This document shows positions 1 to 32,000 of a DNA stretch of 32,000 nt, in pieces. The notes under the pieces were generated by a model, which searched no databases, had not been told where the DNA came from, and saw only the letters and a program-made list of their open reading frames with translations. Source of the stretch: Candidatus Lokiarchaeum ossiferum (GTDB lineage: Archaea; Asgardarchaeota; Lokiarchaeia; Sigyniarchaeales; Promethearchaeaceae). Positions within the stretch are counted from its first letter, which is position 1, and each line of letters starts with the position of its first letter. The translations under genes and the position numbers were made by a program. Where the stretch lies: NCBI GenBank assembly GCA_025839675.1, contig CP104013.1:3330001-3362000 (forward strand), in the 5' to 3' direction.

Positions 1-618
1 AACGATAAACCAGCATCCCGCAAAACCTTTACCGCTTTTAATAATCTTAAAATTGGAGAGTGGAAGATGGTGATGGGTGATACAGGTACGTATTGTAAGA
101 AAAGTCTGGAATTTTATCAAGATCGGGGCATTTTTCCTTTGCTTCGTGCACCAAAACACCTTAAAACTCATCCAACTCGGGAATTAAAAAAAGGATTTTG
201 GTTTAATTCCGATTATTTTCCACCTGGATGGACAGAGCAAGACATATTATTAATGTATGCTCAACGACCTTTAGTTGAAGCAGGTCAATCTGCAAACCCT
301 ACATTTTATAATCAAAAACGATTAAATACTCGTGGATTGAATATGGCCCACCTTCATCGTACCTTAACATATATACTGGATTTAATGCGAGCAATTACAG
401 CATATAAATTAGGTAGAACTGACTTATTGACGAAATTAAGTGCATTTTCAACTGGAAGGGAGTTTAAAACAAACTCTATGTGGATTAAACTAGCACGAGA
501 TTCAGGTTTTTGTCAACTTCAAGAGATTGCTTTAAATCCACGACAAAAAGCATTTTGGGATAAACGTCGGAAGTGGGAAGCAGAATTAAGAAAAAAACGA
601 AAAAACGGTAAATTTTAA
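1..618 (+). CDS. Hypothetical protein, probably 5'-truncated by the window edge
   Basis: The ORF track starts at ATG 67, but the same frame (frame 1) has no stop from nt 1 (NDKPASRKTFTAFNNLKIGEWK-MVMGD...). The basic C-terminal tail reads KRRKWEAELRKKRKNGKF. I recognise no motif. Confidence 0.5.
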   Translation, partial: NDKPASRKTFTAFNNLKIGEWKMVMGDTGTYCKKSLEFYQDRGIFPLLRAPKHLKTHPTRELKKGFWFNSDYFPPGWTEQDILLMYAQRPLVEAGQSANPTFYNQKRLNTRGLNMAHLHRTLTYILDLMRAITAYKLGRTDLLTKLSAFSTGREFKTNSMWIKLARDSGFCQLQEIALNPRQKAFWDKRRKWEAELRKKRKNGKF

Positions 619-653
619 GTTTTTAAAATTCACTCAGCTAATTTATTAAAATT

Positions 654-1946
654 TTATTCTTCTCTTATTTTTCCCAAATATGTTTTGCCATTCATATATG
701 GAACCAAAACATCTGGAATTTTAACTGTTCCATCTGCTTGCTGGAAATTTTCCAAAATACAACAAATAGTTCTTTCAGTTGCAATGGCAGTACTATTTAG
801 AGTGTTGGCTGTTCTGTAACTCGTTTTATCTCCTAAAGTACCACAACGGACGTCCAATTTTCTAGCTTGGAAGTCAGTACAATTACTACAAGATACTAAT
901 TCGCGATACACACCGCTGGCTGGAAAATATCCTTCTAAATCATATTTTTTAGCTGCATTATCATTTAGTTCTCCACTTGCTATTGAAACTACTCTGTAGG
1001 GAATTCCAAAAGATTTGAAAATCATTTCTGCATTTTCCAATAAGATTTCATGTATTTCCTCAGCTTGTTCAGGGGTGCAAAAGACAAATTGCTCAATTTT
1101 TTCAAATTGATGTACTCGAAATATACCCAAAGTATCTTTACCATGAGAACCCGCTTCTTTCCGAAAACATGTGGAAATACCACAATACTTACGGGGAAGG
1201 GTTTTTTCATCCAATACTTCTTTTCGATGTAAAGCAGCTAATGTTTGTTCACTAGTTGCAATTAAATAAAGATCTTCACCCTCAATCTTGTATAACTGTT
1301 CAGTAAAATCATTCAATTCCGCTGCTTCAGCCATAACCTCATGTTTTGCAAAGAAAGGTGTCCAAAATGGGGTAAAATCCCTCGAAACCAATAAATCAGT
1401 TGCATATCGCAATAAAGCAAGATTTAATAAAACCAAATCACCTTTCAAGTAATAGAACCTTGATCCAGCAATTGCAGAAGCCTTCTTGATCTCAGCTCCA
1501 TCAATTTGCTCAACTAAGTCCACATGGTTTTTGATTTCGAAATCGAAATTGGGAATATTTCCACTCTTTCTTACAACTTCATCTCCTTCTTCATCTTTCG
1601 CAATTGGGACACCATCTATTAATATATTCCCGACTTTATATCGATAAGCTTCACGTTTTTTTAAGTATTCTTCTTGAGCTGGTTCTAATTCAAGGATTTG
1701 GTTTTTAATTTGAGTGGATTTCTCCTTAAGCTCTTTAATTTTCTCTTTTCCATCCTTTGCGGCAGATTTAAAGGATTTAGATATTGAATTTCGTTCAGCG
1801 CGTAATTCTTGGAGTTTTTGAATAGTTTCTCTCCATTTTGTATCGTATTCTATTACTTTATCTACATTCTCGGTCTCTCGGAATCTTTTTTTTTCAGATT
1901 CACGAATTATTTCCGGATTCTCACGAAACAATTTAATATCTAACAT
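654..1946 (-). CDS. serS: Seryl-tRNA synthetase (class II, standard type)
   Basis: The N-terminus MLDIKLFRENPEII followed by a long coiled-coil arm is typical of SerRS. Class II motifs are present (FRKEAGSHGKDTLGIFRVHQFEKIEQF, GELNDNAAKKYDLEGYFP...YRELVSCSNCTDFQARKL). I prefer the ATG at 1946 with GGAGAG about 9 nt upstream; the ORF track extends to 1979. Confidence 0.95.
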   Translation of the reverse strand: MLDIKLFRENPEIIRESEKKRFRETENVDKVIEYDTKWRETIQKLQELRAERNSISKSFKSAAKDGKEKIKELKEKSTQIKNQILELEPAQEEYLKKREAYRYKVGNILIDGVPIAKDEEGDEVVRKSGNIPNFDFEIKNHVDLVEQIDGAEIKKASAIAGSRFYYLKGDLVLLNLALLRYATDLLVSRDFTPFWTPFFAKHEVMAEAAELNDFTEQLYKIEGEDLYLIATSEQTLAALHRKEVLDEKTLPRKYCGISTCFRKEAGSHGKDTLGIFRVHQFEKIEQFVFCTPEQAEEIHEILLENAEMIFKSFGIPYRVVSIASGELNDNAAKKYDLEGYFPASGVYRELVSCSNCTDFQARKLDVRCGTLGDKTSYRTANTLNSTAIATERTICCILENFQQADGTVKIPDVLVPYMNGKTYLGKIREE

Positions 1947-2022
1947 ATCGGTTTCTCTCCAAAAAATAAAAACCGACATTTCTTTTCAAATTTCCTTGAT
2001 TGAAAAACAAAAACAAAAAAAA

Positions 2023-3681
2023 TTAATTTATTTTGCCTAAAACTAATTTATCACTTAATACCTGAATAATAGTAATATCTTGAAAAGTACCCACCAAATG
2101 AACAGAATTTATAACTGAAACTTTAGGACCACCTTCTAATATCCAACCTATGGCATCTTTTGGGTGAGTTGTATTCTCTTCTGAAAGAAAAACTCTAACT
2201 TTTTTACCCAATAACTTCATTTTTTGTTGGCCGTTATAGTGAATTACAAATTTTTTAATTTTGTTGAAAACTTTCAGTGTTTTTTTATCAAATTGCTTAT
2301 AATGTCTTGGAATATTATGAAATGGAGATCCGGGTAATTCTTGATACTTATAAAGTGTTATCTTATCAACACCGATTTGTCCGAACTTTTTCATTAAAGC
2401 TAAAGTTTCATTAGCATAGAAAACATTATCCCCTGGAAGAGAATGAATGAAATAAACGTGCACTCGTATTTTCCGATTTAAGGCGCGTTTAACCGCTTCC
2501 AGTGTTGTTTGGGGCATTCCAGGACGACCTAATATATTTGCGAATTCATTTGAGCCAGTTTCACAACCAATTGAAAAAACAGCATTTGGAAGTTTAGCAA
2601 TGATATCTAATGCGCGATCTGAACATAACCCAGCTTTAATATTTTCAATAAACACTTGGACAGTCCGATCATGAATTTCAGGAATATTGATCAATTTATC
2701 GATAAGTTCATTTAAAGCCCTATAATTTGGTTCGGGAAAAGTCGGATTAATCAATTTTCCTTCTACCAAATTTTCACGCTGAAAATCTAAAAAGCCAGGA
2801 CCACCTAATACTATTCGGCAAGCCCCAATATTTATTAAATATTGAATTTCTTCAATAATCCCATTGATTGATCTAGATTTTGGTGCCCCAAATTCATTAA
2901 TCGTGGAGCAAAATCCACATCCTGCAGGGATATTTGCAGGGCAGGACAATTGGGTAATAAAATTATCTTCACGACATTGATTGCATTGAGAATCATCACA
3001 ACAATCCCCAGAACTAAGTGTTAATGCAGTTCTACGAAAATTGGAACATCCTCGCAAACACTCAACGAAGATCCTAGCATATTTAAAATCTTGATAAGCT
3101 TGAATTTTTTGAGGATAACCCGTGGTATTTTGAAACCATGAATTCTTTAAATTCGGTGGAATGGGATTTTGATGAAATACATTGGCTTGTTTGAGATACA
3201 AAATCCCAGGAATTTTGTCAAAAAATTTTTGTTTCCATTCTAAATTATTGCCATTTAAATTTGAAATCAAATTTGATAATTCATTTTTAAATAGCATATT
3301 TAGTGCAATTTCCCCCTCTTTCTGGATAGAAATATCACAATTTACTTTGTAAAGAATATTTTTATCACTTGAAATAGGTCCCCCAATGAGTGATAAGGTT
3401 TTATGATGACTTGGATGAGTAAAGTGCCATTTGTTCATGATTTTCTTTACAATTCCTAAATCCATGGTCATTGCTGAAATGCAAATTATATTAAAGATCT
3501 TAAGCATATCTGTTTCTAAGGATAGAAAATCTTCTCCACGCATTAAAGATGTTTCGATTTGATAATCTGAAATCTCTTCAATAAATCCTGCAACATATCT
3601 AGGCCCCGAACCAATAAAATCTCGCGTAAAAACTCGTTCTCCGTCTCCCGCTGTTAAACAATCCACAACAAGTAATTTCAT
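2023..3681 (-). CDS. Radical SAM-family protein with a B12-binding-like N-terminal domain and a TRAM-like C-terminal barrel
   Basis: The N-terminus is Rossmann-like (MKLLVVDCLTAGDG...GPRYVAGFIEE). A Cys-rich core reads ECLRGCSNF...GDCCDDSQCNQC...SCPANIPAGCGFCS. The C-terminal segment (KKVRVFLSEE...GWILEGGPKVSVINSVHLVGTFQDITIIQV) resembles a TRAM domain. The true start is probably ATG 3681; the ORF-track 'MIIM' begins at a TTG in the upstream TGAT motif. Confidence 0.65.
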   Translation of the reverse strand: MKLLVVDCLTAGDGERVFTRDFIGSGPRYVAGFIEEISDYQIETSLMRGEDFLSLETDMLKIFNIICISAMTMDLGIVKKIMNKWHFTHPSHHKTLSLIGGPISSDKNILYKVNCDISIQKEGEIALNMLFKNELSNLISNLNGNNLEWKQKFFDKIPGILYLKQANVFHQNPIPPNLKNSWFQNTTGYPQKIQAYQDFKYARIFVECLRGCSNFRRTALTLSSGDCCDDSQCNQCREDNFITQLSCPANIPAGCGFCSTINEFGAPKSRSINGIIEEIQYLINIGACRIVLGGPGFLDFQRENLVEGKLINPTFPEPNYRALNELIDKLINIPEIHDRTVQVFIENIKAGLCSDRALDIIAKLPNAVFSIGCETGSNEFANILGRPGMPQTTLEAVKRALNRKIRVHVYFIHSLPGDNVFYANETLALMKKFGQIGVDKITLYKYQELPGSPFHNIPRHYKQFDKKTLKVFNKIKKFVIHYNGQQKMKLLGKKVRVFLSEENTTHPKDAIGWILEGGPKVSVINSVHLVGTFQDITIIQVLSDKLVLGKIN

Positions 3682-3849
3682 TATTATCAAATCAAATATT
3701 CTTCCTTTTGATAAACTAATCTAAAATTGAAACTTTACTATTTCAAAAAATAAGAAATTCTTGCATATTTGGAAAAGCTTTTTTTTTAAACAAAAATATA
3801 TCCACACAATCTTTAATAAAAAAAGAATTTTATAATAGGAAGACCAAGA

Positions 3850-4611
3850 ATGAGCTTTTGGGAAGATTGGAGTAAGGATCTGGCAATAATAGGGATAACG
3901 GGAATTGTTGTGGTAACATCAATTTTAGTTCCTAAATTTTTAAGAGAAAAAGGAATCATTTCACAACTTTTTGCCCGGAAAATTATTCACAGTTTTTCGG
4001 GACTAGCTGTATTCATTACACCTTATTTGGATCATCCTATTGTTGCTGGATTTCTGGCTTTGGTCATGACAGTGGTTACACGAACTAGTGGGAAAAAAAG
4101 TCATATTAAGGTGCAAAGAGATCTTTATAACGCAATTAACGAAGATGAAGAAGAAGAAGTAGGATATCTTCAAGGTCCATTTGCTTATTGTCTCGCTATT
4201 ACTATCTTAGTCTTTATTTTTATTCCTATGGCCGATAAGTACTACTATCCAATAGCTGCAATCCTAATTATGATGTTTGCTGACACATTTGCTTCAATAA
4301 TTGGAAGGAAATATGGAAAACATCACATTAATATTCCTTGGGTGGGTAGTAAACGAACTTTGGAAGGATCTCTGGCTTTTATTGCCATGGCAATTGTATG
4401 TAGTTTATTTACTTTCTTTTTCTTCGGACAAATACTTCCTGGAAATTCCATGATACTATCTACATCCCAAGCTTTATTGTTGACTTTAATTTTAAGCATT
4501 GGATCCGCATTACTTGAATTAATCAGTCCCTCAAAATATGATGATTTAATTGTCCCATTAGGATCCACTTTGTTCATTTCGATCATTGCCTTCTTCTTAC
4601 ATATTTGGTAA
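3850..4611 (+). CDS. Polyprenol (dolichol/phytol) kinase / CTP-transferase-1 family integral membrane protein
   Basis: The protein is multi-TM. Motifs FADTFASIIGRKYGKH and GSKRTLEGSLAFIA match the GRxxGxxK ... K(S/T)xEGSxAF signature of the dolichol/phytol kinase family. AGGAAG lies 8 nt upstream of the ATG. Confidence 0.65.
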   Translation: MSFWEDWSKDLAIIGITGIVVVTSILVPKFLREKGIISQLFARKIIHSFSGLAVFITPYLDHPIVAGFLALVMTVVTRTSGKKSHIKVQRDLYNAINEDEEEEVGYLQGPFAYCLAITILVFIFIPMADKYYYPIAAILIMMFADTFASIIGRKYGKHHINIPWVGSKRTLEGSLAFIAMAIVCSLFTFFFFGQILPGNSMILSTSQALLLTLILSIGSALLELISPSKYDDLIVPLGSTLFISIIAFFLHIW

Positions 4612-4705
4612 GAAGGAAGAATTAGTTTTATTATTAAAAACTTTTAAAATTTTGGTGACTTAGACTTCCATAATTACTCCTAATTTTTATTATAATTAGT
4701 TGGAG

Positions 4706-5356
4706 ATGAAGAAAATGACTGAAGAAAAACCTAAACAAAAATTTACTTTTAATTGCACAAAATGTGGAAAATGTTGTGCTGAACGGGGACCTGTCCCTTT
4801 AGTAATGGACGATCTAACTTTGTGGGCTCGAAGTAATGTGGTGGCAAACATGATGCCTCACTTAAAATTTATTAAAACACCTTTTGGCACCATCGATTTA
4901 GTTTTGGGAAGGCAGGATAAAGATCCAATGGCTTTTATGAAACCAAAAAGTGAGAATGAAGCTGAAGAACCAGTTGATCTTTCTTGTCCTATGTATAATC
5001 AAACTGAGAAAACTTGTTTAGTATACGAAAATCGCCCTATGAGTTGCCGAACCTATCCTCTTGAATATGATGGGGAAAAATTTATGGTGGTTGATGCTGA
5101 AAACTGTGAAGGTATTGGGAATGGAGAAACCTCAAAAGAAGATCGAAAAGCGATGCGAGACCTTGCTAAAGAAATGAATATAAAATTAACCGAAATGCGT
5201 GTTGCTATGCCTGTTCTTGCCCAAGCAATGCAACCTTTTGTAATTTCACAGCTGATGGAAGCCCAACAAGAATATATGAAACAAATGGAAAAAATGTCTC
5301 CAGAAGAAAGGGCTAAATACGAAGAACAAATGAAAGCTCAAATGGAAGGAAAATAG
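4706..5356 (+). CDS. YkgJ/UPF0153-family Cys-cluster (Zn/Fe-binding) protein with a Met/Gln/Glu-rich C-terminal tail
   Basis: Signatures are CTKCGKCC near the N-terminus and CPMY...CLVYENRPMSCRTYP. The ORF track starts at TTG 4700. ATG 4706 or ATG 4715 (GGAG 9 nt upstream) are more likely starts. Confidence 0.7.
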   Translation: MKKMTEEKPKQKFTFNCTKCGKCCAERGPVPLVMDDLTLWARSNVVANMMPHLKFIKTPFGTIDLVLGRQDKDPMAFMKPKSENEAEEPVDLSCPMYNQTEKTCLVYENRPMSCRTYPLEYDGEKFMVVDAENCEGIGNGETSKEDRKAMRDLAKEMNIKLTEMRVAMPVLAQAMQPFVISQLMEAQQEYMKQMEKMSPEERAKYEEQMKAQMEGK

Positions 5357-5361
5357 TTTGA

Positions 5362-6450
5362 TTATAGTATTTTAAATGCTGCTTTCTGTAATCGATTCAT
5401 TACAGCAAGTCCTTCTTTTTTTTCCGAAATAGCTTCAACAATTATTACATCTACATTTTCCATATCCATTTCACGTAATTTGGCAAACAGACCCTGCTGT
5501 ATTAAAGCTGCGTTGAAATCTTGAGAGTCTATCAATTCATTTTTATTAATTCCTAAAGAATGTACATAAGTATCTTGATCTTGGGAAATAAGAATAGGTA
5601 ATTCTATGGTTTTGTGTGTATGGATAATTCCAATTTTTGATTGATTCTCTTTATATTGTAAATATGTTTTTTGAAGCTTAGCTTGAATTTCTTCATTAGT
5701 TCCAGTTAGTAAAATCACAGGAGCATTTGGTGAATAATGGGTATATTTTAATCCCGGAGTACTAGGTTTTTCTTCTAAAGCTTTATCCTTTTGATTTTTA
5801 CCATATACTTGTATGTTGGGAAGAACTTCTTGCAATTCTTCTAAAGTTATTCCGCCCGGTCGCAAAATTAAAGGTGGATTAGAATGAACATCAATTACAG
5901 TTGATTCTACACCATAATCACAAGAACCTCCATCCAAGATTAAAGGAATTATTCCTTTAAGATCATTGAAAACATGCATAGCATTTGTAGGGCTAGGTTT
6001 TCCCGAACTATTTGCGCTTGGAGCTGCAATTGGTTCACCTAATTCCCTAATTAAAGCACGAGCAATCTCATTTGCTGGCATTCTAATAGCTACTGTTGAT
6101 AAGCCTGCAGTTACGAGATCAGATACTAATTCCGATTTCTCAAATAATATAGTCAATGGCCCAGGCCAATAACGATCACATAGTATTGAAATTCTTTCCG
6201 GAATTTGTTTAACTAAAGCAGGTAACATGTCCATATGTGAAATATGAACAATTAAAGGATTATCCATGGGTCTTCCTTTCGCTAAATAAATTTTTTTTAA
6301 AGATTCAGGATTGAGTATAGATGCTCCTAATCCATAAACTGTTTCAGTAGGAAACCCTATAATTTCACCATTTTGCATTAAATAAACAGCTTCTTCCAAA
6401 TCTAGTCTGGTAAACCCAGTTGGATCTAAAGAAATTATTTTTGTTTCCAT
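5362..6450 (-). CDS. sua5: L-threonylcarbamoyladenylate synthase (Sua5/YwlC/TsaC, long form with Sua5 C-terminal domain)
   Basis: Motifs GEIIGFPTETVYGLGA and KGRPMDNPLIVHI, plus SANSSGKPSPT, are the classic YrdC/Sua5 signature. The C-terminal ~130 aa extension is consistent with a Sua5 domain. Confidence 0.9.
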   Translation of the reverse strand: METKIISLDPTGFTRLDLEEAVYLMQNGEIIGFPTETVYGLGASILNPESLKKIYLAKGRPMDNPLIVHISHMDMLPALVKQIPERISILCDRYWPGPLTILFEKSELVSDLVTAGLSTVAIRMPANEIARALIRELGEPIAAPSANSSGKPSPTNAMHVFNDLKGIIPLILDGGSCDYGVESTVIDVHSNPPLILRPGGITLEELQEVLPNIQVYGKNQKDKALEEKPSTPGLKYTHYSPNAPVILLTGTNEEIQAKLQKTYLQYKENQSKIGIIHTHKTIELPILISQDQDTYVHSLGINKNELIDSQDFNAALIQQGLFAKLREMDMENVDVIIVEAISEKKEGLAVMNRLQKAAFKIL

Positions 6451-6501
6451 AATTGCTTAATAAAAAGTGTTATCGAATTAATTTTTATTTTATTTTATGG
6501 A

Positions 6502-6762
6502 TCATGCCATCGTCAAATCAATATTTAGTAAATTCATGACCAACCAAAGGAAGTAGAAAAGAGCAAAACTAACGAAAAGACGAGAGATTAATTCTCCGGT
6601 CTTAATATTCTTATTTACTCGTAAAAAAAAGCCCCAAAAAATACTAAAAACTCCTAAAAATAACAATCCCCAAATTACATACATAATATAGCTGTCTGTA
6701 TTTAAAGTAAAATCTATTAAGAAATCAGACACATTTGAGAAAAAATCATCTCCAAAATCCAT
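6502..6762 (-). CDS. Small hypothetical membrane protein (2 predicted TM helices)
   Basis: Two hydrophobic stretches are present (YVIWGLLFLGVFSIFWGFFL; LFVSFALFYFLWLVMNLL). AGGATTAT lies immediately upstream of the ATG. No homology is recognised. Confidence 0.4.
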   Translation of the reverse strand: MDFGDDFFSNVSDFLIDFTLNTDSYIMYVIWGLLFLGVFSIFWGFFLRVNKNIKTGELISRLFVSFALFYFLWLVMNLLNIDLTMA

Positions 6763-6842
6763 ATAATCCTTTTTTTTGAAATTTTAAAAATATCGAAAAT
6801 TTTCTAAAAAAATATAGGTTGCTAATTGGCAACTTAAACAAA

Positions 6843-7319
6843 TCATATAGTTTCTAGAAGGGAATCTAATTCAGAAGTTTCTTGCTCTTTTTTCTCCAGA
6901 ACTTTATTATAAATTTTATCAATTCCATCTGGATCTTGAACTAATTTCATGCGTTTCCATATAGATTGTAGTTTTGAAAATTCAGGATAATTATCAATAT
7001 ATACTTCAATAAACTGTACTTTTTCTTCGATAGAACGTTCAAGTTTTTTGGCTGCTCGCTTTCTTACACTGATTATTTTCTCCCATTTTCCATCATCTGT
7101 CAATTCTTTCTCATGTTTTTCTAAATATTCATCAACCATTTTTTCAACAGTGACAGATTTACGATTAGAACGAGTTTTCCCTGGTGTATCATCAGCAAGA
7201 ATATCCAAAATATCTGCATATTTTGTAGGTAGTGTGATCCATATTTTTTTACTTTCTTTTTCTTCATTTGAAGAATCAGTATGCGAGGATTTGCTTGGAC
7301 TACCCATTTTATACACCAT
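6843..7319 (-). CDS. Ribbon-helix-helix (CopG/Arc/MetJ-like) DNA-binding protein with a charged helical C-terminal extension
   Basis: KKIWITLPTKYADILDILADD fits the beta-strand-helix start of RHH domains. Two 18-bp direct repeats sit in the gene's own upstream region. An alternative start is ATG 7307. Confidence 0.5.
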   Translation of the reverse strand: MVYKMGSPSKSSHTDSSNEEKESKKIWITLPTKYADILDILADDTPGKTRSNRKSVTVEKMVDEYLEKHEKELTDDGKWEKIISVRKRAAKKLERSIEEKVQFIEVYIDNYPEFSKLQSIWKRMKLVQDPDGIDKIYNKVLEKKEQETSELDSLLETI

Positions 7320-7338
7320 TTCGATTTTCGTGATTATT

Positions 7339-7386
7339 AATCCGATAATAACCGACCAAATTCATGTCAATCCGATAATAACCGAC
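7339..7386. repeat. Two perfect 18-bp direct repeats (AATCCGATAATAACCGAC) with 30-bp periodicity; candidate operator/iterons
   Basis: Exact copies lie at 7339-7356 and 7369-7386, between the RHH gene start (7319) and the palindromic TATA element. The 30-bp spacing is about 3 helical turns. Confidence 0.8.
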
Positions 7387-7419
7387 ATATTTATATAGGA
7401 GACTCTCCTATATAAATAT
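7387..7419. promoter_or_regulatory. 33-bp palindrome carrying two facing TATA boxes; candidate bidirectional promoter for the RHH and wHTH genes
   Basis: The sequence is ATATTTATATAGGAGA-C-TCTCCTATATAAATAT, with 16-nt perfect arms and a 1-nt centre. Each arm contains TTTATATA (the archaeal TATA consensus TTTAWATA) reading toward the opposite arm. Confidence 0.6.
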
Positions 7420-7535
7420 AGTGATTATGTTGCTTAGTAGCAACTCATAGCTACTAATAAGCTTCAAATCAAAAATAATGACTAAAAAGTTGTTATTTCT
7501 GAGTTACAAAAATAAAAAGTGTGTGTGTGAAAAAA

Positions 7536-7781
7536 ATGGTTGACTTAACAAAATTTGAAGATGGACTTATGTTTAGCCCATTACAACGTGAATTACTTAA
7601 TATGCTTGAAAAACAAGGACCTATGACAAGATCAGATCTTGTGAAAAGTGTGAATCATCCCAGAACAACAGTATATGATAACTTAACCAGGTTACAAAAC
7701 CATCAGTTAATTAGAAAATACTCGCGTCCAACCAATTCCCGAGGTAGACCTTTAGTATTCTTCAAATTATTAGATGAATAA
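7536..7781 (+). CDS. Small winged-helix-turn-helix transcriptional regulator (MarR/TrmB/ArsR-like)
   Basis: LLNMLEKQGPMTRSDLVKSVNHPRTTVYDNLTRLQNHQLIRKY...GRPLVFFKL is a typical wHTH with a wing. ATG 7536 is preferred, with GTGTGA about 6 nt upstream; the ORF track starts at GTG 7521. Confidence 0.75.
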   Translation: MVDLTKFEDGLMFSPLQRELLNMLEKQGPMTRSDLVKSVNHPRTTVYDNLTRLQNHQLIRKYSRPTNSRGRPLVFFKLLDE

Positions 7782-7804
7782 TCCATTTTTTACAAGTCAA
7801 TATA

Positions 7805-7831
7805 ATCGAAAAAACTTTTTTTCGATTTTTT
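7805..7831 (+). terminator. Hairpin plus T-run downstream of the wHTH gene
   Basis: ATCGAAAAAA (7805-7814) pairs with TTTTTTCGAT (7817-7826) and is followed by a T-run. Confidence 0.5.
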
Positions 7832-7870
7832 ATTTATAAAGGAATATCCAAATAATACGGTGATGAAACG

Positions 7871-8056
7871 ATGGGCTACCAAACTCAATTTACACTCCAA
7901 ACAAGAAAAAACTATAATAAAATTTTCAAACCCTTAAAGCGAATAGTTCAAAGCGAACCTTCAAAATTTCCAGAAAATATCCAATTTCCTGATCAAAAAA
8001 TGAATCTTTCAAATTATAATCAATTGAGAAAATGCCTAAAGCATCATTATCGTTAA
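7871..8056 (+). CDS. Possible small basic protein (61 aa), uncertain
   Basis: A strong SD-like GGTGAT lies 6 nt upstream of ATG 7871 (acGGTGATgaaacgATG). The product is low-complexity and basic, with no recognisable motif. Confidence 0.3.
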   Translation: MGYQTQFTLQTRKNYNKIFKPLKRIVQSEPSKFPENIQFPDQKMNLSNYNQLRKCLKHHYR

Positions 8057-8533
8057 TATTGTAATTTAACTTACATTAAGGGTATTTTTTCTATTTCTAC
8101 TCCAGATGTTATTTAGCTAGTTGATATATCTTAACCTACCAATACTTCATAAGAGAGAGGACTATTTCCATTGGAGCTTGTAGAAATAAATAAATAAAAA
8201 AAAGATATTAATTTTAAAAAGAAAAAATATCTACATTTACAGCTTATTTCTTTTATATTTATATTCTTTTATTATATAATTACTATTAATACACTCTTAG
8301 GTCAATATTTCTCGCGTGTTTGGTAAATTTTTTTGTCGAGTCTTTTCCATCATAAAACTATATTTTTGGGTCTTAAACTTAATCATAAAAGAATTGTATC
8401 CATTAACCACCAGTCTAATAATTAACGGACAACATAATTTAGTAACTCATTAATAATTTCAGAAAATCATAAAAAATCTAAATTCCGTGAAAAAATAAAA
8501 AATTAGGGATCCTAGTTTCCAATGGAAATGAAC

Positions 8534-9529
8534 CTATAGGTATTTTTTTAAATCAATTAATCTTTGAGAATATTTTTCTACATCTGATTTAGAACGATTT
8601 TTTTTTGCCTTGATTAATTGCTCCTCAGTTTTATCAAATATTTCCTGATAATCTCCATTATTCTTTTTCTTTTTCTTGTCTAATTGGCTAGATTTAATCA
8701 TTTTGATCTTTTCATCGTAGTATTTTTCATAATTAATGGCTTGAATTTTATAAATTTGTGTCTTAATTTTTAAGAATTGGGGTTTTAATTTCAAGATTTT
8801 TGGTTTATTTTGATCTTTTTGATAGATTTTGATTAGAGTCTCATATTTTAATTGCAAATTAGTATAATATTGTTCAGCTAGCTCAAAATTTTTGTTGGAC
8901 ATACTTGTATCAGCCATTTTTTCTATCTTTTGAATGTTTTCCAAAAGTTTTTCCGGGTTCTCAGATTTAAAATCAAGCAAATCGCGATTTTTCACAACTT
9001 TTCCAATTATTTTTGATTCCTCCTTAATTCGTTTCAGGAAAACCATCAAGCTGAAAACTAAAATACTATCAGCGAGGATAAAAATTGAAAAACCAAGAGT
9101 AAAAAATGCACCAAATATAATTGTGATTATTACGTAGCCTATGATATTGATTATTAAAATAACGATAAATTCCTTGAAATCATTCATAATTGATGATTCT
9201 TTTTCATTAAATGCTAAGTGACTTTTTTGATTGAACATCATTATGAATACTACTACAATATCAGTCACAGCATAGGCTGTAATTATATATAGTAGAGAGA
9301 TTCCACCAATTATAATATATAATAAAATCGAAACAGCAGGAATAGTGATCACAATAAAGAAATGTTTTACATTATCTTTTTGATCTGATAAGTTGTCAAT
9401 TTCTTTTTCTTTTTTGAGTTTAGGAATTAAATATGGTAGAATTGCATCAAAAATTCCATATAATAGTACAAATATAAAGTTAATTCCCCAATAAATTGCT
9501 AAAACGATTTTGATCAGTTTTTTATTCAT
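8534..9529 (-). CDS. Hypothetical integral membrane protein with a C-terminal charged helical/coiled-coil cytoplasmic domain
   Basis: The N-terminal ~165 aa contain several long hydrophobic helices. The C-terminal half is K/E/Q-rich and helical. No motif is recognised. Confidence 0.55.
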   Translation of the reverse strand: MNKKLIKIVLAIYWGINFIFVLLYGIFDAILPYLIPKLKKEKEIDNLSDQKDNVKHFFIVITIPAVSILLYIIIGGISLLYIITAYAVTDIVVVFIMMFNQKSHLAFNEKESSIMNDFKEFIVILIINIIGYVIITIIFGAFFTLGFSIFILADSILVFSLMVFLKRIKEESKIIGKVVKNRDLLDFKSENPEKLLENIQKIEKMADTSMSNKNFELAEQYYTNLQLKYETLIKIYQKDQNKPKILKLKPQFLKIKTQIYKIQAINYEKYYDEKIKMIKSSQLDKKKKKNNGDYQEIFDKTEEQLIKAKKNRSKSDVEKYSQRLIDLKKYL

Positions 9530-9546
9530 ATCATTAGTTGTAATGA

Positions 9547-10842
9547 ATGCGTTTTAAAAATCCTTATCCCTTTAAACCATCTAAAATTCATTTATTTGTG
9601 GAAAAAGTTGTTAAAAAAAAAACTACAAATCAATCAATCAATTATGGAAGTCTAAGAACTAGGGCAATTATTGGACTATACATAGCTGTTTTTATTTGCA
9701 GTTTTGCAGGAATGATCAACGATGTAATTATGGCCCGTTTTCTACCTGTCGAATTCTCAAGCGATTCAGCTGTATTTGGGATGACTTTTACCATGTTTAG
9801 TCTTGGAAAGCTTATTATGATGGTTCCATTAGCAAAAATCAGTGATAAATTTGGAAGAAAGTCATTATTAATATTTGCTTTTGGAATTTATTCAGTAGGT
9901 ACCTTTTTAGCTGGAGTAGCTCAATCAATTGAGCAGTTCTTATTTTTTAGATTTTTAAAAGGAATGAGTTCTTTTGAGGGAATTGCCTTAGCTTTAATTA
10001 ATGATTATTTTAAGGAAGGTGAACGCGGTAAACCAATAGCGTTCCTCTTCACCTCATTGGGTATTGGTTCGTTACTTGGAACGTTAACTGGAGGCTTCTT
10101 CTTGAATTGGTTTGAGTTTCGCTATGCTTTTTATATTCTAGGTTTGATTACATTTGTTTCAGTTCTATCTGTACTAGTTTTAATTAAAAATCCAAAAAAA
10201 ATTAATGGACGAAATCGTAATTCCACAAAAACTCAAAGAAATTTCAACAAATCTAAGTTAAAATTGCTTCTTCAAAACAAGAATTTTATTTTAGGTATTT
10301 TGATTGGGACAATCATTACCTTCATTTATTCAGGACTTTCATCATATACTCTATTTATTTTATTAATTTATTTTGCAGTCGAAAATCAGCAATCAGGAAT
10401 ATTTTTATTACCTGCAACCGGAGCATATATCCTATTTTCATTAACTTGGGGTCATAATGAAAAGACCATTAAGATACTAAAACGAGGATTACCAATTTTA
10501 GCAATATTTTTCTCATTTTTTATTGTATTAAGAATTTTCATTCAAGTTTATATCTTCATTTTACTTTTGGTTTTATGTTTTGCTTCATTGGGAGTTTTAA
10601 TGCCAGCAATTGATAATTTTGAATCTAATCTGGTCCCTCATAGTATCAAAGGAGAAGCATTGGGTCTATATCGCAGCATTACATTGATAGGATCTGTCAT
10701 AGGATCTACTATTATCGGATATATCGGGAGTATATTTTGGGAATTTGCCCCTTTTCTCCTTATGGGAATATTCTCTTTGCTTGGGTTTATTATTACTATT
10801 TTAATCAAAACATCAGCACCTTCACCAGTTTCTAATTCCTAA
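9547..10842 (+). CDS. Major facilitator superfamily (MFS) transporter
   Basis: The protein has about 12 hydrophobic segments. The loop 2-3 motif reads PLAKISDKFGRKSLLIFAFGIYSVGTFLAGVAQSIEQFLFFRFLKG. A T8 run follows the stop at 10851-10858. Confidence 0.85.
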   Translation: MRFKNPYPFKPSKIHLFVEKVVKKKTTNQSINYGSLRTRAIIGLYIAVFICSFAGMINDVIMARFLPVEFSSDSAVFGMTFTMFSLGKLIMMVPLAKISDKFGRKSLLIFAFGIYSVGTFLAGVAQSIEQFLFFRFLKGMSSFEGIALALINDYFKEGERGKPIAFLFTSLGIGSLLGTLTGGFFLNWFEFRYAFYILGLITFVSVLSVLVLIKNPKKINGRNRNSTKTQRNFNKSKLKLLLQNKNFILGILIGTIITFIYSGLSSYTLFILLIYFAVENQQSGIFLLPATGAYILFSLTWGHNEKTIKILKRGLPILAIFFSFFIVLRIFIQVYIFILLLVLCFASLGVLMPAIDNFESNLVPHSIKGEALGLYRSITLIGSVIGSTIIGYIGSIFWEFAPFLLMGIFSLLGFIITILIKTSAPSPVSNS

Positions 10843-10963
10843 AAGGAAAATTTTTTTTACCTTTAGAAAGACATTTACCTATAAAAAACAAACAAACATA
10901 GCGAAAAATTGTATCACTAAACAAAAAACATGATTATTAAATTAACCGGGATTAGTAAATAGA

Positions 10964-13321
10964 ATGGCATTAACAACAAGCGATGAACTTCAGAAACAAT
11001 TGGCAGTTATATTCGGTTTTAAAGGACAACTTGAGTTGGAAGTTGGAGAAATCGTAGGGATTGGAAGTTTATCAAAAAAAACAACAGAGTATTTGATTAA
11101 AAATGTTTTAAACTATCTAAATGCCTATAATTCAATGTTACGAGATTACGCTAATTGTCAATTGCATTCAATCGAATTTTCGCTTGACAATCTTGGTGAT
11201 CCCAATGATATTCAACTAATGCCAAAATCAATGCTTTTTATTCCTGGAGAATACAAAGATTGTAACACTCTATTACTATTATTGGCACCTGAAGCGAGTT
11301 TATTGAACCCTAAAACAGCGAAAAGTGCAGTGGATAATTTAGGAAAATTATATTTTGAAGTTGAAGAAGCTTTAAGTAGGAATGAAATCACCAAAGAACA
11401 AAAACAAGAGGTTTTAACTAAATTTGCGAGGCGATTCGCTTTAAAGCTTCAAGGTAATGTAATTGAAGGAAAATGGAATCGAAAACTTGTAGGACTTAAA
11501 ACTAATTCAGATGATGTTTCATATCTTTCAGTAAATATACAAAAGGAATACCTTTGGGAAAATAAAGAGATAATTCCTAAAAATCATCGTTTTAGAATAA
11601 TACGTACACCTTTAGATGAAAATGATCAATTTGACTTCTTAAAATACAAACTAAGTCAAAGTACCGTTTTTGTAATAACGAAAAACACCTTTCATCTTAC
11701 TTCTAATTTGTTGCACATTGCAAATACAGGAACCATCAATGATCTACATCGAGCTTTATTAATTCTTCTCCTGAAAAATTTTATAGTCTTCTTTCCAGGC
11801 CAAGAAGATTACATTTCCTTTGACCAATTTAAAGATAGCTTGCTGAATTTTATAGCTTTTATCGATTCAATTAAAAAAGATTTCTTTATCCTCTCAGATA
11901 ATGTTGTTAAAAGCGGAATTCAAATGGAATTCAAAAATTTGCCTCAAACTATAATTAGTGAATTTCAAATTGAACAAGATGGTTCCTTGAGAAATCAATT
12001 TTACACCGATTTACAGGATTGTTTTATCAATTATATTATAGAAAATAGACAAGATTATCAAAACTCAAAAAATTTCCGAGCTTTTGAACTAAAAACACCT
12101 TTTCTTTTTATGCAAGAAAGCTTAGATCTAGTTTTAAACAAAATCAAAATTGCTTTACCTGGCTATTTTACCCATGAATTATTAACAAATCATGCTCAAA
12201 CATTCATAGAATTATTACAAAAGGAGTTCGATTCAATAGGAAAGAAGCCTATTATCGCTTTAGGCCTGAAGTATCTTGAAAAGTATTCAAAATATATTCA
12301 GAATCAAATTGATAACAAATATTTAGAGTCAATTGTCCGAAATGAAAGTCAAGTTCAAAGTTTTTTTAATAAAATAGCTAAAGAATCAATTGAACCATTT
12401 ATATCCGGTGTTTCTATTGAAACTGAAGACTTACTTAGTCTTTGTGGTTTTATTCTAGCAGATATTCCTGTAGCAATTCATCACATTGAAATATTGATGA
12501 AATACCGAGTTGAGATTGAGTTTCTATGGGGATTAGTACTTCGTGCTTCCACCTTGCAGAGATTTATTAAAGAATATCCAACGGAGCTTACGTTTGATCC
12601 CCAAACTTTTTGCACTCAATTTATCGAATTCTTACAAAGAAAACGTCTTGGAGGCTTTCAGCTAGTTTGGAAAAACGAAATTTTTGCTTATATTCAAGAA
12701 TTTGCAAATCAATATCAATCGAAGTATTTGCTTGAAAGAGAACAGAAAATTTATTGGTCTAAACAGAAAATTGTCTCCCTGTTTATAGACTATCTTGGAA
12801 AAAAAGTGGATGAAAGCACTACATTAGAAGGGTTTTTAGTTCCTTTGAAGAAATATTTGGACAATATTGCAATGAAAAACGTCAACAATCGTATCGTATT
12901 AAAAATTGTTGATCTGTATTCTGAAGGATTGGAAGTATTTTCTCAATTTCCAGATTATATGCGTCAAGTCTTTTATAAAACTCTTGAAAACTATGAAGAC
13001 ATTAAAATCCACCTCCAAGCATCTACTTTTATAGGTCCATTAAAATCGATTGATGATGCTTTTACAGAAGATATTGAGTTCAGTTCATCATTATCTTATA
13101 AAAAATCGTTTTTCAACTATATAATTGAACATGAAATGAAATATTTTAGTAAATTATTTGCAGAACCAAAGAATATAATATTAAAATCACTTGAGAATGA
13201 AACATTTGATGGAAAAGTACTTTATCATCACATAAACTTCCAGTCTCTTGGAGATAATTTTTCGAAGCTAATGATAAGTTCAAATTATCAATCAGTAAAG
13301 CCACGATTCAAACGGATGTGA
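10964..13321 (+). CDS. Large hypothetical protein (785 aa), soluble, apparently all-alpha; no recognisable domain
   Basis: This is a long uninterrupted ORF with genome-typical composition. I found no TM segments and no Walker A, DEAD or nuclease motifs. Its stop is 4 nt from the next start. Confidence 0.8.
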   Translation: MALTTSDELQKQLAVIFGFKGQLELEVGEIVGIGSLSKKTTEYLIKNVLNYLNAYNSMLRDYANCQLHSIEFSLDNLGDPNDIQLMPKSMLFIPGEYKDCNTLLLLLAPEASLLNPKTAKSAVDNLGKLYFEVEEALSRNEITKEQKQEVLTKFARRFALKLQGNVIEGKWNRKLVGLKTNSDDVSYLSVNIQKEYLWENKEIIPKNHRFRIIRTPLDENDQFDFLKYKLSQSTVFVITKNTFHLTSNLLHIANTGTINDLHRALLILLLKNFIVFFPGQEDYISFDQFKDSLLNFIAFIDSIKKDFFILSDNVVKSGIQMEFKNLPQTIISEFQIEQDGSLRNQFYTDLQDCFINYIIENRQDYQNSKNFRAFELKTPFLFMQESLDLVLNKIKIALPGYFTHELLTNHAQTFIELLQKEFDSIGKKPIIALGLKYLEKYSKYIQNQIDNKYLESIVRNESQVQSFFNKIAKESIEPFISGVSIETEDLLSLCGFILADIPVAIHHIEILMKYRVEIEFLWGLVLRASTLQRFIKEYPTELTFDPQTFCTQFIEFLQRKRLGGFQLVWKNEIFAYIQEFANQYQSKYLLEREQKIYWSKQKIVSLFIDYLGKKVDESTTLEGFLVPLKKYLDNIAMKNVNNRIVLKIVDLYSEGLEVFSQFPDYMRQVFYKTLENYEDIKIHLQASTFIGPLKSIDDAFTEDIEFSSSLSYKKSFFNYIIEHEMKYFSKLFAEPKNIILKSLENETFDGKVLYHHINFQSLGDNFSKLMISSNYQSVKPRFKRM

Positions 13322-13325
13322 AACT

Positions 13326-15773
13326 ATGAGTGAAATATCAGCAATAAAACGAAGTAGAGTCGCACAAGAAGGTGCGCGACGCTTTTTCCAGACTACAGAA
13401 TTAATTGCAAGTCATTTAAAACGGAGTTCGGATAAAAATCTCGTTTTTGCCCTTTCCTCAAAGAAAAATAATCTTTCGAATTTATTAGCAGCATCTTGCG
13501 CAATTCATTGTTTTAACTATTTAGGGATTCGGACAAAAACGGATGAGCAAATGGTCTCTCAAGTTACCAGTATGGAAGCTTTTGAAACGGTTGAAAAACG
13601 AGAAATCTATAAAGAATTTCTAGATCTAATTGGTTCCTCAATACAACATGAAATTTCATTATCTTTATTAGAGTTAAATTACGAAGAACAAATTCTCACT
13701 GCAATGATTGAAAAAAAAAATGTATATGAAGAAAGGTTTATTCAAAATCTGACCGATCAGCTCGAAGAACATTTAATCAAGTCTTTAAACCAATATCCAA
13801 CCGTATTTTGGATTGATCATGTTGGAGAATTAACTGGTTTCATCCCCTTTGTAAAATCACAAATACTGGAAGAAACTGCCGGATTAAAAGCAACTGCCAT
13901 TGATCTTGAAAAAAATTTAAAAGGGGAAGAGAAAGGCGATCGTTATATAGAACTTTCAACAATTTTCCATTTAATAAACAAAATGCAGAAGAGTTTTGAA
14001 TTTTCATCTACACGAGATTTAAAGTTAGAAACTTTTCCAATTAAAAAAATCTTAAACCAAATTATTGCTTATCGTCTAAATTTTTATCCTATCTCAAAAG
14101 TCGGGCTGTTCTGTTTCCAAGATGCCACCAAATTAAAAAAAATAATTTACAAGAAATTGTTGGATGCTGATACCACTCCTATTGATTATGAAAGCTTAGA
14201 GTTAGATCTAACTGTTCTTATTAGAGAAAATATTATTGAACAAGCCCAAAAAGGACCAAATAAGTTTGTCTATTTTCTCCAAAATCTCCTAGAATTGACT
14301 TTTGAGGAGACTTTCTCAGTACTCTCCAGATTTGGAGTGTCCAATGTCTCATTATTTTGTCATATTCTTTCTTTTGATTATAATCAATTTAAAAATGATA
14401 TTTCATTAAATCAATTATCCAAAATGGATTTCCTTACTGCTGATTCGCAGAAATCACTGATTTGGAATGTAGAACAAAAGTTAAATGAATTAAAATTAAT
14501 TTCCTTATCTCGTTCAGAACGTTCAGTTGAAGAAATCTTGAATAATTTTGAGGAGTCTGAAATCCTTGTTTTAAAAAATATTTGTAGGACTTTAAAGATT
14601 GAATTTGATGATTTGAGGCAAGTTTTTCAAAAGAAGATGATCATTGAAAAAATTATTCGAAAAAAATATCCTCTAAAGGGACCAACGTCCTGCTATTCTA
14701 TGGTATTCGATATTCCTGAGATTCTCGCTAATCTTTGTAAAACCATTTATTTCACATTTTTCCGCAAAATCAGCTGCCAATTCGCGAGGGTTCTTGAGAC
14801 TTATGTGAAGATTAAAGAGGATAAAGGATTGTATCTATTGGGATTAAAACGAATCTTTGAATCTACAGCGAACGAAGAATGGGTTGTCATCAAAATTGAA
14901 GAGCTGATTATTCAAAGATTAATGCGACGCCAAGAAGAATTAGCAATGATTTTTAATGCAGAAAATGATGCCTTTTTGGTTAACTCCTTTATATATGCCC
15001 GTTTATTTGACTGTAATTTATCGGATGCGAATGAAATTCTGCACAACGAACCTAGTTTCTTCTATGGAGATTCAATTGGCTTGGGATTACCTAAGGATAT
15101 GATCTCTCCTGTTTCATATATTTTTGCGTATGACTTGCTTTATCGCTTTAAGGATAATCAGGAATTTCTTAAAATTCAAAAAGAACAACTTAAAGAAATG
15201 AGAAACCAAAAATCCACGGAAAAAAGGGATGAAATTAAGAAAGTTCAAAAATTAAATACTTTAAATTGGATTGATAAAAAAATTACCAGCAGTCTCATGT
15301 CTGTTTCAGCTGTTTCAGTCAACCCCACCACATTATATTGGAATGAGAAAGACACACAAATTGTAATCGATAATTTGATGATTCATAGTAAATTAAAAGA
15401 TCGAAAAATTTGTTCTGAATGTAATTGTGATGTGTCAAGTTCTAGTTGTGAACACCCTAATTCTCATAGGAAAGCTAATGCTATCGATTTAATGGCACAA
15501 TATTATCATTTTGCCTTGACTCGGATCAAACAGAATTGGGAAAAAACAAAAGTTCCCACGATTCAAGAATTAACTGATAATATTCATATCTGGTTAAATG
15601 AGATAATGTTTCCACGACTTAACCGAAATATCACTGAAAATGATATTGATCAAATGATTGAAGGTGAACGTCGGGGACTATCCCAAAAAATCGCAATAGC
15701 CATTGGTCAAAAATTAGATAAAGCCATTTATAAAAAGTTCAAAGCAAATTTAAAAAAAAAACGAGGAACCTAA
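13326..15773 (+). CDS. Large hypothetical protein (815 aa), soluble, mostly helical, with a C-terminal Cys/His cluster
   Basis: The start has SD-like GGATGTGA 5 nt upstream, inside the end of the preceding gene, which suggests translational coupling. A CSECNCDVSSSSCEHPNSH cluster lies at nt 15411-15467. No NTPase or nuclease motifs were found. Confidence 0.8.
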   Translation: MSEISAIKRSRVAQEGARRFFQTTELIASHLKRSSDKNLVFALSSKKNNLSNLLAASCAIHCFNYLGIRTKTDEQMVSQVTSMEAFETVEKREIYKEFLDLIGSSIQHEISLSLLELNYEEQILTAMIEKKNVYEERFIQNLTDQLEEHLIKSLNQYPTVFWIDHVGELTGFIPFVKSQILEETAGLKATAIDLEKNLKGEEKGDRYIELSTIFHLINKMQKSFEFSSTRDLKLETFPIKKILNQIIAYRLNFYPISKVGLFCFQDATKLKKIIYKKLLDADTTPIDYESLELDLTVLIRENIIEQAQKGPNKFVYFLQNLLELTFEETFSVLSRFGVSNVSLFCHILSFDYNQFKNDISLNQLSKMDFLTADSQKSLIWNVEQKLNELKLISLSRSERSVEEILNNFEESEILVLKNICRTLKIEFDDLRQVFQKKMIIEKIIRKKYPLKGPTSCYSMVFDIPEILANLCKTIYFTFFRKISCQFARVLETYVKIKEDKGLYLLGLKRIFESTANEEWVVIKIEELIIQRLMRRQEELAMIFNAENDAFLVNSFIYARLFDCNLSDANEILHNEPSFFYGDSIGLGLPKDMISPVSYIFAYDLLYRFKDNQEFLKIQKEQLKEMRNQKSTEKRDEIKKVQKLNTLNWIDKKITSSLMSVSAVSVNPTTLYWNEKDTQIVIDNLMIHSKLKDRKICSECNCDVSSSSCEHPNSHRKANAIDLMAQYYHFALTRIKQNWEKTKVPTIQELTDNIHIWLNEIMFPRLNRNITENDIDQMIEGERRGLSQKIAIAIGQKLDKAIYKKFKANLKKKRGT

Positions 15774-15832
15774 CCTCATAAACCGAACTATAAATTTTTT
15801 TAAATAAAATCGATTTTTTAGCTTTAGTAAAA

Positions 15833-16117
15833 ATGGTATCGATTAACAAAGAATTTTTAATTAAAGGTATAGTTTATGCTCTAATCTTGTGCGTTGGTAG
15901 TTTTATTGGTGTTATTATGCGTAATGCAGGCAGCAATGGCTATGCTATTTTTGCCGTTGTGGGGATTATTAATACCATTGCAATAATTGGTGTTTTTCGC
16001 TTAATTAGAAATGAATTATTTCAAACAGAAGAAGAAGATCAACCTGAGTCAAAGAAAACTGGCAAGGATGAAGAGTCTTCCAAAAAATCAAACCTCACTG
16101 AAAGCGACAAGGTTTAA
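15833..16117 (+). CDS. Small membrane protein (2 TM) with an acidic/Ser-Lys-rich C-terminal tail
   Basis: Hydrophobic helices are GIVYALILCVGSFIGVIM and AIFAVVGIINTIAIIGVF, followed by an EEEDQPESKKTGKDEESSKK tail. TTTAAATAAAAT lies about 30 nt upstream of the ATG, suggesting its own near-leaderless promoter. Confidence 0.5.
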   Translation: MVSINKEFLIKGIVYALILCVGSFIGVIMRNAGSNGYAIFAVVGIINTIAIIGVFRLIRNELFQTEEEDQPESKKTGKDEESSKKSNLTESDKV

Positions 16118-16179
16118 TTTAGAATACATATTTTTTGGTTAATTTTATTTTATGTCTCCAATTTTAGCTTTCACTAGTT

Positions 16180-16992
16180 TTAGAGAAGGTGGACAATCTT
16201 CCGCCAATTTAATTTAGGGTTTCCATGAAGCAATATGCATTCCTCGATTTGTTCTTGTAGAATGAGGGGATCATATAACCAAGCTTCATCTTTACTAAAA
16301 GAAAGGCACTTTATATTTGGTATATTTAAAATACGTTTCATTAAAAGTCCATAGGTTGCAACTTGGGGGAGGGATCTGAGAAAATGGCCTTCTGGCTTAT
16401 AATCTGCAATAATTAAGTTATTATTTGCAAAATCATATAAAATTAAATCAATATGGCCAGTTAATGATCGTCTGTAAGAAAAATTGAACGAGTTTTTATC
16501 TTGAGGAAGAAAATCAGTAATTCTCTGCTGTTTGCGAGTCCAAACTGGTGTTTCTATTGACAAGGCTTCTTCAATGGTAAGTAATATATTAGTGAGAATT
16601 TCATCATGACCTGGTTTAAAATTCAATATATCAGTCTCTGCATATTCTGAAAAGAGATTTTGAGCACTTGCAAGGATCTTGTGAACATAGCTATCTAAGC
16701 TATTTTTCATTTCTGAAGTCCACTTATAATGGCGGATTAATTTTTTTTCGATGAATTCTTTTGAGATTTGAGGTTGAACCCCCCGCTTTAAACCTTTAAT
16801 ACGAAAAGAAGAACAGCGGGTTATTTTATTGTCATTGAATAAATCGTGGGGTATTTTATTCTGATAGATCATTTGGAAAAAATCATCCAATCGAGTTCCA
16901 ATCTCAGAAGGCATCTTCGAAATCACATCTTGTCGTTTAGCCCATTTAAACTCATAAACAATGCCATTGTGTTGGAATCTTCGATTAATCAT
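16180..16992 (-). CDS. PD-(D/E)xK nuclease superfamily protein, RecB/Cas4-like core (paralog 1)
   Basis: Motifs occur in order: E..P.W (IETPVWT), GHIDLILYD, IIADYKPE (D-x-K) and QVATYG (the QxxxY typical of the RecB/Cas4/lambda-exo clade). It aligns along its full length with the upstream paralog. Confidence 0.7.
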   Translation of the reverse strand: MINRRFQHNGIVYEFKWAKRQDVISKMPSEIGTRLDDFFQMIYQNKIPHDLFNDNKITRCSSFRIKGLKRGVQPQISKEFIEKKLIRHYKWTSEMKNSLDSYVHKILASAQNLFSEYAETDILNFKPGHDEILTNILLTIEEALSIETPVWTRKQQRITDFLPQDKNSFNFSYRRSLTGHIDLILYDFANNNLIIADYKPEGHFLRSLPQVATYGLLMKRILNIPNIKCLSFSKDEAWLYDPLILQEQIEECILLHGNPKLNWRKIVHLL

Positions 16993-17098
16993 TTTCTTCT
17001 CAACTCATTAAATATTTTTAGGTTAATAATCCTTTCAACCTTTTCGAATTAGTGGATTGTAAGGTATCAAAGTAATTAAAAATATAGATTTAACTGAA

Positions 17099-17908
17099 TT
17101 AAATGCTCGGAAGAACTGATCTCCAAGATAGATTCGGATTTCCATATTGTAAAAGATATTGCGGAATACTTGTTCTAACAATTTCAGGATCATAAACCCA
17201 AGCTTTTTCTTTACTGAAAGAAACACATTTTACATTTCTGATCTTTAAAACCCGTTTCATCACTAAGCCATAGGTTGCCACTTGTGGAAGACTACGTAAT
17301 AAATAATTTTCGGGTTTATAATCAGCAATAACCAAGCTTCCATCCGTTTCATCAAAAAGAAGAAGGTCTATATGTCCGGTGAAAATTTCATTACTCATGC
17401 ATGTATATGGAGTGAGTTGTAAATCTTGATTAATAAGTGCACGGTCTGTTGTGGTCCAGATCGGAACTTCAACTGCTAGTGCATTTTTATTCAGCTGTAA
17501 AATTTTGTCCAATACAGGACCATGTCCTGGATTCTTATCCATTGTGCTAGAAAAAATGTCAAACCATATTTTGGCCATTTTGGGAAGTTTTTGGATTTCT
17601 GGAGAGATGTAAGATAATTGGTTTTTCTCATCAACTAAATGAATCTGCTTGCTATTTATGAGCTTTATTCCAATTTTCTTTCGTGCATCTTTCTGCAATC
17701 CTTTCAATCGAAAACTGGAACAACGAAGATATTCAGAACCATTAAATATATGGTCAGGATATTCCTTTGTACAAACATAGTTATAATATGTGAGTAATCG
17801 AGAGCCAAATCTATGTGAAATAAGTGGATGTTTGTGTCGTGCAGTAATCCATTCCATTAGATATTCAATACGATTATGTATGAATTGGCGTTTTTCGACT
17901 GATACCAT
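17099..17908 (-). CDS. PD-(D/E)xK nuclease superfamily protein, RecB/Cas4-like core (paralog 2)
   Basis: It shares motif blocks with paralog 1: RCSSFRLKGL, PGH, VEVPIWT, TGHIDLLLFD, VIADYKPE, LRSLPQVATYGLVMKR, KCVSFSKEKAWVYDP and GNPNLSWR. GGAGGAT lies 11 nt upstream of the ATG. Confidence 0.7.
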   Translation of the reverse strand: MVSVEKRQFIHNRIEYLMEWITARHKHPLISHRFGSRLLTYYNYVCTKEYPDHIFNGSEYLRCSSFRLKGLQKDARKKIGIKLINSKQIHLVDEKNQLSYISPEIQKLPKMAKIWFDIFSSTMDKNPGHGPVLDKILQLNKNALAVEVPIWTTTDRALINQDLQLTPYTCMSNEIFTGHIDLLLFDETDGSLVIADYKPENYLLRSLPQVATYGLVMKRVLKIRNVKCVSFSKEKAWVYDPEIVRTSIPQYLLQYGNPNLSWRSVLPSI

Positions 17909-17998
17909 TTAGAAAATATCCTCCAAAAGCTAAAGCAATATATTTCATTTAAGGATTCGGATTAATCGCTTAATGTAAATTGCTGATAAAAGAAGGGG

Positions 17999-18030
17999 AA
18001 AAAAAAATAAACCGGTGTGTGAGGTTTAAG
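17999..18030 (-). terminator. T9 run (minus strand) with a weak preceding hairpin, downstream of the histone gene
   Basis: The minus strand reads ...AAACCTCACACACCGGTTTATTTTTTTTT immediately after the histone stop. The plus-strand A9 run is at 17999-18007. Confidence 0.5.
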
Positions 18031-18032
18031 GT

Positions 18033-18299
18033 TTATTCAGCTGCAATAATGTCTGCGGCGGTTAAGCGTTTACGCTTGTCTGCTTTGACCATTTTTACTG
18101 CTTCTTTAGTTACTTCAGTAGCAACTTTGGTTAATTGTTCAATTAACAATTCAACTGCATTTTCTGCAACTAATGAAGCACCTTCGTTCTTCATTAAACG
18201 TCTTATTGGAGCTTTGGCAATGTAAGCACTTCGGGTAGCTGGTTTAGCTGCCTTTTTAGGTGCTGCTTTCTTTTTTGCTGGTGTTTTTTTTTTAGCCAT
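18033..18299 (-). CDS. Archaeal histone-fold protein with a ~22-aa Lys/Ala/Pro-rich N-terminal tail
   Basis: The histone fold IAKAPIRRLMKNEGASLVAENAVELLIEQLTKVATEVTKEAVKMVKADKRKRLTAADIIAA aligns by eye to HMfB-type histones (PIAPIGRIIK...RKTIKAEDIELA). The tail is MAKKKTPAKKKAAPKKAAKPATR. The start is ATG 18299, preceded by AAGTGATTATT; the ORF-track 'MIIM' start is a GTG inside the SD. Confidence 0.9.
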   Translation of the reverse strand: MAKKKTPAKKKAAPKKAAKPATRSAYIAKAPIRRLMKNEGASLVAENAVELLIEQLTKVATEVTKEAVKMVKADKRKRLTAADIIAAE

Positions 18300-18359
18300 A
18301 ATAATCACTTAAATTTTTTATATCCTCCGCTAGGATATAAATTAAATATCACTCACCCC

Positions 18360-18371
18360 ATATTTAAATAT
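18360..18371 (-). promoter_or_regulatory. Candidate TATA box (palindromic ATATTTAAATAT) for the histone gene
   Basis: It lies about 67 nt upstream of the histone ATG. The implied ~40-nt leader contains the 8-bp hairpin TATATCCT-CCGCT-AGGATATA (18319-18339) and the GTGAT SD. Confidence 0.4.
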
Positions 18372-18726
18372 TATGCAAAAGTGAGGTGAATCGGGCGAAA
18401 ATTTCACCACAACCAAAGCATATCTTCAAAAATTTTCCCACGAAAATCAATTAGCCATGATCAAAAAAAAAATCTGTAATTAAAAGTGTGAGAATTCTCG
18501 ATGTTAAAATGAAGAACGGGATCGAGAACTCTGGATTTTTTTCCCACAAGTTTTTTTTTTTTACTCTGATCACTAAGATTTCTGATCAATATATTTTTCC
18601 TCTTTAAGAAATTGAAAAGTTTCTAACATGTTTTCTAAATTAAGAATAAAAATCAAGCATTGAGAAAATTTGATCGAAATTTTCTCCTAAAAATAAAGTT
18701 GATTTTGCGACGACAAAATACTTTAC

Positions 18727-18759
18727 AAAAAAAAAAGAAATTTCATAAAGATAATTTCT
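18727..18759 (-). terminator. Hairpin plus T10 terminator directly after the trpB2 stop
   Basis: The minus strand reads AGAAATT-ATCTTTATG-AAATTTCT followed by TTTTTTTTTT. The plus-strand A10 run is at 18727-18736. Confidence 0.6.
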
Positions 18760-18763
18760 TGAA

Positions 18764-20209
18764 TCACATAAATTTAGATTCGTCAATGGAAGGTAAATCA
18801 CCTAATGCTGATTGAATCAGTTTGCTAGGATATTCATAATCAACTAATTTATTTTCTTGTAAGGCTTTATATGCATGAGTATCAAAGAAACCATGACCGG
18901 AAAAATTGAAGAGGATTGTTTTTTTTTTACCATTTTCTTTTGCCTCTAAGGCTTCGTCAATTACTGCTGCAACTGCATGGCATGTTTCGACAGCAGGTAA
19001 AATTCCTTCTGTACGTGAAAATAACATACCGGCTTGAATTGCCTTTGTTTGATGCAACATCACTGATTCCATCTGTTTGTGATTAGCCAACATAGATAAA
19101 AGAGGTGCAGCTCCATGATATCTTAGCCCACCTGCATGAACTGCTGGAGGGATAAAAGTGTGGCCCAACGTGTACATTTTTGCGATAGGGGCCATTTTGG
19201 CTGTATCACCATAATCCCAAGTATATTTTCCTTTTGTTATGGAAGGACATGCTGCTGGTTCTGCTCCAATAAACCTCGTTTCTGGAGTATTTCCAAGTAA
19301 TTTTTCCTTCATAAATGGAAAAGCAATACCTGCAAAGTTACTACCTCCTCCAATACATCCAATAACTACATCTGGATAATCTCCTGCAATGTCCATCTGG
19401 ATTTTTGCTTCTTGGCCAATGACAGTTTGATGGAGACACACAAAATCTAAAACAGATCCAAGAGAATATTTGTAGTTCGGACTTTTCATTGCTAACTCCA
19501 CTGCTTCACTAATTGCGATTCCTAAGCTTCCAGGATGATTGGGATCCTTGGAATAAAACTGCTTTCCAGATTCTGTTTCATTGGAAGGTGAAGGAACAAC
19601 CTCTCCGCCATAGTTATGCATCATAACCCGCCGTCCCGGTTTATCGTAGTAGGAAGCTCGGACTTGAAATACTTTGACTTTCAATCCCATCATGGTACCA
19701 GCCATTGATAATGCAGTTCCCCATTGTCCTGCTCCAGTTTCCGTTGTTAAACCTGTAATCCCATCTTGTTTAGCATAATAAGCTTGAGCTAAGGCTGTAT
19801 TACCTTTATGACTTCCCATTGGAGAGACATATTCCATTTTTCCATAAATTTTTACTCGATCAGAATCAAGACCAAGTGCTTTTTCCAAGCGAAAAGCACG
19901 TAAAAGAGGGGTTGGACGATTACACAGTGCTAATCCTTCACGAATTCCCTTGGGAATATCAATAAATTCCTCTGAAGATCCCGCTTGTTTGACACATTCT
20001 GTTGGGAAAATTTTTGTCATAGTTTCAAAATCTGCAGGCATACCATTGGGTAAAAGTGCAGGATACGGCTTTTCTGGTAGAAATGAAGCAATATTTAACC
20101 ATTGTTTTGGGATTAAATTAAGTGGAAGAATAATTTTGTTATTCTCATTGCTCATTACTTGGTTCGGTAGTTGGTAGCTATTTTTAGGTTTGCTGTTTGC
20201 GATTACCAT
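18764..20209 (-). CDS. trpB: Tryptophan synthase beta chain, TrpB2 (type 2) family PLP enzyme, stand-alone
   Basis: MEYVSPMGSHKGNTALAQAYYAKQDGITGLTTETGAGQWGTALSMAG is the PLP-lysine region typical of TrpB2. An N-terminal extension contains IPKQWLNIASFLPEKP, and a GGGSNFAGI loop is present. No trpA or other trp genes lie within the window. Confidence 0.85.
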   Translation of the reverse strand: MVIANSKPKNSYQLPNQVMSNENNKIILPLNLIPKQWLNIASFLPEKPYPALLPNGMPADFETMTKIFPTECVKQAGSSEEFIDIPKGIREGLALCNRPTPLLRAFRLEKALGLDSDRVKIYGKMEYVSPMGSHKGNTALAQAYYAKQDGITGLTTETGAGQWGTALSMAGTMMGLKVKVFQVRASYYDKPGRRVMMHNYGGEVVPSPSNETESGKQFYSKDPNHPGSLGIAISEAVELAMKSPNYKYSLGSVLDFVCLHQTVIGQEAKIQMDIAGDYPDVVIGCIGGGSNFAGIAFPFMKEKLLGNTPETRFIGAEPAACPSITKGKYTWDYGDTAKMAPIAKMYTLGHTFIPPAVHAGGLRYHGAAPLLSMLANHKQMESVMLHQTKAIQAGMLFSRTEGILPAVETCHAVAAVIDEALEAKENGKKKTILFNFSGHGFFDTHAYKALQENKLVDYEYPSKLIQSALGDLPSIDESKFM

Positions 20210-20709
20210 ATTTTTGTCACATTGAATATAGTTTGTTCAAATTCTTGGAAAATTATCCCTATTAGACTAATTTCTCCCGATTTTCACTAAAATTTGTCCC
20301 TTAAAGTTTCCTCCTTTTTATGGTGATCTTTTAATTCGTTTCTGAAAAATCCTAAAATCTACTTCAATAGCTATATAAATATCGCTGAAATACTTGATTC
20401 CAATAATTATCCTCATTGAATTTAGGAAATTGAGTCGAATATCATCACTCACAAAAATCAGAACGCTCTAACTAGCAAATCTTTTCTCGAGATTTTAGTG
20501 CTAATTAGAGCTAATGCCAAGGCCAAGCCTTGTTATCTAAAGATAAGCTATGATCCGTGTTTTTATCCAAATTAAAGAATATTGTGCACATAGTTATCTT
20601 AGCCAAAAAATTGATTAATTTATTAATATTTTCTTCCTTTTTAAAAGTAAGCAGTCCCCCAAAGAATAAACTAGGATGATTGATGCACTTCACATAAAAA
20701 TATTTAATC

Positions 20710-22290
20710 ATGAGGATCAACATCAATCACTGGAGAAAAAAAATGATTGGGTGGGCAATATATTTCTTATCAGCTTCTATGATTCTGGTAACTATGTTAT
20801 TTTACTATTTGTACCGCTATAGGAATTATATTGGCATTTCAATTTCAAAAAAAATGGCATTCGGAGCATTGTTTCCTTTTGTATTTCTCCATTCTCTTTG
20901 GTACTTGATTGAAAGTATTTACATTTTATTGAATTCCACTTCACTTGCTCCAATTTGGTTAGTTACTCTATCTTCATCAATAGTTCTTGGATTCGTTTTT
21001 GCATTAAAAGTTGTACTTAACTCAACCTATAGAATTAAGAGCAATATCTCAGAAAAATATCGAAATAACCCTTTCTTTGGCCCATATATCGCTTATGGAA
21101 ACGATCCATCAAATTCAATGATTATTAGCTGGGGAATCTCAAATTATTTTAGAGAAAAGCATTCTTCAGATATCCAAGAATTTCTCTATGGAAGTTCCAT
21201 TGAACATCTAAAAGGTGCTTCTTCAAAAATTCAGACAAAAAAAGTAGTCCAAACCATTAAACTTCAAAATTTACAAGAAAATACTCGCTATTATTATAAG
21301 ATTCCTACCAAATCCGAAATATTTAATTTTAAAACAGCCCCAAAGTATGCTTCAGCAGCTACTGCTTCATTTGATTTTATTGCCATCAGTGATTCTCATG
21401 CAAATGAAGCTGATTTGCAGCCCTTAATTGAAGTTATTCAAAAATTTGCCCCCAATTCTAAATTTATACTAAGTTCTGGAGATAACATTTCAATTGCCAA
21501 CAAAGTGAACAATTGGAGGACATTTTTCGGACAAATGCATTCTCTCTTTCCAAATCTTCCTTTTCACACATGTACCGGAAATCATGATGCCGAATTACGG
21601 AAATATGCTCCAATATGGAAAGAAATGCTTCCCTATTTTTACGACAATCCAGAAGAAGGCTTTTACTACTCGTTTAATTATCTTAATTGTGCTTTTTTCT
21701 TCTTAGATCTATACAATGCCGGTAAAAAACATCGCATTCCAAAAAAAGAGCAGATTGAGTGGTTAGAATCTCACTTGGAAAATTTGCCTTCACATATCCA
21801 ACACCGAATTTTATTGCTTCACAATTCCATCTATTCTACTGGTGAATTTGGTTGCGATCCTGATTTAGAAGAAATATTTCTTCCGATTATTGAAAAAAAT
21901 CATATACAATTAGTCCTAAGTGGTCATACCCATGTGTTTGAGGCATTTCATAGAACCGATATTAATTCACCTGAAGGAACCTTGTTCATCGTAAATGGTG
22001 GAGGGGGGGGAAAATTAGATGAACTCGTCTTGGGAAATAGAAATTATCCTAGTACGCCTTATAAGTGGGATAATCGTATTCACATTGCTAAAAAAGACCC
22101 ATATCTTAGGGGTAATATTAAAAATCGATTTAGAAATGATAAAATTGTTTTGAATTTTCAAGAAATTGGAAAATTGACCCATGAATTCTTAAAAATTTCA
22201 ATTCGTGGAAATGAACTGAAAGTCCAAGCAATCGAGTGCGATGGAAATATACTTTATGAAAAAAAAGTACTTGGCTCTATAATTAATTAA
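20710..22290 (+). CDS. Membrane-anchored purple-acid-phosphatase-like metallophosphoesterase
   Basis: It has N-terminal TM helices and then an FN3-like PAP N-domain (IAYGNDPSNSMIISWG...TRYYYKI). Calcineurin-like motifs are ISDSH, SGDNIS, GNHD, LLHNSIYSTG and SGHTHVFE. An alternative start is ATG 20743, with GGAGA 8 nt upstream. Confidence 0.8.
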   Translation: MRININHWRKKMIGWAIYFLSASMILVTMLFYYLYRYRNYIGISISKKMAFGALFPFVFLHSLWYLIESIYILLNSTSLAPIWLVTLSSSIVLGFVFALKVVLNSTYRIKSNISEKYRNNPFFGPYIAYGNDPSNSMIISWGISNYFREKHSSDIQEFLYGSSIEHLKGASSKIQTKKVVQTIKLQNLQENTRYYYKIPTKSEIFNFKTAPKYASAATASFDFIAISDSHANEADLQPLIEVIQKFAPNSKFILSSGDNISIANKVNNWRTFFGQMHSLFPNLPFHTCTGNHDAELRKYAPIWKEMLPYFYDNPEEGFYYSFNYLNCAFFFLDLYNAGKKHRIPKKEQIEWLESHLENLPSHIQHRILLLHNSIYSTGEFGCDPDLEEIFLPIIEKNHIQLVLSGHTHVFEAFHRTDINSPEGTLFIVNGGGGGKLDELVLGNRNYPSTPYKWDNRIHIAKKDPYLRGNIKNRFRNDKIVLNFQEIGKLTHEFLKISIRGNELKVQAIECDGNILYEKKVLGSIIN

Positions 22291-22299
22291 GAAAATTTG

Positions 22300-23220
22300 T
22301 TAAATGTCCCATAAATCTGTGGATAAATAACGTTCCCCCGTATCTGGAAGGATTACTACTATTTTCTCCATTTTATGACTGGAAATTGCATATTTGAGAG
22401 CTGCAGCGGTAGCAGCTCCTGCTGAAATACCCACAAATATACCTTCTTTCTTAGCCAAATCCCGTGCAGTTGAAAATGCTTCATTTGTTGTTATCTGAAT
22501 TATTTCATCATATATATTTGTGTTTAATATTTCAGGAACAAAACCTGCCCCTATACCTTGAATTTTATGAGGTCCTGCAGTCTTTCCAGATAAAATAGCA
22601 GAATCTATGGGTTCAACAGCAATCACCCGCAATAAAGGATTGAGTTGTTTTAGAACTTCTCCATTTCCGGTAATAGTTCCTCCTGTCCCCACTCCTGCAA
22701 CAAACACATCTATTTCATGTTTCATATCCTCCCAAATTTCTAAAGCAGTTGTTTTACGATGGGCTTCTGGATTTGCTTGATTTTTGAATTGTTGAGGGAT
22801 AAAAATATTATCAGACTTTTCCGCTACTTCCATAGCTTTCTTAATAGATCCTTTCATCCCTTCTGCTGCGGGAGTTAATATTAATTTTGCTCCTAAACCA
22901 CGAAGTATTTTTTTCCGTTCTTCACTCAAACTTTCTGGCATTGTTAAAGTTAATTGGTATCCTTTTACAGCACAAACTATCGCTAAGCCAATACCTGTAT
23001 TACCAGAAGTTGGTTCTATGATTTTGGAATGGTCATTTAGAATTCCTTCTTTTTCAGCATTTTCAATCATATTCAACGCAATGCGATCTTTTACGCTGGA
23101 TCCTGGGTTAAACGTTTCTACTTTCACATAAATTTCAGCTTCCACGTTTTCAGCAATTTTATTAAGCTTTACAAGTGGTGTAGAACCAATTGTGTCTAAT
23201 ATTGAATTATATCGTGTCAT
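22300..23220 (-). CDS. cysK: Cysteine synthase A / O-acetylserine sulfhydrylase
   Basis: Motifs are SILDTIGSTPLVKLNKI, NPGSSVKDR (PLP lysine), EPTSGNTGIGLA and GVGTGGTITG. The start is ATG 23220, preceded by AAGTGATAATT. Confidence 0.93.
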   Translation of the reverse strand: MTRYNSILDTIGSTPLVKLNKIAENVEAEIYVKVETFNPGSSVKDRIALNMIENAEKEGILNDHSKIIEPTSGNTGIGLAIVCAVKGYQLTLTMPESLSEERKKILRGLGAKLILTPAAEGMKGSIKKAMEVAEKSDNIFIPQQFKNQANPEAHRKTTALEIWEDMKHEIDVFVAGVGTGGTITGNGEVLKQLNPLLRVIAVEPIDSAILSGKTAGPHKIQGIGAGFVPEILNTNIYDEIIQITTNEAFSTARDLAKKEGIFVGISAGAATAAALKYAISSHKMEKIVVILPDTGERYLSTDLWDI

Positions 23221-23243
23221 AATTATCACTTTATGAAAAAAAT

Positions 23244-24020
23244 TTACTTTTTGATAGAAATTTGGGATTCTAAATCCTTAATTCGCGATTCCAAGGATTT
23301 AATAAGGTTTAGAACCGGATCTGGCAAAATGTCATGGGATAAGGTTTCAATTTGATGTGGGATATTACTTCCATTTTTAATAATTCTCCCAGGGACTCCA
23401 ACAACAATGCTATTCGGGGGAATATCTTTTGTCACTACGCTGTTCGCCCCCACTTTCACATTATCCCCAAGAATAATTGGTCCTAAAAGTTTTGCCCCTG
23501 CTCCTACAATAATATTGTTTCTCAAAGTGGGATGGCGTTTTTCATTCTCCAAATGAATTCCCCCCAAAGTCACTCCTTGGTATAATATTACATTATCTCC
23601 AATTTCTGCGGTTTCTCCAATTACAACTCCTGTTCCATGGTCAATGAAAAGATTTTTTCCAATTTTTGCTCCTGGATGGATATCAATACCCGTGATTTGA
23701 CGTGCAATGTTAGAGATATATCGAGGTACAAAAGGAAGTCCCAAGCGAAAAAAGAAATGTGCGATCCGATGAAGTAATACTGCTTGAATTCCGGGATAGG
23801 AAGTTAATACTTCCACCAAATTTTTAGCCGCAGGGTCTTTTTTGAATGCACTGGTTACATCAGAGGCAAAGTAATGAAGAATATCCTCTAAATCATGGAA
23901 AACAGATTCTTTTTGTGATTCTGGGATATCTAAAGTTAATCCCATCAAGTTCATAAAATCACCTTTTTCACTTAGTTTATGTCCGCAATTTATGCAAATA
24001 TCTGAATTTGATTTAATCAT
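23244..24020 (-). CDS. cysE: Serine O-acetyltransferase (short, B. subtilis-like type with a C-terminal helical tail)
   Basis: The core reads KKDPAAKNLVEVLTSYPGIQAVLLHRIAH...TGIDIHPGAKIGKNLFIDHGTGVVIGETAEIGDNVILYQGVTLGG, followed by hexapeptide repeats. It lies 23 nt upstream of cysK on the same strand, forming an operon. The N-terminal ~25 aa (CINCGHKL...) are uncertain, and an internal Met start is possible. Confidence 0.9.
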   Translation of the reverse strand: MIKSNSDICINCGHKLSEKGDFMNLMGLTLDIPESQKESVFHDLEDILHYFASDVTSAFKKDPAAKNLVEVLTSYPGIQAVLLHRIAHFFFRLGLPFVPRYISNIARQITGIDIHPGAKIGKNLFIDHGTGVVIGETAEIGDNVILYQGVTLGGIHLENEKRHPTLRNNIIVGAGAKLLGPIILGDNVKVGANSVVTKDIPPNSIVVGVPGRIIKNGSNIPHQIETLSHDILPDPVLNLIKSLESRIKDLESQISIKK

Positions 24021-24046
24021 TTATAGTTCACGCTTGTAAGTGCCAA

Positions 24047-24062
24047 TTTTTATATAAAAAAA
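24047..24062 (-). promoter_or_regulatory. Candidate TATA box for cysE-cysK
   Basis: The minus strand reads TTTTTTTATATAAAAA, centred about 34 nt upstream of the cysE ATG. This implies a very short leader. Confidence 0.5.
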
Positions 24063-24419
24063 GGATTTCAATAGTTTTCACAAGAATATTATCTTTGATG
24101 TATTGTGCAGAACATCATTTTTCGATAAAAATTTCTGAAAAATAATGCAAATCAAACGCCTTAAGCCAGCTTTCATAATAACGCGAAATTGCTTGCTTAA
24201 GGCTAATTACAACAACAAAATTGAAATTCTTGAGATACTTGGACACATGCGCATTTAACAGAAGAAGAAAAGGATTTAAACATGGTTAATCATCAAGGGT
24301 TGTAAACAAAGGAAATAAGGTTTCTTCTCATAAAAAATCATTTCTTTTATTTGAAAAGTATATAAAAAGATAAGGGAAAAGATTTGAAAAAAGAAAATAT
24401 ATCTCCTTCTATCTAAAAC

Positions 24420-27023
24420 CTATGTGATATCTTCAACTTTAGCCCCTACTGAATGTAGACGTTTTTCTAAGGTGATTTTATCATTTTTTCGTTTAGGATA
24501 TGACTCTAAAAATTTTTCTGGAGATTTTTTAATAATCGCCAAACATCTTAATAGAAGGTCATAGGCTTTGAATGGTCGTCGGGCTTCACTTGTGTTCGCC
24601 TCACGAAGGAATTCTAAGTAATTTTTTACGTCTAGCTCTTCTTCCTTAAATGTAGAAATATCAATATCATCAAATTCTTTGGGCCTACTTTTATATTGCG
24701 TTTTGACTTCTTGCTTCCATTCTTCCTCTTTGATTTCAAGTTTTTGCAGCTTTTCGACGAATTTAATATGCTGATCTTCTAGCTCTAGTTGTTTTAGCAA
24801 GATAACTAATTTTTTACACTCAGCAATAGCAAAAGGCCATTCTCCCGCTTTTTCATGGGCTCGCAGCTTTTTCTTTATTTCTTTAAGTTGCTTCTCGCGT
24901 TCTTCCAGCGCTTTCTGTTCGGCTTCTTCCCGCGCTTTTTGTTCCGCTTCTTCTCGCACTTTCTGTTCGGCTTCTTCCCGCGCTTTTTGTTCCGCTTCTT
25001 CTCGCACTTTCTGTTCGGCTTCTTCTCGCGCTTTTTGTTCGGCTTCTTCCCGCGCTTTTTGTTCCGCTTCTTCTCGCACTTTCTGTTCGGCTTCTTCTCG
25101 CACTTTCTGTTCGGCTTCTTCTCGCGCTTTTTGTTCGGCTTCTTCTCGCGCTTTTTGTTCGGCTTCTTCCCGCGCTTTTTGTTCGGCTTCTTCTCGCACT
25201 TTCTGTTCGGCTTCTTCTCGCGCTTTTTGTTCGGCTTCTTCTCGCACTTTCTGTTCGGCTTCTTCTCGCGCTTTTTGTTCGGCTTCTTCTCGCGCTTTCT
25301 GTTCCGCTTCTTCCCGCACTTTCTGTTCGGCTTCTTCTCGCGCTTTTTGTTCGGCTTCTTCTCGCGCTTTCTGTTCCGCTTCTTCCCGCGCTTTTTGTTC
25401 CGCTTCTTCCCGCGCTTTCTGTTCGGCTTCTTCCCGCGCTTTTTGTTCGGCTTCTTCTCGCGCTTTCTGTTCGGCTTCTTCCCGCGCTTTCTGTTCGGCT
25501 TCTTCTCGCGCTTTTTGTTCGGCTTCTTCTCGCGCTTTCTGTTCCGCTTCTTCCCGCGCTTTTTGTTCCGCTTCTTCCCGCGCTTTCTGTTCGGCTTCTT
25601 CTCGCGCTTTCTGTTCGGCTTCTTCCCGCGCTTTTTGTTCGGCTTCTTCTCGCGCTTTCTGTTCGGCTTCTTCCCGCGCTTTCTGTTCGGCTTCTTCTCG
25701 CGCTTTTTGTTCGGCTTCTTCTCGCGCTTTTTGTTCGGCTTCTTCCCGCGCTTTTTGTTCCGCTTCTTCCCGCGCTTTCTGTTCGGCTTCTTCTCGCGCT
25801 TTCTGTTCGGCTTCTTCCCGCGCTTTTTGTTCGGCTTCTTCTCGCGCTTTCTGTTCGGCTTCTTCTCGCGCTTTTTGTTCGGCTTCTTCTCGCGCTTTCT
25901 GTTCCGCTTCTTCCCGCGCTTTTTGTTCCGCTTCTTCCCGCGCTTTCTGTTCGGCTTCTTCCCGCGCTTTTTGTTCGGCTTCTTCTCGCGCTTTCTGTTC
26001 GGCTTCTTCCCGCGCTTTCTGTTCGGCTTCTTCCCGCGCTTTTTTCTCGCTCTCAATTATATTTTCTTTCTTCTTACTTATATTATCTTCAAATTGACTT
26101 ATTTTTTGATTCCAAGTCTTTATTTCTTCAAATTTTTCTAATTTTTTAACAATTTTAAGAATCTCTTTCGCACTAGTTATTCCTGATCCCCAGTCCTCAT
26201 CAAGTTCGTTTTTCTTAATTAATTCTACTAATTGTTCATAATCTGCATTTAATTTATTTTCTGCGACCTGTTTTTGCCGTTTTGCCTCTTGGGCGTTAAA
26301 AATTTCTTCTTGTTGTTTCAATTTGACTTGTGAATTTTTCCAAAACCGGATTAAGCTGGAGTCATCCGATTCTTCTAGTATTCTTAAAATCTCTTCTAAC
26401 ACATGCTTTGCTTCTAAAAACGCATTTTCTTGATAAAATTTTTCATAGGATGTTTGGATTTGTGAACATTTTTCTGAGATGTTCTTTTCTTTCTCCGAAA
26501 TATTTGTTCTGTTTATATTTTTGACAATTTCCTCATATTCTTCAATTAAAGCTACATTTTTAATCTTATCTGCATATTCAATTATTTTTCGAGTTTCTAT
26601 CAATGCTTCATCAAATTGCTTTTTAGCTAAATACTGAGATACTTCAATTTTATGTTTCTCAATGTTTTCTAATATTTCTGCTTCAAATTGATCCCATTCA
26701 TCGATATGGGATTGGAATTCATCTTGTGAAATTTTTAGAATTTGTAAGAAATCCATTGTCTCAAGACGTAGACCTTCAACGGTAAAATGACGCAGAATTG
26801 TAATATCTGGATTTCGTTCTAAAATTTGCCCCTCGATCATTGGAACTTTATTTTGAAGATCACGCGAAACTCGTTCACCAATCCAAATGTAAAGCCGTTT
26901 TTGATGGTAAAAGTAAACTGCTATGATATTTATATTAATAAAAGAATTTTTCAATTTTTCTGCAGGAATAGACACGATAGTTCCATCTGTATGCAGTTTA
27001 TAAGCAATATAAGGGGGGTTCAT
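24420..27023 (-). CDS. Gelsolin-like-domain protein with helical repeat modules and a 47-copy AREEAEQK tandem octapeptide array
   Basis: This is an 867-aa ORF. The N-terminal ~100 aa read ...NIIAVYFYHQKRLYIWIGERVSRDLQNKVPMIEGQILERNPDITILRHFTVEGLRLETMDFLQIL, which resembles the gelsolin-repeat pattern (hydrophobic strand, hYhWhG, helix, xVxEGxExxxF). The array occupies nt 24912-26039. TTTAAATAAAATG lies about 25-35 nt upstream of the ATG. Confidence 0.85.
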   Translation of the reverse strand: MNPPYIAYKLHTDGTIVSIPAEKLKNSFININIIAVYFYHQKRLYIWIGERVSRDLQNKVPMIEGQILERNPDITILRHFTVEGLRLETMDFLQILKISQDEFQSHIDEWDQFEAEILENIEKHKIEVSQYLAKKQFDEALIETRKIIEYADKIKNVALIEEYEEIVKNINRTNISEKEKNISEKCSQIQTSYEKFYQENAFLEAKHVLEEILRILEESDDSSLIRFWKNSQVKLKQQEEIFNAQEAKRQKQVAENKLNADYEQLVELIKKNELDEDWGSGITSAKEILKIVKKLEKFEEIKTWNQKISQFEDNISKKKENIIESEKKAREEAEQKAREEAEQKAREEAEQKAREEAEQKAREEAEQKAREEAEQKAREEAEQKAREEAEQKAREEAEQKAREEAEQKAREEAEQKAREEAEQKAREEAEQKAREEAEQKAREEAEQKAREEAEQKAREEAEQKAREEAEQKAREEAEQKAREEAEQKAREEAEQKAREEAEQKAREEAEQKAREEAEQKAREEAEQKAREEAEQKAREEAEQKAREEAEQKAREEAEQKAREEAEQKVREEAEQKAREEAEQKAREEAEQKVREEAEQKAREEAEQKVREEAEQKAREEAEQKAREEAEQKAREEAEQKVREEAEQKVREEAEQKAREEAEQKAREEAEQKVREEAEQKAREEAEQKVREEAEQKAREEAEQKALEEREKQLKEIKKKLRAHEKAGEWPFAIAECKKLVILLKQLELEDQHIKFVEKLQKLEIKEEEWKQEVKTQYKSRPKEFDDIDISTFKEEELDVKNYLEFLREANTSEARRPFKAYDLLLRCLAIIKKSPEKFLESYPKRKNDKITLEKRLHSVGAKVEDIT
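24888..26039 (-). repeat. 24-bp coding tandem repeat: 47 intact units (24912-26039) plus one degenerate unit (24888-24911)
   Basis: The unit is GCG CGR GAA GAA GCS GAA CAR AAA (minus strand). 1128 nt / 24 = 47 exact in-frame units. The flanking degenerate unit encodes ALEEREKQ. Confidence 0.95.
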
Positions 27024-27168
27024 TCGTTACTAAATAATTATCCACATTTTATTTAAAACGGATCACAAGTTTTCTTAGGTTTTTGGAGATTTGAATTAAT
27101 AAACTAAAATTAAAATTGAAAAAATACTCTCTCCTGTTTTTAATCCATAAATTAGGTGTACACAGAAG

Positions 27169-28644
27169 TTATTTTTTATTCCAAATATAAATTGACCCCG
27201 TCAGTTTGGGAATTGCAAAGTCTATCGCATCTTTACAGTCATTTACGGTCTTAACTTCCATAAATCCTTCCTCACTGTTTAAAATTTTTGAGCATTTTAA
27301 GTTTTTCCTGAGAGGATTGAAGTTTAATATAGGTAGAGAAGAAATTATATCATAATCTGCAAAATTACATAGTACCAAAATGATTTTTGAAGGGAAATTC
27401 CAGTAATAAGCTATTATAGGATATAATTCCATTTGGTTGGACAGTAGATCGGTGGAAATTTGGCGCCAGGATCCCTCAGAGGATGAATCAAAAAGATTCA
27501 AATCAATCAGTGTGCCATAATATTCATCCAACCAAGTTTGATTAATTTCATTCGGAATTCTCCCTAACTGCACAGGAATTTTAATTTTTCTTCCTTGCCT
27601 TTGTCCTTGATGGAGTAATCTCGCTCCTGGAAGCGTATAAAGGAATGTAGCTAATAATTTAGATTTTTTAGGCCCGAATATTTCAAAAGCTCGGGATTCA
27701 TCATGATTTTCAATAAATCGAACAAGTTTGGTTTGGTAATTCAAGTCAGCTTTTAAATGTCCCTTGATAGAATCAATATTTCCTTGGCGTAAGCGATCAT
27801 ATAAGAGTTTGTCGTAGCAGAAATCGAATCCCAATTGTTGTAATTCCCATTCCAAATCCCAATAGACTTCGGCGATAAAAATGAAATTGGGATATTTTTG
27901 CTTGACATCCGTCACAATTTCTTTCCAGTATTCTTGAACTAGAGGATATTTTGCTTTAATATTCCATGTTCGTTGAAAAATATTGGTATTGAGTAACATA
28001 GCCATATCACACCTAACTCCATCGGCAAAAGTGGCGATCCATTTTAATAATTTTTTAACTTCATTCCGCATTTCTTGAGAGAATGCATTGAATTGGAGTG
28101 TGTCTGTCCAAGCATCGAAATATGGATCTTTTCCATGAGCAAATATACCATTTTCACTTTTGAAGAATGTTTTTGGCTCCTCTTTTAAATCAAATTCAGT
28201 GCCTTGAATAAAATATTCGGGGTGATTTTGTTGCCATTTATGATCGCAAGCTAGATGATTCGGCACAAAATCGACTATAATTTTAATTCCGTGTTCATGA
28301 AGTCGTTTGGCTAGTGATTGAAGACCGGCATCAGTTCCAATCTGCGGATCAACATGATAATTATAGATGGCGTAGGGCGAGCCAACAATATCTTCATCTT
28401 TTAAATCCTTCAAAACTCTTTGATATTCTTTTTGCAAGCCAGGATGAGTTTGGGCAATTTTTCGTCCCTGTGGACTTCGTTCCCATATTCCCATAAGCCA
28501 AATTGCATCATAACTGGCTAATTCTTGGATGATGATCTCCTCTGGTAAGTTATCTAAAAAGATCTGAACCCCATACTGATTACTCAAATCTTTCAACCAT
28601 GGCCATGTGTTTATTTCATAAATCAAAGGGTGAATATTGTACAT
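27169..28644 (-). CDS. Alpha-amylase family (GH13-like) glycoside hydrolase, cytoplasmic
   Basis: GH13 conserved regions are present: KIIVDFVPNHLA (region I), GVRCDMAMLL (region II, nucleophile Asp), FIAEVYWD (region III, Glu) and FIENHDESR (region IV). There is no signal peptide. Confidence 0.8.
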   Translation of the reverse strand: MYNIHPLIYEINTWPWLKDLSNQYGVQIFLDNLPEEIIIQELASYDAIWLMGIWERSPQGRKIAQTHPGLQKEYQRVLKDLKDEDIVGSPYAIYNYHVDPQIGTDAGLQSLAKRLHEHGIKIIVDFVPNHLACDHKWQQNHPEYFIQGTEFDLKEEPKTFFKSENGIFAHGKDPYFDAWTDTLQFNAFSQEMRNEVKKLLKWIATFADGVRCDMAMLLNTNIFQRTWNIKAKYPLVQEYWKEIVTDVKQKYPNFIFIAEVYWDLEWELQQLGFDFCYDKLLYDRLRQGNIDSIKGHLKADLNYQTKLVRFIENHDESRAFEIFGPKKSKLLATFLYTLPGARLLHQGQRQGRKIKIPVQLGRIPNEINQTWLDEYYGTLIDLNLFDSSSEGSWRQISTDLLSNQMELYPIIAYYWNFPSKIILVLCNFADYDIISSLPILNFNPLRKNLKCSKILNSEEGFMEVKTVNDCKDAIDFAIPKLTGSIYIWNKK

Positions 28645-28709
28645 GAATATATGGAGTTACTATAGTTTTAAACTAAAAAAATGTATTTTTCAAAGAAAAT
28701 TAAACTAAA

Positions 28710-29441
28710 TTAAAGATGGGCGAGCATAGCTAAGATATAATTTATTGTTTCATTGTGTTGTTCATTTCGGGAAATAGTTGCAACTCCATCTCCTTTCTGT
28801 TCTCCATAGTATCCAAAATAAGCATGATTACCACTAGCAATCATGTGAATGGTATGATTCGAGGGTAATAATGATGCTGTAGAGGGAATATCTTTCGAAA
28901 GTACAGTGTCGAATTCTCCATACAACGACACACAAGGAATTTCTAATTTGGATAAATTATTAAAGTCAGTTGGATAGGAAGCAAGTAATATTAATCCTTG
29001 AACATCTTCAGGATGGTCAAAAGTATATTTTGCTGCCATAGATCCTCCCAACGAATGTCCAGCCATCACCCAATTAGAAATAGATGAAAATTCTGTCATG
29101 ATATCCTCCGCTCTATTTGCTCCAAGAACTGCTAAATTCAATGGCATCGAAACAATCACAACAAGATAACCTTGACTCGCTATAGATTTAGCTAAGACCG
29201 AGTACGCTTCGGGTTCCACTTTTCCCCCAGGATAGAATATAATGCCTGTTGTAGGGGTTGAATTAACAGGCGTAAAAGCAATATTTTTATCTGCTTGCAC
29301 AGAAACATCCGCATCTGATTTGATGACGTTCAACGCTTCTTCCATGGGATCTGATGAATCAGTAACCCAATATGCTGCAAAACCCGCAAATCCGATAAAA
29401 ATTATCAGAAATACAACTCCAATCGCTTTTTTCTTTTGCAT
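28710..29441 (-). CDS. Membrane-anchored/secreted alpha/beta-fold hydrolase
   Basis: The N-terminus is a signal/anchor (KKKAIGVVFLIIFIGFAGFAAYWV). The nucleophile elbow reads GHSLGG, and a late His is present (SGNHAYFG). Confidence 0.7.
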   Translation of the reverse strand: MQKKKAIGVVFLIIFIGFAGFAAYWVTDSSDPMEEALNVIKSDADVSVQADKNIAFTPVNSTPTTGIIFYPGGKVEPEAYSVLAKSIASQGYLVVIVSMPLNLAVLGANRAEDIMTEFSSISNWVMAGHSLGGSMAAKYTFDHPEDVQGLILLASYPTDFNNLSKLEIPCVSLYGEFDTVLSKDIPSTASLLPSNHTIHMIASGNHAYFGYYGEQKGDGVATISRNEQHNETINYILAMLAHL

Positions 29442-29549
29442 ATAAATACTTTATATCGAACACTTTTTTCTTTTGTGCTTATTTTTTTGCATAAAAATAC
29501 TTCATTTTCCTCTATCTTATAACTAATTTTTCATTTTAATTTCACGTAT

Positions 29550-30482
29550 ATGAAAAAAAAATTCCATTACATAATTGCATTATTTGCTTTTGTATTATGG
29601 GGTTTGACCTTTCCTTTCGGAAAAATGGTTCTTCCCCCCCTTTCCTCATATTCCTTTGTTTTCCTTCGATCTTTGATGGGATTTTCCCTCTTATTTGTTA
29701 TTCTTGCGATTCAAAAAGAGATCAAACCATGGCTCCAATCCTTGAAAGAAAATTTCTGGCCCCTTTTTCTTTTTTCGCTGGGTCCCTTTGCTCTTTCTTA
29801 TACAATACAGTTTTATGCAATACAATATACTACAGCGATTAATCAATCAATTATTGCCCAAACTTCAGTAATTTGGGTGGTACTCATAAATTTTCTCGTG
29901 TTTAAACAAAAACCGCAATTAAAATTCGTATTGGGTGTCCTTACCGGAATTTTTGGGGTCGTCTTAATTATCACCAGTTCAAGTGCGTCATCTTCAACAA
30001 ATACGCTTAAAGGTGATTTATTATCCATTATTGCTTTCATTTGTTGGGGTAGCTATACCGCATTTTCGAAACCTTTAGCTGTCAAAATTAAACCAAAATA
30101 TCTCACAACGTCAGTTCTTATGTTTGGGGGGATATTCTTGTCTGGAATTTCAATTGGAACAGGATTATTTGATCAAGTTAATCAATTAACAACCCTCCAA
30201 TGGGTTGTTTTGCTTTATCTCGGATTTATCTGCACAGGATTAGCTTATTTACTTCACATGATTGGACTTAGCGGTCCAGAAGTCAAATCAGAATATATTG
30301 CGTATTTTACCCTGATTATGCCCATTATTTCAGCTTCTTTCAGTATTTTATTCCTGGATGAACAATTTAGTTGGCGTATCGGGTTGGGAACGTTTTTCGT
30401 ATTTTTATCCGTTATCATAATCCAATATAAAAGAAGAAAACCTTTATCTCAGGATGATAATGCATCAGAATTTCAACTATAA
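29550..30482 (+). CDS. EamA/DMT-superfamily transporter
   Basis: About 10 TM helices are arranged as two EamA-like halves. The N-terminus is typical (ALFAFVLWGLTFPFGK), and the second half begins AFICWGSYTAFSKPL. Confidence 0.8.
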   Translation: MKKKFHYIIALFAFVLWGLTFPFGKMVLPPLSSYSFVFLRSLMGFSLLFVILAIQKEIKPWLQSLKENFWPLFLFSLGPFALSYTIQFYAIQYTTAINQSIIAQTSVIWVVLINFLVFKQKPQLKFVLGVLTGIFGVVLIITSSSASSSTNTLKGDLLSIIAFICWGSYTAFSKPLAVKIKPKYLTTSVLMFGGIFLSGISIGTGLFDQVNQLTTLQWVVLLYLGFICTGLAYLLHMIGLSGPEVKSEYIAYFTLIMPIISASFSILFLDEQFSWRIGLGTFFVFLSVIIIQYKRRKPLSQDDNASEFQL

Positions 30483-30503
30483 AAAAAATAAAAGATTTCT
30501 TTC

Positions 30504-31247
30504 TTAGTTCTTATTTTTTATTTCAATTGTAATGTTTTTTGTGGAGAGATCTACCATTTTCACCAAAAGGGCGACTCTGGTCTCAGGATTTAATGCATTC
30601 CAAAAAGTATCAATGTTTTGTGTAATGTCGTCGAATATCTCTACGACAAAAGGTTCGCCATAAAATGATGGAAGAGGATTCCCATTCGATTTATAGGTCG
30701 TGATTGCATGCCCCAGACCTGGAATTGACTTTTTATAATTATAATAATGTCGCAATGCATATTCAGGTTTATTTTGAAATGACTTCAAAATTGACAAGGT
30801 GTAACCAACATGTTTTGAACTTGAATATCCAATACCTGAAATTCGGGGGGTAAAATTTGGAGGATCCGGTTCATATTTCCTCATATTTAAAGCATCCTCG
30901 AAAGATTTTCCATTTTGTAAGGCTTCATAAATTGTTTCCGTTTGATCTCCATTCGAAATAATGTGCCAATCTTGGAGATGTTTGATCGGAAAATAAATTA
31001 TTAATGAAGGATCAGTTAATTTTGATTCGTCAAAGGCTTTAGTCCGTACAAAATTTTGCTCATCTTGATAGAAGACACGATTTTGACTATTAACTGATCT
31101 TCCGCCAATCCAGTAGATTTGAATGAGGGATTGCCCATTCGGAGATCTTCCAATAATCAATCCTCGACCAGAATAGGCATTGGCTTTAAGAGATTTGAGG
31201 TTAGTAATTGGATTTTCATTAAAGATATGTTGTTCTGGAAAACTCAT
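30504..31247 (-). CDS. purO: IMP cyclohydrolase, archaeal PurO-like family
   Basis: YSGRGLIIGRSPNGQSLIQIYWIGGRSVNSQNRVF and ISNGDQTETIYEAL match the PurO pattern as I recall it from M. jannaschii (Y.GR...VGR..NG...AY.VSSRSFPNR; VSNGSHTDTI). Confidence 0.7.
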   Translation of the reverse strand: MSFPEQHIFNENPITNLKSLKANAYSGRGLIIGRSPNGQSLIQIYWIGGRSVNSQNRVFYQDEQNFVRTKAFDESKLTDPSLIIYFPIKHLQDWHIISNGDQTETIYEALQNGKSFEDALNMRKYEPDPPNFTPRISGIGYSSSKHVGYTLSILKSFQNKPEYALRHYYNYKKSIPGLGHAITTYKSNGNPLPSFYGEPFVVEIFDDITQNIDTFWNALNPETRVALLVKMVDLSTKNITIEIKNKN

Positions 31248-31332
31248 GAGAATTTAAAGTAAATATCAATATGTATTAGACTTTATTATGATGGAAAAAA
31301 AAGATCGTTGTAAATAGTTTTCTAAAACAGAA

Positions 31333-31995
31333 TTATAATTTACCCAAAACAGCCAGTTTGAGGATTTTTTTGTAGCGTTCGCTTTCAATTAAATAGAGGA
31401 TCGAGGGAGAAATAAAATCAACCGCTTGGAATACACGGCGGATTTCTTGAGCAAATCGAATTTTCTCGGGATCGATGACAAAGTCCGAAGCCCGCGCTGA
31501 TTGAACTGTTTCAATCCACTTCACGGGATTTTTTTGTTCCATAATCCCATCCAAAGCATAAATTCCTAAATCTGTTAATCCTGCAGCTAATAATGCACTA
31601 GCCTCCATTTTATACAATTTAGGATCCGTTTGAACTGCTCGAACATCTGCGACTCCCAGATTTGTTATGCCTAATGTAATGGAAGCTTTTTCTGCTCCAT
31701 ATTTTTCCACAAATTCTTTGGCATAGACATGTATCAAATGCCGATAATCCTCATGAGATACAATCCCTTTCGATGCAGAAACATAATCTGTGTTAAAGAT
31801 CATATAGTTGATTTGATCCCAATCCACTGTTGAAACCGGCACTGTCATAAAATCTTGAATCCGGAAATCACCATCAACATGGTCCTCATAAGCTAAGGGT
31901 AATGCAACCGCAATTGCCTTCGTACCGTATTCATGCATCATTTCTTGCATCGCGGTAAATTTTGCAAAGGAAGCTTCAAATCGTTCTTTATTCAT
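31333..31995 (-). CDS. Hypothetical protein (220 aa or longer; the start is 5 nt from the window edge)
   Basis: The ORF is clean with typical composition, and ATG lies at 31993-31995. The frame is still open to the window end, so the true start may lie outside. No motif is recognised. Confidence 0.5.
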   Translation of the reverse strand: MNKERFEASFAKFTAMQEMMHEYGTKAIAVALPLAYEDHVDGDFRIQDFMTVPVSTVDWDQINYMIFNTDYVSASKGIVSHEDYRHLIHVYAKEFVEKYGAEKASITLGITNLGVADVRAVQTDPKLYKMEASALLAAGLTDLGIYALDGIMEQKNPVKWIETVQSARASDFVIDPEKIRFAQEIRRVFQAVDFISPSILYLIESERYKKILKLAVLGKL

Positions 31996-32000
31996 GTTCG

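Follow-up and report, generated by a model that had tools for sequence, protein, structure and literature searches.

A conserved pair of large orphan proteins encoded next to a small membrane protein in Asgard archaea

Introduction

The genomes of Asgard archaea have been intensively searched for relatives of eukaryotic machineries, and nearly half of their genes are unassigned. Two large adjoining genes in a 32-kb stretch of the Candidatus Lokiarchaeum ossiferum genome (referred to below as the window) raise the question of what such an orphan pair encodes. An initial annotation, made from the sequence, had described an obligate, translationally coupled pair of all-alpha proteins and had speculated on remote homology to alpha-solenoid or tethering-type scaffolds. 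Here the two genes are assessed by their conservation, gene neighbourhood, structure models and sequence and fold searches.

Operon structure

The two reading frames, here called genes A and B, have exactly the coordinates and lengths initially annotated (Table 1). The Asgard context had also been recognized correctly, but not the "compact genome", as the source contig measures 6.27 Mb. Protein A has a mass of 91.8 kDa and a pI of 6.1, protein B 95.2 kDa and a pI of 8.2. The product of gene A matched an L. ossiferum protein at 100% and, in addition, 22 homologues; gene B yielded 17 homologues in the word index and 84 representatives when searched in full with HMMER. The homologues of both are full-length and reach as low as ~20% identity, and in P. 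syntrophicum MK-D1 the orthologues of A (DSAG12_00801) and B (DSAG12_00802) are transcribed at 163 and 200 RPKM, respectively (Imachi 2020, PMC7015854, Suppl. Table 3). A and B are therefore genuine genes and not chance open reading frames. Between L. ossiferum and P. syntrophicum, A and B are ~50% identical, close to the value for the neighbouring Sua5, which indicates that both proteins are under constraint over their full lengths. Paralogy of A and B was ruled out by hhalign (probability 0.1%). A full-text literature search for locus tags found no mention of them. As initially read by eye, neither protein contains a Walker A motif or a TM-like 19-aa window; the maximum KD over such windows was 1.77 in A and 1.29 in B.

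Table 1. Features of the A-B locus. Nucleotide positions refer to the window, residue numbers to the respective protein.
Feature	Position (nt)	Strand	Residues (aa)	Description and basis
TATAAAAA element	10880-10887	+		77-84 nt upstream of the ATG of A; read from sequence
Gene A (NEF87_002840)	10964-13321	+	785 in total	predicted first subunit; ORF
A, N-terminal alpha/beta domain			1-172	order b-b-a-b-b-b-a-a; AF2 model
A, beta-hairpin			185-212	AF2 model
A, helical body			219-725	AF2 model
A, C-terminal three-stranded sheet			731-773	AF2 model
SD-like GGATGTGA	13314-13321	+		overlaps the stop codon of A, 5-12 nt before the ATG of B; coupling site
Gene B	13326-15773	+	815 in total	predicted second subunit; ORF
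B, most conserved core	14784-15365	+	487-680	alignment conservation
B, zinc-knuckle-like motif	15411-15455	+	696-710	C696-x2-C699-x8-C708-x-H710; alignment
Gene tm	15833-16117	+	94 in total	putative third operon member, same strand, 3' of B
Tandem PD-(D/E)XK-like genes	16180-16992, 17099-17908	-	~270 each	convergent with the operon

The stop codon of A (TGA) and the start codon of B (ATG) are separated by the four nucleotides 'aact', and an SD-like sequence lies inside the end of A, both as first described. This sequence, GGATGTGA, is one base off GGAGGTGA, which occupies the same place in other lineages. At 16 loci inspected by hand the A/B junction ranged from -8 to +15 nt, and in most of them a GGAGG-type motif was present at the equivalent position. 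The adjacency of the two genes and their tight junction with GGAGG-like sites across lineages bear out the proposed obligately paired, translationally coupled operon. The sole sizeable non-coding gap before A is a 121-nt spacer downstream of an MFS gene. The TATAAAAA element, although lying in an AT-rich spacer, may be an archaeal TATA box that serves the operon.

Distribution and gene neighbourhood

The pair was followed through 42 lineages, dereplicated at B <70% identical. In 37 of them A is found at position -1 on the same strand as B; three contig edges and one variant lineage account for lineages without A at this position. Wherever upstream sequence is given, A adjoins B in all lineages but the variant one. 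There, a ~550-aa partner of B was considered as a hidden homologue of A and gave no signal. The lineages with A-B include Lokiarchaeales, Helarchaeota, Thorarchaeota, Jordarchaeia and further Promethearchaeota, so that the pair is retained as neighbours across Asgard classes, a point the initial annotation had proposed to check. In distant lineages A falls to ~19-25% identity, with its pairing with B still kept. The divergent Thor/Jord-type homologues of A were recognized by hhalign at 99.8% (E 1.5e-28) and those of another lineage at 99.1%, and a profile search with A found no additional family members. When 1.84 billion representative proteins were searched with an HMMER profile, only 84 matched; all those from sources naming an organism were Asgard.

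The initial annotation had overlooked a third gene, tm, which encodes a small membrane protein. The tm family comprises proteins of ~90 aa (72 sequences aligned) with two predicted TM helices (aa 12-29 and 38-55), a conserved loop L-R-x-x-G-x-N-G and a charged tail, acidic at first and then basic at the C-terminus. On the same strand as B, tm is located at +1 or +2 in 29 of the 42 lineages, and it lies 3' of B in essentially all Lokiarchaeia-type loci. At locus L095, A-B-tm is inverted as a single block. The MK-D1 orthologue of tm reached 150 RPKM (Imachi 2020, PMC7015854, Suppl. Table 3), and the transcript levels of the A, B and tm orthologues in MK-D1 are alike and average. The operon probably consists of three genes rather than two, with tm as a probable membrane anchor. 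Extra genes occur between B and tm in L003 (479 aa) and L023 (426 aa); neither has a Pfam match, and they resemble neither each other nor the HEAT-repeat protein encoded directly 3' of B in Jordarchaeales.

Convergent with the operon are two tandem genes with the E...D...(D/E)xK core and the QxxxY motif of PD-(D/E)XK proteins; E147, D182, D197-Y-K199 and Q210-x3-Y214 do not vary among 11 sequences. Their Pfam match to PDDEXK_1 (E 3e-4) scored 21.2 bits against a cutoff of 22, and a PDB sequence search with the flanking protein found no relative. In 27 of the 42 lineages these genes occupy position +2 or +3, on the strand opposite to the operon; they are missing from the L003 clade and from Thor/Jord, and remained unmoved at L095 although A-B-tm inverted. 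They are a conserved neighbour outside the A-B-tm transcription unit.

Large orphan proteins beside a nuclease and a small membrane protein recall the composition of some defence loci, and A-B could be an anti-virus defence system or mobile-element cargo. We consider this extremely improbable. Searches with PADLOC and PHROGs gave no match and 2.9 million viral contigs contained no gene for a relative, and on these results a defence or viral origin was rejected. Moreover, the module occurs in single copy amid housekeeping genes, at a chromosomal position of stable synteny, and its divergence keeps pace with that of the host lineages, the opposite of patchy defence islands.

Structure models and fold searches

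The AF2 model of A (pLDDT 81.6, pTM 0.76) combines a long helical body with beta-strands at residues 14-108, 185-212 and 731-773, whereas the model of B (pLDDT 70.9, pTM 0.54) is nearly all helix. The description as all-alpha does not hold for A, which has beta-strands at both ends. Their status as orphans was upheld in Pfam, NCBIfam, PADLOC, PHROGs, PDB profile and Foldseek searches, none of which gave a significant match. Pfam and NCBIfam returned nothing significant for A and B, and Pfam searches of every family member gave scattered sub-threshold matches only. Among these, ARL2_Bind_BART in 3 of 21 A sequences (best E 0.0024) and PCI, Pex26 and histone matches in one or two B sequences were treated as noise. 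Searches of PDB sequences with A and B, as single sequences and as profiles, found no match. Foldseek against 350,542 PDB chains gave best E-values of 0.31 for A and 0.65 for B at TM-scores of ~0.1, and a search with A against viral models found nothing under E 0.3. The weak top rows for A were GAF, Mon1-Ccz1-Bulli and profilin folds, all at E >= 0.3. The profile and model-based searches recommended in the initial annotation therefore placed neither protein in a known family.

Size and high helical content are features that A and B share with alpha-solenoid and CATCHR scaffolds (importins, nucleoporins, exocyst/COG/HOPS). The idea that the two are remote homologues of such eukaryotic scaffolds may draw on these long helical regions, on the HEAT-repeat neighbour in Jordarchaeales and on the Asgard host, but we judge it very unlikely. 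Nothing appeared at E < 0.3 among the 350,542 PDB chains, PDB and Pfam profiles were empty, and HMMER over 1.84 billion proteins yielded no match attributable to a eukaryote. The importin-beta and nucleoporin rows of B had E >= 1 and TM ~0.1 and stood amid unrelated helical proteins. Similarity to HEAT/ARM/TPR solenoids or CATCHR was not found and no repeat-family Pfam model matched; the beta-rich end domains of A are unlike solenoids. Since neither protein matched a protein family or solved fold, A-B is a well-defined module without a recognized family and not a recognizable relative of eukaryotic scaffolds.

A further likeness exists to the bi- and tripartite toxins of the ClyA family (Hbl, Smh, Ahl, Xax), which are elongated helical-bundle proteins encoded by adjacent genes and which appeared among the weak Foldseek rows for A (HblL1, SmhA) and B (AhlC, XaxA, Hbl-B). 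All these rows, however, had E >= 0.75 and TM <= 0.17. A and B have twice the length of these toxins, and they are cytoplasmic (no secretion signal seen), vertically inherited and housekeeping-like.

Conserved core and zinc-knuckle-like motif of B

Protein B is better conserved than A, with 59 columns at least 93% identical in 88 B sequences. The motifs of its core include R488-x2-E491, W519, K-I-E-E-L-I (523-528), R535-Q-x-E538, S-P-x-S-Y (594-598), D603, R607, T-L-N-W-I (645-649) and N-P-T-x-L-Y-W-x-x-K-D (666-676). Most of this core (aa 496-643) has a pLDDT < 50 in the monomer model, which would fit a surface that becomes ordered only upon contact with a partner.

Many of the conserved columns are charged or polar (E15, E97, E109, D164, E209, R488, E491, E525, R535, Q536, E538, D603, R607, D676 and H687) and persist to ~20% identity. 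They might form the active site of a new all-alpha enzyme, either B or A-B, with A as a PAS/GAF-like regulatory or sensor subunit. The best weak fold rows of the A N-terminus are indeed GAF/PAS sensor domains, and A and B diverge at a rate similar to that of neighbouring enzymes. Even so, an enzyme seems unlikely: the searches yielded neither a known catalytic motif nor a known fold, Foldseek rows of the terpene-synthase type for B had E-values of 2.8-6.4, and charged residues conserved in long helices equally fit salt-bridged interfaces.

The cysteine/histidine cluster initially placed at nt 15411-15467 is located there, but its ligand set had been drawn too widely. Only C696, C699, C708 and H710 are conserved; an L. 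ossiferum sequence that is 99% identical has Tyr in place of C701, and H714 varies. The four ligands are invariant or near-invariant in Lokiarchaeales and are kept in every lineage retaining the segment. Of the 37 full-length lineages, 12 show the pattern C-x2-C-x7-9-C-x1-2-H, Thor, Jord and the variant lineage among them; a 25-aa deletion takes it out in one clade formed by the other 25. The knuckle is ancestral and was lost once; it is not a lineage-specific insertion. Its four putative ligands, grouped in two closely spaced pairs, and the short beta-strands modelled on either side recall small zinc-knuckle and zinc-ribbon modules (CxxC...CxH). Different from these, the motif is set within an 800-aa helical protein and is dispensable in the 25-lineage clade, and no Pfam zinc-ribbon model matched B significantly.

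The knuckle and the basic C-terminal tail of B could bind DNA or RNA, in which case A-B and the PD-(D/E)XK nuclease beside it might jointly act on nucleic acids, with the pair serving, for instance, as a scaffold in DNA repair or processing. The pI of B (8.2), its CxxC...CxH knuckle and its K/R-rich tail agree with this. So does the finding that in 27 of 42 lineages A-B-tm adjoins a PD-(D/E)XK-like gene whose catalytic-type motifs are intact, an adjacency shared by Lokiarchaeales and the L004-type clade despite differing wider synteny. In MK-D1 the nuclease genes reach 190 and 197 RPKM, similar to A-B (PMC7015854), and two Thor-type loci carry a DUF123 gene and an MBL-fold gene just upstream of A. 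Such a role nevertheless appears improbable. The nuclease is convergent and not co-transcribed, was left behind by the L095 inversion and is absent from the L003 clade, Thor/Jord and the variant lineage; 25 of 37 lineages lack the knuckle through deletion. Pfam searches of the A/B family found no significant helicase, ATPase, OB, HTH or other nucleic-acid domain, and a dedicated membrane-protein partner would be unusual for a repair complex.

A proposed membrane-docked complex

We tentatively prefer, as a reading that is possible though short of probable, that A and B are a previously undescribed Asgard-specific family pair forming a membrane-docked heterocomplex, a membrane-proximal scaffold or adaptor. 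The genetics make a heteromeric complex plausible: the genes are real and co-expressed, their pairing is conserved and tightly coupled, both proteins are orphans, and tm is associated with them. The two proteins would be the large subunits of one stable cytoplasmic complex, made from a single mRNA with translational coupling, which would favour equal amounts. In Lokiarchaeia the charged cytoplasmic tail of tm probably docks this complex on the inner face of the cell membrane. The predicted alpha/beta sandwich at the N-terminus of A, with its PAS/GAF/longin/roadblock-like topology, may serve as a ligand- or partner-binding module, and the conserved polar core and zinc knuckle of B may provide A-binding and client-binding surfaces. 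We infer a non-enzymatic adaptor role and a physical contact between A and B; neither subunit has a recognizable catalytic domain, and no enzyme, ATPase, defence or viral family matched A-B in Pfam, NCBIfam, PADLOC, PHROGs or the viral contigs.

Possible links to small GTPases

As a refinement of this preferred explanation and not a contradiction to it, A-B-tm could act on small GTPases (MglA-, Arf- or Rag-like) as a regulatory or effector platform, in which the longin/roadblock-like N-terminus of A binds the GTPase in the way of MglB or of the longin heterodimers Mon1-Ccz1, FLCN-FNIP and C9orf72-SMCR8, and B and tm position it at the membrane. We regard such a platform as rather unlikely. The more specific proposal of an Asgard-specific membrane-anchored GTPase regulator or effector (MglA-like or Arf/Rag-like) with a cryptic longin/roadblock-like domain in A is unlikely. 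Roadblock/LC7 and longin domains are alpha/beta sandwiches with a five-stranded antiparallel sheet in the order b-b-a-b-b-b(-a-a), which dimerise by the edge of the sheet and bind a small GTPase. The N-terminal topology predicted for A in the AF2 model resembles the longin order, and the GAF, Mon1-Ccz1-Bulli and profilin folds among its weak best Foldseek rows point in the same direction; roadblock, profilin and longin folds have a core structure in common (Tran et al., PMC10933270). An hhalign comparison of the A N-terminal alignment (71 sequences) with 23 neighbouring Roadblock proteins, however, gave a probability of 0.1%, equal to unrelated controls. Pfam longin or Robl models matched neither A nor any of 21 family members, all fold matches of A had E >= 0.3, and the model of B lacks a longin or roadblock domain.

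Among known systems, the heterodimeric GTPase regulators with longin/roadblock domains (MglB with MglA, Mon1-Ccz1, FLCN-FNIP, C9orf72-SMCR8, NPRL2-NPRL3) resemble A-B in their two co-expressed large subunits, in the predicted longin-order alpha/beta sandwich of A and the predicted membrane-proximal location, and in the MglA-family GTPase that adjoins B in one lineage. They differ in that the alpha/beta domain is found in A alone, while B is all-helical and no DENN domain is present; there is no profile or significant fold match, and ~600 further residues of A have no counterpart. In longin-DENN heterodimers of the FLCN-FNIP type, a longin domain precedes a DENN domain in either subunit. A GP motif and an Arg finger, described in PMC12290439, lie between their first two strands. 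The first two strands of A have no conserved Arg or Gly-Pro, their conserved residues being I16, G18, G28, G32 and G34. Nor does the overall architecture correspond to the FLCN-FNIP type, with B all-helical and A all-helical between residue 219 and the C-terminal sheet.

A hallmark of MglA is T-x-x-G-Q in place of D-x-x-G-Q. The GTPase next to B at loci L022 and L024 reads VYTCAGQ, and its best PDB matches were MglA at E 1.5e-24 versus Rab7 at 5.5e-8. Between these loci B is 38% identical and the GTPase 77%, and the latter stays a convergent neighbour of B despite a changed gene order. At L018 a Ras/Arf-like GTPase lies 1.1 kb 3' of B, and in 15-18 lineages a divergently oriented Roadblock/LC7 gene neighbours A. 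On the other side, the Roadblock neighbour is limited to one highly syntenic clade that conserves PyrI and PALP just as well, and the inversion of A-B-tm leaves it unmoved; the Roadblock, PALP and PyrI adjacency was put down to inherited synteny of one clade and not to functional linkage. L106, the third locus of the MglA lineage, does not show this GTPase downstream of B, and the 32-kb window contains no GTPase, Roadblock gene or P-loop ORF. With the many GTPases of Asgard genomes, chance alone should bring a few next to A-B. We treat a connection of the module with small GTPases, or with the PD-(D/E)XK nuclease beside it, as no more than a lead.

Biological significance

The A-B module amounts to ~180 kDa of protein, encoded as a coupled pair in at least four Asgard classes, to which the label eukaryote-like does not apply. 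As no known family and no solved fold matches it, the module makes a clean candidate for cell biology particular to this lineage, with membrane organization, polarity or protrusions as candidate roles, and its presence in both cultured models, L. ossiferum and P. syntrophicum MK-D1, makes it directly amenable to study. Pairing Asgard GTPases with their partners is usually impossible from gene order (Tran et al. 2024, PMC10933270), and the GTPase lead, if true, would help in this matching. Such a GTPase complex would then parallel the longin-domain heterodimers of eukaryotes as an independent counterpart in archaea, and would supply a missing link from the numerous Asgard GTPases to partners that are as yet unassigned.

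The A-B gene pair and its genomic setting

The A-B pair is real, old and obligate. The coordinates, lengths and 4-nt gap given for the two ORFs in the initial annotation were confirmed, whereas corrections were needed elsewhere. The spacer between the TGA of A and the ATG of B reads 'aact', and the L. ossiferum motif GGATGTGA is one mismatch away from the GGAGG- or GGAGGTGA-type sites of other loci. The proposed translational coupling was borne out by 16 hand-checked loci, in which the A/B junction ranged from -8 to +15 nt with frequent ATGA- or TAATG-type overlaps, and GGAGG, GGAGGTGA and like motifs were located 6-12 nt upstream of the B start. The computed masses and isoelectric points were 91.8 kDa and pI 6.1 for A and 95.2 kDa and pI 8.2 for B; a paralogy of the two proteins was rejected. 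As initially described, motif and hydrophobicity scans of both sequences detected no Walker A motif and no TM-grade hydrophobic window, and Pfam and NCBIfam searches with A and B yielded nothing above noise. That A-B constitutes an unrecognised enzyme is considered unlikely.

A matched NEF87_002840 from Candidatus Lokiarchaeum ossiferum at 100% identity, in line with the assumed Asgard-like context; the assumption of a compact genome did not hold, as A sits on a 6.27-Mb contig. B shared 99%, not 100%, identity with the NCBI L. ossiferum entry (P0023), which reflects either strain or assembly variation. The window contains ordinary chromosomal genes coding for SerRS, a radical-SAM protein, Sua5, an MFS transporter, PALP enzymes, a phosphoesterase, an amylase-family protein and EamA. 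Searches of the window for tRNAs and Rfam families gave no matches, and its 32 kb are devoid of GTPase genes, Roadblock genes and P-loop ORFs. A defence or mobile origin of A-B is disfavoured and hardly credible.

Two small ORFs overlap in the interval separating the nuclease genes from PALP. The 91-aa ORF on the minus strand has same-position counterparts in other Lokiarchaeales loci (7-member cluster), a conservation that favours it over the plus-strand ORF as the genuine gene. An 867-aa ORF harbours a tandem array (24-nt unit, 47.6 copies) that codes for (AEQKAREE)n, an ER/K-type single-alpha-helix-like spacer of ~380 residues flanked by globular ends, which causes the anomaly in GC (0.53) and AT-skew (-0.97). 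Its Pfam 'Cornifin' match was dismissed as a low-complexity artefact; the N-terminal '...LYIWIGERVS...' may resemble gelsolin-type domains.

Features of the A-B locus (window positions in nt; A model segments in residues)
Feature	Position	Strand	Remarks
ORF A	10964-13321	+	785 aa; ORF listing
GGATGTGA	13314-13321	+	overlaps stop codon of A
ORF B	13326-15773	+	815 aa; ORF listing
B residues 496-643	14814-15254		
Cys/His cluster of B	15411-15467		
tm	15833-16117	same as B	94 aa, 3' of B
PD-(D/E)XK-like tandem paralogues	16180-16992, 17099-17908	-	37% mutual identity
Small ORF	17980-18225	+	
Small ORF	18033-18308	-	91 aa
867-aa ORF	24420-27023	-	
Repeat array	24900-26042		
A model, N-terminal part	short helix 6-12; strands 14-20, 26-31; helix 38-63		AF2
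A model, continued	strands 65-76, 89-97, 100-108; helices 116-137, 144-167		AF2
A model, middle	beta-hairpin 185-212; helical body 219-725		AF2
A model, C-terminal strands	731-742, 754-761, 766-773		AF2

Distribution across Asgard archaea

A word-index search recovered 22 homologues of A and 17 of B, all Loki/Hel-type Asgard sequences, and a full HMMER search with a profile, run over 1.84 billion representative proteins, found 84 relatives of B. The named source organisms were only Lokiarchaeota, Helarchaeota, Thorarchaeota, Jordarchaeia and unspecified Promethearchaeota. ORFs were called and proteins clustered for 104 of the 106 related loci collected plus the window, and dereplication at < 70% B identity resulted in 42 lineages. 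The pair was indeed conserved as neighbours in other genomes: A lies immediately ahead of B, in the same orientation, in 37 of the 42 lineages, and the five exceptions are accounted for by contig edges (three) and by the L022/L024 lineage. When L. ossiferum is compared with P. syntrophicum, A and B share ~49-50% identity, comparable to the neighbours Sua5 (55%) and MFS (44%), which indicates that both are constrained over their whole length.

Thor/Jord-type loci carry an 872-915-aa ORF ahead of B with barely recognisable BLAST similarity to A, which hhalign assigned to the A family (99.8% probability, E 1.5e-28, ~600 columns). In two Thor-type loci (L019:2730-5295, L020:449-2004), a divergent DUF123 gene and a same-strand MBL-fold Lactamase_B gene lie directly 5' of A; they may reflect synteny of that lineage or else a further association with a nuclease or hydrolase. 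In GCA_054387895.1 (L105:4673-8809), a divergent A (774 aa; hhalign probability 99.1%) is followed after 3 nt by a shortened, 602-aa B whose C-terminal third is absent along with the Cys/His motif, suggesting that the C-terminal module is separable from the rest of B.

The third member, tm

In Lokiarchaeia, the small membrane-protein gene tm is the third member of the A-B unit. It was found downstream on the strand of B in 29 of 42 lineages and in practically all Lokiarchaeia-type loci whose sequence extends past B, usually at 48-195 nt from B and sometimes behind an inserted gene; beside the pair in Thor/Jord loci it was not found. The protein features TM helices at residues 12-29 and 38-55, a short conserved loop L-R-x-x-G-x-N-G and an acidic-then-basic tail. 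A natural experiment delimiting the unit is provided by L095 (metagenome contig Ga0209427_10004752, ~5.0-9.3 kb), where A-B-tm is flipped as a block while the genes on either side are otherwise unchanged: the usual order c8 c6 PALP Robl, A B tm, PD c10 c12 TGT (c, neighbour protein clusters; Robl, Roadblock/LC7; PD, PD-(D/E)XK-like) reads TGT c12 c10 PD, A B tm, Robl PALP c6 c8. In this arrangement PD precedes A and Roadblock comes after tm, which shows that the three genes A-B-tm act as a single unit flanked by the Roadblock and nuclease genes.

Additional genes follow B in some lineages. A HEAT-repeat protein is encoded directly 3' of B in Jordarchaeales (L021:10388-11584; HEAT_2 E 2e-26, Adaptin_N E 2e-16), and a helical, unannotated protein of 426-479 aa between B and tm in three or four Helarchaeota-type lineages (L003:12862-14301, L023:5402-6682; also L036 and L098). 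No similarity was detectable among these proteins.

Cys/His cluster and predicted structures

The Cys/His cluster noted in B was confirmed in its position, but not in its full ligand set: only C696, C699, C708 and H710 are conserved, while C701 is Tyr in the 99%-identical P0023 and H714 is variable. The general form, C-x2-C-x7-9-C-x1-2-H, was present in 12 of 37 full-length lineages (Lokiarchaeales, the L023 and L022/L024/L106 lineages, Thor/Jord), whereas in a single large clade of 25 lineages, Helarchaeota among them, it is precisely excised by a deletion of 25 residues. Judged from this phyletic spread and clade-wide deletion, the motif is an ancestral zinc-knuckle-like element dispensable for the core function.

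Both proteins had been proposed to be all-alpha, which does not apply to A: its AF2 model (pLDDT 81.6, pTM 0.76; 21-sequence alignment) shows strands at both ends. A homology of A or B to eukaryotic solenoid or tethering scaffolds is disfavoured as very improbable. The predicted N-terminus of A has the b-b-a-b-b-b-a-a order of longin domains and comes near that of roadblock, GAF and profilin sandwiches. In B, residues 496-643 combine the top sequence conservation with largely the lowest confidence of the monomer model (pLDDT < 50); the region may need a partner in order to fold, or the alignment behind the model (15 sequences) may have lacked depth.

Neighbouring genes as functional leads

In 27 of 42 lineages, tm is succeeded by one or two convergent genes (~240-270 aa) of an uncharacterised PD-(D/E)XK-like family, and the clades concerned otherwise differ in synteny. 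Their E, D, D-x-K and Q-x3-Y motifs are invariant in a RecB/Cas4-like pattern, with a Pfam PDDEXK_1 score just below threshold and no related solved structure by sequence search. A nucleic-acid role of A-B together with this neighbour is improbable; the genes are missing from the L003 clade, Thor/Jord and the L022/L024/L106 lineage.

In 15-18 lineages, every one from a single highly syntenic clade, a Roadblock/LC7 gene is oriented divergently to A. Since PyrI and PALP are equally conserved there, its adjacency is read as inherited synteny. An N-terminal roadblock/longin GTPase platform in A gained no support from an HMM-HMM comparison: 71 sequences of A set against 23 of the neighbouring Roadblock proteins gave a probability of 0.1%, no better than seven unrelated control families. 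This also counts against a GTPase-linked role of A-B, which we regard as rather unlikely despite GTPase genes near B in a few loci. In the variant lineage (L022:225-6306, L024:354-6163, L106:72-4380), B lacks an adjacent A and is divergently paired with an unrelated ~550-aa protein that has a coiled-coil-like centre and beta-rich-looking ends by sequence. B is 38% identical between L022 and L024, and in both an MglA-family GTPase (77% identical; MglA E 1.5e-24 vs Rab7 5e-8) adjoins B convergently although gene order changed; L106 kept the ~550-aa partner with a different downstream gene. In L018 a Ras/Arf-like GTPase follows 1.1 kb after B. Absence of GTPase adjacency is uninformative, because MK-D1 GTPases are generally encoded outside operons of RB or longin partners (Tran et al. 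2024, PMC10933270). Positive evidence for a GTPase link is thin.

Expression and proposed role

In P. syntrophicum MK-D1, the orthologues are transcribed at similar, roughly average levels, with RPKM values of 163 for A (DSAG12_00801), 200 for B (00802) and 150 for tm (00803), next to 190 and 197 for 00804 and 00805 and 212 for the MFS gene; none of these genes carries a COG, arCOG or ESP label (Imachi et al. 2020, PMC7015854, Supplementary Table 3). A and B thus represent a new family, encoded by an expressed gene pair that is coupled in translation, inherited vertically and, as far as detected, limited to Asgard archaea. Tentatively, we infer that A and B would join as a stable cytoplasmic heterocomplex, which tm would dock to the membrane and which may serve as a scaffold or adaptor.

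Follow-up and report, generated by a model that had tools for sequence, protein, structure and literature searches.

The window analysed here, a stretch of 32,000 nucleotides from Candidatus Lokiarchaeum ossiferum B-35, carries on its minus strand a complete gene whose product combines a gelsolin-homology (GH) domain, predicted helical modules, an extended octad array and a conserved C-terminal domain. The protein (UYP46565.1, NEF87_002850) is annotated as "hypothetical protein". The gene and its parts are laid out as follows, in window positions:

24420..27023, minus strand: complete coding sequence, 867 aa, 102.96 kDa, pI 5.0
27047..27058, minus strand: A/T-rich, TATA-like box (TTTTAAATAAAA), read from the sequence, 24-35 nt upstream of the ATG
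26724..27023, minus strand: GH domain, aa 1-100, assigned by AlphaFold, Foldseek and a family profile
26040..26723, minus strand: helical hairpin modules, aa 101-328, domain-X-like; modelled helices span 100-349 (pLDDT 83-94)
24912..26039, minus strand: ER/K octad array, aa 329-704, 376 residues, 47 contiguous units, GC 53%
24654..24911, minus strand: post-array helical module and linker, aa 705-790, with one further predicted hairpin module (HEKAGEWPFAIAECKKLVILLKQLE...)
24423..24653, minus strand: conserved C-terminal helical domain, aa 791-867 (pLDDT 77-90)

The upstream box is a possible archaeal promoter element. In B-35 the gene order is amylase-gene-CysE-CysK, as opposed to GH57-gene-kinase-STT3 in the Promethearchaeum orthologs, and a functional hint sought in this neighbourhood was not found, the neighbours being housekeeping genes. 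Apart from the "hypothetical protein" label given in the sources, the protein has received one automatic name, which is spurious. Long open reading frames in another frame or on the other strand over the array (24855..26141, plus strand; 24875..26056, minus strand) are by-products of the repeat. Elsewhere in the window, a paralogy of two large unannotated open reading frames at 10964..15773 was considered and rejected, as they proved unrelated on checking.

On the evidence of structural models and family profiles, the N-terminal ~100 residues are a genuine gelsolin-type domain with putative actin-binding capacity. The gelsolin-like character that an earlier note had read from this region is borne out by a profile of the N-terminal domain from 71 relatives, whose best match among PDB sequences, covering the whole domain, is Thorarchaeota ProGel (7C2F_B, E 4.6e-7), followed in the ranking by villin, adseverin and Loki/Heimdall 2DGel. 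Structure comparison leads to the same place: with an AlphaFold model of aa 1-122 (pLDDT 92.6, pTM 0.84), the top 50 Foldseek matches in the PDB are all gelsolin domains, again headed by 7C2F_B (E 4.6e-5), and the full-length model gives the same outcome (rmsd 2.8), the respective TM values of 0.70 and 0.77 being normalised to ProGel and coming from two independent AlphaFold models. These matches assign the domain to the gelsolin/cofilin fold, in which a mixed beta-sheet at the centre lies between a long and a short helix. The model also reproduces the order of secondary-structure elements guessed earlier: strands at 33-38 and 43-48, a helix at 60-70, a strand at 78-83 and a helix at 87-95. 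No second GH domain occurs in the full-length model. Sequence divergence is considerable, with only ~14-15% identity to ProGel compared with the 35% reported for Thor 1DGelX (PMC7444086). Neither the whole protein nor any of its four parts gives a Pfam gelsolin match, the GH domain having diverged too far to be caught by the curated PF00626 model; among the 71 relatives searched singly, MPK1_gelsolin_C appears in 14 and Gelsolin in five, all as weak matches below threshold. Type I and type II calcium sites are reported to be absent from single-domain Asgard gelsolins (PMC7444086). An OB-fold reading, based on a weak match of a three-sequence profile to Tetrahymena p19/Ten1 in the PDB (E 0.0025), was abandoned when the match disappeared with the 71-sequence profile, and Pfam matches of the window protein to Ten1_2, MMS21_N and others were set aside as chance.

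An initial homology search found two relatives, and an exhaustive profile search of cluster representatives raised the number to 84, in all but one of which the GH domain is N-terminal; those inspected have helical tails, and where a source is named it is a Promethearchaeota/Lokiarchaeia MAG. The helical region of the window protein (aa 101-328) aligns by hhalign with that of an Asgard GH family of 347-353 aa at 94% probability and E 1e-7, values that compositional bias may inflate. That family is a candidate counterpart of the published 1DGelX.

At the level of architecture, the closest counterparts are the Asgard 1DGelX or GelX proteins (Thorarchaeota 1DGelX, KXH72031.1; B35_GelX, UYP44381.1; PMC7444086; bioRxiv 10.1101/2025.11.30.690169), in which one gelsolin domain precedes a helical domain X; 1DGelX has been reported to nucleate and sever actin independently of calcium (PMC7444086). 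Shared features include the N-terminal GH domain, an all-helical remainder without known homologs, restriction to Asgard archaea and, for B35_GelX, presence in the Lokiactin co-immunoprecipitation (co-IP). The window gene is distinct from the B35_GelX gene and is named in neither publication; its product is 867 aa long as against about 350 aa for GelX, and adds the 376-aa ER/K octad array as well as a conserved C-terminal module of its own. The earlier remark that no archaeal protein tethering a putative actin-binding module to so long and regular an SAH was known to be described has to be narrowed, since the combination of GH and helical domains is already known (PMC7444086) and only the giant ER/K array is new.

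The C-terminal domain (aa 791-867) is conserved in all orthologs, with the consensus Y..LLR.AN..E...LL.CL.II...E.F...PKR..D..LEKR; it has no match in Pfam or the PDB and is confined to this orthogroup. Together with the post-array module it forms a non-repeat C-terminus of 163 aa, longer than the ~145 aa first proposed. The orthologs in Promethearchaeum (MK-D1, L003:10001-10972, 323 aa; P0001; P0002) and the relative P0004 have the GH domain, hairpin modules and C-terminal module in common with the window protein, with identities of 39-48%. They differ in the centre, which holds Pro-containing acidic repeats or extra hairpin modules and no ER/K array.

A link to actin is suggested by published proteomics. 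In the Lokiactin co-IP table, the entry GNAMCCOK_02880 (102.9 kDa) is enriched with a log2 value of 1.32 and an adjusted p of 0.023, is represented by 10 peptides, and was quantified in three of three Lokiactin immunoprecipitations and in none of the three IgG controls. Its equation with UYP46565.1 follows from mass (102.956 kDa) and from index arithmetic on the preprint's identifier table, the tabulated 102.9 kDa being the mass of the annotated sequence and not a measured one. The enrichment is modest and, by a rough estimate, ranks below the 50 highest ratios in the table; it equals that of the Arf GTPase highlighted by the co-IP authors, whose five GH proteins exclude GNAMCCOK_02880 and who did not name it a gelsolin. 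A basic, histone-like protein of 9.5 kDa is strongly enriched in the same experiment, so charge-driven carry-over is possible, and the array, with its net charge of -47, could act likewise. Trypsin would cut the array into AR or VR and EEAEQK peptides, probably too short for standard identification, which may account for low sequence coverage. With identity resting on mass and gene index, the co-IP lends indirect support to an actin link of the window protein.

The central array is the most unusual part of the protein. It consists of 47 strictly contiguous octads, as the earlier note had stated; the perfection that it also claimed does not hold, because 40 units read AREEAEQK and seven VREEAEQK, and these seven cluster in the third nearest the C-terminus. 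By Tandem Repeats Finder, the period is 24 nt, with 47.6 copies at 24900..26042. The array stays open in frame over 1128 nt, and chance falls far short of explaining 47 in-frame tandem units. At the DNA level, B-35 has 10 unit variants differing at only four positions, three of them synonymous and one a replacement, and the GC content of 53% compares with 32% in the rest of the gene. The only strong Pfam assignment, to Cornifin / SPRR (PF02389; 84 bits against a cut-off of 34.8 bits), lies wholly inside the array. That family comprises small proline-rich proteins of the cornified envelope with Pro/Gln/Cys-rich repeats, and the match was rejected as a repeat-driven false positive, the array having neither Pro nor Cys.

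In composition and charge pattern, the array resembles an ER/K single alpha-helix (SAH). Charged residues make up 62% of it, large hydrophobics (LIVMFYW) 1.9% and Pro/Gly 0%, and the i/i+4 salt-bridge pairing proposed earlier proves correct, with 0.49 opposite-charge pairs per residue and no like-charge pairs at that spacing. Four of the five charged residues in each octad have an opposite-charge partner at i+4, the exception being E3. The i/i+3 spacing contributes little, at 0.12 for favourable and likewise 0.12 for unfavourable pairs, compared with 0.69 favourable in AEEEKKK. The full-length AlphaFold model places most of the array in helix, in three stretches of which the longest is 214 aa, at pLDDT 60-73. 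The array is thus probably one long charged helix, in agreement with the earlier preference for an ER/K SAH over a coiled coil, which gains support from a mostly helical model of moderate confidence and from the absence of a heptad seam. The computed contour length is 56 nm, as first estimated; the rigid rod envisaged with it is not upheld, since at the published persistence length of ~15 nm (cited in PMC5347031) the array would be semi-flexible, its ends lying about 35 nm apart (r.m.s.).

Known SAHs provide a useful frame for this interpretation. Like those of myosin VI/X, caldesmon and INCENP and the designed AEEEKKK/AEEEKRK helices, the array is rich in Glu, Lys and Arg, has dense i/i+4 pairs and shows no hydrophobic seam, and, as in natural SAHs, it connects functional modules within a cytoskeletal protein. 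It differs in being an exact tandem octad, natural SAHs not being strictly periodic; in its length of 376 aa compared with a typical 40 to about 200 aa, mean about 75 (PMC5347031); and in its lower charge (62%), Ala stripe, net charge of -1 per unit and archaeal origin. Drebrin (PMC12203971) offers a further parallel as an actin-associated scaffold in which an N-terminal domain of the ADF-H/gelsolin fold class precedes a charged single helix; its domain is of the ADF-H and not the gelsolin type, its SAH is short and non-repetitive, and the resemblance is one of architecture only, with no homology implied.

The best-surviving alternative, which we nonetheless regard as unlikely, is that the array is a disordered or transiently helical acidic polyampholyte, serving as an entropic spacer or spring in which length and negative charge are what matter. 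The net charge, at -1 per octad, is compatible with such behaviour, and the model contains two stretches (350-375 and 590-654) drawn as non-helical at low confidence despite their identical octad sequence. Furthermore, in the Promethearchaeum orthologs (MK-D1, P0001, P0002) this position is occupied by acidic repeats that contain Pro (EAEPLKEEE, EEEPVKEEE) and bar a continuous helix there, so helix as such may not be required. Against this stand an octad made up solely of residues that strongly favour helix (A, E, K, R, Q) and free of Pro, Gly, Ser and Asn, the i+4 pairing described above, the predominantly helical model, and the finding that simpler designed repeats of like kind are more than 90% helical (PMC5347031).

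Variation among strains and species bears on a second alternative, in which slippage or unequal recombination multiplied a 24-nt unit in runaway fashion, a functionally neutral growth tolerated in the linker of a GelX-type protein, the array length being irrelevant and the protein working like its shorter relatives. A survey of array length among orthologs, which the earlier note had proposed, gives 47 units in B-35 and 41 in the second complete L. ossiferum genome, where the flanks are 98-99% identical and the units stand in a different order. Relative to B-35, the second array has one extra synonymous and one extra replacement position and a changed last unit, and non-conservative private changes (R->W, A->V) are tolerated. 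This reshuffling, the existence of relatives without an array, such as P0004 (736 aa, from a Promethearchaeota MAG), and a GC content suggestive of a single amplified founder unit are all consistent with neutral expansion. However, both strains keep an unbroken reading frame through the array (1128 nt), most of the variable positions are synonymous, and a MAG of a related species (L007) retains EEAELKAK units of period 8, identical at six of eight positions, at the same site. ER/K repeats of separate origin in two other family members (P0041 and P0035), and a full-size protein counted as detected by proteomics (identity by mass and index), also weigh against neutrality, and we consider it quite improbable. 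No environmental copies of this exact array were found in the metagenome collection scanned with peptide patterns and a two-unit DNA pattern.

We give little chance to the further proposal that the arrays of two or more chains wind into a coiled coil, which would make the protein a bivalent actin cross-linker. Its main attractions are the predicted coiled coil in domain X of Thor 1DGelX (PMC7444086), the Ala stripe (A1, A5) along the octads with Val substituting in seven units, and the behaviour of AEEAKKA, an Ala-containing charged design that dimerised via an Ala seam (PMC5347031); in charged fraction, too, the array (0.62) is closer to EK2 (0.57), a design that dimerises, than to de novo SAHs that have been validated (0.86; PMC5347031). 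Neither periodicity nor a/d occupancy, however, discloses a heptad hydrophobic seam: the apolar period is 4.0 residues instead of 3.5, so that the Ala stripe turns 40 degrees every four residues and circles the helix once per 5.4 nm, while apolar residues, Ala included, fill at best 26% of heptad a/d positions, compared with 100% in AEEAKKA, and LIVMFYW fill 3%. Large hydrophobics are scarce, parallel chains would repel each other at their net charge, and false coiled-coil predictions are common for helices of high charge (PMC5347031; INCENP, PMC4571873).

Finally, an artefact of assembly does not explain the array. Repeats of this kind are beyond the reach of short-read MAGs, as the 100-N scaffold gap that breaks the one in L007 illustrates, but the B-35 genome is a single closed contig from short and long reads (PMC9834061), the independent complete genome has the array as well, and the proteomics database entry has the full-length mass, albeit that of the annotated sequence, which makes the artefact explanation negligible. 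None of the outcomes that the earlier note had named as fatal to its reading thus came about.

The reading that we favour, with a probability of about 0.6, is that the gene encodes a Lokiactin-associated protein of the "single gelsolin domain plus helical domain X" kind whose array serves as a long SAH tether or spacer. What the data establish is the gene and its expression, a gelsolin fold as predicted, an array that is real and polymorphic, and enrichment with Lokiactin in the published co-IP; direct actin binding, the single-helix state, a function as spacer and whatever the C-terminal module does are inferred. The N-terminal GH domain would bind actin as ProGel and gelsolin G1 do, and the helical hairpin modules after it may add contacts on the filament side. 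Between the third and fourth hairpin modules, a 24-nt unit would have been amplified to 47 copies, and the resulting (A/V)REEAEQK array would most likely form one long, acidic, salt-bridge-stabilised and semi-flexible single alpha-helix of ~56 nm contour. Such a helix could keep the actin-binding N-terminal part tens of nanometres away from the conserved C-terminal module, making the protein a long tether or spacer in the Lokiactin cytoskeleton, and array length may shift quickly through repeat gain and loss. Whether the array goes further, as a genuine ~50 nm SAH acting as a length-tunable Lokiactin ruler or tether in which repeat number tunes the distance from the filament to a C-terminal partner (membrane, filament or protein), is a tentative proposal that we hold to be possible rather than probable.

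L. ossiferum is among the few cultured Asgard archaea, and its Lokiactin skeleton shapes protrusions that feature in models of eukaryogenesis. To our knowledge, the recognised regulators of Lokiactin are only gelsolins and profilins. To these, the window adds a GH protein that standard annotation has missed and whose gelsolin nature went unrecognised in the Lokiactin co-IP. Its array would be roughly twice as long as the longest SAHs reported, and array copy number provides a natural length series across strains. If the array acts as a spacer, a measurable molecular length would be tied to cytoskeletal geometry visible by cryo-tomography. Should the ~50 nm SAH ruler prove true, it would be the longest natural SAH described and the first such spacer in the actin system of an archaeon, and would constitute an Asgard counterpart, convergent or ancestral, to the ER/K levers and tethers of eukaryotes (myosins, caldesmon, drebrin).

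The reverse-strand gene at 24420..27023 is a single ORF for an 867-aa protein (UYP46565.1, NEF87_002850) on the 6,035,313-bp B-35 chromosome, labelled "hypothetical protein" in the database, and is interpreted here as an unrecognised GelX-type gelsolin-homology (GH) protein with a giant, polymorphic ER/K (Glu/Arg/Lys-rich) octad array. Its neighbours are housekeeping genes (seryl-tRNA synthetase, Sua5, CysK, CysE, an alpha-amylase-family enzyme, IMP cyclohydrolase). The observation of gene and array made in an earlier note is confirmed as a whole, and its interpretation is supported once three points are corrected: the array should be called neither perfect nor rigid, and the architecture belongs to a class already known. 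The parts that concern the array and what follows it are:

aa 329-704 (nt 24912..26039, reverse strand): octad array, 47 strictly contiguous octads
aa ~725-770: further hairpin module, after the array
end of the protein (~75 aa): conserved C-terminal domain, common to all orthologs

Assignment of the N-terminal ~100 residues to the gelsolin fold, as the earlier note had guessed, is well supported by profile searches and structural models. An initial homology search found just two relatives; exhaustive searching of cluster representatives with a three-sequence profile recovered 84 that carry the domain, at the N-terminus in all but one, with lengths of 51 to 1663 aa. Where sources name them, these are "hypothetical proteins" from Promethearchaeota or Lokiarchaeia MAGs. 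A profile of 71 family N-domains was then run against all PDB sequences.

Matches of the 71-domain profile in the PDB
7C2F_B, Thorarchaeota ProGel: E 4.6e-7, whole domain aligned
villin: E 1.3e-6
adseverin: E 1.2e-4
Loki 2DGel: E 2.0e-3
Heimdall 2DGel: E 0.24

An AlphaFold model built from the 71-domain alignment (mean pLDDT 92.6, pTM 0.84) gives the strand and helix order proposed from the sequence, and its top 50 Foldseek matches in the PDB are all gelsolin domains, ProGel first (E 4.6e-5, target-normalised TM 0.70); a further model, built on another alignment of less depth, again returned gelsolin (TM 0.77, rmsd 2.8). Pfam was less informative, with no match for the N-terminal domain when the window protein was scanned alone and, when the 71 relatives were scanned one by one, only sub-threshold matches to MPK1_gelsolin_C (14/71) and Gelsolin (5/71). 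Taken together, the profile matches, Foldseek with two models and the sub-threshold Pfam matches therefore argue for a GH domain, which annotation missed because the domain's own sequence matches nothing in Pfam and its relatives fall below threshold. In the family alignment, DUF7904 is weakly matched by 13/71 members (best E 7e-6); this Pfam family may already model part of the Asgard domain.

AlphaFold models residues 100-328 with confidence (pLDDT 83-94) as helices that form repeated hairpin-like modules of ~45 aa each; among long relatives, P0004 (736 aa) is the closest, with some seven hairpin modules and no array. A profile relation (hhalign 94%, E 1e-7) links this region to the helical part of 347-353-aa Asgard proteins, a large family sharing the N-terminal domain that, judging by size and architecture, may correspond to 1DGelX. 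The C-terminal domain has no Pfam or PDB match, and a search beyond this orthogroup found no further copies. In the locus L007 of a related MAG, a 730-aa gene (2554..4746) between the amylase gene and the ortholog of the window gene opens with a copy of the module that follows the array, plus the conserved C-terminal domain, and ends in a beta-rich region (..NPFEDYIEEAIIEDIIPYNFEI..) that is also terminal in P0009 and P0035 of the GH family; either a module-shuffled paralog or a scaffold mis-join could explain it.

Three Asgard gelsolin architectures were defined by Akil et al. 2020, and Thor 1DGelX binds rabbit actin (Kd 7.7 uM) and nucleates and severs filaments without calcium (PMC7444086). 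Two 1DGelX genes are counted in MK-D1 and three in GC14_75 (PMC9433394), the L. ossiferum genome paper reports eight gelsolin-like proteins (PMC9834061), and a 2025 preprint names five GH proteins as enriched in a Lokiactin co-IP (10.1101/2025.11.30.690169), among them the 40-kDa B35_GelX (UYP44381.1), which is distinct from the window protein. The latter is named in none of these four sources. The architecture, which the earlier note did not know to be described, is new in its giant ER/K array, but the combination of gelsolin and helical domain is a class already published (PMC7444086).

Tandem Repeats Finder places the repeat at 24900..26042 (period 24 nt, 47.6 copies). The count of 47 uninterrupted octads stands, but the array is only nearly perfect: 40/47 are AREEAEQK and 7/47 are VREEAEQK, the latter grouped near the C-terminal end. 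Ten DNA unit variants occur, with only four variable positions, three synonymous and one A/V. The array has 53% G+C against 32% in the rest of the gene, and its codons are uniform: Ala is always GCG/GCC and Arg always CGA/CGG, both minority choices in other genes of the window, while Glu is always GAA and Lys always AAA. Such usage suggests that one founder unit was amplified. Long ORFs in alternative frames of the array are repeat by-products. A Pfam Cornifin/SPRR match (84 bits, cut-off 34.8) lies wholly within the array and is a false positive, since neither Pro nor Cys occurs there; the automatic name "ubiquitinyl hydrolase 1" given by one source is likewise spurious, being supported by none of the searches run. 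Elsewhere in the window, two adjacent large forward-strand ORFs, 4 nt apart, have no Pfam match and are unrelated to the gelsolin family:

10964..13321, forward strand: 785-aa ORF
13326..15773, forward strand: 815-aa ORF

Assembly artefact does not account for the array. The B-35 genome is one contig assembled from short and long reads (PMC9834061), and another complete L. ossiferum genome (CP163304.1, 6.27 Mb) carries the same gene (P0087, 818 aa) in the same neighbourhood, with flanks 98-99% identical in nucleotides. The survey of orthologs for array length, as proposed, gave 41 units there against 47 in B-35, in a different order, with four AWEEAEQK units and a modified last unit as private variants and no V units. 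In L007, synteny is kept and a period-24-nt array of EEAELKAK units (6/8 residues identical to EEAEQKAR) lies at the equivalent position, interrupted by a 100-N scaffold gap, the usual short-read assembly behaviour at such a repeat. The array is therefore real, specific to the Lokiarchaeum lineage and quick to change copy number. Beyond its changed last unit, the second strain adds one synonymous and one replacement position, and the frame is intact in both strains; mostly synonymous variation fits constraint on the peptide, although the units of a young repeat do not count as independent samples.

Promethearchaeum orthologs (MK-D1, 323 aa; P0001, 437 aa; P0002, 501 aa) share the GH domain, modules and C-terminal domain, and carry at the array position variable numbers of Pro-containing acidic repeats, EAEPLKEEE or EEEPVKEEE, that cannot form one helix. 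In that genus the ortholog lies in a conserved block (L003:7953..16226, MK-D1; L001), between a small Arf/Ras-like GTPase and GH57 on one side and a PfkB-type kinase and a 1326-aa STT3 on the other. Other relatives have (EEEEAKRLA)n running into a contig end (P0041, aa 386-444) or three 19-aa RRAAEEEARKKATEDEEAK units of ER/K type (P0035, aa 705-777), which suggests more than one origin of charged helical repeats within the family; a crude SAH-like (single alpha-helix) filter over the family retained one long segment, residues 313-717 of the window protein. What stays constant is a spacer, long, acidic and fast-evolving, that separates the presumed actin-binding end from the C-terminal module; its Pro-free, probably helical form is a Lokiarchaeum speciality. 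Both an entropic acidic spacer and a neutral expansion are thereby kept alive as rivals to a functional helix.

Octad numbering (A1 R2 E3 E4 A5 E6 Q7 K8) gives four i/i+4 stripes: R2-E6-R2' and E4-K8-E4', the two continuous salt-bridge ladders proposed earlier, together with E3-Q7 and A1-A5.

Properties of the array
charged residues: 62%
large hydrophobics (LIVMFYW): 1.9%
Pro or Gly: none
opposite-charge i/i+4 pairs: 0.49 per residue
like-charge i/i+4 pairs: none
net charge: -47
apolar periodicity: 4.0 residues

With an apolar period of 4.0 residues in place of 3.5, the Ala stripe rotates by 40 degrees over each four residues and completes a turn round the helix in 5.4 nm. Best heptad a/d occupancy, Ala counted, is 26%, against 80% for GCN4 and 100% for AEEAKKA, a design that dimerised (PMC5347031), which makes a classical coiled coil unlikely. 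Among designed repeats, AEEEKKK and AEEEKRK form monomeric SAHs (PMC5347031); compared with them, the array has a lower charged fraction and few favourable i/i+3 pairs. Full-length AlphaFold modelling is suggestive: most of the array is modelled as helix (299-349, 376-589, 655-726), but at pLDDT 60-73 and with two low-confidence non-helical stretches made of the same octad, so that these breaks are not sequence-encoded. A single, mostly continuous helix would be the most likely state. Its contour (376 aa at 0.15 nm per residue) is indeed the predicted 56 nm, but with the SAH persistence length of ~15 nm cited in PMC5347031 a worm-like chain has an r.m.s. end-to-end distance of ~35 nm (32 nm for the 41-unit allele), so that "rigid" overstates the case and "semi-flexible tether" describes the array better. 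Lengths reported for SAHs lie mostly between 40 and about 200 residues and average near 75, the maximum in myosins being about 200 (PMC5347031), so as a SAH the array would be exceptional in length.

Supplementary Table 3 of the preprint pairs GNAMCCOK_02850 with UYP46535.1 and 03331 with UYP47016.1, a constant offset in this region that puts UYP46565.1 at GNAMCCOK_02880; from this offset and the mass (listed 102.9 kDa, computed 102.956 kDa) we infer that the two are the same protein. Its mean log2 intensity in the whole proteome is 15.35 (Lokiactin 21.7, B35_GelX 18.6), and in the Lokiactin co-IP it gave 10 peptides, 34 spectra and 13.5% coverage, was quantified in 3/3 actin IPs and 0/3 IgG controls, and was modestly enriched (log2 ratio 1.32, p 0.0033, adjusted p 0.023), level with the Arf GTPase highlighted by the authors (log2 1.34) (10.1101/2025.11.30.690169 and its tables). 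An Arf/Ras-like GTPase also lies in the Promethearchaeum block. Trypsin is computed to release only AR/VR and EEAEQK from the array, so the 13.5% represents roughly one quarter of the sequence outside the array. If the index offset is applied here too, the strongly enriched GNAMCCOK_02875 (9.51 kDa; log2 3.96, adj. p 0.012; same tables) would be:

18033..18308, reverse strand: histone-fold protein, 88-91 aa, with a Lys/Ala/Pro-rich N-terminal tail (MAKKKTPAKKKAAPKKAAKPATR...)

Its enrichment reflects either a genuine link or carry-over driven by charge, and non-specific recovery of highly charged proteins may therefore have occurred.

In the mechanism proposed, the GH domain would dock on Lokiactin as ProGel does on actin, by homology and with weak support from the co-IP, and the hairpin modules may also bind the filament side, a role hypothesised for domain X (PMC7444086). 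The ER/K array would hold the C-terminal module, which would bind a partner or self-associate, some 30-55 nm away, so that the protein would act as a tether or spacer, its length governed by repeat number, between actin filaments and another structure. By analogy, not homology, the closest eukaryotic counterpart in architecture is drebrin, in which an ADF-H domain is followed by a SAH and an actin-binding region (PMC12203971). The interest of the protein lies in its setting, a cultured organism whose actin system is under active study and in which the inferred steps are open to standard biophysics.
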